A stretch of 64,000 bases of DNA from Lepidodermella squamata (GCA_047495785.1 JBLDXI010000045.1:744001-808000), one strand, 5' to 3'. Positions 1 through 64,000 are shown, counted from the stretch's first letter. The notes: a model not told the origin generated them from the sequence alone. Translations and numbers: made by a program.

Positions 1-82
1 TTCGCGATCTGTAAAGATTAGAGCAGGAGACTCAATCGATGGCAATTGTCTATCGCTAGTCGTGAAAAGTAAAGCAGATTGG

Positions 83-967
83 ATGTTGTTAACCTCAAAT
101 CAGGAAGATTGGATGGAATTTCCTGCGTGCCATTGGAAATTTGTCTGCGCAGGTGACCACCGAATCTTGATGGTGGATTTTACGAACAACTTATGGGTAA
201 TGGAAAAAGATCATCCGGTTAAATTTGAATCAATGCCAGCGTTGAAAAATGTGTTGCTTTTTGATTGTTGTTGCAACATTGCGATCGCTATTTGCGGAGA
301 TGAAATCGAAAATAATCTTACGCTATTTGAGCTAAGAGGCATGGATTTCACTCCGCTGTCATATGTCAATTTACAATTTCAAGTCGAATCGGTGTCTTGT
401 GGAAAGGAGCACGCCGTTATTTTAGGCACCAATGGCTGTGTATTCACTGTCGGTTCTAATAACAGGGGACAACTCGGTGTGGGTGGCAGTGAACTGACAA
501 AGTGCTTCACACCTCTCCGCGTTGATGTTTTGAATGGCATCGCAGAAATATCAAGCGGCAGTTGGCACTGTTTAGCTGTCGATCGAGAGAATAATTGCGT
601 GTATTCGTGGGGTTGGAATGAAAGTGGCCAATTAGGCCGCGAACCAGACTCTCCCGCTGATATCCCTTCACTAATCGACTTGAATGATGACGATAATGAA
701 GCGGTAATCACTAAAGTTGCTTGCGGATCTCGTCATTCAGTGATTTTTGCGTCAATCAATGAAAAAGCTGTTGTTTTCACTTTTGGCTGCAATTTATTCG
801 GACAGTTGTGCCGCTGCTGTGTAACAGCTGGCGGCGGTGAAGCAGCAGACTTTGACTGGCGCCCCCAGCGCATTAACACCACAGGTCGTGATGTGCGAGA
901 TGTATTTGCATTCGGTTACGCAACCGCCTTAATATTGAACGAGTGCGCGCGTGTGTCCGGCCCATGA
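83..967 (+). CDS. RCC1-repeat (beta-propeller) protein, RCCD1-like; single exon visible, true start uncertain
   Basis: Three RCC1 repeats: VSCGKEHAV..GSNNRGQLG, ISSGSWHCL..WGWNESGQLG, VACGSRHSV..FGCNLFGQL. First in-frame ATG at 83. ATTAAA at 981-986 after the stop. Confidence 0.85.
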   Translation: MLLTSNQEDWMEFPACHWKFVCAGDHRILMVDFTNNLWVMEKDHPVKFESMPALKNVLLFDCCCNIAIAICGDEIENNLTLFELRGMDFTPLSYVNLQFQVESVSCGKEHAVILGTNGCVFTVGSNNRGQLGVGGSELTKCFTPLRVDVLNGIAEISSGSWHCLAVDRENNCVYSWGWNESGQLGREPDSPADIPSLIDLNDDDNEAVITKVACGSRHSVIFASINEKAVVFTFGCNLFGQLCRCCVTAGGGEAADFDWRPQRINTTGRDVRDVFAFGYATALILNECARVSGP

Positions 968-1009
968 TGGCACATGCGTAATTAAATCGATTGGTGGTGC
1001 TTTGTCCGT

Positions 1010-1408
1010 ATGAGAACACGCGCCTCTCATCTGCAACCACCAATTGCTACAAAGTATAGCGCCGTGTTTGCGTTTTATAACAATCCGATGACTGTACCAG
1101 CGAGGCAACAGTTTTGGCACAAGTTTTTCTGGGCTGTCGTCGCACTCGAGTCGTTTTTTGTGCCTTACTTTCTCATGCAGGAGCACGCTCATTTCGAAGA
1201 TGAGCTCGACGAAACCATTCAAAACATCAGTGTGCTACTGGCTCAGCATCTCAATCAAACAAACGTCTGCCCACAAATATTGGACTGGAATAGCAACAGT
1301 TCGTTGATCGACTCGACAACCAGCAATTTGATTTTCGAAATCAAACTCGAACGGTACGATTTGCGAGTACCTGAACCAATGACAATCGAATCGTTCTCAT
1401 TGCCTTGA
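1010..1408 (+). CDS. Orphan ORF, possibly a small membrane-anchored protein (alternative start ATG 1088)
   Basis: 132-codon ORF with one hydrophobic stretch (FFWAVVALESFFVPYFL), two N-x-S/T sequons and AATAAA at 1441. No family recognised. Confidence 0.45.
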   Translation: MRTRASHLQPPIATKYSAVFAFYNNPMTVPARQQFWHKFFWAVVALESFFVPYFLMQEHAHFEDELDETIQNISVLLAQHLNQTNVCPQILDWNSNSSLIDSTTSNLIFEIKLERYDLRVPEPMTIESFSLP

Positions 1409-1605
1409 TTCAAACTTTTTTCGATATTATTTTTATTGATAATAAAAAACGCGTCCTTGTATGAATGGCTCTTTCTTTTTTCGGTTTGAATGGGCTTCAG
1501 GGCGTAACTAAGAGAGGGTTGCGTTCTAGTGAAAGGCCATCACAGACGTACTAATAAAGCAAACGAGTAAATTATGAATTTTCTTGACTGAAATTTACTA
1601 CGGAC

Positions 1606-2676
1606 ATGGTTTCGTCGACTCCAGCAAAAGTCGGGATCGTTTTCTCATTTTTAGGTTTCGGCCTCATAGTAGCTTCGATTGTTGTAGTCGACTGGGTTTA
1701 TGCAATTCAAGGATCTTATACGGTAATGAAGAATTACGTCAACTATCGACTGAAATAATTATTCCTTTTTCTAAAGGAACGCTTCGGTTTATGGCAACTT
1801 TACATAATCCAAACCAACACATACTACACCTTTCCTTCTGGAACAGTATCAAGTACGATTTGATATTCAGCCATCGCGGCTAAGTAACAATTTGTGTGTG
1901 TATTAGTTCGCATCGAAGCCGGCCGTGGTTGTATGGTGGCCGCAGGCGGTTTGGGACTGATTGCCCTAGTCACGGGAATAGCCTATCTAATAATGAAAGA
2001 CCCATGGGCGCCGGCTAAACGATACGTGCTGATGATGTACACCTTGGCCAACGCGTTCGCAGGCCTTCTGTGCGCAGTGGGACCGGCTTTAATTTACGAC
2101 TCTGCCAACTGGTCCAGCGGATTCGCTTCCTGGTCAATTTCATCGAGTGGTATTCTCGCTTTTGTTGCTATCCTCCTTGAAGGTTTGGTAAGTCTAGTTA
2201 CCAGCGCGTAGAGCATCCAAACATAACAGCTTTTTTAGGCGACATTGATGTGTGCGTTGGAATGGAGATGGTACGATAGAACTTATGGCTACAACCTCTT
2301 GAACACAGGTGAAAATATAATTTCTTCTGATTCCAATTTAATCAACTACTGGTTTGTAGATCCCGAGCTTTTACAAGACTTGCGCGATTATTGGCAAGCG
2401 CGAGGTCGCTGGGAGGAGCGGCAAGTCATCGACGAGGACTGGGCTATTTACCGATATCTGCAACAGCGACGGCGAGAGCAAAATTTGAGGCTAAAACGGG
2501 CTATTAAGGATGAGAGGAAAAGATGGCGAGACCGAGAAGCCCGACGAGCGGTCAAGCCGATGGAAGTCATACAACAAGGTCGCTTCCCTACACCCCGAGC
2601 CCCAGAGGACGACGATATGATGACTCCGCCCAACTTTTATCCAAACGCCACAGGTGGCCGCTCTGTTTTTCCCTGA
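1606..2676 (+). CDS. Claudin/PMP22/EMP-superfamily tetraspan protein with a long charged C-terminal tail (4 exons)
   Basis: Manual splicing gives MVSSTPAKVGIVFSFLGFGLIVASIVVVDW...ERFGLWQ (W..GLW signature), then three more TM helices in 1894-2211 and a tail in 2239-2676. Three short GT-AG introns. Confidence 0.75.
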
Positions 2677-2903
2677 AAAAACCCAGTCATACTGAACGGA
2701 GAGCTTTTAATTTGAATGCTTTGCAAATAACATTATATTTTTATCAGCAGGGTGTCGAAATGAAGCAGTGAAAGTGAGAGAATTTAATCTGATAAATTGA
2801 GTTGAAAGTCAATAAATCGATTATCGATTCGCGGCATGACTGCCGGAATAACACATTTGAGCCACTCGTGACTAGTGGTAGATGTAAGATTTCATTATTG
2901 ACT

Positions 2904-3277
2904 TCAATCTCCTGATGTCTGAGTTGCGATTTCTGATGTCGCAAGACCGTCAATAGCGTATAGTTGCGGGAAGGCATTGTCGAGCCCTTCCTCTTTCACC
3001 TCCTGCAGCTTTTGTCTGAGGAAAGATATGGGGTTTTCAGGCTGATGCATAATGAGAGATGACAGCATGTACTACGAAAGAAAATTTAGCGATTGTCTCT
3101 TCCAAAAAAAAACAAGGTCACCTCGAAAATCCTATTTAATCGGTTGAGGGTTACGAGCTTTTTCGCTTGGTCTGATGTTGGGGTAACGATAGCTTCGCCT
3201 TTGTTGTTGCAAGTCGGAGCTAGTAAGCTGTTTTCAGCAGGCGTAGCAGACCTCGAATAGCGAAGAATATCTTCCAT
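2904..3277 (-). CDS. 107-aa protein with an RIIa/Dpy-30-like dimerization-docking (DD) domain
   Basis: Exons 3122-3277 and 2904-3071 with a 50-nt GT-AG intron. The join reads AKKLVTLNRLNRIFE|YMLSSLIMHQPENPISFLRQKLQEVKE, matching the DD pattern (lFe.m...L...qPenPi.FL...L). Confidence 0.75.
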
Positions 3278-4109
3278 GTTAAGATTTTATTAAAGCCTTT
3301 ATCAAGACACAAAGATCATGTGGAAAAGGCGTATATAGGAATGCGCGTATTTTGCATTCAAAATCACTCATTCACAACTTCATACCTGTTTGTGGCGCCT
3401 TGGTAGCGGCGTGATGACGCAGCGCTTTTTATTGATGTACCATGTAGCCGATCGTATTTTGCGCCGTGTGAAAAACTGCCGCTTGTTTTTATGCCAAGTA
3501 TTGGAAATACAAGTTATGTGGCCGCTATTCGCGTGTAAAACACGCTCGCTGCGATAGAAAACCTGATACATCATCAGGTGTTTACCCCAAAGTCTGATGA
3601 AACCGCGCTGCGGTGAACTCACCTGTGATATATTATTCCCGAGATGATGATTAATTATTAAATGAAATACTGCCACTGAGTTGTTTCTTGGTATATTTTG
3701 CAAATATTAGACAAGATTTGCGAGTTGGAAATCCTCGATTTTTCGAAAGATAGCAAGGAATTCAATTAAATTCTTTATGGATATTTTATGGCATAAAGAG
3801 CTCATGGAATCTAACAAATGAGATGTCTTACATTTTATGACCATCATGGCTTATTTTTCTGGGACTAATGAATAATAGTTGGGCTATTTTTCCCAAGCTT
3901 ATTTTTGAGACAGTGGGTCAGCGTTCGAAAATGAAAACCTTGAAATAAAAAGTGTAAAACCAAGCCATTTGGATCCATTAAGTTTTAGAACAAAATATCA
4001 GTAATGGCTTCACACCTTTGTAGGTACATTTAGTTTTGTCTCCGCAACTTTTGATTATACAATTTTGCTTCAGAGAGACAAGACGACGATTTCCTTTTTT
4101 AAAGAGAGG

Positions 4110-4480
4110 ATACCGAGCATACCGAGATTGTTACTGAAAGGCATGCTCCATATCAGTTGTACTAGCTATACCATAATCCAAGGTTCAACTAGCCTAAATA
4201 ATTTCATTTCATGTCAAATCATTATTTCATTGATCGATTGGTATCCTGTTCGAAAACAGATGTTAGGCCAAGCAGGTGATTTTCAACTTTATAGCCAGAA
4301 TCGCCACATTCCATTTAAAAAATTGATGAAATTTTTTCTGAACCTTTTGAAACAGCGAAAGTTGAACTGGATACTGGATCAGACATCAGGTTGTCCCACA
4401 AACCACCAGCAGCGAATGATTCCTGCCTTTGATGACTGATGAAAATGCTTGAATGCCTTATTTTTATAACGATACTCAGA
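4110..4480 (-). mobile_element. Degenerate PIF/Harbinger (DDE_Tnp_4) transposase relic
   Basis: Minus-strand fragments in the expected order, broken by stops and frameshifts: AGI/FAAGGLWDNL, GDSGYKVENHLL (GDSGY at 4291-4305), MEHAF (EHAF at 4137-4148). Confidence 0.45.
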
Positions 4481-4609
4481 TGTATTCAAATTTGCGTGAA
4501 TAGGCAATAAAAAGTCCATAGATACCGCTTATATTGCGTTATTGAAAATGTTTCACCCATTTTCCCTACTCGAATACACGCAAAAGCATTCTGCTTTCAC
4601 CGTGAAAAT

Positions 4610-6701
4610 ATGTCCGATCCGCAGGCTAATGATTCCGATGGAGGCGAAGATCCAGCGCCAGTGGCACAGACTAAAACACGGACTAAAGTAACAAAATCCG
4701 TGCCGAAACCGGAGGAAGCTAGCAACCTGAAAGGTTTCCTATTTGCCTTCACTCTCAAGTTTTTCCTCCGTTCAAGTGCAAGAGAAGTCATCGATTGCTT
4801 AGTTAACGGTCAAGATTCTCGACTCGCTGAGGTCTTATTTCAATTTCCATTGGGGAAAAATCTTAAAACGACTGATGAATTATAGCTTTTAGATGACAGC
4901 CTAGCGAAGGATTACTGCCTTACCGAGTGCGAACACTACCACATTACCCCATACCATTCCATCGGTAAAATTCAAGTTTAAGCATAGATGGAAGTCGATC
5001 AACTGTAATTTATAGCCTTCGTCAAATGTGACATTGACCTGGCTTCATCTCTGCTCAAAATCGGTATCAACGTCGACGAGCCGGTGAAGGAGAAAACCTT
5101 GGCTTGGGACATGGCCGTAGAACCAGGCAGCCGATTGCTGCATCTGGCAGCTATGACAGGTCACGTCAAATTGATTAACATCCTTATCGAAATGGGAGCT
5201 GATCCGAACGCTCAAGTAAGGACAATATTTTAGCCCGAGTCGATGCATTTCCGTAAATTTCAGGCTGAGAATGGATCTACCCCTTTGTTTGTTGCCTGCA
5301 GCCAAGGACAGGCTGAGGCTGCGGCTGCTTTGATTGAGGGCGGGGCTGACATGAACTATCGCCGACTCAGTGATAATGGAACGCTTCTTCATGCTGCTGG
5401 TAATAATTGTTTAAAAAATGAACAAAATCTAGTATTGCTTTCGAATTTAAAGCGGACTTCGGATCTGATCAGACCTGCGCTCGGTTACTGGAAAAAGGCG
5501 CTGATGTGTCTGCAATAAATAACTGTGGTCACTCCCGTTTGTTCTCAATTTTGATAAAAGTTAACATTGAATCTATCTCAATTTCGAATAGCACTCCACG
5601 TTGCTGCGAAACGAGGATATATCAAAATTGCCGAATTGCTCATCAAATATCTCGCTGACGTCGATCAAGTCAACAAATACCATCAGGAAACTGCTCTACA
5701 CAAGGTAAATCTAGAATTTGGTCAGCCGATTTCAATAAGGTTTCCTGCTCTCAGGCTTGTCAATATGGGCAAACAGAAACGGCAATTTGCCTACTCGGCT
5801 ATGGTGCAGCGATCAACGCGATAAACCGATTTGGCTTTACCCCGTTGATGAAAGCTGTCGAACGTGGCCACGGTGATACAACGGAAATGTTACTAGCACG
5901 CAACGCTGCCGTCAACACTTCGGCGACAGGTAGACAATGGGCAGGCCAATCGCCCCTGCATCTGGCTGTAGCCGCTAAACGCTCAGATATTTTGTACATG
6001 TTGCTGGAAAAACATGCCGAAGTTGATAAGCAGGATGCTCATCAGGTAATGTTAGTCCTACGCTTGAGTTGTATTCTACTTGGAATGATTCCCAGCGAAC
6101 TCCACTATTTTTGGCCGTTCAACTCGGAGCTGTCGAGCCGGCCTCGTTGCTTTCGAGATACGGAGCATCGGTAAATACGGTCGATCGGGACGGAAACACT
6201 CCTATGCATATTGCAGCGCATGAGAACAACACGGATATCCTAAATTTACTCCTGGATCGAAATGCCAGAATTGCAGCACGCAACGTCCAAGGGTAACAAA
6301 CCAAAATAATAAATTCAAATATTTGTTAAACTAAAATCCGCGCCAAATGATACCAAAATTTATCTTAATTAATTAAGGCTACGTCAGATTTTTGGGGTTT
6401 TGAGCATAGAAATTGATAGGAAAATTTCTGCGAATTTTATAAATGATCGAAAGTTCTACAAATTATTTCAAGTTAGGTTCCGTTGAAATTTACGACCATG
6501 GCTTATATTCCATGTTTTTCTTATTCCAGTCGAACGCCTCTTCACATGGCTGTGGCAAACAATGCAACCGAGGCTGTTATTCTGTTGCTGGGAAACTTGG
6601 CCCGACCCGATATTCGTGACAGTGATGGCCATACGTGCTACGATTTAGCCTCGCCACAAATGCGAGCCGCCATTGCAAGAAACTCTAGCATGCATCGCTG
6701 A
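4610..6701 (+). CDS. Multi-exon ankyrin-repeat protein
   Basis: Ankyrin motifs across many short exons: GSTPLFVAC, ALHVAAKRG, GFTPLMKAVERG, GQSPLHLAV, RTPLFLAV, GNTPMHIAA, RTPLHMAV. Exact 5' exon joins not fully resolved. Confidence 0.88.
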
Positions 6702-7929
6702 GATGATGAACTGACTAGAGATGCCTTAATTTTTTCCCGTAGGGGAACGCTTGCTTGTCCCTGAAACTAGAATTACACAAGGAGGTTAATATTTATTTAC
6801 TTTTCTGCTAAATGGCGTAAAGCGACGCCCAGCTCTGTTTTCAATATCCCACTTTTTCATAGTACAATAAATAACGGCTAGTTAACTAACGCCTTGTCTG
6901 TCTGGGAGCCGGTATAAAAAAATTATATATACCTACCTAACTACCTACGCTGCAGTGATGAATGATAGAGCACGATGTAAGGTGCCTCGTTCGATGAACA
7001 ATCGCCAATGTTATTATTTAGCCGTTAGATAAGAGTTATTGCAAATACTTGATTTGACAAAAATTCCACTCGAACTTGACGTGCGTGTTTTTGCCGGACA
7101 CTCATTTATGATTTGCCCACACATATACGTTATATTAGTTTTTATTGTTCCAGCAGCAGCTATACGACTGGCGCCCTTTTGTTGTCTGGCTCGTATTATT
7201 TTTTGCGTGGGCTGAACAAACGCGCCTTTTTTAAGGCAGCGGCCGCAGCCGCTCTTGATTTAGCGAATGATAAGATATTATTAGCCAGCACTTCATACCT
7301 ATTAAGCGATAGACAAAGCAAGCACGCGCAGCTGCATAAAAATCTACTATATATGATGGGGATGTAGATTGCCGTCGTAAAACAAATTGTGACGATGACG
7401 TTGACATATCTAAGGACGCCAACGATTACGCTTCCGGAGCTGATTCAGTGCGCAAGTATTTGCTGCCACCGATATATACTTACTAATAATAATGTAAAAA
7501 CCGAGGTTATTATTTTGCGTAGTCACGGGCTCGGCCCAAGATACAAGCTGCAAAATAGATAACAATTGATAGCGTAATTACGTCGGAGCATTGTGTCATG
7601 TGTAAAACATTTCCCCGTGTATCTTCCCGCAACGACCCGCTGCTTCAGCATTCAGCCGCGTATAGATCTATTGCATTGCTTCATCGCATCACAGCGTTGT
7701 TTTATCAGCAACCGATTCCTGCCGCACATCAACAACCAGTTTTTCTTATTACCGACGCACAGCTGAATTCATTCGTCGGCTCGCTTCATTAACAATTTTT
7801 TCTTACATCTCTATTATTATTTACCTGTTTTGTTTCCATTCGATCTCGATATAGGCATAACGCTTCACACGCCATGTTAAGCTGCCGAACTAGTCACTGA
7901 GAAAGTTATTGAGTAACTTATTGTTATTA

Positions 7930-10657
7930 ATGGAAAAACACATTTTATTCGTTCTCGGCATTATTATCGTCGCCTATGTCGGCATGGGCGGCTTGTTGTT
8001 CCAACGTGTCGAACAGCCGCATCAACAAAGCAGCTACGAAGCCAAGTACCGGCCACACGAACCGGAAATTTTCGCTACTTACAACGTGACCGAAATTATA
8101 GCGCAGAGACTTGCCGAGTTGAAAGCTCGAAAATCGTCCAAAGCCAAGCCTTCGACACCTCGGCAGCTGATTCCGAATGACGAATATTTGGACACCGAAA
8201 ATGATACTACAACTGCCATCACAACTGCGGCGCGACCGTCATGCTTGATATCGGCGGTTGATTTCGAAGAAAATGCTCAGACGCTGGCGCTTGAAGTAGC
8301 GCTGTTTGTCATCGAAAAAATCGCGCCTCGCAACATGCGTGATTTGCCGATTTTCAACGCAACACAGGCTATTTCAGCGCTTCACGGTAAACAGCTCACA
8401 ATTACGAAGACGCCGCAGTTGTTTGAAGATTGGGATTTTTACGGTTCGGTATTTTTCGCTGCGACAACTATCACCACGATCGGCTATGGCCACGTTTCGC
8501 CGCAAACTGATTTTGGGAAGATGGTCACTGTCCTATACGCTATTATTGGGGTATTTTTCCTTTTTCTTTCATCAGTTAAAATTCCCAATCCAATTCAATC
8601 AATTTAAATATTTTAAATTGTGAAATTTGCCCTGCTTTCCAGATCCCTTTGGTTGCAGCATTTCTCGGCGGGTTATCAGATCGAATTCGTCGGGTTGCCG
8701 AGCAGATCCAGGAACGTGTCCCTGTTGGAAATGGGGGGTTCGAACGCCGTCCATCGCGACGTGGCGGCAGTTGTATCTGTTGCATCGCCCTCATGAAAAT
8801 TCTCCTCGTCACGCTCATCGGCGCTAGTGTTTTCATCGCTTTGCCATCCTGGTTATTCATGTGGAAGGAGAAAGACTGGAGTTACATCGAAGCTTTGTAT
8901 TTCTCATTTGTAACGCTCAGTACCATTGGTTTTGGGGATTACATCGCGGCGAGAAATCCAGATATCGAAGGGCTGGACTGGTATCGCATTTTCGTAGTTG
9001 TTTGGATCTTTGTCGGCCTCGCCTGGCTGTCATCTGTGATCGCTCTCATCCAAGCAGCTATTACAACCTATTCTGCCATTGCTGTTAAACATGCAGTGAG
9101 ATCGAACAAAAGGCCGAATGACCCATTATCTCCCGATGAAGAGGAAGTTCCACTGGCTACCATCCAGGTCTCCGATCGAAATGTCTACCGTAAAGAAGAC
9201 CGGAATCCTTACACTATGGAAACCGCTATGCAACAAGAACGCAACAGACGGCAAGCTGATTATGTTAGTTTAATTCGAAATCAATATTAACCCGTCAAAT
9301 TCTTCGAATTTCATTTTTTCGACTTGAAAATCATCATTTTTTAAATAAAAGACGACCCTATTTTATTATTTATTTTTAGCTGAGACGGATGAGTTATCAC
9401 GCTGGTCAGAGATCGAATGGGAAAAAGATTCCTTTTGTTAGTAGAATGCGATTCGGATGGCTTATTTAAGTTTTAGTTCTCTCAAGTAGCTATATTCCGC
9501 AAATTAATTTGCATGCGGCTTGTTTTTGGTCGCGTTTAGCTTCAAAATTTTATAGAGAAACTAATATTTTTGTAATTTACTTAGGACACTGCAAGTTTCG
9601 CGAGTTTGGACGAAATGACTCAGCGAGCTCCTCGAAGTTATCCTAAGCGTCCTCCGCCAATGAGGCCGATGAATAACCGTCATCATGCTAACAGCATGTC
9701 AGGGCTTGTTTCTGTCGCGGCGGCTGCTACAACTTCCTCTGGAGATAAGGTGAGTGTTCCAACTTAATTTCCGAACCTTTATTTTGAAGTGTTTTTCGTT
9801 TTCCGTTGTAAATCCCGATCTAAAACTGTGTTTGTTTGTGTTTTCTCTTCTATGTTTATCCAACCCAGTACTCGGTAGTCGGAATGTTACCTCAAATGCT
9901 TCAAATGGCAATGGCTGCCAACGCCGCCGTAGATAGTAGCGTCAACGATTATCAGCAGGTTAGACGCAACAACTCGCACCATCAGTTAAGCCAGGTAGCA
10001 AGCTTGCATGGCCCGCTTTTACCCAACGGTGGTGGCGCGCAACTGCCCGCGCTCATGCCTGGCGCTGCTGCCGCCCAGCAGCCGCATCAGTTCACAGCCG
10101 ACGTGCTGAAACGGCTTGCCGACGGCGCGCCCGACTCGCTGTCGAACGGCTCTAATGCCAGTGTAAATGACGTAAATAATGCTATTTTTGACCAGCAGCA
10201 TGGCGACTACGACGAACAGCAGTACAACCGCCGATCGTCGCGGCCTCGGTCGAGAACCCCGGCTCGGCATGACATCATCGACTACGCCACGCCGCCGAAG
10301 CACCGCCTGCCAACGAGTGTTACCACTAATCGGGCGCCAGCCAGCCGGTACCAGGTCGGCCGAAACCCGACGGCGGAAGACTCGCCCCAGGACGATAACG
10401 GTTCGGTCTACGAGGGCAACTTCGGCGATGATGAACACGAAACGCCGTTGATAACGCGTTCGACTGCCTCCGACCAGACGATTATTCCCCGGCCAAACCC
10501 TGCCCCGTCGTCGAATGGGCCTAATTTCTCCGAAGATCAACGGTACCGGCGAACCAAGTTGGCGATTCATTCGTCGCTGTCCAACACGCCCGGCCGGCGG
10601 AGCCCGCACCCCGATGCCGGCCGGGTGAGGTCCACGGAGCGGCAATCTCACTTATAG
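7930..10657 (+). CDS. Two-pore-domain (K2P/KCNK family) potassium channel with a long disordered C-terminus
   Basis: P1 TTITTIGYG, P2 VTLSTIGFGD and four TM helices. Phase-0 exon chain about 7930-8550, 8643-9262, 9380-9436, 9585-9748, 9869-10657. Confidence 0.92.
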
Positions 10658-11242
10658 CTGAAATAAAGCAGTCATGTGACGGGTGATCAGAAATTCTTAC
10701 ACATCTGGGGTGATATTATAGAGCTGCGAGCTTTCCGATCACCCTGCATGGCTGCTGTGTGCTCTTTGCTTATTAGCCTGATAATACATAGCCTGATTAG
10801 TTTTTCAAATCTCGACATGACCAAGTACAAACAACAGAAGCGATTCAGCGCCGACCTTTACGATATACTTATATGCACCATCTCTCAAACTGTTATTTAG
10901 AAAGGCTCATCGTATGCATCAAAAGTTCTACAACAGTATTATTCGATAGAAGTAAAGGTACTTTCAGGTCGCGTTCGACTCGCAGCCGTTGTTTGCTGTA
11001 TACAAATTTTACTGCTGTTTCTACGACTTTCCCAATAAATTTTTACGAATTTTCGATTGCGCATGGTTTTTGTTGCGACTGGGTAATACTGTATATCGAT
11101 GGCAAGAGTTGTGCTTGATAACATGCCAGATAAGAGAATGTTATGAAACGGACATGCTTGATAAGTTTTCTCGCATAAATAATGTGTCATAGCTCAAAAA
11201 CTAGTTTTTAGCCTTCGTCTCATTTCCATATAGTTGAACACC

Positions 11243-12379
11243 ATGGCGAGATTAATAGCTGCTGTAAGAAACGGCGACCTCAATGAAGTGGTGGCTTTAC
11301 TTGGTCGAAAAGGCAACGACGTCAACTCCACGAACGATTTCGGCGACACTGCTTTAATTTTAGCATCTCAACTTGGACATCTCGAGATAGTTTCTGCTCT
11401 CCTGCGAAGAGGCGCAGACGTTAACAAGAGTAACAGGATTGGTCACACGGCGCTCATGATGGCATCTCTTATGGGATACACGAATATCATTAACTTACTA
11501 CTGGAAAATGGAGCTGATATACAAGCGAAGGACAATTATTCAAACACAGCTCTCTCTAGAGCAGTTTGGAACCGGAAAGAAGATTCCATTTCGCTGCTGC
11601 TAGAGAAAGGTGCCAATGTCGATGATGGATCACTAACATTAGCTCAAACAACCAAGGAGCTAAAATTGTTGTTAGATTGGGGAGCTGACGTTAATGTGAG
11701 AGACAAAGAAGGTAAAACGGTTCTAATGCGCTGGGCGAATGATTTCCATGGTCATTCAGTAATGCCTTTGCTTATTGAGAAAGGTGTTGATGTGAATGCT
11801 CACGATATCTACGGCAGAACGGCTTTCCACCTAGCCTGTAAAGCTGGCTATAATGAAAATGTGAAAACTCTGGTTGAATTTGGAGCTGAAATTGATGCTG
11901 TAGACAATTATGGTAAAACCCCTCTGCTCATTTCTTCACGCCGTGGGCGAAAGGTTACTGCACTTATTCTTCTGGACAGAGGGGCTGATATTGAAGCTAA
12001 AGATAATGTCGGCCAAACAGCGTTGATTAGGTGTTGTGGAAAGGGCCACATCCGAATGGCTTCGCTTCTCCTAGAACACGGAGCTGATGTCAACGCAAAA
12101 GACATTGTGGGATACACTGCGTTAATTCGGGCAGCGCGGATGGGCTATTATGATCTTGTTCTGTTGCTGTTGGAACGTGGCGCAGAAATTAATGCGATGG
12201 GTGTAGACGGGAATACAGCGCTCAGGTTGGCCGCAGAAAGAGGTCACGGTAGAGTGGTTTTTCAGCTACTAAAACGAGGCGCAAATGTTTCGAACTGTGA
12301 CGCTGAAGTAGCGAAATTCGATTATATTCGGAGAGAAGTGCTCAGGCATCTACCGGAATCTACTGTAAAAACCGAATAA
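11243..12379 (+). CDS. Intronless ankyrin-repeat-only protein (about 10-11 repeats)
   Basis: Repeated G.TAL..A...G...V.LLL..GAD.NAKD units. ATG at 11243 in CACCATGG context. AATAAA near 12453. Confidence 0.92.
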   Translation: MARLIAAVRNGDLNEVVALLGRKGNDVNSTNDFGDTALILASQLGHLEIVSALLRRGADVNKSNRIGHTALMMASLMGYTNIINLLLENGADIQAKDNYSNTALSRAVWNRKEDSISLLLEKGANVDDGSLTLAQTTKELKLLLDWGADVNVRDKEGKTVLMRWANDFHGHSVMPLLIEKGVDVNAHDIYGRTAFHLACKAGYNENVKTLVEFGAEIDAVDNYGKTPLLISSRRGRKVTALILLDRGADIEAKDNVGQTALIRCCGKGHIRMASLLLEHGADVNAKDIVGYTALIRAARMGYYDLVLLLLERGAEINAMGVDGNTALRLAAERGHGRVVFQLLKRGANVSNCDAEVAKFDYIRREVLRHLPESTVKTE

Positions 12380-13063
12380 GCCCCAGATTAGGAATTAGGA
12401 TTAGGAATGGATAAACTTGATTGGTAGCGTTTGCTGCTTGAAATTATTCAGCAATAAAATAAACGGAATGGCTCCTCGTGTGCTGTTTTGAAGTTTTAGG
12501 TTTAGAGCTTGGATTGGGGTCTGAAATCCCAATAGAAGCTATGCTGATAATCTTCTCACATTTACGAGCATCAAAATTCGGGGTTATCTGTGCCTTTCTA
12601 GCGCATTCCTGTCATTAGTCCGTATGCAGAGTGAATTACCTACAACTAAGCTCGAAAAGCTTCACCTTTTCAATATGTCCGAGGTAAGGACAATTTTTGT
12701 TATCGTGGTTTTTGCATTCAAGCGCGCGTTATTTTTCACGCCGCATTTCAACCATAAACAACGGGTAAATTACTAACCCAAAATCACGTGAGCTTGCGTT
12801 GTAGCACAATGCGTTTTGGATATATTATTACTCAGTGCTTTTTTCAGCAAAAAATACCTGGAAAAACGCCGGTTTCGGATCATAAATATTTCCATGAAAA
12901 AAAGACAAAACCTTGTTGTTTATAAGTTTTTATTCGGATCTAAATTACTTTCTCGACTTATTATTTGAATAGGAGGAAAACAGTGGCAAATAGAATTGTC
13001 ACGGCAAAAATACGATTCTCTCAGTGAGGGACGGACTTGAACATGAATGCATCATCTGACACC

Positions 13064-13084
13064 TATATGTATATATATATATAT
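13064..13084. repeat. (TA)n microsatellite
   Basis: tatatgtatatatatatatat. Confidence 0.8.
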
Positions 13085-14668
13085 GAATGATAGAAACTCA
13101 ACGTAAAAAATATCCAACTCTGATGACTTTAAATTACATAATCATTATTATCATTCGCATATTGTTGTTATAACGTCGTGAAGAATAAGAGGCACAACTT
13201 GATCGAAGTCAGTACGAACTCAGTCGGCAGTACGCTTATCAACAGACGGCAGGCGGTGTTGAAAAGAATTCATTCTTCAAAGCAGAATCGATGGCTAGAA
13301 ATAGAGTGGTATTATCATTAGTATAGTAATAACAGCCTAGTGGTAGTGTGACTCGCGATGCTTACAAGTGTTTTTGTTGTCGTGTCATGTCATCATTGGC
13401 AAGTTGATGATTGCGCCTCAATCAAACAACCAACAAACAAAGCACTTGCAGTGTTCAGCATCACTCAACGTCCATTATACATTTTTTCTTTAGTATTGCG
13501 TGACAGAAACGATTTCAATTTTCGCCTCTACAATGAGTTTTTTGTTTTGAAATCAATCAACCAACTCATAATGAATGACACTGACATATCAAGAACAGAA
13601 AAATAATTATTATTAGGAGTAAAGAAATATTTTCCTTTTGTGGCTGTGTGTGTGTGGTGTGAGTGCTTGTCAGGCTTGCTCTCAGTATCTCATCATCAAG
13701 TCCACATGCACTAGACATTTTTTAAGGAGGAATTTTTATAAGTCGAGACGCGCTCGAGGATTCGATGCACGGTCAGTCTCATTTTTTGGTTTAGCGTTTT
13801 TAAGAATTAATTTAATGTATTTTTTTAGCTAAGATTAAGTTAGAGAGATAGTGTTTCAGAGGCTATTGTACAACATCACCGGGGGTTAGCTCATCCATCC
13901 GCATCGTGCGTCGAGCGCACCACCTCGCGTACAATGCAACTGCAAACTGAGTTGCAATATCTCGCTATTACAAGGTAAAAAACGTAGAAGACAAAGCAGA
14001 AGACATAAAGGCTATTTCTTTTCAATCAATCAATCGTGTGTCAGTGATGATGATGGTAGAATTAGTAGTAGTAGTTTCAACTAAATTTTCCAGCCATTCA
14101 TCTATATGACGACGGTGATGTTGTAGCTTAGTTGTTGTTGTTCTTGTTGTTGTTGCTGATTCATTCAGTCGGGCGCGGTGGTCAGACGATGCGGACGGAC
14201 GTCTACGCGACTAATACGGACGAGGTGTTTCGGTCCAGGACACTTGCTTCGAATAATATAAGTTAATTCATAGATACGAAATGCTCATTTGAATATAAAC
14301 AGTAGGACAAGATTTTCAATATCTGAAAGTGTTGTTTGCTGCTCCTCTACTTCGACGTACACAATCACGATCGCACACTTTTTCACTGGGTGAACATAAG
14401 AAGATGCAGAAGATAATTCAAGAAAATATACGGTGGATCGGCAGTAGACGGTAGGTGAGTCTAATGACTGCAGGGTACACAGTTCTGAAGCGCGAAAGCT
14501 CACAGCACCGTAGCACGAGTCACAATGTATACTATAAACGCGACTGTGCTTAAATGCATCAATCATTCGATTAGTAGATCATCGAAAAACATCGGCTGCT
14601 TAGCCATATACACAAATAAAGTCAGTGCTAAAAGTTTTTGTTTTGCTTTGAAGTATCCTTAGGTTGCC

Positions 14669-15956
14669 CTAAGCCTTAGGAGCAGCCTGCGTTGGCGTTG
14701 TGGCCAACGTGTGTTGCGGCAGTTCGTGCAGCGGCGTTTCGTAGGGCGCCGGAAGAACGGCATCGCTCGGCTCCACGCCCCAGATGTCACGGGCGTACTC
14801 GCGGATCGTGCGGTCGCTCGAAAACTTGCCAGAAGCGGCAATATTCAACAGCGCCTTGCGGTGCCAAGCGCGTTGATCCTAAAACGAAAAAAAAAAGAAA
14901 ATCAACTCAGAATTAAAGAAAATTCAAATATTGTGAGGAAAAATTTAGAAAAAATAGATTAATTTTCCTATTAAGGGGGATTTTCCGATGCAGTGAAAAC
15001 TGGGCTAGCCGGACTAAGATAGCGGCACATAATAACTTCCGGCTTAGTGCAAATCCGGAGTCCGGTCTGAAGGGACCGCCGGACGAGCGAAAGCCTCTGA
15101 AAGATCCTCTAAGAAATTCCGGTTTAGACGTCCTCGGCTTTACGAAACTTTCACTGCATTTGAGTTCAGTTAAACCAGTTCTTGGAATTTTTAAAGTTAT
15201 TTCCCGAAAAATATGCTAATATCTAACTATGCTTTTGGTGAATTCTTCAAGTTTCAGACACAATTCAAGATACGGCGCGGATTTTCGGAAAATTCGGTAG
15301 TAGGACTTACCATGTAGAGCTTAGCGACTTCCTCCTGAGCCTTGATGTAAGCATCAAAGTCAGCCATAAGACAGAAGCGGTCGTGGTTAAGCAAGTTGTC
15401 AGCCAGCGGCGTGAACAAGTTCGGATCCTCGGGCGAGAAGAAGCCGGTGCGCAGCTGGTCGATGGCGAGGCGCAGCTCGGGGTTGCGCTCGTAGTACTGG
15501 CGCGGGTTGTAGCCCTGGCGGTGCAGAGCCTCAACGTCCTCGACCGTCATGCCGAAGATGAACATGTTCTCGCGGCCGGCCTCCTCCATCATCTCGACAT
15601 TGGCGCCGTCGAGCGTGCCAATGGTCAGCGCGCCGTTCAACATGAACTTCATGTTACCGGTGCCGGACGCCTCAGTGCCAGCCAGGGAGATTTGCTCCGA
15701 CAAATCCGCCGCCGGGATGATCTTCTCAGCCATGGTGACACGGTAGTTGGGCAAGAACACCAAGCGCAGACGCGTGCCAACAATCGGATCCGTGTTGATC
15801 ACGGCGCCGACGTTGCTGATCAGCTTGATGATCAGACGGGCAATGTGGTAGCCCGGAGCTGCCTTGCCGCCGATGAGCACGGTTCGCGGGACCATGTGCA
15901 GCGACGGGTTGCGGCGAATTCGGTTGTACAGCACAATGACGTGCAGCACGTTCAAC

Positions 15957-15993
<37 letters not shown>

Positions 15994-18900
15994 TGTCGAA
16001 GATCGACGCCGGGTCGATGGTGACGCCGCACTGGCGGGCGACCATCTCAGCGAGTTGCGTCTTGTTGTCCAGCTTAATTCGCGCGATAGCCGCGATGATC
16101 TGGTCGTCGTTGACCGAGTTGCGCAGCTGCGCGAGTTCGGACAGGTTAGTCACCCAGCCCGGGCCGATGTTGTTCGAGATGAGGTCGGCGAGCGCGTAGT
16201 TGCACAGCAACAGCCAGCGGCGGGGCGTGATGCCGTTCGTCTTGTTCTGGAACTTCTGCGGCCACAGCTCGTAGAAGTCGCGGAACAGGTCCGCCTTCAA
16301 GATTTCCGAGTGGATCTGCGCGACTCCGTTGACGGCGTGCGAGCCAACGACGGCGAGCAGGGCCATGTTAACGCGCTTGTGCGGCCACTCTTCGATGAGC
16401 GACATGCGGCCGAGGCGGTCGTTGTCGCCCGGCCAGCGCAGCGCGACTTCGGCGAGGTGGCGCGAGTTGATTTCGTAGATGATCTGGAGGTGGCGCGGCA
16501 GGAGACGCTCGAACATCTCGACCGGCCAGCGCTCGAGCGCCTCCGGCAACACCGTGTGGTTGGTGTAGGCGCAGGCGCCGCACGTCACCTTCCACGCGTC
16601 CTCCCAGACCAGGCCTTCGATATCAACGAGCAGACGCATGAGCTCGGAGATGGCGAGCGCCGGGTGGGTGTCGTTAAGCTGGATGGCGACCTTCTCCGGG
16701 AACGACGAGAAGCTGGTGCGGGACGGCGCGCGTTCGCCGTACTTGACGGTCTTGAAGCGGCGCATCACGTCCTGGAGGGTGGCTGCGACGAGGAAGTACT
16801 CCTGGCGCAGACGCAGCTCCTTGCCCTCGAAGAAGTTGTCGTTCGGGTAGAGGACTCGCGAGATGTTCTCGGCCTGGAAGCGATCGCACACGGCCTGCAC
16901 GTACTCGCCCGAGTTGAAGAACTTGAGGTTGAAAGCCACCGGGGCTCGGGCGGCCCACAGGCGCAGCGTGTTCACCGTGTTGTTGCGGTAGCCTGGCACG
17001 GGCGTGTCGTAAGGCATCGCGAACACGATCTGCGTGTCGACCCAGCGACGGCGGTCGCTGCCAGGCACGATCTCGACGCGTCCGTAGAAGTTCACCGGTA
17101 TCATGTACTCAGGACGCGGCTGCTCCCACGGGTTGCCGTAGCGCAACCAATCATCCGGGTCTTCTCTCTATAAATAGCAAAAGCAAGAAAAATCACAATT
17201 AATATTCGGCACTAATTTTCAGTGCAATTGTATCGATTTTTTTCTGCTGAAATTAGGTCAAAAAGACTAACCTGCCAGCCGTTCTCGAGACGCTGCGTGA
17301 AAATACCATAATCGTAACGGATACCGTAGCCGTAAGCCGCAAGACCGACAGTTGACATCGAGTCCAAAAAGCAGGCAGCGAGACGGCCGAGACCGCCGTT
17401 GCCCAAGCCGGCGTCTTCCTCGGCCTCGGCAAGTTCTTCCATGTCAAGACCCAGCTGAATAGGGGAACATTATTAGAACAAGGCCATTGAAACATCACAC
17501 ACAGCGACAATCAATGCGCTGAATTCAGGGCCCTTTTTAATGTGAGTGTGAATTTTTCGGACACGCCCGGCCCCGCATATTGGAACATACCTGTACATGT
17601 AAATCGGCATTCAGCCTGGCTTCTTAATAGTAGCGCGACCGGTGCAGTTTTAGAATAAATGCTCGGCCGGAGACGAAGATTAAGTGGTAGCATTAAGGTG
17701 GAGATTAAGAAAGTGTCGACGATATAAGGTGTTAACAATATAATAAGAAGCAAGTGTCCTACGCGCGTAGTTCGTCCGCCCGATGATAGTAATAAGCTAG
17801 TAGAAGTAGTTAGGCTAATTCTTGGATATAAAAATATACCGCACAACTCACACAGTTCATCATTAAGAAAAGAAAAATCGACTGAAACTGAAAACTGAAA
17901 ATAGCCTGAATGCTATGTGCCCTGAACCTTATCCTATATATACAGCAACTCGCTCAACTGTACAACAATGAAAGGCTCTGATATCATCATCATCATCATC
18001 AATATATCATGATCAAGAAGAATTTTCAAGGCGCGACGACGGTCAAATTAGAGTGACTTATTGTACCGAACTAGTTGGTCTTACGTCATTTAGAAGTAGC
18101 GATGATGATTAGGTGTAGAAATCGCGCGTTGAATTCGACTGATATGTGTAACAAAAAATCGAATTCGAAAAATTGAAGAAACTAGATTCATTTGTTAAAT
18201 TTGTAAAATGAACTAATTGACCGCGAGCGTTAAGATTTGAAGCTGAGTTCAAGTGTTCAAAGAGGAGATGATGACTGAGGTAGGTCGATCGAATCACGTG
18301 GTAACATCTCGAGCCGAACTCGTCAGTTGTAACGATGGATGGCGGCGCTCTTTCTCGCATGGTCCTGGTGATGTGTTGGTGGTAACAAAATTAACACGAG
18401 CAGACACCAGTTAATCTGCTCGCGGACCATCGCAAAATTAATAAGTGTGCTAGATAGGTAACAGGTAGAGGTAACAGAGTAACAAGGGAAACATCGAATC
18501 GTTTCGAAGATCAAGGCAAGATTCGCCGAAGTTTTGAGAAAATGTTAAGGGCGTTCTGTAAAAATTTGAAACTGAAAAATGTTTCGAGCAAGAGCGCGAA
18601 CGCGCGCGATAATATATATTGATATACGCGAGCGATATATATTTTTTATTTAAACATATAACAATAATACGGAGCCGCAGAAATAAGACTGGCGATGACT
18701 GTAATAAAATATAGCCTCTCTGATATATAACTAACACGCATCACGTGTAAGAGAAGCCGCCCGAGCTGCTTGCTCGGTGCAATCGCCGATGCACCGGGCG
18801 CAGCAGAATGTGCGCGCGCGTAAAAGAACGACGTCGCGCCACAGCCGTCGTTTCTCGCTCGCTCGCGCGCATTCGCATTCGCTCTCACTTTATACTGCAT

Positions 18901-21273
18901 ATATATATTGGCAATAGACAGCAGCAGACTGTGTTGTAATATAAAACATTGCAGAGCAAAAAACAAATGTTTAAAGGCGGCGGCGCGTACTCGGCCATGT
19001 TCGGTGCAGAAAGCCGGCCGCCGAGCCAGACGATCAATAAAAACGCAAAAAATGCACGCGCATGCATGCTATACGCCTATAAAGCATACGGCCTGGCCAG
19101 AATGTATATGCCTTAGTAATATCATCGCCCACACTACCGCACCGAACGCGCCGCGCGCATGTTTCACGGCAAAAGACTTTATCATCATCGACAAATTTTG
19201 CACCGGTGCAAAGGCAGCACGGCGGCAACCGACCACGGTCAGCTGTAGTCAATGCCTTATTATTAATACACGCGTGCCTAGTAACGGCCTAGTATTACTT
19301 CAGCACACATACACACCCACAACTCTTTTATAATGAGCGCGTAATAACATTCGCATTTTTGATGTGCTGTACCCAAGACAGACTTTGCACCGAATCGGTG
19401 CGGAGAATTTTTTCGCATACAAAATACTGGGCAATACTGTGTATGTAGTAGTAGGCGCAGCACGCGATAAGCCAAAAACACATGTTGTCCATTTACGCGG
19501 CCGGCGAAAAAAGCGAAAAGACCCGCGACGAGTGCACTGCTGCCAAGCAGGCCGGGGGTGTGTCCGAATCCGTGCGTGTTAGCTTTACCCCGTGCCAAGA
19601 ATATGAATTACGACGAGGGTGTTACGACCGCATAATGCAACGAACCCAGTTCAAGTGTTTCAAGTTAAATTACCCTAAGCTATGATGACTTCAACCTAAA
19701 TTTCGTCATTCTTAAGAAATTTGCTAAGGTAAGATGTCTTCTCACCGCCTCTCGAAGACTGCCGACCCTGTCATCTTCAAATCGAACATCAACGCCCTTA
19801 CCTCCCTGTAGCCGAAACATTTTTCGTAAATTAAAAGAAAACTTATTCAAGACTTTGTTAAATTTCTACGCTTTATATTCACTATTATATTAATTCAACG
19901 TTCATTTCACAATTTATCTGACTTAAGCTTTCTCAGAACCGGGGGAAAGAGGATTGAGAGCTTCCAACACCGCACAAGTGCGAACATGTTGGAAATTCTT
20001 GAACTGAATTCTTAAGCTACCTCGTGTGACGTCGAAAATCAACTAAAACAATTTAGTTCAACCACAAGCTTAATTTTAACCGAAGCATTGAGCTATTTAC
20101 TTTGAACTACCTAGTTGATTATCTATGCTTATGATCCTTGACTTGGGTTTAAGGTATCTACAGTGCGAGTTGTCTAATCCTGATTGAATGTCCTATGTCC
20201 ATCTCTGCGAACCCTGGTTAAGTAACCGCCTTAATTTCTTATACTTTCCTTAAAACTTTACGGGCTGAGAACAACTATTAGGCGGGTGACTCGAGCTCAT
20301 GAAGCTAATGAATCTCAGCTGGTACCGCTTACACTAGCGTAACGGTGGTTGGTACTTCGAACCGACGTAATCAACGTCAATTGAACGCAATTGAAAGCTT
20401 CAAACCTCAAACCCTTTTCCGCTATCAATATACTATCATAGGCTTCGATTCTGCTTACCGAGACACGCTGTTCAAATCACTGCCCGATAGGGATTATAAG
20501 GACTCTTAGAGTTCAAGTCATTAGTGCGAAGTTTTTGAGTTTGGAAATTGCAATCATTCAACTTTCAATCCATTTTACAGATAGCCAACATCTTTTGGTT
20601 GGCTTTTACTTCACAGCTCACCAAGCTTCGACACTCACTGCCATAAGTACCTTTAGAATGAAGCCAAACTCATGACTTCCATCTATTTCTATCAAATGTC
20701 TCCTTTTTACTGAACTTTCCAAAATTATTAGCACTCAACCGGGTTCGTTTTATTGCGGCCACCATGAATGCTACCAAATTTTCATATATTATATCCACCA
20801 ATCAGGAAATCTGTCGTCAAATCTGAGGAAAACTGACTAACCTGATACAGGGCCTCGTCACAGGTCTGTTGCAGACCCAGATTGATCATGGTGTTGGTGA
20901 GTGTGCGGCCCATGTAGAACTCGAGCGACAGGTAGTAGATGCGCTTGGGGTCGCGCTCGTAGTAGTACTGCTGGGTTCGAATCCAGCGACCGACTAGATG
21001 GTCGCGAACAGAGTAGGCCAACGCGAAGTAGTAGTCGCGGTTCGTCGCCACGTTGCGATCCTTGGCCAGCGAGAAGTGCAGGTGCTGGTTGAACTGGCGC
21101 TTGATGTTGGCAACGTTCTCGACGAGCGAGATGCCGCGCACGGAAATGCCGCGCTTTCGCCGGTAGTCATTCGACGTCGTGTCGATCGGGCCACCGGGCG
21201 TCGTCGGCGTCTGGCCAGGCGCGTTCGCCAGGTGCAAGATCCCCTGCGGAGCGGCGGGGGACTGAGCAGACAT
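14669..21273 (-). CDS. PYG: Glycogen phosphorylase (about 893 aa, 4 exons)
   Basis: Exons 20842-21273, 17272-17454, 15311-17167, 14669-14878, all phase 0. Motifs RKRGISVRG (regulatory Ser), [27 protein letters not shown] (PLP lysine) and [13 protein letters not shown]. Confidence 0.98.
14988..15159. mobile_element. Degenerate MITE, about 170 bp, possibly Tc1/pogo-type, in the last phosphorylase intron
   Basis: 11-bp inverted ends ATGCAGTGAAA / TTTCACTGCAT and internal TTCCGG(C/T)TTAG repeats. No clean TA target duplication. Confidence 0.5.
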
Positions 21274-22024
21274 CGTTATTTATCGACTCGTTGAAGTTCG
21301 ATGAAGAAGAAACAAACGGAGATATAGCCGACAATAAATAAACTTATAATATCACTCGGTTGCCTTTGGCCGGGATAATAGCAAATAAAAATAAATAATA
21401 ATAATCTCTAGATGGAAAAGAAGACGCCACATCAAAACAAAATTAAGAAGAAATCTGCAAATGAAACACAAATTTTAATGACATGAAAAACGTGATGAAA
21501 TAATGTCACATCCATCAGCCGAAGATCGCGTAGCGAATTCGTGGCGAGAGCGGGCATCTGCAACAACACAAAAAAGCAACGTAAATTACAGCAATTCTTA
21601 AAACCAAGTCACTCTTTCTATTCGGGTCCATATACTACCGCTTTTGACCCGTTTCCAAAAGATAAGATAACCGCTACCGCGGCTAAAAACGCAAGCCAAT
21701 CCAGCCAAGTCAACTACCGTTCTAGTTGTTTGACTTGGAAAGGCAACAATCCTCATCTTGGAGGGCAATTTAATTATGAATATGAAATTCAGAGAACTTA
21801 ACGTCAGCCAACGCTATTTTTCAATTATTGGATATTATCAGTTACCGAAGAAAGAGATGAAGAGAGATTTTACAATTGTTAATGATTTATTTCCCGACGA
21901 CAGCAAATTTGACTTCAAGGCTTGTACAAGTGATATGAATTCGAAAGGAGCGTAAAAGGTTCAGTTACGTTATTTAAAGGATAGGTTTGTTACTTTGAAG
22001 GCTTACAAACCTTACCCCTTGAAG

Positions 22025-24916
22025 TTATTGCTTCGACGAAGCGGCACCCGCAGCCTTTTTCGCCTTGGGCTTCGGCTTAGCGGGTGATTCATTTATTGAC
22101 GGCATTGGGATCGACACTGAACTCGAAGTACCAGAGGATGAAAGCACGACGAAAGCTTGTTTTTCTTTCTGCTGACGTTGCTGAAGCCGGCCGAGGGTAC
22201 CGAGGGGTGTGTCCCAGCTAGCCGTTTGCAGCACCCTACGCTCTTGAGCTTCTTTCCGCAGTTTTTTCTCCACCTTCTTCTTGCCTGAGGTTTTACCGTG
22301 GAAGCGATGAGATAGCAGTCTGAAAGCTTCTTTTTGGTTGACAGTTTTCCCAGTGTCGTCAACATATTCAAGCTTCACTTCGGGTTGATACGTGTTTTTT
22401 TCGCAGAAATCAACGATTGGCCCATTCAGGCGCTCTCGGTTTTGACCGCGATTGCGGTTGCCGGAGAATTTAGCATCTATATCTCCGTGACCTCGCTCTT
22501 CGACATGGAAGTTCTTGGCAGCTAGCTGTGACACTTTTCCGCCAACGACAGCTGTGCCTCCTCCGCCAGATGCTTCTTTCGACTTTTCAAGATAGCCCTT
22601 CATCGAGGCGAGGCGGAGAGCCTCGAAAACAGATGATGCGGCTTTAGGCTCATGGCCCAAGACGAACTCGTCCTCACTTTCCTCGCTGCTTTCTTCCGCA
22701 GAATCATCGGCAGTTTTTTCTTTCGCCTCTTTCTTAATGTCCGACTTCTTCGGAGCAGAATCTTGCTTTTTCGGCCGTTTAGCGCCGCCTTCGTCGTCGC
22801 TGTTGTCCTGTTTTCGGTAACTTCTGGCTGAGGCTTTCCTGCGCTCCTTTTTTTCTTCGTCCTCACTGTTAGAAGCTTCCATTCTATCGTCATGGCCATT
22901 GCCGTTATCCGCCTCTGGCGCACCAACGGTTGGCAAATCGCCGATTCCTCGGCAAAACTCGCTAGTTTGGTTGAGCATGACCCAGCCTGAGCCTTCTGAG
23001 ACACTAGACATGGCATCGAGACTAGGATTCATGGTTGTATGGGTCAGTAGATCAACGGCAACGTGTTCCGGGAGTTTCCGACCCAACTTCGAACCATTCG
23101 ACTCGACCTCTGAAGTGAGCTCTCGAATCTTTTTCGAACGGCTCAGAGTCGCTTTGAGCTCGGCATCTTCCACCTCGAAGTGTTCTAATAAAAAAAATAT
23201 CAAGTATGATTGGTCGGTGTGATTAAAATCGATGTTTCATACCAGGACGAACAAGAGGCTTAACGTCGTTCGTTTCCATCGGTACAGCTGTTTCTGATTG
23301 TCCATTTGCCCCCTCTGTGGTTTCATTCTCGACTGGCAGTAAATCGTCAGCTTTCAGTGTGCGCGTTGGTTTTCTTACCTTGCGCACCTTTTTGAACTTG
23401 GCAGCCTATTCATTGCAAAAAATGGATGGTAAAAAAAAACTACCACATATGTCAATAACAAACCATTTCTTCGGGTGTGTAGTATTCACTAGCGATAGCA
23501 GGCCCGGAGCTATTCAACGATGTTGTGGCCTATTTAGAATAGAAAAAAACCGATTACTGCGAATGGACTGGCAAGCAAATATTTCATTACCAGCATCGCA
23601 GGTCGAGCGCTGATTGTGGGACGAGGCGGCGCTTTCAACTTCGCTCTCAATTCTTCCAGCGGGTCCATGTCTACCTCGATTTTCGGCTGAACTGCCACTG
23701 GTTCGCTAGTCGACGCACCATTCTCAGGTTTGGCAATAGGTTTTCGTTCAATCCGACGCTCGACATCGTCGTCATCATCATGTTTGCTGCCACTTAGAAC
23801 GAAGTATTGTTTCTTTCGTCCATAAATTTCTTCGTCATATTTATTTAATAATTTTGTACCTTCCGCGCCGTCTGCGTCGTCGTAAGGCCGGTAACGAACG
23901 ACGCCGTAACCACTGACTTTCTCTGCGCTTTTCTTATTCGCCATGTTTTGCTCGGCTCGTTCTTCATCGGCGAGATTCACGTTCTCCAGAACGTCGCCTT
24001 CATCCTCCTCCTCATCACCCTCCGCAAGAACTGGCTTGTCTTTTAGAGTTAAAATAATCGGCCTCTCATCCTTCAGACGATCGAGGGAATGTTGAACCTT
24101 GAGACCGGCAAGGTCTCTGCTCGAATATCTAGGCTTATCGGGTCCAGGCTCAGGTTCAGCTAATTGTTCGTCAGCTTCGGCCAATAGCTTTTCCTAAAAA
24201 TAATTGATGTCGCACTTTATTAGAATGAGTAATGAAACTCCAATATTACTCTCTGTTTTGCGAGATCCTGTTCTCGGCTGCGCTGAACCCATGAAGATAT
24301 ATCATCGACTGAGTCATCTTCAGCTAATGGTTTTGCAGTGATATTTTCCACAACGCGGCGCTTTTCTCGGGCGAGTTCGATTTTGTGCCGAATTTTTTCC
24401 GCTTCCCTCTGAATGAAAAAAAAGAAATGTTAAAGATTCTCTGACAAAGAATGAATAGCTCACATCTTCAGTCATATTTTTCGTCAATACGAATACTTCT
24501 TCGGTTTTCGTGGATTTGGCGGCTGGTGCTGATGAAGAAGCTCCGCCAGCAGCGGGACCTGACGGGGCTTGGAGTGGTTTCAGACCCAACATAGCACGAA
24601 GTTTACTGAAGTGAAAAAATAATTGAAAATAACATTGTATTTCCTGAAATAAACGCACTTGGTCTCTTCGATGGACAGTGACTTGTCATCTCCGCCTCCT
24701 TTGACAGTTGGGGCCGATTCCTCCACTCGTTCTGGAAACATTCAACGATTATTTAGTTTGAAAGTGGTATTAAAAGTAGTATTGTATACTTTCGCTTTTG
24801 CGCTGCTTAGAATCATCAGCTTCGCGCGATCGAGAGCGAGATCGCGATCTTGACCGTGATTCGCGGTGATGCTTGCGATGCTTTTTCTCCTTCCGGCTGC
24901 GCTTTTTCGATTCCAT
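22025..24916 (-). CDS. SART1: U4/U6.U5 tri-snRNP-associated protein 1 (Snu66)
   Basis: RS-rich N-terminus, HIND motif SLSIEETN|KLRAMLGLKPL, LAGLKVQHS..IILTLKD, and C-terminal KEAFRLLSHRFHGKTSGKKK. Multiple short introns. Confidence 0.95.
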
Positions 24917-25329
24917 TGTATGATAATTCACAAAAAGCCTAGAAACAATTTTTTGGAATTAATTGGGTGTTGGGTAACCTCGCTCTATCAGCGAATAATT
25001 GTACATGCCCGATTGTTAATCCTGTAAAAGCAATCAGTTTTAAGACTTGGCAGTAGGTTAGCAACATTAAGAAACCCAGAGAGACGCGAGTTATTTCAAC
25101 TCGATTGTCCAGTCACAATGAACATCAACACTCGGCGAGACAGAAAGTAGTGTTGTGAACACGCGTTTTGGCGCGTTGCTCGAACGCGTGCCAATGAAAT
25201 GCCTTTCTGATCAGCGAAGCAAAAGTAATAATATATCTCATGTTATTTCTGCATCAATGATCAAAGCTTGCCGAGATCACCGCGCTTAAAAATAAGCCTT
25301 CATTCGGCAGAAAAAAATGCGCTGATTAT

Positions 25330-26140
25330 CAAGCCCGGTTTTTATGCCCAATTCTAACTTTGACATCAGGAATATGGTGTCTCGTCAGAATTGGAGTCAA
25401 TGATAGAGCTTCATCGCTAATCGCTAGTACCTTGACGTGGTTTGGGGGCTTTGGATAACCCGTGAAACAATGCCTGTGATTCAATTGAAGCGAAGAGACG
25501 GACGATGATAACTAAACTAAGACCAAATTCTTCCAGACGTGGCACCCTGCGTTGAGAGTCAGAAAGTCATCACAATGAGAACCGCAGCAGTTAATCAATT
25601 TACTCAGTCTGAACTGTTATGCAGTTGCTGGTTCTTAAGGTCGATAAAAGCCTGCTATTATCGCTGAAACTGGATAATTAATGACATATACGATGGCAAA
25701 ATTCGCTGGCAGCTAAGCCACTAAATACAGAGAACTTTGAAAATTCGCGTACCACCGTGCGCCTAGAGAATGCAAGGCTCCTTGTGATCGGAGTGAGTTT
25801 AATCTATGTTTTCTGGAGACCATACAGCTATTTGATCTGACGTAAACCACAATTCCGGTCTGCCGTCGGCGCCCAGCGCCCAGGCCAACGTTGGTCGAGG
25901 GAAATCAGAAACTAAGAAGGCAAGCATGTAAGCGAAAGAATAGATCATGACAAAACATTCTTCAGGCAGCATTAAGGATGAAACTTATTGATAATGACGG
26001 CTTTAATTCAGGGTTTCGCCTCTTCCACAGCGCAGGCATAAATCGTTCGAAAAGGCAACGCCAACAGGTTCTAGGTTCTGGCTAGATGTGGAATTTCGTG
26101 GAGGCACAAGATCTTTGCAGAAATTCATGCTTAGAACCCA
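25330..26140 (-). mobile_element. Possible highly decayed non-LTR retrotransposon APE endonuclease relic
   Basis: Ordered minus-strand fragments VLSMNF..ETLN, GIVVYVR (25836-25856), IIAGFYRP* (GFYRP at 25638-25652), a frameshifted D-L-N, LEEFGL and SIID. Many stops and imperfect spacing. Confidence 0.3.
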
Positions 26141-27385
26141 GGGCTGCCGTATAGTGTGATCGTGGTCAATTTGGATTGCTTTTGCTAGTGCTAGTGGTAT
26201 CCTAACCTCGAGTGCTTCCGACATGGTGATTGAACATTTACCTAGGAACAGACCGGGCTTTTCGAAGTATAAAACCAAAAACCAAGGCAACGTACAATCT
26301 GAGCGGGAGTGAGCACTGAGAGCCGTTGGATGTGGCCAAAGAATCCATTGCCTCTTCATCGTAAAAATTTCGATTTGAGGTTTCTGGTTCCTGAGTTGTT
26401 CGGTCAAAAAAACCTAGGACTTCAAACAGCTGAGACACAAAAAACTAGAACCGGCCTGGAAAATCCCAAAAACTAAAATAAAAGACTGGAAAATAATAAC
26501 CAACATGAAAAGTTAGGATAATTAATTTTCGAAATTCTTTTTAAAATTAAACTTGAAATTCACAAAGATCCACAAAATGGGGTAATGCGATTTTTTTTTC
26601 GTTATATCTTCTTCATCGCGATCCATTTTAGTTGGCTTAGATGGCCCGTTTTCCCGCAAGCAGGAAGGCGCTACCGAGGCCCGAATGCAGTCAGGCGCTC
26701 TCAATACTAAAACAAATTCAATGTGCCAACATATCTTTGTTTGGCAGTGTCGGAGGTGTGAAATTTTGCACTGGCGACATTGGAGACTCCGGTTAACTCG
26801 TATCAATCTTGAAGCGTACTTATTCCCTGATTCAATGCAATCGGTGAATTATGGTTTATTTGGATGGAAGACCGCTATATCAGCGAATCCGACGTGAAAA
26901 TTCGTACACACAGTGAGGTATGCGAATACCGGAAGTGATAGTCCACCTCCAATCACCTCTTACCTCCGCTACTGCCATTTTGAACGGATGTCTATCTCCC
27001 ATCTCCTTCTAATCTCCTTAGCACGGCATCGACACTTCATTTAATTCTATAAGACACCGATTCTATTGCCATATAGTAGACAGAACATCGCTGTATTTCT
27101 TAACACTTAGACTGTTGAACTGCTCGCTTGGCTTTATTTAGAACGCAGGTTGCTTTCACAGGAAACATTCTGGAAACTGAGATGTGTGGAAGTTATGGGG
27201 AATGGGGAATAGGTTGAATTAAAACAGGACGCATTTCTTGGTTTAAATACCTACTACCTACTTGTTACTCGTTAGTAGGCTTAACTTTGGGGGTGCGTAT
27301 ACCATAACTGTGCTTATGATGTGTTATCATTAACGTCGGATAATTTTTGCTGTAAACAAATTGAATTTACTCTTCTTGTTATAGG

Positions 27386-29188
27386 ATGTCTTTATTATCC
27401 AGAGTATTGCCGGCTCCTATTCACGAGAAGAAGTCGGCGCCTCCCCCGCCGCCTGTCGAGAAACCTACTTCTTCAGCTTTGATCTCGCGGTTGACGGCGC
27501 CACCTTACGGTTCCCGAGAGGGATGGATTCCCCGCAAGCAAGAGGTTTGTTACGATTTTAAATTTGCCGACCCTTTTAAATCTGTCCTACTTTGCAGGAT
27601 TATGGTGACGGAGGAGCCTACCCAGAATGCCATGTTGCCCAGTTTCCATTGGGCATGGGGCAAGTTGCGAGTACTTCCAACGCTTTGCAGGTTCAACTCG
27701 ATGCTGAAGGAAACATAAAATATGACGCTCTTCTGCGCCAAGGGAAAAGCAAAGACGTTGTCGTGTATTCAAAATTCAGTGATCTTCTACCAAAAAATTT
27801 GGAGGATGAGGATGGTTTGGAGAAACCAGGTGAAGAGGATATCCAGGAAGCTACAGAAAAGACTCGAGCCGCTCTAGAGGAGCTGGTGCATTCTAAAATT
27901 GCTGCATCTATGCCTGTAAAAGTGGCTGAAAAGACTGCTCCTGCGCAATACGTGCGCTACACCCCCTCTCAGCAATCTGTGGCGTTTAATAGTGGAGCAA
28001 AGCAACGGATCATTCGAATGGTGGAAGTTCAGAGAGATCCTATGTCTCCACCTCGTTTCAAAATCAATAAGAAATTGCCTCGAGGACCACCCTCCCCTCC
28101 TGCGCCTGTGATGCACTCTCCTCCTCGAAAAGTTACCCAGAAGGAGCAACAAGATTGGAAAATCCCGCCGTGTATCTCGAATTGGAAAAACGCTAGAGGT
28201 TACACCATTCCTCTCGACAAGCGTCTAGCTGCTGATGGTCGCGGTTCACAACAGCCTGGAATTAACGAAAACTTCGCCAAAGTCGCCAACGCTTTGGAAA
28301 TCGCGAGTCGAATGGCGCGAGAAGGTGTTGAAGCTCGCGCCAATGTCGAAAAGAAAATGGCTCAAAAGGTGAAAGAAAAGAAGGAGCAGGAGCTCAGGCT
28401 GCTGGCTCAAAAAGCGCGTGACGAACGTGCAGGCATCAGAGCCGTTGCATCCGCAGTTGGCGATGAAGATGACGAAGCCAGGGCTCGCGACCAGTTGCGC
28501 AAAGAGCGCGAGAAAGAACGCCAACGCGACCGTAATATTGCTCGAGCTGCACCTGATAAGCGGTTCGTTCCTATTTTCTGCTTCGTTTAAGTTATTGCTT
28601 TATTTTTTCTCTTTTAGGAACATGCTGGAACGCGAACGAGATCGTGATATTAGTGAAATGATTGCCCTGGGCGTTCCCAATCCGGGTCAACAGAAGTCTT
28701 TCGAATCAGAATTTGACCAGAGGTTGTTCAATAAGACCCGTGGCATGGACGCTGGTTTTGGTGATGAAGATGGCTACAACGTCTACGACAAGGCCTGGCG
28801 TGACGAAAAGGAGTTCAGCTCCAATATTTACCGTCCATCCAAAGGCAATGATAACGATATATACGGTGAAGAGCTCGAGAAACTCGTCAGCGCCGGTACT
28901 ACCTCGCGTTTCATGCCTGAAAAAGGTTTCAGTGGCGCCTCGGGCGAAAAGGGAGACTCTCGACGCCGCGAGGGTCCCGTTCAATTCGAACGCCAGGACA
29001 ATGACGATCCTTTCGGCCTCAATAAGTTCTTGCAAGAGGCCAAAACCGGTGGTACTGATAATCGCCAATCGTCATCTGGCGGCGAGAAGCGAGACCGTGA
29101 TCGATCCGACGACCGTGGTCGGGGTGCTGCTCCAAGCAGTTCTCGCGGCGACGACAGCCGTAGCAGCAAGAAGTCGCGCCGAGACTGA
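27386..29188 (+). CDS. SNW1: SNW domain-containing protein 1 (SKIP/Prp45)
   Basis: Exons 27386-27544, 27598-28562, 28618-29188. Motifs DYGDGGAYPECHVAQFP, PRGPPSPPAPVMHSPPRK, WKIPPCISNWKN and REGPVQFE. Confidence 0.97.
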
Positions 29189-29957
29189 AAATCCGGATGT
29201 TCTTTTCTTTTTATCACTCATAGTGTAATATGTTTAACCATTATCAGCGGGACACTTTTTGTTGTTTACAAGTTCATGAGAAAAAAATAAAACGATGAAA
29301 TGGACTTTCTAGCTTTATTGTTTTTCCAAACTTTATATAATTTGACGTTAACTGGAGTCTTCAACCGCGCGATAAAGGAAACAATTGAGATTGATAGGCT
29401 CAACAAATAATTATAGCAATCTTTGGCTGGGCTAAAGCACAAAACCCGCGGACGGCAAAAAAAAAACGATTTTTCAACCTTCTCTGCAAAAATAAACGCA
29501 GACGAAGCAACTCGATAAGACAACCACAAACGGCATTATTGTTTGGAGTTTAGCGAAGTTCGAAAATGCGACACATCAAAATAAATAGTAAAAGGAATAG
29601 TAAACATCTTACATCGCAGCACCGCGTGAGCAAATGGGAAGGATACATCCATATATTATCATTATCAATTACGTAGTTTCCAATGGCAATTACAGTATTT
29701 CGAAATAAAAACACGGCAATAAATAATAAGTTTCCAAGAATCAAACTAAACTTTAAGCTAACCGGGCGCTATGAAACGATTTGTTTGGCGCTAGTTTTTG
29801 TAAAACAATGCAAGACAGTATGGCAAATCGGCCAGCTAGGCACTATTTAAAAAGGAGATGACAAGAGAAAGATTCAATGACTTCCTTGTTCAGCTTCCAA
29901 AGCGCAAGAAAAAAACACTTCAACGTTAACTACCAAAAACAACACGTTTTTGATTAA

Positions 29958-31638
29958 TCAATGGTGGATAGCATGAGGTGGTGAAGGTAGCGAGGTTTGG
30001 GCATGACCGTTTTTCGCACCATTTGTGGGCGATGGGAACATGATGCGTTTCCCGACAACTTCAACGTGAAACCCAAGGTTGATCAGGGCCTCGTGATCAA
30101 GAATGAGTCGTCCGTCGAAAACAAACGCTGGTTTGGCCATTTGTCCGTAAATTTTGGCGTAGTCTAGCTTTTTGAATAAATCCCATTCGGTGCAGATCAA
30201 AATTGCGTGGGCGCCGACTGCCGCTTCGTACGGGTCGCTAGCAATGTGAACATTCGCGCGAACGTGGTCAGGCCGGTCGCAGTGGTACGGGTTAGCGAGG
30301 TCGTCCATGATTTGAGCTTCGCGAGTCAGGGGGTCGTAAATTGTTAGAATAGCGCCTTCGTCCAAAAGCTGACGAGCGACGTAAATGCTGCTGGATTCAC
30401 GCGTGTCTGCCGTGTCTTTTTTGAACGCAAAACCGAACAATGCCAGTCGTTTGCCACTGACGCTACCAAATAGTCGATCAACGACTCGGTTAGCAAATCG
30501 GCGGCGTTGGTAATCATTCATCTGAAAAATGGTCAGTAGTGAAACAAAATAGTTCTTAAATCTGATATAAACCAACCTCGACAACTTGGAGCCAATAATT
30601 AGCAACTTCAGGCAGATTCAGGGATTCAGCAATATATACCAAGCTGAGCAGATCTTTTTGGAAACAACTGCCACCGAAACCAACGCTGGCCTGTAAGAAC
30701 TTCGACCCGATTCGCGAGTCAGTTCCAACGGCATACGAAACCTGCTTCACGTCAGCACCCGTAGCCTCGCAAAGTGCCGATATAGCGTTGATACTGGAGA
30801 TTCGTTGTGCTAGGAATGCATTAGCGGCAAGTTTAGAAAGCTCGCTAGACCACGTTGACATGGTGATGATTCTATCAGATGGCACCCACTTCTCGTAAAT
30901 GTACTTCCGCAATGAAGCAACAGCACTGCGTCCAGCAGGTGTTTCATCGCCCCCGATTAGCACACGGTCGGGTACAATTAAATCACGAACAGCAGTGCCT
31001 TCAGCCAAAAATTCTGGGTTTGACAACACTTGGAAACTAACTCCGTTGCTTTTAATCGAGTAAGTCCCATTCACAGGGCCGTCGTGATGTCCATTTCCGT
31101 TGCCATTCAGCGAAACGGCATTAGTGCGAAGGATGTAAGCGATACTTTCCGCCGCCTTGACTGGCACCGTGCTTTTCTCAACCACAATCTTAGAAATGCG
31201 GCCATTTTCGTCGGAAACTACCGATGAAGCTATCATGCGAGCAGCTTCTTCGACAAAACGCAGATCAGGAGCGCGACCCTTTCCGCGGCCATGCATTTTC
31301 GTCGGTGTATTGACGCAAATGAAGATCAACTCGGCCTCTCGAATCGCCTTTTGAATTTCGGTAGAAAAGAACAGGTTTTTGTTACGGTATTCAGCAACGA
31401 TTTCAGCAAGGCCGGGTTCGAAAATCGGAAGTTTAGAGCAGTCCGGGCTGTTCCATTGTGCGATTCTTTCGGCTGAAGCGTCGACGACAGTCACGGTAAC
31501 ATCAGGGCACTTCGAGGCGATTACAGCGCAAGTGGGGCCGCCAACATAACCAGCTCCAATGCAGCAGATATGGCGTATAGGAGTTATTTCGCTCAGCGGA
31601 ACCTGACTAGTTTGCAGAAAATCGCCACCACTTGCCAT
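29958..31638 (-). CDS. UGDH: UDP-glucose 6-dehydrogenase
   Basis: GAGYVGGP Rossmann motif, [16 protein letters not shown], catalytic [10 protein letters not shown] and FKKDT.DTRES. One 55-nt intron at 30522-30576. Confidence 0.97.
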
Positions 31639-32395
31639 CTTTTATCATAAAATCAACCTACGAAAAATGAACAGAATTCCCATCATCAATGGTTTACTTA
31701 TTTTCAATTGCGAAAATGTAAAAGTATAGTAATAATATTACTGGTTTCAAGATGTCATCATCTTCATCATCGTGATATTATTATCTCAATATTAATATAT
31801 ATTTATATAGAACAGACTGGCGTTGTCAAGATAAAAACGAAGATGACATTGCCGACTTCTCAATGTCATTTTTCACCGTTTCTGCAGAGCAATGATACGA
31901 AGAACAAAAACAAATCGACTACGTAAATCGTACGAATAGCAGTTGTAGAACAACAGGCACACATGTTCATGGCAGCCTCTGTTGATTCATTGCAAAGAAA
32001 AACGGACCGTCGCGCAACATCGGCAGTTTAAAAATGGATGTATTTGGTGCATCTAATCAAAAATAGTTAGCTGAACTCGACGTCACGATTAAGGAAGTAA
32101 AGAATAATTGAGAGATTATGATACCGCGACAACAAACCAAGCATCCGACAAGAATTAAGACGAATAGGAAGATAGGATATTAGGATGAAATATACATATT
32201 TCGAAGATTTGAATCAATATTACACTAGCGCTGTATTCTATCTGAGGTGTAAAAAATGAAGTGACAACTCATGATGACATTCTGCGCCGCAGTAATAATA
32301 CAAACCAAGGAGAGAAATTTGTAATTTGAAAGACCGCATGTGCCGCTTCATTTCCTTTGCCAACAGCAAAACAATTATTTACTAGATATACGGGG

Positions 32396-33904
32396 CTATG
32401 AATTCGAAGAATCGATTCGCTTTAGAAGCCATCGACCTGTTTGAAGCGCCGAAATGGGTATTTTACTCTGTTGAGCAGTATCAAGATTTCGTAGCACGAT
32501 CTCGCCCCCGGCAATTTTCCATAATTGAGAATGTTCCACTGACTTGGAATTTGGACGAGTGACAGCTGAAAATTAGGTTAAAGATAATTCAATAAATTCA
32601 AATTATCGATTTGAACTTGCCTATATCGTCCCCGATACTGAAGCACTGAGAGTCGTAAAAAAGCTTGCCATCAGAAGACACGCGGACTTTTTTCGAGGAA
32701 GAATGAGAGATGCTTTGGTTCACGCCATGTCCATTGACTACAGGAGCACCGTGTTTTTGATCTGACTGCCGCAGGGCATGAGCTATCTCCACCCAGTCAT
32801 CCATGATATCTTGGTCACGAAGCAAATAGACTATGTATGGTCCTGAGACAACAGTTGGTTTTTTCAATCCGGCGGAATGCGAACTGTCGTCTTTAGCAGT
32901 AATTGTCTGCCGCAACCGATGCCGCATAGGCGATGATGCATTAATCAACTCTTCCGCTTGAGGCGACTTGGCACGGCGCTTCACCTGTTTAACAACGGTA
33001 ACTGTCTTCAGCTCAGCAACCTTGTCGCTTGCTGTTTTAGCTCGTTTAAGAAGTCCGCTGATTTTCTTGCCCTCCATTAACGTCTGAGCTTCTATTGTTG
33101 CACGGACTAAGTCACCGATCGTGGGATCGCACAGTTTTGCTCGTTTAGCTTTCAGCACGTCCCGCTCTGATTGAATACTGGCGATTTTGGCATTCAACTC
33201 ATCTCGCATAGAACACAACAACATATCCCTCTCCTCCTAAGAAAATGAAATACAAATGATAATAAATGCATTTGTGATAACCAGCTCTACTCACTGCAAG
33301 AGTCAAGTCCACCACCGTTTTATCACACTCAAGGTTCCATTTGAGATTATGAAGATGCAGCTCCCTCCATACTTCGACATTTTCTATTTGATTACTCATC
33401 TCTTTATCGTACCTTTCAAATGCTTGAACATATTCAGGTAAGCGATCTTCATTCAAAGCCAGTAAATTGTCATCGAGAGCCCCAAGTTTCTCGGTCATTA
33501 AACTGTTAAAAGGAAAAGTAATTCATAGCAAAAACAGAGAATAAAACTTACATATCTCTCGCAGACGCAAAGTGCTGCTCCAATTCAAACATATCATCGG
33601 CATATTCATGCCTTTTTACTTCGGCTTCGTGCTCGTCAAAGTCTGCCAAATTGATTCGCTCATCCTCATCATCAGATGGTGCATTGCTACCAGAATCGCT
33701 GGATGCCGACGAATGGCAAGGGGAATATGGAAATCTTAGGCCGACTGCTTGATACCGATCATCGGCCATTGCGAGACCATCAGGTGTCATGTCACCTGTG
33801 TATCTGACGTCGACCATGCGACCTTCATCGAAAGGCGTGGCGGCAGTGAAGTCAGAGTTTGGTGTGTCGCCGGGATATCTTTTGCGTTTCGCTTGAATAC
33901 TCAT
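32396..33904 (-). CDS. BRMS1/BRMS1L-like Sin3-HDAC subunit (Sds3 family), 4 exons, last intron GC-AG
   Basis: Coiled-coil exons, VVSGPYIVYLLRDQDIMDDW (BRMS1-type), DGKLFYDSQCF and terminal KIPISALQTGRWLLKR. Confidence 0.85.
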
Positions 33905-35006
33905 AACTCAACAATTCTGATCAATACAGAAAACAAGCCAGGCGAATAAAACTTCAATCAAGAATGTTTTTATCAAGCACTTAAGCACAGGGAAAAGTCA
34001 GATATTCGCAATAAGTGCTCGACAGCAATAAGTTCTTCTCGCTAACAGAGGAGATTTCATTGAATGAATTAATTTACTATTTCAGAAGAACGGTTGAAAA
34101 CGCCAGCTTCAGCCATACCATTTACTACACAACTTTCACTAACCTTTTGCTACACATATTGCACTGGATACTGAACTAGAAAGTAAAGGCTTTGTCCTGT
34201 AGCGCTGAGGTCGCTGGCAGTTGTGTGTGGTTTTACTTGAAAAGAAAAATAACCTGGAATAGTAGCCCTCTGTCTCTTCTAAATAATTTGATTATTTTTT
34301 GCCCTCATAAATTTAAAATTAAAATAATTTTTTATTCCAAAGTAGTTTATATTATTTTTATTATACGTGACAATTTTCTATGAGGCGGGGAATTCAATTC
34401 GAAAACGCGACCCACCGACTGGATTTAGGTTATGCCTCTAGCTGGATTATAGTTCTGAATTCTGAAGGTACTCAAATTATGCAATTAATAATTCAGCCTA
34501 TATGGTAGCTGGCTAGTAACAATGGGTAATTGGCGCTCGGTGCTGAATATTAGTCCATACGGTTTATTGTTTACATTTTTTGTGGTCACATACGCTGTCA
34601 ACTGATCGGAAGTAAGTTATCGTCGTGCCAAGTAGTTCTCCTTTGAAAGATGTTATTGGTGTCGAAGTTGATCTTTTATCCATTAAAGCTAGCCCGAAAT
34701 TGATAATATTAATTGCTTGCTGAAAATTCTACAGCCGTCAAGCTATGGCTTGTTCCAGAAGCCAGAAGCCCGAGTGTTGTTTGAGTTTGCATGTCTTCTT
34801 GTGTGACCTGATTGATTCAAAGTTTGATAATCAGATTTTCCCTTCGACTTACTTCTTCAAGATGAAGTATGTTCGTTAGTTTTCTTTCGAGAAGGGAATT
34901 CGATTTACATAACTGTTTCCTTTATCACTTGATATTTGAACTTTGGTAGTTTTAGTTGTTTAGGTTTATCGGGGTTCATTACACCCTCCACAGTTAATTG
35001 AACTAG

Positions 35007-38000
35007 ATGAGCGCGGCCGCCTCCGATCCAGCGGATTTCCTAAGACTGAGCAGTGGTAGGCGCGATTTTTAGTTGAATAATTTTTCACCATCGTATTTTA
35101 TTACAAGGACCGCTTAACGGCAAGTCAAATGACTTCATTAACAATGACGGCCTGGATATCGATTATGTAGGCGAATTATTGCTTGTTAATAATTGGTTTG
35201 TTCATATAATATTGATTGATGCTTTTAGGATGATGAAGACGATGGTCCTCCGGCCTTGCAAATGAGCAATGAGGAACTCGTGGCGCTGCAATCTCGTTTT
35301 CGGTTAGAATGCGATAATGGTTCCGATTCGGGTAATTCTTTTTCAGAGGCTCAACTGTATTACTTTAACCATCATGCTATTTGTAGATGACAGCGACGAA
35401 GAAGTCGAAGTTCCTGCGGTTAGTAAGCCCACAATTTCCGTCAATGGTCTTCCGGCTGATAGCCGGCTAACATCCGTGAAGTCCATCACGCCTTCCAGTT
35501 GCACTTCGGCGAACAATCGACCATACGATGGTTAACAATATAAATTTCATTATTTGCTTCAACTTAATATCTTTCGAAAACTAGATTCCTCATGTTTCCC
35601 AACTGACTCGATGATCCTTGAAAATAAGACCATTTACGAGAATATGGTAAATTTATACCTGCACGCAACACATTTTATTTCAAAATTTGTTATTTTGCTA
35701 GCTTCATGATGACCCTGCAAACGAGACCAGCGTTGACAAATGGCAAGCTGTAAATCGACCAAAATATATCTCTCGCCCGGATGGATGGAATTTTGCCAGG
35801 TCAAATGATTTAGTGCAAATGACTCCCGAAGAGTATTTGGCTCTCCGGTCTGAACCAATCGGCTCATTAGGTGGAAACAACAATCTGGTATTGAATTTTC
35901 ATTGAATTTGTTGAAAAATGAATGCGTTGCTTCTTTAGACTGCTTTCGAAATGGCTGGCTTGTTGCCGTCCAACTCTCCAGCTTCTTCGACTTCACCAAC
36001 TGAATGCAACGATAAGAAGCCATCGCCTATACCTCCTCAACCGCCTAAAAGTACCGCCGATGTTAAACCAGTCACAGAGGCGCCGGATGTGAGTGTAAAT
36101 ATCGAATATCTGCTTCAACCAAGCCAGCCTGTCGGTGATACAACAATGGATCAAACCAGAGTGGATCAAGCTTCCCCGACGCCTCAAGTATCGGCTGCCC
36201 AACAATCAACGAAGGTAGCAGATTCAAATAGCAAAGATGACACTCGCTTATCGTCAAACAGAGTAATGGCTACCATGGACTGTTTTTCTAGTTTTTTATT
36301 CTTTTCTTTCTTTAGCTTCCCGACAGCGGTCGTGATACCGATCGGCAAAGCCCCACCGCTTCTGAAACAGCTAGCTACCGCTCTAATCATTCGAGTAGCA
36401 GTGTTAGTTTCAGTTTCAATAACGGCAGTGCGATTGCTGACGCCACTGACCCTGACTTGGCGGCAGTCGACGCCATGCTTGAAATGTATGATGCGGATGT
36501 CGATCCCGATGAGTTGGCCGAACACATCATGATGCGATTCGGGGTGAACCCGCAACGACCCGCCAGTACGAGCGCTCTGTTTCGCGATCAAGACGAATCA
36601 CTATTACGTCCGCCTAACCGAGGCGGCGCTTTGTCACTTGCCAGTGTTGTTTCTAGCACTCCGAAGGCCGCGCCCAACCAGAAGAACGGCTCGCGACCCG
36701 GCTCAGCGCAATCATCGGCCTCGCGCAAAGTTGACACGACCACCTCATCTCAAGTAACCCTCGTAAGTTTACCGCAAGTTTGTCACGCGCAATCACGTGT
36801 CATTCACCTGCGCTCTTTTAGGAAAACGTGTCTGCCGGCCGGGCGAGTAATGAATCGCATAACAATGGTGGCGAAAATCGGATTAGCGCGCCCTCACCGC
36901 GCAGTTCGAACTCAACTGTGACAAGCGGCGGCGGCGGCGGCTTTGTGAAACCGGCTAGACCAAGTGGTGGCAATGAAAACATCGAAAAGAATATCCAAGC
37001 TAAAAATAGCAACAAAGCATCCCCAAATCCGTTGACGCAGTCAAACTTGTCGCTTATTTCGTCGTTCGATGCATCCAGCGTATCTGAATATGGACCACTA
37101 CTCACGCCAATGGCTGATAAAGGGCCTTTCATCCGACTGGAATGGGATAAACTTGCAATTGACATGAAAGAGCCGGTTTATGTCGGTCAGACGCAAGATT
37201 TGACGCTAACTGCAAAAAATACGGGCAGGTTATGGGTTCAATTAAGCGCGACATTGCAAAACCCGAAAATTGACGGAAATCAAACAGGTGGACCACGAGG
37301 TCTTCACGTTTTGAATTCAACTGTTGTTGTAGAGCCGAATGCGAGCGGCACTTATCGGCTTCGTTTCTCGCCGGGAGATCCCGGATTTTACTCGGCAAAT
37401 ATCGACATTTTTGCTTGTGTTGTTGGGTCAGTTGTTGAAGACTCGCGAACGCTACCGCCAATTCCGTTCTCAGCCGATGTCCGCTTACCCGCTGTCGACT
37501 TTTTCATACCAGGCCAACAGATATGTGATTTTGGCGCCTTACCTGCCGGGGCTAGTAAGCGCATGGTTTGTTCATTACGCTTCCAACCCCCGTCTTCAGT
37601 GACCCCGGCTTCGTCCAGTTTCAACATTGACGTCCCGATAGTAGTAACGATTCGACCTGAATCAGCGTGGCGTTGTTTCCATTTTCTGCCAACTACGGGC
37701 TCGAATACCGAGGCTTTGGCCAAAAGTAAATCGATTACTAACGCTCCAGCTCCTTTATACGGCGCAGGTCATGCCACGAAGCTGTACCTATCTCCGATTC
37801 ACCAACAACACGATTTCGTGGTGTGTTTCACCGCTCGTTATGACATCGAGCTATCGCCGAACCAGCAAGGCCTTGATATAAACGAGGCTGAATTAGTCGC
37901 CCAAACTGATTCGACGCCGCCTCGGCAATTGTCGGTTGTACCGCTGAGGGCAGGGGTTGGAATTGTTTCGATCAAGGCGGTTGGCCTTGACCAAAACAGC

Positions 38001-41000
38001 GATGATTCGACTACGCTGAGAATGTCGACCCAAATCGCGAACACGATTACTCGCACGTTTTTCCTCGTCAATTCTGGATCGATTGGGGTTGATATTACGA
38101 CAGCCATCACTTCATCGCCAACTACTCAAAGCGCAGACCAGCCAGATCTTGGAAATGTGAAGATGTTTTCCGTCCAGCCGAGTCAGTTCACGTTGTTGCC
38201 AAAGCAAAAAATGCAAATCTGCGTTAAATTTGAGCCGTTTGGGCTGGGTGCAAATGAAATGTGCGCTGGTTTCCTGAGTTTCTACACCGACCCGCCGCAA
38301 AGTGGAGCGCCCGGTCAGTTGCCCGCGCTTGACGTATCGCTTATCGGCCTGGTAACTCCGGCTCCTGTTGAGCAAATTTCATCGAATCGAGGATCAGTTT
38401 CTTCGTCTTCGTTGCCTGGCAGTGCGCATTCGACCCCAGGTTCGCAGATAATGGCGCTGGATTCGAGGCAGAATTCGCAACAGCGGCCGGGATTTGCGAG
38501 CAACTCTGGCAGTGAAAGTGCGAATAGCTCTGCGTCGTCCACCAACAGCCGCCGTACACTTGTCACCAGCCATCAACGAGTCGTATGGTGGGGCGTCGAT
38601 CCGGGTCAGCAAATTGAACAAGTAAGCGGTTTTCATATTTCTACTGCAAACTGGTAGTTCAGGACTGAAACAAAAAAAGATCTATGAAATTCGCAAATTT
38701 TCGGGACAATTGAAATGCAATTGAATTTGAATTTTCAGGCAAATGAAGAAACTAGTCGGAAAAACGACACCCGTATGCCAAATTAGGCACTTGGGCGCTA
38801 AGTTCGCATAAGGTTTTGATCCCACTGAAAATTTCAATCGCTCTAGTTTTTTTGAATATAGTTTCATTCGGATGAATTCATAGGATTCGTCAGCCAAGCT
38901 ACTGTTTTATTTTGTTTTGTTTTTCTTAAAAAGTCATAAAAACGTTAGGCAGTCAATGAGACCTTGCGGAAACGGCTGTTGAGTCAGATTTAGCAGAAAT
39001 TTTTTCTTAGATGTCGATTTTTTCGATTGAAAAAATAAAAAAACCCTTTTTGAATTTGAACGCTTACCGAGAAGCAACGGAATAATGAAATTCGGGTTTC
39101 AGATTCTTGTAGGCAACATCTAAAAGTAGTATTCTGCAAAAGGAGACAACAATTCGAAAAATTGGCCGAGCTGTGAACTTGCAAAGTCGAAATTCCGAAA
39201 TCGTCCTTATGGCCGTGAAAGGGTTAATACTTGGATAAATTTGAGAGCTTAGCATATAATAAAACTCGAAATAGTACTTGAAATTTCCAGGTTCCGGCTA
39301 AAATTGGGTAATTTCTTTTATTGCTGATATTTTCTGAAAAAAATCTGAAAGTCGAGTGTGATAAAACTGCATTCATATCTCTCAATTATATCAACTTTAT
39401 AATTATTTTCGATAGATTGTCAATTTGCGAAATGTTGGCTCGGACGAAGTTAGTGTTCGAATTTCCATTCGAGACCACAATGCCGATCCTCAACAACCAG
39501 CGTTCGTGCTCGCTGGGTCGACCTCACTCGCCGCCCCTCTTCTAGCCACCCTACCAGGCGCGTCCGACTTCCCTATGCGGATCATCTTCCGAGCCCAGCC
39601 GCAACACCAAAGTCGAGTCGCCATTGCGAAAATGCAAATCAAGGTGCTAGCATCTGGCGCAGGGTCTGTCCCGCCCGGTCTCAAGTTCTGCATACCGCTA
39701 TTCGGCGCCGTTGGAACTGCCGCCATGTCAGCTGAGGGCGCGACTCTTCGCACAACCAGTGCCGGTCACTACTACGCAATAATCGGAACAGTCCCAGTTG
39801 GAGTTCGCCGGTCAGTGCGGCTCACTCTGAAAAACAACGGCTCTAGAAACGCGTTTTTCACCGCTTTACCATTCGCTGATATGAGCTGCACGCAGCGTTT
39901 GGGCCACTCAAAACTAGTCTGCACGCCACCTCAAGCCTGTTTGACGCCGAATGAAACCGTCGAACTGGCTGTTGATCTGTATGTCAGTGATCGAGAGGCT
40001 GCGTTATGCGCCGAGCGGTCTTACATCGTCGCGTGTCTGCAAATCGTGTTTGGCGATAACGATTTGCGGGTTATGGCAGGTCGCGCGTTGTCCACGATGA
40101 AGCCGACTGAAATCCGCAAGTTGCTGGACGAAACTGCTATGGAGCTGATTCGAGGCGGTTCAGCGGCGACTGGTGACGAGTTGCCGCGAAATATGTCCGG
40201 CAATCTGGCTCAGACAGAAGCGTGGCCCGAGCATTTACGGCTGTTTTCTCGCCATTGCCGGCGGTTGTACGTGGCGCTGGTCGGCGAACGGACGTCAAAT
40301 TCCGAGGCGAAGGGTGGCAGCGATTTCGATGAAGAAACTTTGCAGCATACGATGTTGCTGGACGATACTCAAGCGACAATCATGTTCCCACCGCCGATTA
40401 TGAATGCCGAACGAGGCCTGAACTCAATAGCCAGCTTGGTGGAACAGAGATCTGGTCCCAAGTGAGTTTTTCTCCGCTTCTTATAGGAATCCCAGTGGAT
40501 GCCCTAAATTTTAGGTTTCAGCATACGATTTTCCCAAAATATGCATTTTTAGGCTGGATTTATAAATTTTTATCTTCCCGTTTCAATTTTCTGTTTATTT
40601 TTCAGCTCTCAACTGCCCCGGGTTCCGATTGCGGCTGCCCCATCGTTGCCCACTGTCTACGACTCGCCGAATTCTCAACGCAACTCGTCAAGCTTCCAAA
40701 ACTCGCCAGCTCATGGAATCCGCCTGCTACCTAGCGAATTGCTCCTGACTGCCCTATCAGACTCGCGGACGATGATGCTGATCAACGACACATCGTCACC
40801 AACCGATTTCGAAGCGGAATGGGCGGCGCATATTCTCATCGTTGAGCCGCCGAAAGGGACGCTGCCTTCGAACGGCACCGCTACCATCAACGTGAGACTG
40901 GCACCTGGAGCCGCTGCATTTGTCGATTCGGCGCAACAGCAATGGGTAGGCCGGGTCGGAGTCAGAACCGCATCTGGCAGCCGGTTGGAAAGCGTTGTCC

Positions 41001-44000
41001 GAGTTCATTTGAGTTCGTCAGTTCAAACTTCGAATAACATGCCGCCTCCGCCGAGTATTCCGAATTCAGCCCAACGGGCTAGGATGATGCAGGCGAGCAG
41101 GAACGAACCGGTTGTTCAAATCGTCTTCGGATCACGTGACTGCCCGCACCCGCCGGCCGCTCGTCTAGATTTCGGGAAAATCCAGCTATCGTCCGACCAG
41201 ATACAACGAAAATTGGGCCTGCGGCTTGAAAACGACCAGCCATTCCAAGTTTCATGGCAAATGGAGGAGTTGAGTGCCTACGCGCTGGCTAGTCTGCCTG
41301 GTTCGAACAGTGGGGCTCAAGTTCCGGCGGCGAATTCTGCGAATCGGTGTGTTCCATCGATATTTTCGTTCATTCCGAATAAAAGCGGCATTTTGGCGCC
41401 AAATGGCGGGCAAGTGACGCTGAAATGCGTTTTCCAACCGCCGTCGGCGAAGCAATCGCAAGATATCAACTATTTGCAGCACTTTCTGCTGACAATCAAG
41501 GGTACGACGGGCTGGACGGCTGAGACGAGGATTTCGGCGGTCGCGAGTCTCGTTACCTCGAATGCGTCTGTCAACCAATCAGTGGCGAATAGCACGAATT
41601 TGTCGATGAGCATGGCTGATCAGTCGCAAATGAGCCGCGTTTCGAATTCGTCGACTTGTTCCGCAGCGCCGTTGAGTGCGAGCCGCCGGCCGGCGTTCGG
41701 TCAGAGGATTTCGCGGTGCCTTGTCTGCCCGGGTGAAAAACACGAATTCCAGAAAGTCGTTAGACCAGGTTCGTTTTTCTTTCATTACCTGCCTATACAT
41801 TTTCTTCGGTAGCAGAATGTTTGGACTTCTTGATTTTAAATCTGATAAGAGGGCTTGAAAAGATGAAATTTTCCATATTTCCCGCAATTCTGTAACTATC
41901 AGTCCTTCTTGCGCATTTAATGTGAAGCTGGCTGTGGGACATGGATACGCATGATCTAGGGTTACAAAGGGCGGTTTTTTGGAAAATTCTAAGAAAATTA
42001 ACCATCTGCGAATTTGATTTGTGTTAATAATAGTAGTAATAGTAGCGTAGCTGTTGATAGCTCTTACCGCTCTACTCTCCTATGGAGTACTCTACCATTG
42101 ACGTTTTGCCCATGAAAATATGAATGGACCCTGTAAAGGACAGGATGATACCTGTGCTCAAAATGCAAAAGGAAACGAACGTTGAAAAAACAAAGAAAAG
42201 GGAAACAACATAATACCGTTTTTAGTAGAAAATATCAATTGAGCCGCGACAAGTGAAAACCGTAGCTTACGACATTTTTTTCAAATTCGAGTTCATTGCA
42301 TGGTCTAATGCAGTTTTTCGCGCTCATTCCAAATCTGAAACCCATTTTTTAACATCTGCTACCGTTCTCAAGATATTGGCAATTGAGTGCGCGCACATTA
42401 AAATTGCAATTTTTCAGGAGAAGCAAAAAACTAAATCAAAAGATTCGCACATTTAATAGCGACAAAATTTGATGAAACCTTTGCAATATGCGTTGACCGA
42501 AACGCCTCATTTAGTGGTTTTAATGGCCAACTAGTGCAGTTTGAGTCGTAGATTCTGAATTTTGCATTATTATGAACCTAAGCCCTGCCGATCTACCTTA
42601 ATCGAACTCTTTTTTGCCAAGGACTCATTTTCGCAATTCCCCACTGTTATTGCGTCTCTGTTTTTATGCTCTGTTTTTAAGCTGTGTGCCAACGAAACCG
42701 CCAATTGCGACGAGCTGAAAGGCTCGCCTTTTTATAACCAGCCGTTATAACCAATAAGCAGCATACCACAGACGCAATTTGAGTTTCAGACTTAACAGCG
42801 GTCCTCAAAACATCCACTCACGTTGCATAAGTTTTTTTATCGCAATCGGTTTCCACCGGCACACTGCTCATTTTTCACAAAATTTAATGTGCCAGGCTGG
42901 CATTTATCCGTTCTGCAATCAGGGTACGATAAAATCTGAATAAATAAATCTGGAAAAAGTATCTGCAACAGGCCCAGCCGAAATGATTAGCTTGGATAAA
43001 TAATGCGAAGTACCAATGGCCTAATTTGATAGTTTCCGTTAAATCGACGATCCCTCTTCTCACAATCAACAATAGTATTGAGCTTTTTATGTTGATTCAT
43101 AGCTATAGCAGTCTTTACTTCAAAAATCATGCTACATTAATGGCTCGTTAAATAACTTTTAAAATTTTCGAGAGGTCCCAAAAATTAAAAATTGAAGATC
43201 TTATGCACGAAAAGTGTTCAAATTTTGTTGACATAAGCCGGGCTATGTCGTGTCCCAGACATAATTAATTTTTATGCTAGATAGGGTGCTCGGCTCTACT
43301 CTAGCTGCAGTCATTTCACGGAGAAATTCGGAAAATTAATGGGAAAACAAAGAAAACAGTATTCTTTCATGAAATTCATCCTATGATTTAACAATCTTGA
43401 TTTCAACGGCGATTTACCCTCTTCCTTCAAATTCAGTATTTATTCATGCCACAGGAACCTCGCCCTATTCATAGATATGATGGCAAATCACCAAAAGCTA
43501 CATTAATCATAGAGATGATGGAAAAATCGCACTAAAAATTCCGATTTTTACGTTTTTTTATGAGCCATCCGCATTCCGCACGTTATCGTCAAAGGTCAAG
43601 TTTCGAATTTGTGGGCGGTTTTTATGTCTAAAAATACTACAAGTAACAAGCTTTGAAATGAATATAGTGTTCTCGCTCGAAAAATGTAATGGTAAAAAGT
43701 TTTACGCGCACCCCAAATTTACCACAGCATGCGTGAAAAATGCGTAAATTTCATGCTTTTTGACGCACTCGCATTTTTAGGTTATAGCATGAAAACTATA
43801 CATCACAGAGAAAATCGGATTGCACCAGCAGATTCCTCATGAAAAACTGCACTAGAAAATCATGAAAAGTCGATTTTGACAAAATTCACCTATCACGCCT
43901 TCTTTGCGTTCTTGTGAAAATTTCTCACAAGTGCGTAAGCTACGGTTTTCACTTGTCGCGGCTCAATTAAATGGTGGTCTCAAGCTTCAATTCATTTCTT

Positions 44001-44833
44001 TTGAAAAAATATTCGCGAAAATATTCTGACTCATTCTTGCGCATAGATTTCTGGAAAAAAACTTGCGCGTCGATATATTGTTCTAAAAATTCTTACGCCT
44101 GGTCTCATGATTACCTTTGTTTAGGATGATTCCTGGCAAATTTCAAGATTTTAGAATTGCAGGGGAGACTCTCAGTTCACCGAATGTTTAACCATGCTCC
44201 GACCTTTAATTATTGATTTGTCAGGTGGGTATTTAAAATTATGGGTAATCAGCATGCTCAGGTGTTATTTACCTTCGACACGGGCTCGAAATTCAATGCT
44301 AGTTTTCATTAACCATCTGCGAATTTGATTTGTGTCTAAGGTATGTATCTTATCCCTAATCGAATGTGGAGTCCAGGGCGCTTAAGCGAAAGCCGCGCCC
44401 TTTAATATAAAATAAAACAAGAATTGAGTGGGATTGTTGAATTAACACCACGGCCCTATTGTAATGATCGTGACGTGTCAAATGCCAAACAATTTTCAAC
44501 GTAGTTACACGAGTTTTTGATTGCTCAATTGACGCCTTTATATTCTGTTTAGGTGAGACTGTGAAGGAGAAGGTGAACTTGGAAAACCGCAGCTCCACCC
44601 AGCCGCTGCACGTCGAGATCGTCTCCGGGCCATCGCTGCCGTTCTCGACCAAGCACCGGCGCTTCACCATCGAGCCGATGCACTATTTGCACCTGCCCGT
44701 TGTTTTCAAGCCGGTGGCGCCCGGCAGCTTCCGCAGCGAGATGACGCTCAACGCATCGACATCGCCAAACAACGGCAGCGGCGTGCCCGACGAGGTGCTG
44801 ACCATCTCCCTGCTGGCCCAGGCCGGCCTGTGA
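35007..44833 (+). CDS. CEP192: Centrosomal protein 192 (Spd-2 family; tandem ASH/PapD-like domains)
   Basis: Disordered N-terminus followed by Ig-like blocks: VVWWGVDPGQQIEQ, IPLFGAVGTA..EG, LKNNGSRNAF, and final exon KVNLENR..PFSTKHRRFTIEPMHYLHLPVVFKP..G.F resembling the CEP192 C-terminus. Start codon uncertain. Confidence 0.87.
41997..44335 (+). repeat. 28-bp exact direct repeat pair (41997-42024 and 44308-44335)
   Basis: ATTAACCATCTGCGAATTTGATTTGTGT occurs twice in the same intron, bracketing the Sola-like element. Confidence 0.85.
42241..43964. mobile_element. Non-autonomous DNA transposon (Sola-like), 1724 bp, in the last CEP192 intron
   Basis: Perfect 31-bp terminal inverted repeats GAGCCGCGACAAGTGAAAACCGTAGCTTACG (42241-42271 and 43934-43964), with AATT on both sides (42237-42240, 43965-43968). 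No transposase ORF inside. Confidence 0.88.
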
Positions 44834-45460
44834 ACTGAACAATATCTTCTACACTTGTTGTTTGCTCAACAGACGGCCGATCGCCGGCTCGTCGCACGTT
44901 TTTACACTTGTTGAGATTGCCGTGTGTTTGTGTGTATGTGTATGTGTGCTCATCACAAGCCTATTCCTGTTTACGCCAGCAGACTAGTCGCACAAACCAA
45001 CACCCTATTATACCCAAACTATAATAATAAATTTGAAGAAGATTTCATAATATTATTGGCGATCAATCGCCCTTTATACAATTGTTATCACTGAATTATT
45101 TCACCACAACAAACTGCCTGTTATTATTGTATAAAAATCACCTATAACAATCCTTTGTTTTTCTGTCCGGCTTATTAATAATTTTGATGATGATGATATC
45201 GATCTGCTATAATATTGCCTACATGTGAATCGGAGACTTTTGTTTTTAATAATAAAAATTATTCAACGAATCATATCCGTGGAATTTTTACCGAGATCCA
45301 CCTTATCATTCATTGAGTGTATACCTTACACGCGATTGCATCACCCTCCAGCTGAATATGAATCACCACACCCTTTATATACCGCAATTCATGTCCTGAA
45401 ACATACTTATTACTTTCCACACACAGGGACAACTTTTTGTTGCATATATTTGTGTTCTAC

Positions 45461-45898
45461 ATGATGCAAGATTTACTTTTTGGACTTGACGAGCGGATTA
45501 ATAATATGGATTCGGAGCGCCGACCTGCAATCTACATCAGCTATTGCTGGGATGAATCAGCGGCTGATGTGTCGCGAGTTGTCGATCACCTGGTCTCGCT
45601 GAACCAGTTCGACATTTTCTTCATCGACAAACGCCAGTCGCGGCGGGAAAATTTGGTTGGCCGCGTCGAAGAAGGCATCCGGCGAGCCTCTGTCGTACTG
45701 GTCTTCGAATCTGCTGGTTACCAATCATGCTTGGATTGCCAGTTTGAACAGCGCGTAATCGCGGAATATGGCAAGCGGACAATTTCTGTCAACATGGGCG
45801 ATTCGATTTTCGAGAAATCAGTCAATTTTTACGACTCTGAAAACGCACTTTGCGAAATTGTCAAGAAGTTGACCCTGGATACTGGCCAGAAAAATTGA
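45461..45898 (+). CDS. Intronless TIR-only protein (TIR_2-like); start ATG 45461 or 45506
   Basis: IYISYCW (box 1), FIDK, VEEGIRRASVVLVFESAGYQSCLDCQFE and KRTISV match the TIR fold pattern, including the conserved Glu. Confidence 0.82.
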   Translation: MMQDLLFGLDERINNMDSERRPAIYISYCWDESAADVSRVVDHLVSLNQFDIFFIDKRQSRRENLVGRVEEGIRRASVVLVFESAGYQSCLDCQFEQRVIAEYGKRTISVNMGDSIFEKSVNFYDSENALCEIVKKLTLDTGQKN

Positions 45899-46090
45899 AA
45901 AAGATGAATAATAATTTACTCTTATATCACTTGTTGATGCTCATCTTTTTATCACGCTTTGATCGTAAAATAAATTATGCTCGAAAAATGACCTGAATCT
46001 TATTTATTCTTATAAAATAGCAAAGTGATACCAGAGAAATCGAATGATAAATATATCAATAATCCAAACGGTCCTAGTAGTGCTATGATT

Positions 46091-46888
46091 TTAGACTGGA
46101 TCCGCGCAGACGTAGCCACAACCATTGCTGCAACAAAGCTATAAAAAAAGTAGGTCAAATTATACTGGTGTAAATGGCACACATTTTTATGGAAATTACC
46201 TGACCTCGCTGGAGGCAATTATTGCACAAATTCTTACAAGTGTTGATGAGCGTGTTGTTCGTGATATCAGGGCACTTTTTGAACAACAGCCTATTCGGGT
46301 CGACCCCTGGGTGTTTCTGAAGCGTGTCATTGTTAGGCACATCGTAAGGCTCATTCCACGGTTGGTAGATTAGGGGTTGTTTGCATGAGAAGCCGCAACC
46401 TCGGTTTCGGCAGCAAATCAGACCGCGCTGAGCGCAATTATTGCACTGGTTGAAGCAGGTGGGCAGCGTTGACGTTCTATTGATTGCCATCATTGTGTTA
46501 TCGTCCGTCGTGGTGTCGTCTCCGCTGACTGTGGTAGACTGCGTCGTGGGTTCTTCCAGAGGTGGGCACACTTGAATGGGAGCTGTGTACCATGGATAGG
46601 GCGTGGTATAATTTCGGTTCCAGTTGCAGTCAACTCGTCGGCTATTCACGTAGAACACAGCTTCGCAACGACCCCCGCAGTAGTAAGGATTGCAAGTTGC
46701 AGTAGGGAAAGCTTAAAAAATCAGTTATAATTCTCAACTTGATTCCTATATACACAAAACGAACCTTTACAGCGACCGAAAATGCAAGGATTGATGCAAT
46801 CCGATGGTCTGGTGCAGTCGGGCGGAAACTGGGCATGGTTTAGGGAACAAAAGCCCAACAGCAACAAAGTTACAGCTTCAATCTGCAT
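46091..46888 (-). CDS. Secreted cysteine-rich protein with two WAP (four-disulfide-core) domains
   Basis: Signal peptide MQIEAVTLLLLGFCSLNHA. Cys module CINPCIFGRCKAFPTATCNPYYCGGRCEAVFY. WAP1 CPP...CFNQCNNC..CCRNRGCGFSC and WAP2 CPD..CKNLCNNC..Q|LCCSNGCGYVC. Two short introns. Confidence 0.82.
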
Positions 46889-47694
46889 CTTGACTCTTGC
46901 AACGGGGATAAGTTGCGGCGAAACGGTCGCGATAGCAAAATGGTATGGCGTGAGAACGGCAGATTACGCGCTGTTGCAAGGTTTGCTTGCACCTGACTGG
47001 CTTCATTGTTTTAAAATAAACAAAATTGCATGCGATGTTGGGCCCAACTTCATTTTTTAGTCACGTTTTTTTCGGATTAAATAATGAAAAGAGAGAAAAA
47101 ACGCTTTAAACCCGTCAATCCCTAAACATTGAGCCCTATACATATACGACAGCAAATATTGCCAATATTTACCTTTGGCCGAGACAGCATTTTCTTGGAC
47201 AGCGGCAAAAAATGATCGTGTTTAAATGCACTGAAATTGGACTCCAGAATCGTCTAACAAAAATAGGAGACTACATTTCGGGACTTCGGGGTAGGAAAGT
47301 TTCAGCCCTAGGTTTTCGAAGTGATTCATTTGGATCAGATGTAACCCCTGTACATGTATTACATCTTAGCACTAAGGATATACAGAGCAGCCTCCTCAGA
47401 GTAGCCCGTGTCGCGAGCTTTTAGAGCAATTACCCGGTCTCAAATATGCAACATTTGCGTGCCAAGGAGAATCTTGCCCCCGTCTTCAGCCATACCCAAA
47501 AGATTCCGTAAATAATATCAACTCAAAATCGAGCCGATAATTCTTTTATTGTACCATGGGTGCATGGTGCATTTACAAAGTCCTTTGGGGGTCTAAATAG
47601 GGTCTAATTGCCATGAAAAGAAACATCGAACTTTGCGGTTATATTTAGGCTAACAGGAGACTAAAATCATTTCTGCGTTCGGCGACAAGCCAAG

Positions 47695-48701
47695 TTATCT
47701 GTAAATTGGAAGCAATTGTGGCTGCGAACGCCGGAGTTGAGGCAGCGGCGGCTGTTCTAGAAGACGTCTCATCAGTACATAGATCCACAGTTGATTTATC
47801 TGTTGTGCTTTTAAAGGTTGTTCTTTGAGAAAAGTTATCAACTTCTCTTGATTGCTGATATAATTCGGTCGGGCTTCAAGTAGCCTCAGTATTGTCGACA
47901 AAGCGATCGCGTCGATGTTACTTTCAATCGATTCGCCGGCAGTCGAGGACGTTGATGTTTCGGCGATTTTCGAAGCAAATTTAGTAGCTTCCGTGGATTC
48001 CTCAGGCTCGGTATTAGATTGTGAGGAATCAGCTGTGCCCTGGCTGGTTAGTTCCGATATTTCGATGGCAGTGGTAGGTTCAGGTGAAGTTTCTTCTTCG
48101 TCTTCATCTTCGTATTCACGTTCAGTCGCAACTGTTGCATTAGCAAGTTCTTCAGTGTTTGATGCTGTCAAATTCCAAGTTCAAGCTTTGTTAACGCACT
48201 TTTATTGCATATCTTTCTTACTTGGAATGCAACCATTAGGAGTGATATTCCAGGTTCCATCGTGTTGGCAAAAATACTCTTCATTCGGACCATCGACTCG
48301 ATAACCGATCTCGCAAGTGATGACCAAATGCTCACCAAGAGGAACCACTTCACCTACATTCACTCCGTATTCATGTAACGGGAAGTGCCCAAAGACGGAG
48401 TATCTACGGGACTTGAGTTGGAAGGCGTTAGACAACTGCGGAATCAAACAGCCTTCCTACGAAATTGCCTTACGCATAGAAATAATATCATCTATGCATT
48501 CAAAGACAGCTAACCTCTTCATCTTCGTATTCCTCCTCGGAAGCATTAAGACCCCCCTGCAAAACGATGATTTACTGTCTGGAGTCATATGTATTTAATA
48601 CAGAGACATACCGTGTCTGGTTGATCCAAAGGGTTCGATGCTGCCAGCGACAGAACAGCGGTTGCTCCGCTTAGAAAAAGAAGCATTGCTAATCTTGACA
48701 T
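47695..48701 (-). CDS. Secreted single-sushi(CCP) + acidic/mucin-like protein, paralogue A (frameshifted C-terminus; may be a pseudogene)
   Basis: Exons 48612-48701 (signal peptide), 48515-48556 (GGLNASEEEYEDEE), 48222-48456 (CCP: C..C..GY..C..GTW..C) and 47695-48164. Confidence 0.78.
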
Positions 48702-49209
48702 GCTAGGAATACCAATATGAGATAGGGTATTTGACGGATGAGGTTCGACAACATTAAGGGTAAACCTTAAATACAAGGCAAGACTTGGACATTGTTCAAA
48801 TAAAATATAGGGCTGCGTCTCATGATTCGTATAATACGGTATGTTAATTAGTTCTCAGGTCGACTGGAAAGCATTTTCATCAAGCTCGAAAGGTCACAGA
48901 GGAAGTTTGTATTTAAAATAAAATCGTATTAGATTCCATACTTGTTCAGCAGTTAACGCATGATTATGATTTGATTTGCCAATGCAACGCTCCTGTGCTT
49001 TTTCTGTACAAAGAAACACGTGTTCGGAAGTCCGTTAGGAGTCAGGCCTTGTCAGGTGGTGAGTTACACCTGCATTTCAATTACCCACAGACATTGTTTA
49101 TTTGCCGCTGTTATACCAGCTGGTTTATTTTATAAACTCCAAAATTGTCTCGTGATAGGTTTTTTCATGCCATTTGTAATTCGTAGCAGCCTTGGTCGTA
49201 GTGGTTTGA

Positions 49210-49536
49210 AAGTGGCTGAGGGAATCTCGTAAAACCGATGGCGGAATCGAATGGGCCTTCAAACGTTTGCTGCGATCATTCGAGCAACGCAGCGTTTTCG
49301 TGTCTTTCGACATTGACAGTATTGCATCGAGCTACTGCCCGGGCGTCAGCTGTCCAGGGGTTGTCGGGTTGACTGCAGAGGAAGCTATGGATATCGCATT
49401 TACAGCTGGAAAGTGGAACAACACCAAGCTGATCAAAGTCTCGGAATACAACCCGGTAATAGAGGAAGACAAAACTGGGCGATTGCTTGGACATCTTATC
49501 TATGCGTTCATGTGCTGTGTTGCCTTGCGCAATTAA
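49210..49536 (+). pseudogene. 5'-truncated ureohydrolase (arginase/agmatinase/formiminoglutamase family) C-terminal fragment
   Basis: VFVSFDIDSIASSYCPGVSCPGVVGLT fits the arginase-family signature with one mismatch, plus SEYNP..ED.TGRL. In-frame TGA at 49207-49209 and no N-terminal half upstream. AATAAA follows the stop. Confidence 0.8.
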
Positions 49537-49777
49537 ACTAGAAAATAAAAGACTCGTTCTACACTAATGGTATGTCTAATGTATAATAATATGGTAAAAT
49601 ATGGTGTTTTTTCCCCGATTTTTTCAGCTATACCCAAAAGATTCCGTATAATATCAACTCAAAATCGATAATGCTCTTATTACGCCTTTTATTGTATCAT
49701 GTGCGCAAGTAGCAAGTCCTTTGTAGGTCTAAATAGTGCTTATGGTAGGGCTAAATAGGGCTTATGGTGACTGGTGG

Positions 49778-50874
49778 CTAATTGACAAGAAAGGAAACGT
49801 CGAACTTGGCGGCTATATTTAGGCTAAAACTCAGAACGTTGCGGCGACAAGTCAAGCTATCGGTAGATACAGCCGAGAGCGCCAGAGTTGATGCAGCTTC
49901 AGTTGTTGTAGATGATGTCTTAGCAGTAGGAGGTTGTTTGGTTTCAACAGTTGATTTTTCGGTGGTGTTTTCCATGGTTGATGGTTCAGCAGATTCATCC
50001 ACTTTTTGTGATTGCAGAGATAACGCAGCAGTTGAGTTGCTTGAAGTAACTTCAGTTGTCGACGAAGTGGCCGCTGCGGTGGCAGTACTTTCAATCGATT
50101 CGCCGGCAGCCGAGGATGCTTCAGAGCTTATCGAAGCAACTGTGGTAGGTTCCGTGAGTTGCTCAGGTTCAGTAATAGATGTTAAGGGATCAACTGTAAT
50201 CTGGCTGGCTGGTTCCGATGTCTTTTCGATGGTAGTGGTTGGTTCAGGTGAGGTTTGTTCATCTTCTTCATCTTGGTATTCGTCTTCAGTCGCAACTGAT
50301 GTAGTATTTTCAGTGCTTGATGCTGTACAATTCCAATTTCAAGCTTCTTAACATTTTTATTGGATAATCTCTTCCTTACTTGGAACGCAACCGTTGGGAG
50401 TGATATCCCAGGTTCCATCGCGTTTGCAGGCATAATCTTTCGGGCCATCGACTTTATAGCCAGTCTCGCAAGTGATGAACAATCGCGAACCAAGAGGAAC
50501 TCTCACCTCCTCCTTAGTTCCGGTGAATTGATCAGGTGGCGATGTAGTGGAGTACTTGAGGGACTTGATTTTGAACGAGTTAGACAACTTCGGAATCACA
50601 CAGCCTTCCTGTAGCAATATTCGCATAGAAATCATACTATCTGTGCACTCAAAAGCTATGTTAACTTCTTCATCTTCGTATTCCTCGAACGCGGTAGCAT
50701 TATTAATGTCACGCTGCAAAACATTGATTACTGTCTGGAGTCATAGATATTTCATACTGAATTATATACTGTTTCAAAACTTTCAAATAATAGTTGATGC
50801 CAAGGGTTCGATGCTGCCGACGACAGCACAGCGGCTGCTACACATGTGAGAAGAAGCCAGGCCAATTTCGGCAT
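49778..50874 (-). CDS. Secreted single-sushi(CCP) + acidic/mucin-like protein, paralogue B
   Basis: Signal peptide MPKLAWLLLTCVAAAVLSSAAS, RDINNATAFEEYEDEE, CCP EGCVIP...CETGYKVDG..C..DGTW...GCVP and a Ser/Thr-rich last exon. Same intron positions as paralogue A. Confidence 0.8.
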
Positions 50875-51831
50875 GCTAGGTATACCAATAAAAGATCCGT
50901 TATTAGCTCATATGAGACGTGGCCCTTATTCACAATAAATTTTCAAATACAAATAGGTGTTGCGCAACGCTGAATAACTACTGACGAAGCGCTTCGTGAT
51001 GAAATGTGAGACTTGGCAAGTGATTCGGGCCCTTACTTTTTTGTGTAGCAAACGAGTGCGCACAAGGGCAATAAGAGTCACTTGCCAACACTTTCATCAC
51101 ACTGTATTTTAAAAATTATCTGTCACGACCAAAATTATAATATGGCGGGAATAATGGGCAGAATGCAAAGGTCGTTTGAAAAGGGCAAAACCGTAATAAT
51201 AGTTAGGGCCTTGAAACTCGCGATCGCGGCTTGCAAGGGGTTGAAGCTCGATAGGGTGCACTAATCATCCTTTAAAATCCCCTTTACGCATCTAGTCGCT
51301 GGTTGAAGGCGCTAGCTAGCAGTGAGCTGTTGATTAAAAATTACTGTTGGGTGTTGGCTTTGACTGATGAGGTTCGCCAACATAAAGGGCAAACCTCATT
51401 AAATACAAGGCAAGACTTGGACATTGTTCAAATAAAATATATGTAGGGCGGCGTCTCATAGTTCGTAAAAAACGGTATTCATGTTAATTAGTTCACATGT
51501 CGACTGGAAATCATTTCATCAAGCTCGAAAGGTCACACAGAGAAAAACGGCATGTATTTAAAAATCAAATCGTTTAAATTGCTGGACTCCATACCAGTTC
51601 AGCAGTTAACTAATGATTATGATTTTATAATGAAGTGCAAAGCTCCTGTATGAAGAAACACGTGTTCGTTCAGGTCAGGTCAGGTCAGGTGATGAGTTAC
51701 ACCTGCATTTCAATTAGTCACAAGTATTGTTTGTTTGCCGTAGTTACACCTGGTGATTTATTTTATGAACTCCAAAATTGCCTCGTGATAGGCTTTTTCA
51801 TGCCATTTGTAACTTGGCATTATTCGTAGCA

Positions 51832-51905
51832 GCCTCCTTGGCTCAGTTGGCTAGAGCGCCAGTCTCATAATCTGGAGGTCGTGAGTTCGATCCTCACAGG
51901 GGGCA
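51832..51905 (+). tRNA. tRNA-Met(CAT), elongator type
   Basis: Full cloverleaf: acceptor GCCTCCT/AGGGGGC, D stem GCTC/GAGC, anticodon arm CCAGT-CTCATAA-TCTGG (U31-U39 typical of elongator Met), T arm GTGAG-TTCGATC-CTCAC. Confidence 0.96.
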
Positions 51906-51912
51906 GCCAATA

Positions 51913-51917
51913 TTTTT
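51913..51917 (+). terminator. Pol III oligo-T terminator of tRNA-Met
   Basis: TTTTT begins 8 nt after the tRNA 3' end. Confidence 0.7.
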
Positions 51918-53032
51918 AATTCCGATGTGATAGCCTTGATAGCTCCAATAAAATGTCAGAAAGGACTAATTTTCATCATTGCCCCCGAAATTGCCCCCAC
52001 TATAAACAATGAAAGCTCAGGATCGACCTCTTCAACTTCCGCTCATTTTTCGGCTTGGAACCTGTGACTGCAATATATTTTTGGCCATCGTAAAAAGTTT
52101 TAACATCATCAGAAAAGGAAAAAACCGTGCATATTGTAGTGAAGATCTGCTTTTTTTATTTCAACGTTCCAAACAATTTTAAAATCTATTCGCAGTTCTC
52201 GCTCTCATAAAGAATGATTCAAGGATAATATATTTTATAAATTCGCTTTCACAACAGTCTGGGCTCATCGTCATCAGTTTCAACAACGGCAGGAATACTC
52301 ATGCTTCTAACAAATAAATGCTTAGCTGGAAAAAAGCGAGCAGTTGAGAGGTGTAGAAAAGCCCTTTTTCAGAATGAATAGTTAAAGTAGTTGCTTCATA
52401 CGTAGTCGCATTCACTCACTTTTACAATTTTCTCACGATATACAAGAGTTGATTTTGTGTATAGGATATCAAGCAGCGCGCAATGTCTTTTTACCTGTTT
52501 CAGTGATCAAAAAAACGTCAACAACAACAACAGCAATGGAAAACGACATGATGTAACAACAGCGATCGGGAAGCAGTCGTAAAAAAAGAAAGGGATCAAC
52601 AATTCGAAATAATGCCAAAAGAACTTAAAATTCGTGATGCGTTGTTATAAGTAATCGGGCACGGTGGAAAAAAACCGTCAATGTGATTTTTTTGGAACCT
52701 TAAAACGCTCAAATAGACACCGGATCTGAGAGTCATTCATTCGCGCGTGAACAACGGAGAAGAAAAGAAGAGAAGAAAAACGCCGGATAGTTTCAAATAT
52801 GCATGCAAAAAACGATACATCGCAAATTGGCTTCATAATTTGTTTGCTTTTTCATAAAAAAGATCTCTTAATCCATCCACCTTAATAGACATTGCGCGCA
52901 AGTTTTTTCCATTCAAATATAAGCGTAATCCTACCGCGTGAACTGTTGCCAAGATTTAATGCCTATTCAACATTCGACGGACAGGAGACGGGAAGAAAGA
53001 ACAGTGGCTTTTTCATTTCAAAAAATATCTAT

Positions 53033-56000
53033 CTAGATTGGCGGTGGGCCTTGCTGGTACGTGAGCATAAGGGTCAGCGATCGGCGTAGGTTGTTCTGAA
53101 GTTCGCACGGCTCGTCACCAGGGCACAGTTGCGGCAGTAGCCAGTGCATCAGCGCCAAAATGGCTATGGTCGATGTTAGAATAGCCACTGGCAGGATGAC
53201 GAGCAACCGGCGCACCCTCGGCGATAGTGAAGATGTAGATTCAGATGGTGATGATGATGACGAGGCGGCGCCGCCCTTTTTCGAGTCATCGCCGGTCGAC
53301 TTTTTCAGAGGCAGCGGTGACTGCTCCTTCTTGGCCGGTCCGCTAGCACCACTCTGGCCGGCAGGTTTTTCACTCGACGTTTGTTTACCCTTGCGTTGGC
53401 GAGGCGACGGCGGCTGATTCGGCGGCTCTTCAGCCGTCAGCGACGCAGCTGCTAACGAAATCGACTGCTCTTCTTTGGTGTCAATCGTAAGACTTTCGGG
53501 CGCAGCTTTTTCGACCTCAGCAGTGGCTGCTTCAGCAGTTGCTTCTTCGATGTGAGCGGCTGGTGGCGATACGCTCATCGTTTCTTCGTGGCTTTCCTGA
53601 GCAGTTGGCGTCGCAACTTGGGCGGTTTTCGAGCCTTTCTGCTGGCCCTTTTTGTTGCCGAATGGATCTTTCATCCGCAGGGCCTTCTTAGCCTTATTCG
53701 CCCCTTTGCCGCCACCGCGTCTCCGTTCGCCATCTTTCTTGTTCTCAACATCGCTGTTTTCGTCTTGAGGCTGCAATTAAATAAATATTAAATTAAATTA
53801 AATTAAATTAAATAATATTTGTATATTTAATTGATTAATTTAATTCGATTAAAATTAAATAATTTATAATTAAATTAATTAAAATTGGAATTTAATTAAA
53901 ATTTAATTTAATTAAAACTAGAATACTCACCTTATCTTCTGAGGTTGAACCGCCGGTCATTTCGATACTGTCGGTCATAACCGATGGAATCGACTGGGCC
54001 GCTTTTTCAAGTTGGCGTTGTTGCTGCTCGGCCATTTTCAAGCGAACCGCCTCAACTGCCTTGGCGATATCGCCAGCTAATGCATCGATATCACCTAGCA
54101 ATTGCGCGAGTTTCTCGTGTCTAGGGCTGCCAGGCTTCAGATCACCCATCAACCGGGCGACTTGCTGCCGGCAAGCAGCAACGTCCGACTCGAGACGGCA
54201 CCAATCGACTAGCAATTTAGCCAGATCGGTTTCGTCGCTCGTCGCCAGTTGGTTGAACAACCGTTTAGCCGCTTCGAATTTCTGACAAATTTCGGCGAGA
54301 GTTGACTCAAAAGCAGCGCGTTCTTTCGCTGCCGATGATTGCAGGCCGGACAGTTCGCCGAGTTTACGAACGCAGACCCCGGACAACCGGCGGCATTCCG
54401 CTAACGCCTCGGATAACTCGGAAATCGGGTCGTTTTTCGGCGCGGGAGGTGACGATTTTTTACCTTTACCGCCCTTATTTTTGCCAGCCTGTTGTTTCGG
54501 CGCTGGCTTCTTTGGTGGTTGCTTTGAGGCGAGATTTGAAATTTCGCCGTTTTGACTCGCTAGAATATCATCCAATTTCGCGATTTCAGGCGTCAATTCA
54601 TTGTCGATCCGATCTCGTGATTTTTCGAAAATCGCATCGTCAATATTCAAAGCAGGCTGGCTCAATTGCTTTGTCAGCTGGTCAATTTCAGTCTTGACAG
54701 AATTCAACCGATTTTTCGCGTCTGAAAGAGCCGATCGGCTGCTTTCAATCGCCTGTTGGTTGGCGATTTCATCCCGAGTCGATTGTTGGTACTCGGCCAA
54801 CTGTCGGTGAAGAGCGTCGATTTGCTTCTGTTTATCTCGAAGATTTTCGGCGAAAATCGACGAAACTGAAGACGGGGTAGACCAGCGTGACGACTCGGTG
54901 TCGCTGATCAAATTTTCCATATCCTCAGCCAGTTGCAGGCCTGACCTCAAAATAGTGTCACAGCGTGTTAGAGCCGCCTCATTCGCAGGCTCCGTCTCAA
55001 AAATCGTCGCAGCCTCGCGAAGAAGGGCGTCAACTCGAACCGTCAGATCCGCGACACGAGATTTGACAACTTCTTGCCGTTCGCGGTCTGAAACGTTGAA
55101 TTCCGCATTTTGAAGATCGTCGCGCAATTTCGTAATTTTCTGCTGTTGAATCGCGCTTAGCAACGAGCTGAGTAGCGCGTGCTGCTCATCGATTGGCACG
55201 TTTTCTAGGCTGGGCGAAATTATGGCATCTTCGTTGGCAAAACAGCCCGAGTCGTTCAGGGTGAATAGTCCCAACTCGCAAGAACGTTCGTTGACGACAT
55301 CCAATTTTCTTCGCAATTTATCCAACGGTGTTTTCTCGTTCGATTTCAGCAAGTCATCTAAAGCCGCGTAGATTTCAACAATTTTCGAGTCGAATGGCTG
55401 CGATTTTTCCTGCAGAAATTTAACAGCATTCAACGCAGCGTCCAGATGGCTCATTTCAACGTCGAGTTTCGCGAAAATCGCCGTCGCCTGTTCGTCATCT
55501 TCGGTGCTCAAAGCATCGACGCGGCTTGTCAAATCAGCGAGTTGATCGCGCTGGTTGCTTAGCAACGACGCGACGCTAGCCAAAGCAGACTGGCAATCTC
55601 CGCTTTCGACGGACATATTTTCTGGGATCGAACTCGCCCGCTCTTGTTGCTGCTCGACCAGCGTTTTCTCGAGTTGCTGCGAGATGAATTCGTAAAATTG
55701 CGTCAAGTCTGATTTTTTCACATCAGGCTCAGGTGATGTTTGAGTCGCGCCCTCAACAACGGGTTGAGATTGCGTTGAATCGTGGCTTGGAACTGCCAAC
55801 ATTTCGACCTGACAGTCCAAGTCCAAACTTTCAACCACGTTCTCCTGCTGCTTTTGTACAAGAGACTCGATTTCGAGGTTCAACGTCGGCTCGGGGGTTG
55901 TTTGAGTCTCGCCGTGATTCAACGACAGTGAAATAGCCGCTTGGCAATCGGCATCTTGACCGAGGCCAGGGCTCATAGTTGTACCCTGGTCGCTGGTCGG

Positions 56001-59000
56001 CTCATCCTCCCGACCGACGCAAATCGTCATCTGGTCGACAGCGGCCTGCGAACTCGAGTCGTTGAGATTAATCGGCGGCAACGGGGATGTCCCACTGGTT
56101 TTCGTCCTCAACAGCCCTTTCGTAGATGTTTGCTTATCCTCACCCGAAATCGTTAGATCCGACCCGGTAGAGACGGTCGCCGAGCGGCAAACTGCGTTAA
56201 CCCCGGTTTCGGTAATAACCGGGTTCGCTGATTGAGTCGATGAGTCGAACGTTTCAACAGGTGGTTGAGGGCTGGTCGATTGTTCGTTCGTATCAACCTG
56301 CAGCGTTGCCGTTGACTGTTCGATGGTCATTATCAGATCATCGCTGTCGACCTCAACGCTAACCGAGCTACAAACCGCGTTGACCCCGATTTCAGACATC
56401 GGCAACGGGCTGGATTGGACAGCCGAGTCGAGCAGGGCGGGTGAAGCGACAGGGCTGGTGTGTCTCTCCGATGTTTCAACCCTCAGCGTCGCTGTTGATT
56501 GTTCACTAGTCTGGACTAAATTATCGCTACCAACACTCGCGTCTGAAGATTGACAAATCGCTGAGACTGCGGCTTCACTGCTGGATGAAAACGAAACTCC
56601 AGCTTGAGATAGCCGATTTCTAGTTTTCAGCTTATCAGTCTGAGTTTGGCACTCGCCAACCGCGACGGATGATTGGCTGTTTTGATCGAGGGTCGACAGC
56701 CGCATCGGGCTGGTTGAAATCTCCCGGCTTTCACCCGGCATCGGCAGGTCGCCGCCGACTGAAATCGACGCAATTTCCACCCCGGTTTGAGACGAAATGC
56801 TGAAATTTTCTGGCGGCGGAATTGGTGAACAGCCAGAGTCAGATGTCGGGATAACAATCGGGACAGTCTCGACCCCAACTTCGCTAGATGCAACAACAAT
56901 TGGCGAGCAACCAGTTTCAGAGGTTTCAACAGTTGGAATTGCAGCTGTTTCAATTCCGATCTCGCTGGATTGAATAGGAATAGGCGATGAGCCGGTTTCT
57001 GAGGTTTCGATTTTCACAACAGGTATCGTTTCAACCGCAGCATCACTTGATTTAACTTTTTCCTCAGGAATAGGCGAGCAGCCACTTTCAGAAGTAGAAA
57101 TCTTAGTTTCGACCGCAATGTCGGCGGATGAAATTAAACTGGTTTGAATGGGCGAGGAGCCTGTTTCTGTGGTTTCTGCTTTCGCCATAGTTTCAATGCC
57201 GATCTCACTCGTAGAAGCACTTGGAGTTGGCGATGAACCCCGCTCAATTGTTGTAACTTCAATTTTCAACAACGAGTCATCTTTCATAGTTTCAACACCG
57301 ATTTCATTTGAAGAAACGTGAACAGGTGAGCAACCTGAGTCAGTCGTGGCGACTTTAAGCGACGCTGAAGTTTCAACCCCAACATCGGCAGATTTCACCA
57401 ACTCGGGCGATGTTGTTGAATCGCGCAGTTCTGCAATCGACTTATCACACCCTGATAGCGTAGTGGCGAAAGAAACTGCATCGAACTGACTCGATGAATC
57501 AGCTGATTTCGGCTGAGGGGCTGGGCTCGTACTGCGATTTTCCACAACAGGAGCCATAGTCGACGTGGTTTTGTCGTCATTCGCAACGGAGGCACCAATC
57601 GATTGGTCATGGCGATGCGACCACGATGGCCCAGTTTGGTTATTGGCGTCCAGACCCAACACCGGCTGGGTTTGCGAGTCAATCTCAGCAAAATCCACCT
57701 TAACGCCCTGGCTCTCCGTGCTGACCATCAACGGCTGGCAGGTGGCCGTCGACTTCGAATCAACAGATTGCGGAACGGTTGAAATCGATCGATTCTTCGT
57801 TTTTTGAATCGCACTAACCGCCGCGTCTTGCAACTCCGCAACCCCGGTGCCGGCTTGAAGGCTGACAGTTAGCAACGCAGGGCTTCGAGTCTGGGTCTCG
57901 GTATCGTTGCCAGGCTGTTTCGAAGTTTGAGAGGCGGCGACGTTTTGCCCGGGTTGATCCGTGGATGTGACTTGATTCAGAAAATCGCGAACAGCGCTAA
58001 CGCCAGCATCGACCTGGTTACCGAAGGGCGAGCCGATTTGACACTCTTTCGACCGAGTCTCGCCGCTACTAGTCGCCGGGAATTTAATCGGGGCGACGTA
58101 CTCCTGCGGGGCTGGGTCGCGGGGGTGGATAACAACCGGTTCTTCCCGTTGTTGTTTCCTATGCGGTTTCGGGTAGCGATGGGTGCGTGTGACTTCAGGC
58201 GGCTGTTGTTCCGGCGAAGAAGTCGTCATAGCGGCTTGTTCAGCCGAGTGGAAAGACCGGGGCGACGGCGTGGTCGGCGGGTGCGAAAACGACGAGACAG
58301 TCGAGCTGGACGCGCTCGAATCTCGCCGCTTCGTACTCAACGACATGGCAGAATCGTCGTCGTTAATCAGCACCGTGAGGGGTTCAGTTTGACTGGTCGC
58401 ATCACCGCCGCGGATCAGGTCGTCTGTGCTAACTAAAGCGTCGGCGAAAACCAGGCTCTGGTTAGACGATAAGTCCCAACTAGCACCGCAATCGACGCCG
58501 ACACTCGCCGTTTCCGACGTGTCGGTCTGCGCACCCAAATCGCGGCACAGCCACGCTTGAAAACTGGCGGCGTCCAGCTGTTCGTCACGCATGGCCGTTG
58601 ACGCCGTGTTCGTCGACCGCTCGCGCCGTTTCGGCGGCGAGATGGTCGAACTCGAGGCTGTTGAAAGCGCGTCGTCGTCGCTAGGCGGCGATAACGAGGC
58701 CGCGGCGACACTACGTGACGAAACAGCCTCGGTTGGTTTTTGCACGGGTTTATTGAATGAAATAGTCGATTTTTTGGTCAGTTGAGCAGTGTCCAGCGTG
58801 TTAAGCCGGCTGTCGTCCAACGACGCTAGCGACGATGGCGCCGAGTCGTTGCGCGACAACGCCACCGCCGCATTCTCCGCCGCCTGTTGCATCTGCTGAA
58901 GAGCCGGCGATTCCGGGATCGACGACAACCGGTGTTGCTTGTTAAGGCGGACGGGCAGCGATCGGCGAATTTGGCTGTTATTCGCATCCTGCGACGACGT

Positions 59001-62000
59001 GGTCGATTGCTGGCCGACCCTTAGCACAATGTTATGCGGCGACGCCTTCTTTTCATCGTCGTCGTCGAAACCGGGTGGGGGTGGGGGTAGAACTACGACG
59101 AAATCGCCGGTTGCCGGCAATTTCACCGTCGCAGCGGCTTTCGAGTTCGGCCCAACGTCGACCCGCAGCGCAGTCGACGGTTGAACCTTAACAGCCGTTG
59201 TCATGAGTGGTTGCTGTTCCTCTCCTTTTTCGTCCTTTTTCGTCTGCTGTTGAATATGCGGTGCAGAAGTTGCTAATTGTGTCGTGCAGATAGATAATTC
59301 GGGAGTAGTAGTAGCATCGGGTAAAAGCTGGTTATTGTTACTAGTAGTAGTAGTACTGCTATTGACGGATTTATCCTCGTCAGGTAATGCCGAATCGCTA
59401 TATATCAGCACAGTCGATTGCGGAGGCGCGATACTTTCCGCCGATTCCTCTTTTTCAACAAGCGACTGGCACGACTCGGTCTTCTCTAATACAGATTGCT
59501 GTAAAAAGAAACACAGAAAAAATTATGAAAAAATTGTAGAAAAATATTTGCGAAATGGTTTTAGTGGGAAAAAGGGCAAGGTCGAAACCAAAAGCGTTTT
59601 TAATATTGTTGTAAAAAGACTCTGGGGTTATTTCGATTAAAAATCTGCGTTATATCGTCAGTTAATTCTGGCGTGACCTACTAATGCCAGCAATTACTTT
59701 TACAATATTTACAACTCGGGATGATTGTTTGCTTGTTTGTTTGGTATATTTCCGTTACGCGTCACGAACCCAACACCTGTGAAGTGTGCAATTATGTGTT
59801 GTACACATGACAACGCCTTTCCGTCGCGATGAAAGCAGTGCGTGCGACTCAACAACATACATGAACTAGGTATAACACCGGCGACGGTAACTCCTCACAA
59901 CAGTACAAAACCAAAACGTCAAAGGTGCCGGTGATAATGAAAGGCGGTGGTGAATCGCCGTGGTGGTGGTGGTGCCCAAACAGCGCGTGGTTGTTGGTAA
60001 TAGCGTGTCGTTAAGTGCCCAGAAAATGGCGTGCATCGTGATGAGATCGAGCTATTAAGATGAGATATATCATGTCACAGTTTTAGGTACGATCGCGACA
60101 CGTAAAAATGATAAGGAAGAATTCGTGAATCATAGCGAGACTTGAAACATTATCAACTTTTTTAAGGCGAACTCGACTGCTGATGGCGAGATGGGAAGTT
60201 CCCAGACTTGTCTAAATTAATCGAATAGCATGCAGAAGAGAGAGAAGAGATATTATATTAATAAAATTGGCTGCTTATTTTTTGGCAAAATTGTGCGTTA
60301 TTGCAATAAAAATTAGAAAATTGTGCAAAATTGTGCGAATGTTATTAAATTATTTTTTCAGATTATTCGTGATTTTTCAAGCAGCTCTAGCTTGCCGCGT
60401 GATGTTATACGGTTATAAAGATGTATTTACTCCGAATAAATAAGGACTGGATGGCGATGCGAGAGAGATCCTAAGCTGCAAGCTCGCCATAGGCGTCTGT
60501 TTAAAATCCAAAAAATCCAGCTTAATTTTTGAAGAAATTACTATAAATTTCAAGTGATTTTTTTGTGAAGCAGCCAATTTTTGTTGATGATGACGGATGA
60601 GCTTAATAATATAAGGAGGCAGGTGAGAAATACGAAAAGGAAGACTGGACAATAAATATAGCGTAAAAAGAGACCTGATCTCAACTGTTTCAAGGTGATA
60701 GCTATGTTAAATTTGTTAAATAATTATTTAGATAGCGATAGCAGCTAATATGTTGATTATTGTTGAGATTATTAGAGGCTTTTTGTGAAACAACTTTTTT
60801 CGAATCTACTAACGGGGTAGATTTCTGCCACGTCCGACGCGATTGCAACAGTCTGTTCTGTTGCCTAAAGCACGGCGATGGCTCGCGATACGGGTGCAGC
60901 ATGTACTCGTGGCACGTCGTGTATTGCTGTTGATAGCGACAGGAGTACGACGACGACGACGACCCGGTGGGCATCGGCCTCGCTGCAGGCGGCAGCACGG
61001 TGTTAACGTTGAACAAAATTCTGGGCCTGTAGCCTTCACCGACCTGATTTCATACACAAGTCACACGGCCCATTATCAATCAATCAATATCAAAGAAAAT
61101 TTTTGGCAAAAAATTCAACTACAACTGGTTATTCAAAGAAACCCTACTCGAAATTATTACAACGCCAAGTTCCATATAGTAAAGTTCAGGTGATCAAATT
61201 TGTATACAGCAGTGTGAGATGTTCATTAAAGTAAATTGATTACATAATTTCATTAAATCAACTACAGTTAAATTGTGAAATTTAAGAGATAGAAAAGAAA
61301 GATCACTACTTGATAGACGGTGCAATGACGTGGTGCTCTTCTACACTGTTAACAGTTCGGATATTTAATTTTTTATAAGAAAATGACTTTAGGGGTAACA
61401 CTTGGAAATAAGGGATTTTTTTTAGTAGGAAATGAACTAAAATTGTCTTGTTAGGGGAGCGGCTTGGATTAATTTTTACCTCGTTCGAACTCTTGCTGCG
61501 CGAAAGTCCAGAATCTCCCGGATTGTAATGCGGAGGCTCCTAAAAATTCAATAAAAATTTCAAAAATTCCCATTTTTCTAGCGACTAACAGGTCTCCTTA
61601 TAGGTTCAGGTGCTGGTCTTGGTCTGTGATAAACAACGTATTCCTCGTAAGTTGTACGATCGCTGGCTGACGAGCTCTGAAAATAACCGAAATATAATTG
61701 ATACGAAACGGCTGAACTGTAACAAACCGATGAAGGTTTCTTCTTAAGCTTTTCGCCATATTTATCGCCATATTTATCGCCCGATGTAGACATCACAACC
61801 ATCTGAAGAGAAAATAAGAATGCATAATTTAGCTCAAGTCGGCAGGCAAATACCGAAAATAAATAGAACAGAAGAGGTTCCACTAATAACTAATAAAATA
61901 ACGATCCAGTTTCACAAGGCGGGCATGCCGAGTTCATTCTACTGTGAATGGTTCCCATAATAAGTAGTTGTGTTATTGACGATAAACAAAATGATATATA

Positions 62001-64000
62001 AAAACACGGTTTCCAATCACATGGAATGCGGTTATTCATGAAGACGAAGTGAAAAATACGTGCATAGTCATTAATTATCGTGCGATTATAAAAATATCAG
62101 CAGCGTAAACCAAAGTCAACAAAATAATTGTCTACCCATATAATTAGGCAGATGACAAAACCACAGCGTCGCAAGTGCGATAAACCTACATTACGCTCGA
62201 CAGGAGCACTCGATTGAGGAGCCGTCTCTATTACCGGCTCTTTCACCGAGCCCGAACTGCTGCCGTCGCCGCCAGGTTGTGGCAACGGCTCTTCAGCGTC
62301 GGGCTTTTTCTTCATTAAGGAATGGAACGATAGCTATGCGATTGGTAAATATAAATAATCATAATGTATGACTATCTGATCGACTAATACAGGATATAAT
62401 AAACACATTTGCATTCTCAATGACGGCGCTCGACGAATAGGAGTGATTTTTAGGGTGTAAATATGTAAATTAGGGTGTCGATATTTGGGAAACATACCTT
62501 TACGTTGCCGTAATGAGTTTCGAAGGCTGATCGCAAGCTTGGAGCGAAACGCCATTTAGCGTCTGAAAGCTGCTTCAAAAGCCAGTCAGCTTGACGGTAA
62601 GCCAACTGAAGTCGCCATGAAGCGTGGTTCTACAATTAAAATATAAAAATAATTAAACAAGCTAAAATTTCACACCCAAAGAGAAAGATTTGTTCTAGGG
62701 CTAATTTTGAAGAGAAAATAAATTCAATTTTCGGGATTTAATGGGGAGTTATTCCGACGTGCAAAAATAAAATGCGATTGTTCTTGAGTTCAAGCGGTTA
62801 AAAAATCCTTAACCGAATTTACCTCGACTTATCATGATTATAAAAAGGTGGAATATCCGATTTTCTGAATAAAGACCAATATTTATAACCCCAATATTTT
62901 CGCAACTACCAAGGCGGGGATATTTTTTAATTTAATCAGAAATTACCTGGAATTTATCGAAATCGCTATCAGCATAAGGCACCAGTTCTGTGGTGCAGTT
63001 ATCCAAGTCTTGCAAAACGTCCTTCAAAGCCGACAACGCGAATTTAGCCACAACACTCGAATACTCGAGATCAGAGATGCGGCCCATCGCGTTGTCGATG
63101 GTCGCGAGCGACGACGGGCGGGCCTGGCGCGAAGCACCCAGCTCCGGGTCGAACGTTCGTTTAATCTTATCCAGCAAATAATCAATCTCAACCCGCAGAT
63201 TACGCCGAGTTGCCGAGGTCGCCAAACCAAGCGGTCGCAGGTCGAGCGTAGTCGAGCGGATCCGTTCAACGCAGACAAGGCGCTGCGCGAAATTTTCACT
63301 TTCACGCAACTCAGCCGCTCGGCGATTCGCGTCCTGCTTCGCCGTTGAAACGCCGCTGGCGAGGCGAGACGACAACTGCCGGCTGTCGACGACAATCCAG
63401 CCGAAACGAGCGGCTAGAACTTCAGCCTCAACGAACAGCTTATCACGATGCGTTCGGCTGTCGGTCTTGAAGTAATCGCGGCATTGCTGCGACAACAAAT
63501 CAGCGTTTTTCGCGATGTCATTCGCTTCGATTTGCAGCGTTTCAAGCTGTTCGTCCGGCGAAAGAGTTGTCACGGGCGTTGTTGGCGGGGTCGCCATCAC
63601 CCGGTCGACAACTGACCGCAGTTTCCTCAACCGTTCGTTCAACTGCTGCTCAGCGCTGACGAAGTGACTCCACGCGGTGGCGTAGTCATTTCGCCGGTTT
63701 TTCTGCGACTCCAGCGACTTCTGAACATTCGCGATAGCTTGAAGAGCTGAATTCAGCTGATCACGATATTCAGCCCCGGATGGGTCGTTGCCGGAGTTCA
63801 GCTGATAAGCCAGGCTTTTCAGGCCATCGATCGCCTCAGACATCTGCGAGTCGAACTCTTTATCATGCAAGCAGCACTCATCAGATAGACACAAATGAGG
63901 CTTTGAAGCTGAATTCGTGATGTCAAGCAGGCGAACTAAGAAACTGGCGAACGATCGAACCGCCTCGCCGGAAGACTGGACCAAATTGTTCTGCAATTCC
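53033..64000 (-). CDS. Giant KASH-domain protein (nesprin-like), 3' portion; 5' end lies beyond the window
   Basis: C-terminal TM helix plus luminal CELQNNLRRSLTLMLTYQQGPPPI*. Helical, spectrin-repeat-like segments at 62946-64000 and about 54000-55700. A phase-0 chain of small exons (61.5-62.6 kb) joins a 5568-nt exon (53931-59498) and the last exon (53033-53770). Confidence 0.9.
53775..53916. repeat. Extremely AT-rich (TAAAT)n-like low-complexity intron
   Basis: About 140 nt of almost pure A/T with a taaattaaattaaattaaat run, between the giant exon and the KASH exon. Confidence 0.85.
60702..61043 (-). CDS. Candidate alternative terminal exon of the KASH gene
   Basis: CAG acceptor (AG at 61044-61045) in phase 0, matching the upstream donor near 61480, followed by 113 open codons and a stop. 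Confidence 0.4.
   Translation of the reverse strand, partial: VGEGYRPRILFNVNTVLPPAARPMPTGSSSSSYSCRYQQQYTTCHEYMLHPYREPSPCFRQQNRLLQSRRTWQKSTPLVDSKKVVSQKASNNLNNNQHISCYRYLNNYLTNLT

Follow-up and report, generated by a model that had tools for sequence, protein, structure and literature searches.

LC8 recognises an 8-mer motif with flank preferences, and the LC8Pred training table lists 32 non-binders beside 79 binders, many of the non-binders containing TQT (PMC6607443). Nup159, Chica/FAM83D and bassoon bind LC8 multivalently through TQT motifs that lie in a disordered region, as does ASCIZ/ATMIN, which has 7 LC8 sites in Drosophila and 11 in human. Clients with TQT sites adjoining coiled coils are clamped by LC8. 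The LC8 site of PAK1 is weak; it is single, atypical, and outside the LC8Pred training set.

Two further systems lie close to the protein described here. No fewer than 15 LC8 dimers bind the L2 linker of KANK1, via non-canonical anchors such as IGC, VNT, VMA, TST and VGE spaced 11-18 aa apart, none of which passes LC8Pred, and isolated KANK1 peptides bind LC8 weaker than 60 uM (10.1101/2025.07.16.665182). UNC-83, a KASH protein of C. elegans, binds DLC-1/LC8, NUD-2 and BICD-1 (PMC2953438), so that a KASH protein binding LC8 is already a known case. A preliminary description of the present locus had proposed a dense LC8 array in a nesprin linker, and had known neither a multivalent partner with dozens of sites nor an LC8 module in a LINC-complex protein; both points call for correction in view of KANK1, with its 15 or more LC8 dimers, and of the DLC-1/LC8-binding domain of UNC-83.

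Results

A giant exon spliced to a KASH exon

The window analysed is a stretch of 64,000 nucleotides from Lepidodermella squamata. The parts of the gene considered here are as follows.

53931-59498, minus strand: giant coding exon of 5568 nt (1856 codons), in phase 0 at either end
55728-58550, minus strand: linker, exon aa 317-1257, acidic, S/T/V/P-rich, probably disordered
53931-55727, minus strand: helical segment, exon aa 1258-1856, about 600 aa, from linker to KASH exon
53771-53930, minus strand: TTAAT-rich intron of 160 nt (gtgagt...ttgcag) between giant exon and KASH exon
53033-53770, minus strand: last exon, 245 aa plus stop, with basic low-complexity stretch, transmembrane helix and KASH domain

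The 5568-nt length first reported for the giant exon is exact. Its frame runs without a stop over 1856 codons, and direct reading of the splice signals places the acceptor (cag/CAATCT) at 59499/59498 and the donor (AAG/gtgagt) at 53931/53930. The acceptor before QSVLEKTES is the start of the orthologue's exon too. An AT-rich microsatellite lies inside the intron (TRF), and an RNA contig (record 2, run X1) links 53770 exactly to 53931; the giant exon is spliced to the KASH exon and is thus present in KASH-containing transcripts. Differences in run X1 within the giant exon are 22 synonymous versus 9 non-synonymous, and its frame is under purifying selection.

The KASH domain occupies aa 200-245 of the last exon (53036-53173), ending in GPPPI before the stop, and matches Pfam KASH PF10541 with E=1.5e-10 (41.6 bits, cut-off 23). 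The exon aligns with KASH peptides of nesprin-1/-3 that are present in the SUN-KASH crystal structures 6wme, 6r15 and 4dxr, and has the C-terminal transmembrane helix and luminal peptide of about 30 aa with terminal PPPx that mark KASH proteins. Sequence searches for homologues detected none beyond one related species, and conservation is judged throughout against this single orthologue, the sole one found. To this orthologue, P0001, the last exon is 80% identical.

For the helical segment, AF2 on the single sequence predicts long helices, with large parts of the segment at pLDDT 70-89; its identity to the orthologue is 23% (E 7e-16), and the rows that Foldseek gave for it, of helical-bundle and spectrin-like type, were all weak and below significance. 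Spectrin_Anc-1 gives weak matches, both below the Pfam cut-off, at window 62932-63996 (E 0.008) and in the orthologue (E 0.041). The protein resembles Nesprin, Msp300 and ANC-1 in its transmembrane helix, KASH ending PPPx, long predicted helical segments and weak upstream Spectrin_Anc-1 match, differing in that this match falls below the Pfam threshold. The linker follows the spectrin-like upstream exons and precedes the roughly 600-aa helical segment before the KASH exon.

Serine and threonine make up 28% of linker aa 317-1257, and D+E stand well above K+R. A Pfam search of the linker gave no match, and AF2 run on the single sequence of aa 680-1150 returned a pLDDT of 32, no residue reaching 50. 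The linker is probably a fast-evolving, acidic, intrinsically disordered spacer of a nesprin-like KASH protein. It resembles UNC-83 as part of an outer nuclear membrane KASH protein, the latter having a DLC-1 (LC8)-binding domain in its cytoplasmic part, and KANK1 L2 as a long disordered linker of a cytoskeleton-coupling adaptor with short beta-prone motifs that fail LC8Pred.

QT-type motifs with LC8-like flanks

Octamers of the linker were scored with a PSSM tallied by hand from the 79 validated LC8Pred binders, a simplified stand-in for LC8Pred on which binders have a median of 16.2 and a 10th percentile of 11.4. Motif enrichment was measured against 5000 composition-matched shuffles of the linker, with block-wise shuffles and the reversed sequence also used for the PSSM. 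The class of interest is [D/E/S]-x-x-[T/S/A/V]-Q-T, four of whose members have a TQT anchor. An LC8/DYNLL client is expected to have, in a disordered region, an octamer whose anchor is T/V/I/S-Q-T/V and whose flanks are suitable.

57885-57908, minus strand: QT site 1, NDTETQTR, exon aa 531-538, PSSM 16.0, best LC8-type motif
56634-56657, minus strand: QT site GECQTQTD, aa 948-955, PSSM 13.2
55896-55919, minus strand: QT site NHGETQTT, aa 1194-1201, PSSM 13.0, about 60 aa upstream of the helical segment
55734-55757, minus strand: QT site VEGATQTS, aa 1248-1255, PSSM 11.1, adjoining the helical segment
58521-58544, minus strand: weak QT-type site RDLGAQTD, aa 319-326, PSSM about 4-11
58383-58406, minus strand: weak QT site GDATSQTE, PSSM about 4-11
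57921-57944, minus strand: weak QT site NVAASQTS, PSSM about 4-11
57666-57689, minus strand: weak QT site AEIDSQTQ, PSSM about 4-11
57630-57653, minus strand: weak QT site LDANNQTG, PSSM about 4-11
56781-56804, minus strand: weak QT site FSISSQTG, PSSM about 4-11
56505-56528, minus strand: weak QT site SDNLVQTS, PSSM about 4-11

The linker is enriched in LC8-type motifs. Five octamers score at least 10, versus 0.79 in shuffles (P 0.001), and three at least 13, versus 0.18 (P 0.0005), the reversed sequence giving one at either level; block-wise shuffling left the enrichment unchanged. The three best scores (16.0, 13.2, 13.0) lie within the binder-like range of at least 11.4, and 11.1 falls just below it. 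TQT occurs 4 times versus 0.70 in shuffles (P 0.006), and the a-priori pattern [DESTNH]..[TSVI]Q[TV] 9 times versus 2.1 (P 0.0002). The pattern [DESH]xx[TSVIAN]QT occurs 11 times versus 1.04, a post-hoc count, since [DE]xxxQT was spotted only after inspection of the data. The ELM-style pattern [^P].[KR].TQT has no match in the linker. QT dipeptides number 14 versus 6.6 in shuffles and [ST]Q 17 versus 16.7; enrichment of QT without that of [ST]Q sets the linker apart from ATM-type SQ/TQ clusters. A flank-only test showed the surroundings of the 14 QT dipeptides to be more LC8-like than composition would give (P 0.001).

Like clients of the ASCIZ/ATMIN type, the linker is a probably disordered S/T/Q-rich region with several [D/S]-x-x-T-Q-T octamers, and NDTETQTR is nearly identical to the validated ATMIN sites SDTETQTE and NSTETQTM and to RDIETQTP of dASCIZ. 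Those clients are transcription factors or nucleoporins with sites about 20-35 aa apart (Q positions, Table S4), whereas the present protein is a membrane-anchored KASH protein whose candidate QT sites lie 12-164 aa apart, mostly outside the tandem core described below, with 4 TQT in 940 aa. By these scores the number of candidate LC8 sites in the 940 aa of the linker would be about 4-11, well short of dozens.

We consider it possible, though unlikely, that LC8 has no role here, the linker being an entropic spacer whose short motifs are phosphorylation and other docking sites, with QT reflecting another reader or cryptic-repeat ancestry. Many TQT peptides fail to bind LC8 (PMC6607443), and the non-binders GDTDTQTS, EETETQTC and DQCSTQTD resemble the linker's TQT sites. 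Two of these, within GETQTTPEP and GATQTSPEP (the NHGETQTT and VEGATQTS sites), are internal duplicates, so that motif counts are not fully independent. Such a reading has difficulty with the QT flanks, which are direction-specific and LC8-like (D/E/S at -4, D/E/S/T at +2), and with NDTETQTR, a near residue-for-residue match to the ASCIZ/ATMIN binders that is conserved in position.

A tandem A/B repeat

The middle of the linker holds a repeat of another kind.

56727-57425, minus strand: tandem core, 8 units of 26-39 aa by unit alignment, exon aa 692-924
56088-56726, minus strand: 3-4 units, longer (about 62 aa) and looser, exon aa 925-1137, with the pattern xTSP ... [SE][IA][GA]V[SN]A[VI] ... 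EQSTATL[RQ]V[ED]T, defined by reading the motif map and sequence

Each core unit combines motif A, S-E-[ST]-G-[CS]-S-P-I, with motif B, S-S-E-I-G-V-E-T, and a tail K-[IV]-E-T. A and B alternate strictly throughout aa 692-924 (A to B 10-13 aa, B to A 13-22 aa). TRF found no DNA tandem repeat in the core, and between units nucleotide identity is 54%, with the same codon in 43% of identical-residue pairs, which argues that selection, not recent duplication, keeps A and B. Across the linker G[CS]SP occurs 7 times versus 0.11 in shuffles, [IV]G[IV][EN][TA] 6 versus 0.01, TSP 7 versus 1.24 (P 0.0002), and SP 21 versus 11.2 (P 0.001), TP not being enriched.

These results recast the preliminary description. 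The motif strings it quoted all lie in exon aa 317-1257 (window 55728-58550), its TQT, TSP and related strings exceed chance in the 5000 shuffles, and the density of LC8-type octamers is above that of composition-matched sequence, as reported above. The rhythm of 11-15 aa is real in aa 692-924, because A and B alternate there in the 8-copy tandem repeat; elsewhere it does not hold, QT sites being irregularly placed. Since the rhythm is confined to the core and QT motifs lie mostly outside it, with looser units extending to about aa 1137, the linker is not one homogeneous array of about 900 aa. The "dozens of sites" had included the TSP and EIGVET classes, whose PSSM scores are only about 3-5. 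That first reading is partly supported overall.

A bolder proposal, which we regard as improbable, takes the whole linker, with TSP (A) and EIGVET (B), as a dense LC8 array whose weak sites cooperate to zip two chains into a beads-on-a-string rod at the outer nuclear membrane, with an SP phospho-switch. It is kept as an unproven candidate because KANK1 L2 binds via non-canonical anchors at the same spacing (10.1101/2025.07.16.665182), A/B motif centres being 10-22 aa apart, and the KANK1 anchors IGC and VGE resemble IGV and GVE of motif B. With position 0 omitted, the 7 core B motifs score 3.3-9.0, the 95th-99.5th percentile of linker octamers, and three reach, or miss by at most 0.1, the value of 7.5 that marks the 10th percentile for binders; N-flank scores of motif A run from 1.6 to 4.7, the binder median being 4.3. 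Motif A resembles the PAK1 LC8 peptide RDVATSPI (PDB 3DVP) in its acidic -4, beta-branched -3, small -2, S-P at 0/+1 and I at +2, differing at -1, where PAK1 has T and motif A has C or S. The orthologue's B element LDMGVQVN resembles the validated binder ISTGVQVN, S and G are known at position 0 among LC8 clients (PMC12057147), and TQT sites are present in the same linker.

A and B have LC8-like N-flanks; what they lack is the glutamine anchor. Their full PSSM scores, about 3-5 each, compare with a binder 10th percentile of 11.4. Position 0 of B is an invariant E, kept by all 7 core motifs and by a variant eighth (GVEI), whereas 74 of the 79 binders have Q there and none has E. A change from E to Q is one base away, yet E has been kept while neighbouring codons diverged. 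For the [CS]-S-P anchor PAK1 is the single, weak precedent. The fairly uniform spacing of rod-forming clients of the ASCIZ, Nup159 and KANK1 type (about 11-35 aa) is not shown by the LC8-anchor motifs; it emerges only when A and B, which are unvalidated, enter the count. Just one octamer of the tandem core scores at least 8. KANK1 differs in several respects: its binding was established by ITC, SEC-MALS and EM, where the linker here offers sequence resemblance alone, with E conserved at the canonical position 0 of B and a species-specific A/B array.

That the tandem A/B repeat is instead a self-folding beta-rich domain, solenoid or Ig-like, seems very improbable. The core is V/I/T-rich with near-neutral hydropathy, and the low-confidence AF2 model places short strands at B motifs. 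Against this, the AF2 run, made without an alignment, gave a pLDDT of 32 and lifted no residue above 50, so that the confident beta-solenoid which would have spoken against the LC8 proposal did not appear; units differ in length (26-39 aa) and carry indels between the motifs, proline and serine contents are high, the orthologue has only about 2 units, and Pfam and Atlas searches gave no match.

Comparison with the orthologue

Linker and orthologue share about 20% identity, conservation being limited to short islands. Three islands of the giant exon recur in the orthologue in the same order.

59067-59096, minus strand: VVLPPPPPGF, exon aa 135-144, identical string in orthologue
Exon aa 216 on, minus strand: RNDSAPxSLAxLD, identical string in orthologue
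58257-58283, minus strand: HPPTTPSPR, exon aa 406-414, identical string in orthologue

The alignment shows positional conservation for one TQT. EDNATQTI, which holds the single TQT of the orthologue, aligns with NDTETQTR, although the shared triplet could itself have drawn the aligner to this pairing; each lies 37-38 aa downstream of a conserved D[AS]GV[SN]A. VEGATQTS aligns with ECGTSMSPT, where TSM stands in place of TQT, which is therefore not conserved at that site. All four QT dipeptides of the orthologue have D or E at -4, and four of its octamers score at least 8, versus 0.9 in shuffles (P 0.01). LDANNQTG aligns with SDQSFQTG; here N or F at -1 is not LC8-like, so that D-x-x-x-Q-T might be conserved for some other reader, as a linker with no LC8 role would have it. 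Also consistent with that alternative are the enrichment of SP but not of TP, the orthologue's [STCMI]SP count of 7 versus 1.0, and fits to S-P-x-[KR], a CDK-type phosphorylation pattern, in ISTSPMR of the linker and in MSPTR, TSPYR and SSPTK of the orthologue.

The comparison with an orthologue suggested earlier divides: the best TQT is kept in position, and the tandem array, down to about 2 units, is not. The A/B array is accordingly not a conserved feature. On this alignment, the tandem A/B repeat is a species-specific eightfold expansion; it carries no LC8 signature.

Discussion

We favour, with a little better than even confidence, a linker that would carry a few QT-type LC8 motifs together with a separate, lineage-specific A/B repeat. 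The A/B motifs are more likely phosphorylation and docking elements than canonical LC8 sites; the repeat may supply proline-directed phosphorylation sites together with a short beta-strand docking element for some partner. From the QT motifs we infer LC8 binding and its structural consequence. An LC8 dimer would take one motif from each of two parallel chains, and two of the QT sites stand just upstream of the predicted helical rod. The concept of a floppy linker turned into an LC8 rod is realised by KANK1; in the present KASH protein, clamping by LC8, as in clients with TQT sites beside coiled coils, would give an in-register dimer with the linker stiffened locally, not as a continuous rod.

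Gene structure and transcript evidence

The linker lies within a single coding exon of a reverse-strand gene that ends in a KASH domain. Residues are given in exon numbering; open reading frame numbering is exon numbering minus 29.

59498-53931, minus strand: giant exon, 5568 nt, 1856 codons with no stop, from acceptor cag/CAATCT to donor AAG/gtgagt
55730-58550, minus strand: linker, exon aa 317-1257, within the single exon
53771-53930, minus strand: last intron, 160 nt, TTAAT-rich, nearly all TTAAT/ATTAA-type microsatellite (TRF periods 4-16)
53770-53033, minus strand: last exon, 245 aa, with a basic low-complexity stretch, a transmembrane helix and the C-terminus ...LTYQQGPPPI before the stop

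The C-terminus of the last exon is KASH (Pfam PF10541, 41.6 bits vs cut-off 23, E 1.5e-10) and aligns with KASH peptides of nesprin-1/-3 from crystallised SUN-KASH complexes. Same-strand open reading frames upstream show only a Spectrin_Anc-1 match, below the Pfam threshold; Pfam finds no match on the giant exon, nor on the two open reading frames of its orthologue. Elsewhere in the window lies a compact animal locus that encodes glycogen phosphorylase, Cep192, SART-1, SKIP and UDP-glucose dehydrogenase. Antisense to the glycogen phosphorylase exon (15254-17146, minus strand, Pfam E 1e-269) runs a 596-codon open frame (15383-17173, plus strand). This frame has no Pfam match and has probably arisen from the codon bias of a GC-rich exon.

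Transcript evidence comes from the contigs of a single public run, X1. One 704-nt contig reads 53499-53770 followed by 53931-54365, which is the predicted splice between giant exon and KASH exon; this intron-less contig confirms that X1 is RNA, at first a tool's guess only. Contigs span the giant exon from 53931 to about 57990, more sparsely toward the 5' side, with none over 58000-58599, and over this coverage no exon-internal skipping joint is found among the contig joints listed. The giant exon therefore belongs to KASH-containing transcripts, as the preliminary description had supposed, at least for its 3' two thirds. The 31 listed positions at which X1 differs from the window comprise 22 synonymous and 9 non-synonymous changes, which argues that the reading frame is under purifying selection. 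Low-depth contigs across the exon (55688-58903) also contain many joints between opposite strands, about 100-120 nt apart, which have the appearance of fold-back artefacts from assembly or library preparation rather than of biology.

Motif families and the tandem repeat

The preliminary description read the linker as one array, about 900 aa long, of binding motifs for LC8 (the DYNLL dimer), with one every 11-15 aa over much of its length. The motif strings that it quoted are all present, and several patterns are strongly enriched when the 941 aa are compared with 5000 shuffles of matched composition.

Motif counts in the linker (pattern; observed; shuffle mean; P)
TQT; 4; 0.70; 0.006
[ST]Q[ST]; 11; 4.6; 0.004
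TSP; 7; 1.24; 0.0002
G[CS]SP; 7; 0.11; reached in none of 5000 shuffles
[IV]G[IV][EN][TA]; 6; 0.01; reached in none of 5000 shuffles

The motifs are thus far from random, yet they belong to more than one family. Motif A (SE[TS]G[CS]SPI) and motif B (SSEIGVET) make up a tandem core of eight units of 26-39 aa at exon aa 692-924, with the consensus S-E-[ST]-G-[CS]-S-P-I ... S-S-E-I-G-V-E-T ... K-[IV]-E-T. By motif mapping, A is followed by B after 10-13 aa and B by A after 13-22 aa. This spacing is the source of the 11-15 aa rhythm, which holds within the core; strict A-B-A-B alternation occurs nowhere else, so the description of a single array does not extend to the whole linker. Three or four looser, longer units of about 62 aa each follow, to about aa 1137.

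The tandem units are old. Nucleotide identity between units is 54%, the same codon is used in only 43% of identical-residue pairs, and TRF detects no DNA-level tandem repeat in the giant exon, the repeat being apparent at the protein level only; the G-[CS]-S-P-I and S-S-E-I-G-V-E-T cores have therefore been kept by protein-level selection. BLAST self-comparison did not recover the internal repeats, which were placed by motif anchoring instead.

A single-sequence AlphaFold2 run on exon aa 680-1150 gave a mean pLDDT of 32, with no residue above 50, a result consistent with disorder. As the preliminary description anticipated, no confident self-folding beta-solenoid emerged; the beta-solenoid reading found no support in this run, and we regard any self-folding repeat domain here as very improbable. 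For exon aa 1180-1855, long helices are predicted from about aa 1261 on, with pLDDT 70-89 over much of the segment, and Foldseek returned no significant match to the helical segment. The last two TQT sites fall in the low-confidence stretch immediately ahead of these helices. An element G-x-T-[MQ]-[ST]-x-P occurs three times in exon aa 1170-1257 (55728-55989; GTTMSPG, GETQTTPEP, GATQTSPEP) vs once in the orthologue (GTSMSPT); the element has been duplicated locally, with either M-S turning into Q-T or Q-T into M-S.

LC8-type scoring of the QT sites

The LC8Pred paper tabulates 79 validated binders (Table S4), along with 32 non-binders that contain the anchor (PMC6607443). From the binders we built a log-odds matrix (PSSM), tallying per-position counts by hand, with a script check that every column totals 79; it is a simplification of LC8Pred, without the non-binder information and the volume and polarity matrices. 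For sequences sampled from the binder columns, the median PSSM is 16.2 and the 10th percentile 11.4.

PSSM scores of QT-site octamers in the linker
NDTETQTR; 16.0
GECQTQTD; 13.2
NHGETQTT; 13.0
VEGATQTS; 11.1
FSISSQTG; 11.0
RDLGAQTD; 10.0

Scores of at least 10 are reached by 5 octamers vs 0.79 in shuffles (P 0.001), and scores of at least 13 by 3 vs 0.18 (P 0.0005), so the expectation that motif scores would exceed those of composition-matched shuffles is borne out for these counts. The excess is unchanged when shuffling is done inside 50-aa blocks. The reversed linker, a control that retains composition, clustering and the palindromic TQT, has 1 octamer vs 8 forward at PSSM >=8 and 1 vs 5 at PSSM >=10; the flanks of the QT sites are therefore LC8-like in the correct direction.

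The dipeptide QT is commoner than expected (14 vs 6.6). No such excess exists for TQ or [ST]Q, and a cluster of SQ/TQ sites (ATM/ATR substrates) was rejected on the [ST]Q count, 17 vs 16.7. Compared with randomly chosen positions, the 14 QT dipeptides have higher flank scores (P 0.001, or 0.009 when position -1 is left out). Position -4 holds D, E, S or H in 11 of the 14, a post hoc pattern seen first in the data; LC8 binders favour D or S there (PMC6607443). The pattern [DESTNH]..[TSVI]Q[TV], set a priori, matches 9 times vs 2.1 (P 0.0002). An ELM-style LC8 pattern with K/R at -3 has 0 matches in the linker.

The reading best supported by these results, which we favour with moderate confidence, is that of a disordered linker bearing a few genuine-looking LC8 sites together with a separate, lineage-specific bipartite repeat. 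The candidate LC8 sites number four strong ones, perhaps up to eleven with weak ones included, and one of them appears conserved. Such sites would let LC8 dimers clamp a pair of chains in register, N-terminal to the helical rod.

Relatives and the orthologue

Exons were used as separate queries in the homologue searches. The giant exon found no homologue by word search, either whole or with its helical part separately, none in an exhaustive HMMER search of 1.84 billion representatives (exon aa 660-1856), and none in ESM Atlas or JGI metagenome contigs. The KASH exon was the only query with a relative, namely the protein P0001, whose KASH part shows 80% identity. Its contigs (L001-L004), from ENA metagenome assemblies, contain an orthologous gene, the one orthologue available to the cross-species comparison. 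The two genes are collinear by tblastx, and the exon starts with QSVLEKTES in both. Identity is 52-62% in the spectrin-like exon, only 23% in the helical part and about 20% in the linker counterpart, which is about 500 aa long. In contig L002, a gap of about 60 nt at 7942-8006 (...ttatttattag/GTACTGG), which looks like a short intron, breaks the counterpart of the giant exon; the exon is continuous in the window species.

Five conserved islands follow one order across the two species: VVLPPPPPGF, RNDSAPxSLAxLD, HPPTTPSPR, [TI]SSP[ED] and D[AS]GV[SN]A. RNDSAPxSLAxLD (exon aa 216 on) and HPPTTPSPR (58257-58283) match exactly between the two species; both lie towards the N-terminus of the giant exon, where it is disordered. 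VVLPPPPPGF (59067-59096, exon aa 135-144; L002 about 6323-6364) is identical amid a poorly conserved region. Its L-P-P-P-P resembles an Ena/VASP EVH1 or profilin-type proline motif, which would give a KASH protein a place for actin regulators to dock.

The sole TQT of the orthologue (EDNATQTI, its top PSSM match at 11.3) aligns to NDTETQTR, the best site in the linker, each lying 37-38 aa past the D[AS]GV[SN]A landmark. LDANNQTG in the window aligns to SDQSFQTG, and in the orthologue position -4 is D or E for all 4 QT dipeptides. The last TQT of the linker (EGATQTSPE) stands opposite ECGTSMSPT and is therefore not conserved. The PSSM excess is weaker in the orthologue (>=8, 4 vs 0.9, P 0.01; >=13, none). 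Motifs of the form xSP are commoner than expected in both species, and several match the CDK-type pattern S-P-x-[KR]. That LC8 plays no part at all strikes us as unlikely, if still a serious alternative; were the sites not to bind LC8, the linker would be an ordinary fast-evolving disordered region with phosphosites.

The eight-fold A/B array is absent from the orthologue, whose units number only about two (DRASSPIQIA...AMETIP...QEIGSDPISPVETLDMGVQVNKETDTE). Among its B elements, LDMGVQVN is a canonical GVQV-type octamer similar to the LC8 binder ISTGVQVN.

Motifs A and B as possible LC8 sites

On the full PSSM, motifs A and B score only about 3-5, and the tandem core has a single octamer with PSSM >=8. 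With position 0 (the anchor glutamine) omitted, seven core B motifs (x-[ED]-[IVA]-[GA]-[IV]-E-T-x) score 3.3-9.0, the 95th-99.5th percentile of the region, where the binder 10th percentile is 7.5; the N-flanks of A score 1.6-4.7 vs a binder median of 4.3 and are binder-like. Motif B resembles validated sites of the GIQV/GIQT class (NNIGIQTM, LSIGIQVD) except for E in place of glutamine, and motif A is similar to the PAK1 peptide RDVATSPI, crystallised with LC8 (PDB 3DVP). These LC8-like flanks, position 0 aside, explain why both motifs drew attention at the outset. Among the 79 LC8 binders, position 0 is Q in 74 and E in none (PMC6607443). In the core, E (GAA or GAG) is retained in all seven B copies and in the variant eighth (GVEI), with Q one base off and adjacent codons drifted.

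A dense LC8 array, as first proposed, is improbable; it is kept alive by the precedent of KANK1, whose L2 linker binds 15 or more LC8 dimers (bioRxiv 10.1101/2025.07.16.665182, preprint), placing the multivalency record above what the preliminary description had assumed. The KANK1 anchors are non-canonical (IGC, VNT, VMA, TST, TNT, VGE) and 11-18 aa apart, 0 pass LC8Pred, the isolated peptides bind more weakly than 60 uM, and complex formation yields rods of about 50 nm (same preprint). A poor TQT-matrix score is therefore no bar to LC8 binding in a dense array, and position 0 can be N, M, S or even G (PMC12057147). By this analogy, the 16 close-set, beta-prone motifs of the eight A/B units, with their LC8-like N-flanks, and the flanking QT sites could form a cooperative array of about 16-25 LC8 dimers. 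Such an array would turn the nesprin linker, at the outer nuclear membrane, into a rod with hinges; species would differ in rod length through the number of repeats (8 here vs about 2 in the orthologue), and S-P phosphorylation would act as a switch. We consider this a long shot; if it is true, E, S or G at position 0 would be usable LC8 anchors.

Implications

The favoured reading, a few LC8 sites beside a separate repeat, would not be the first case of LC8 binding by a LINC-complex protein, although the preliminary description named no such case: the C. elegans KASH protein UNC-83 contains a domain that binds DLC-1/LC8 (PMC2953438) and so provides a precedent. Our literature search found no paper connecting nesprin, DYNLL1 and TQT, and none of the papers listed by a looser one (Msp300, 'cut up', LC8) mentions Msp300. 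The tandem A/B repeat illustrates cleanly how a short-motif array has expanded in a single lineage under selection, and it is a test case for the reach of the non-canonical, KANK1-type LC8 repertoire. If the TQT sites bind LC8, the gene would encode a nesprin-like protein in which LC8 governs dimerisation or stiffness, extending the UNC-83/DLC-1 precedent; such a protein would bear on LINC-complex force transmission and nuclear positioning.
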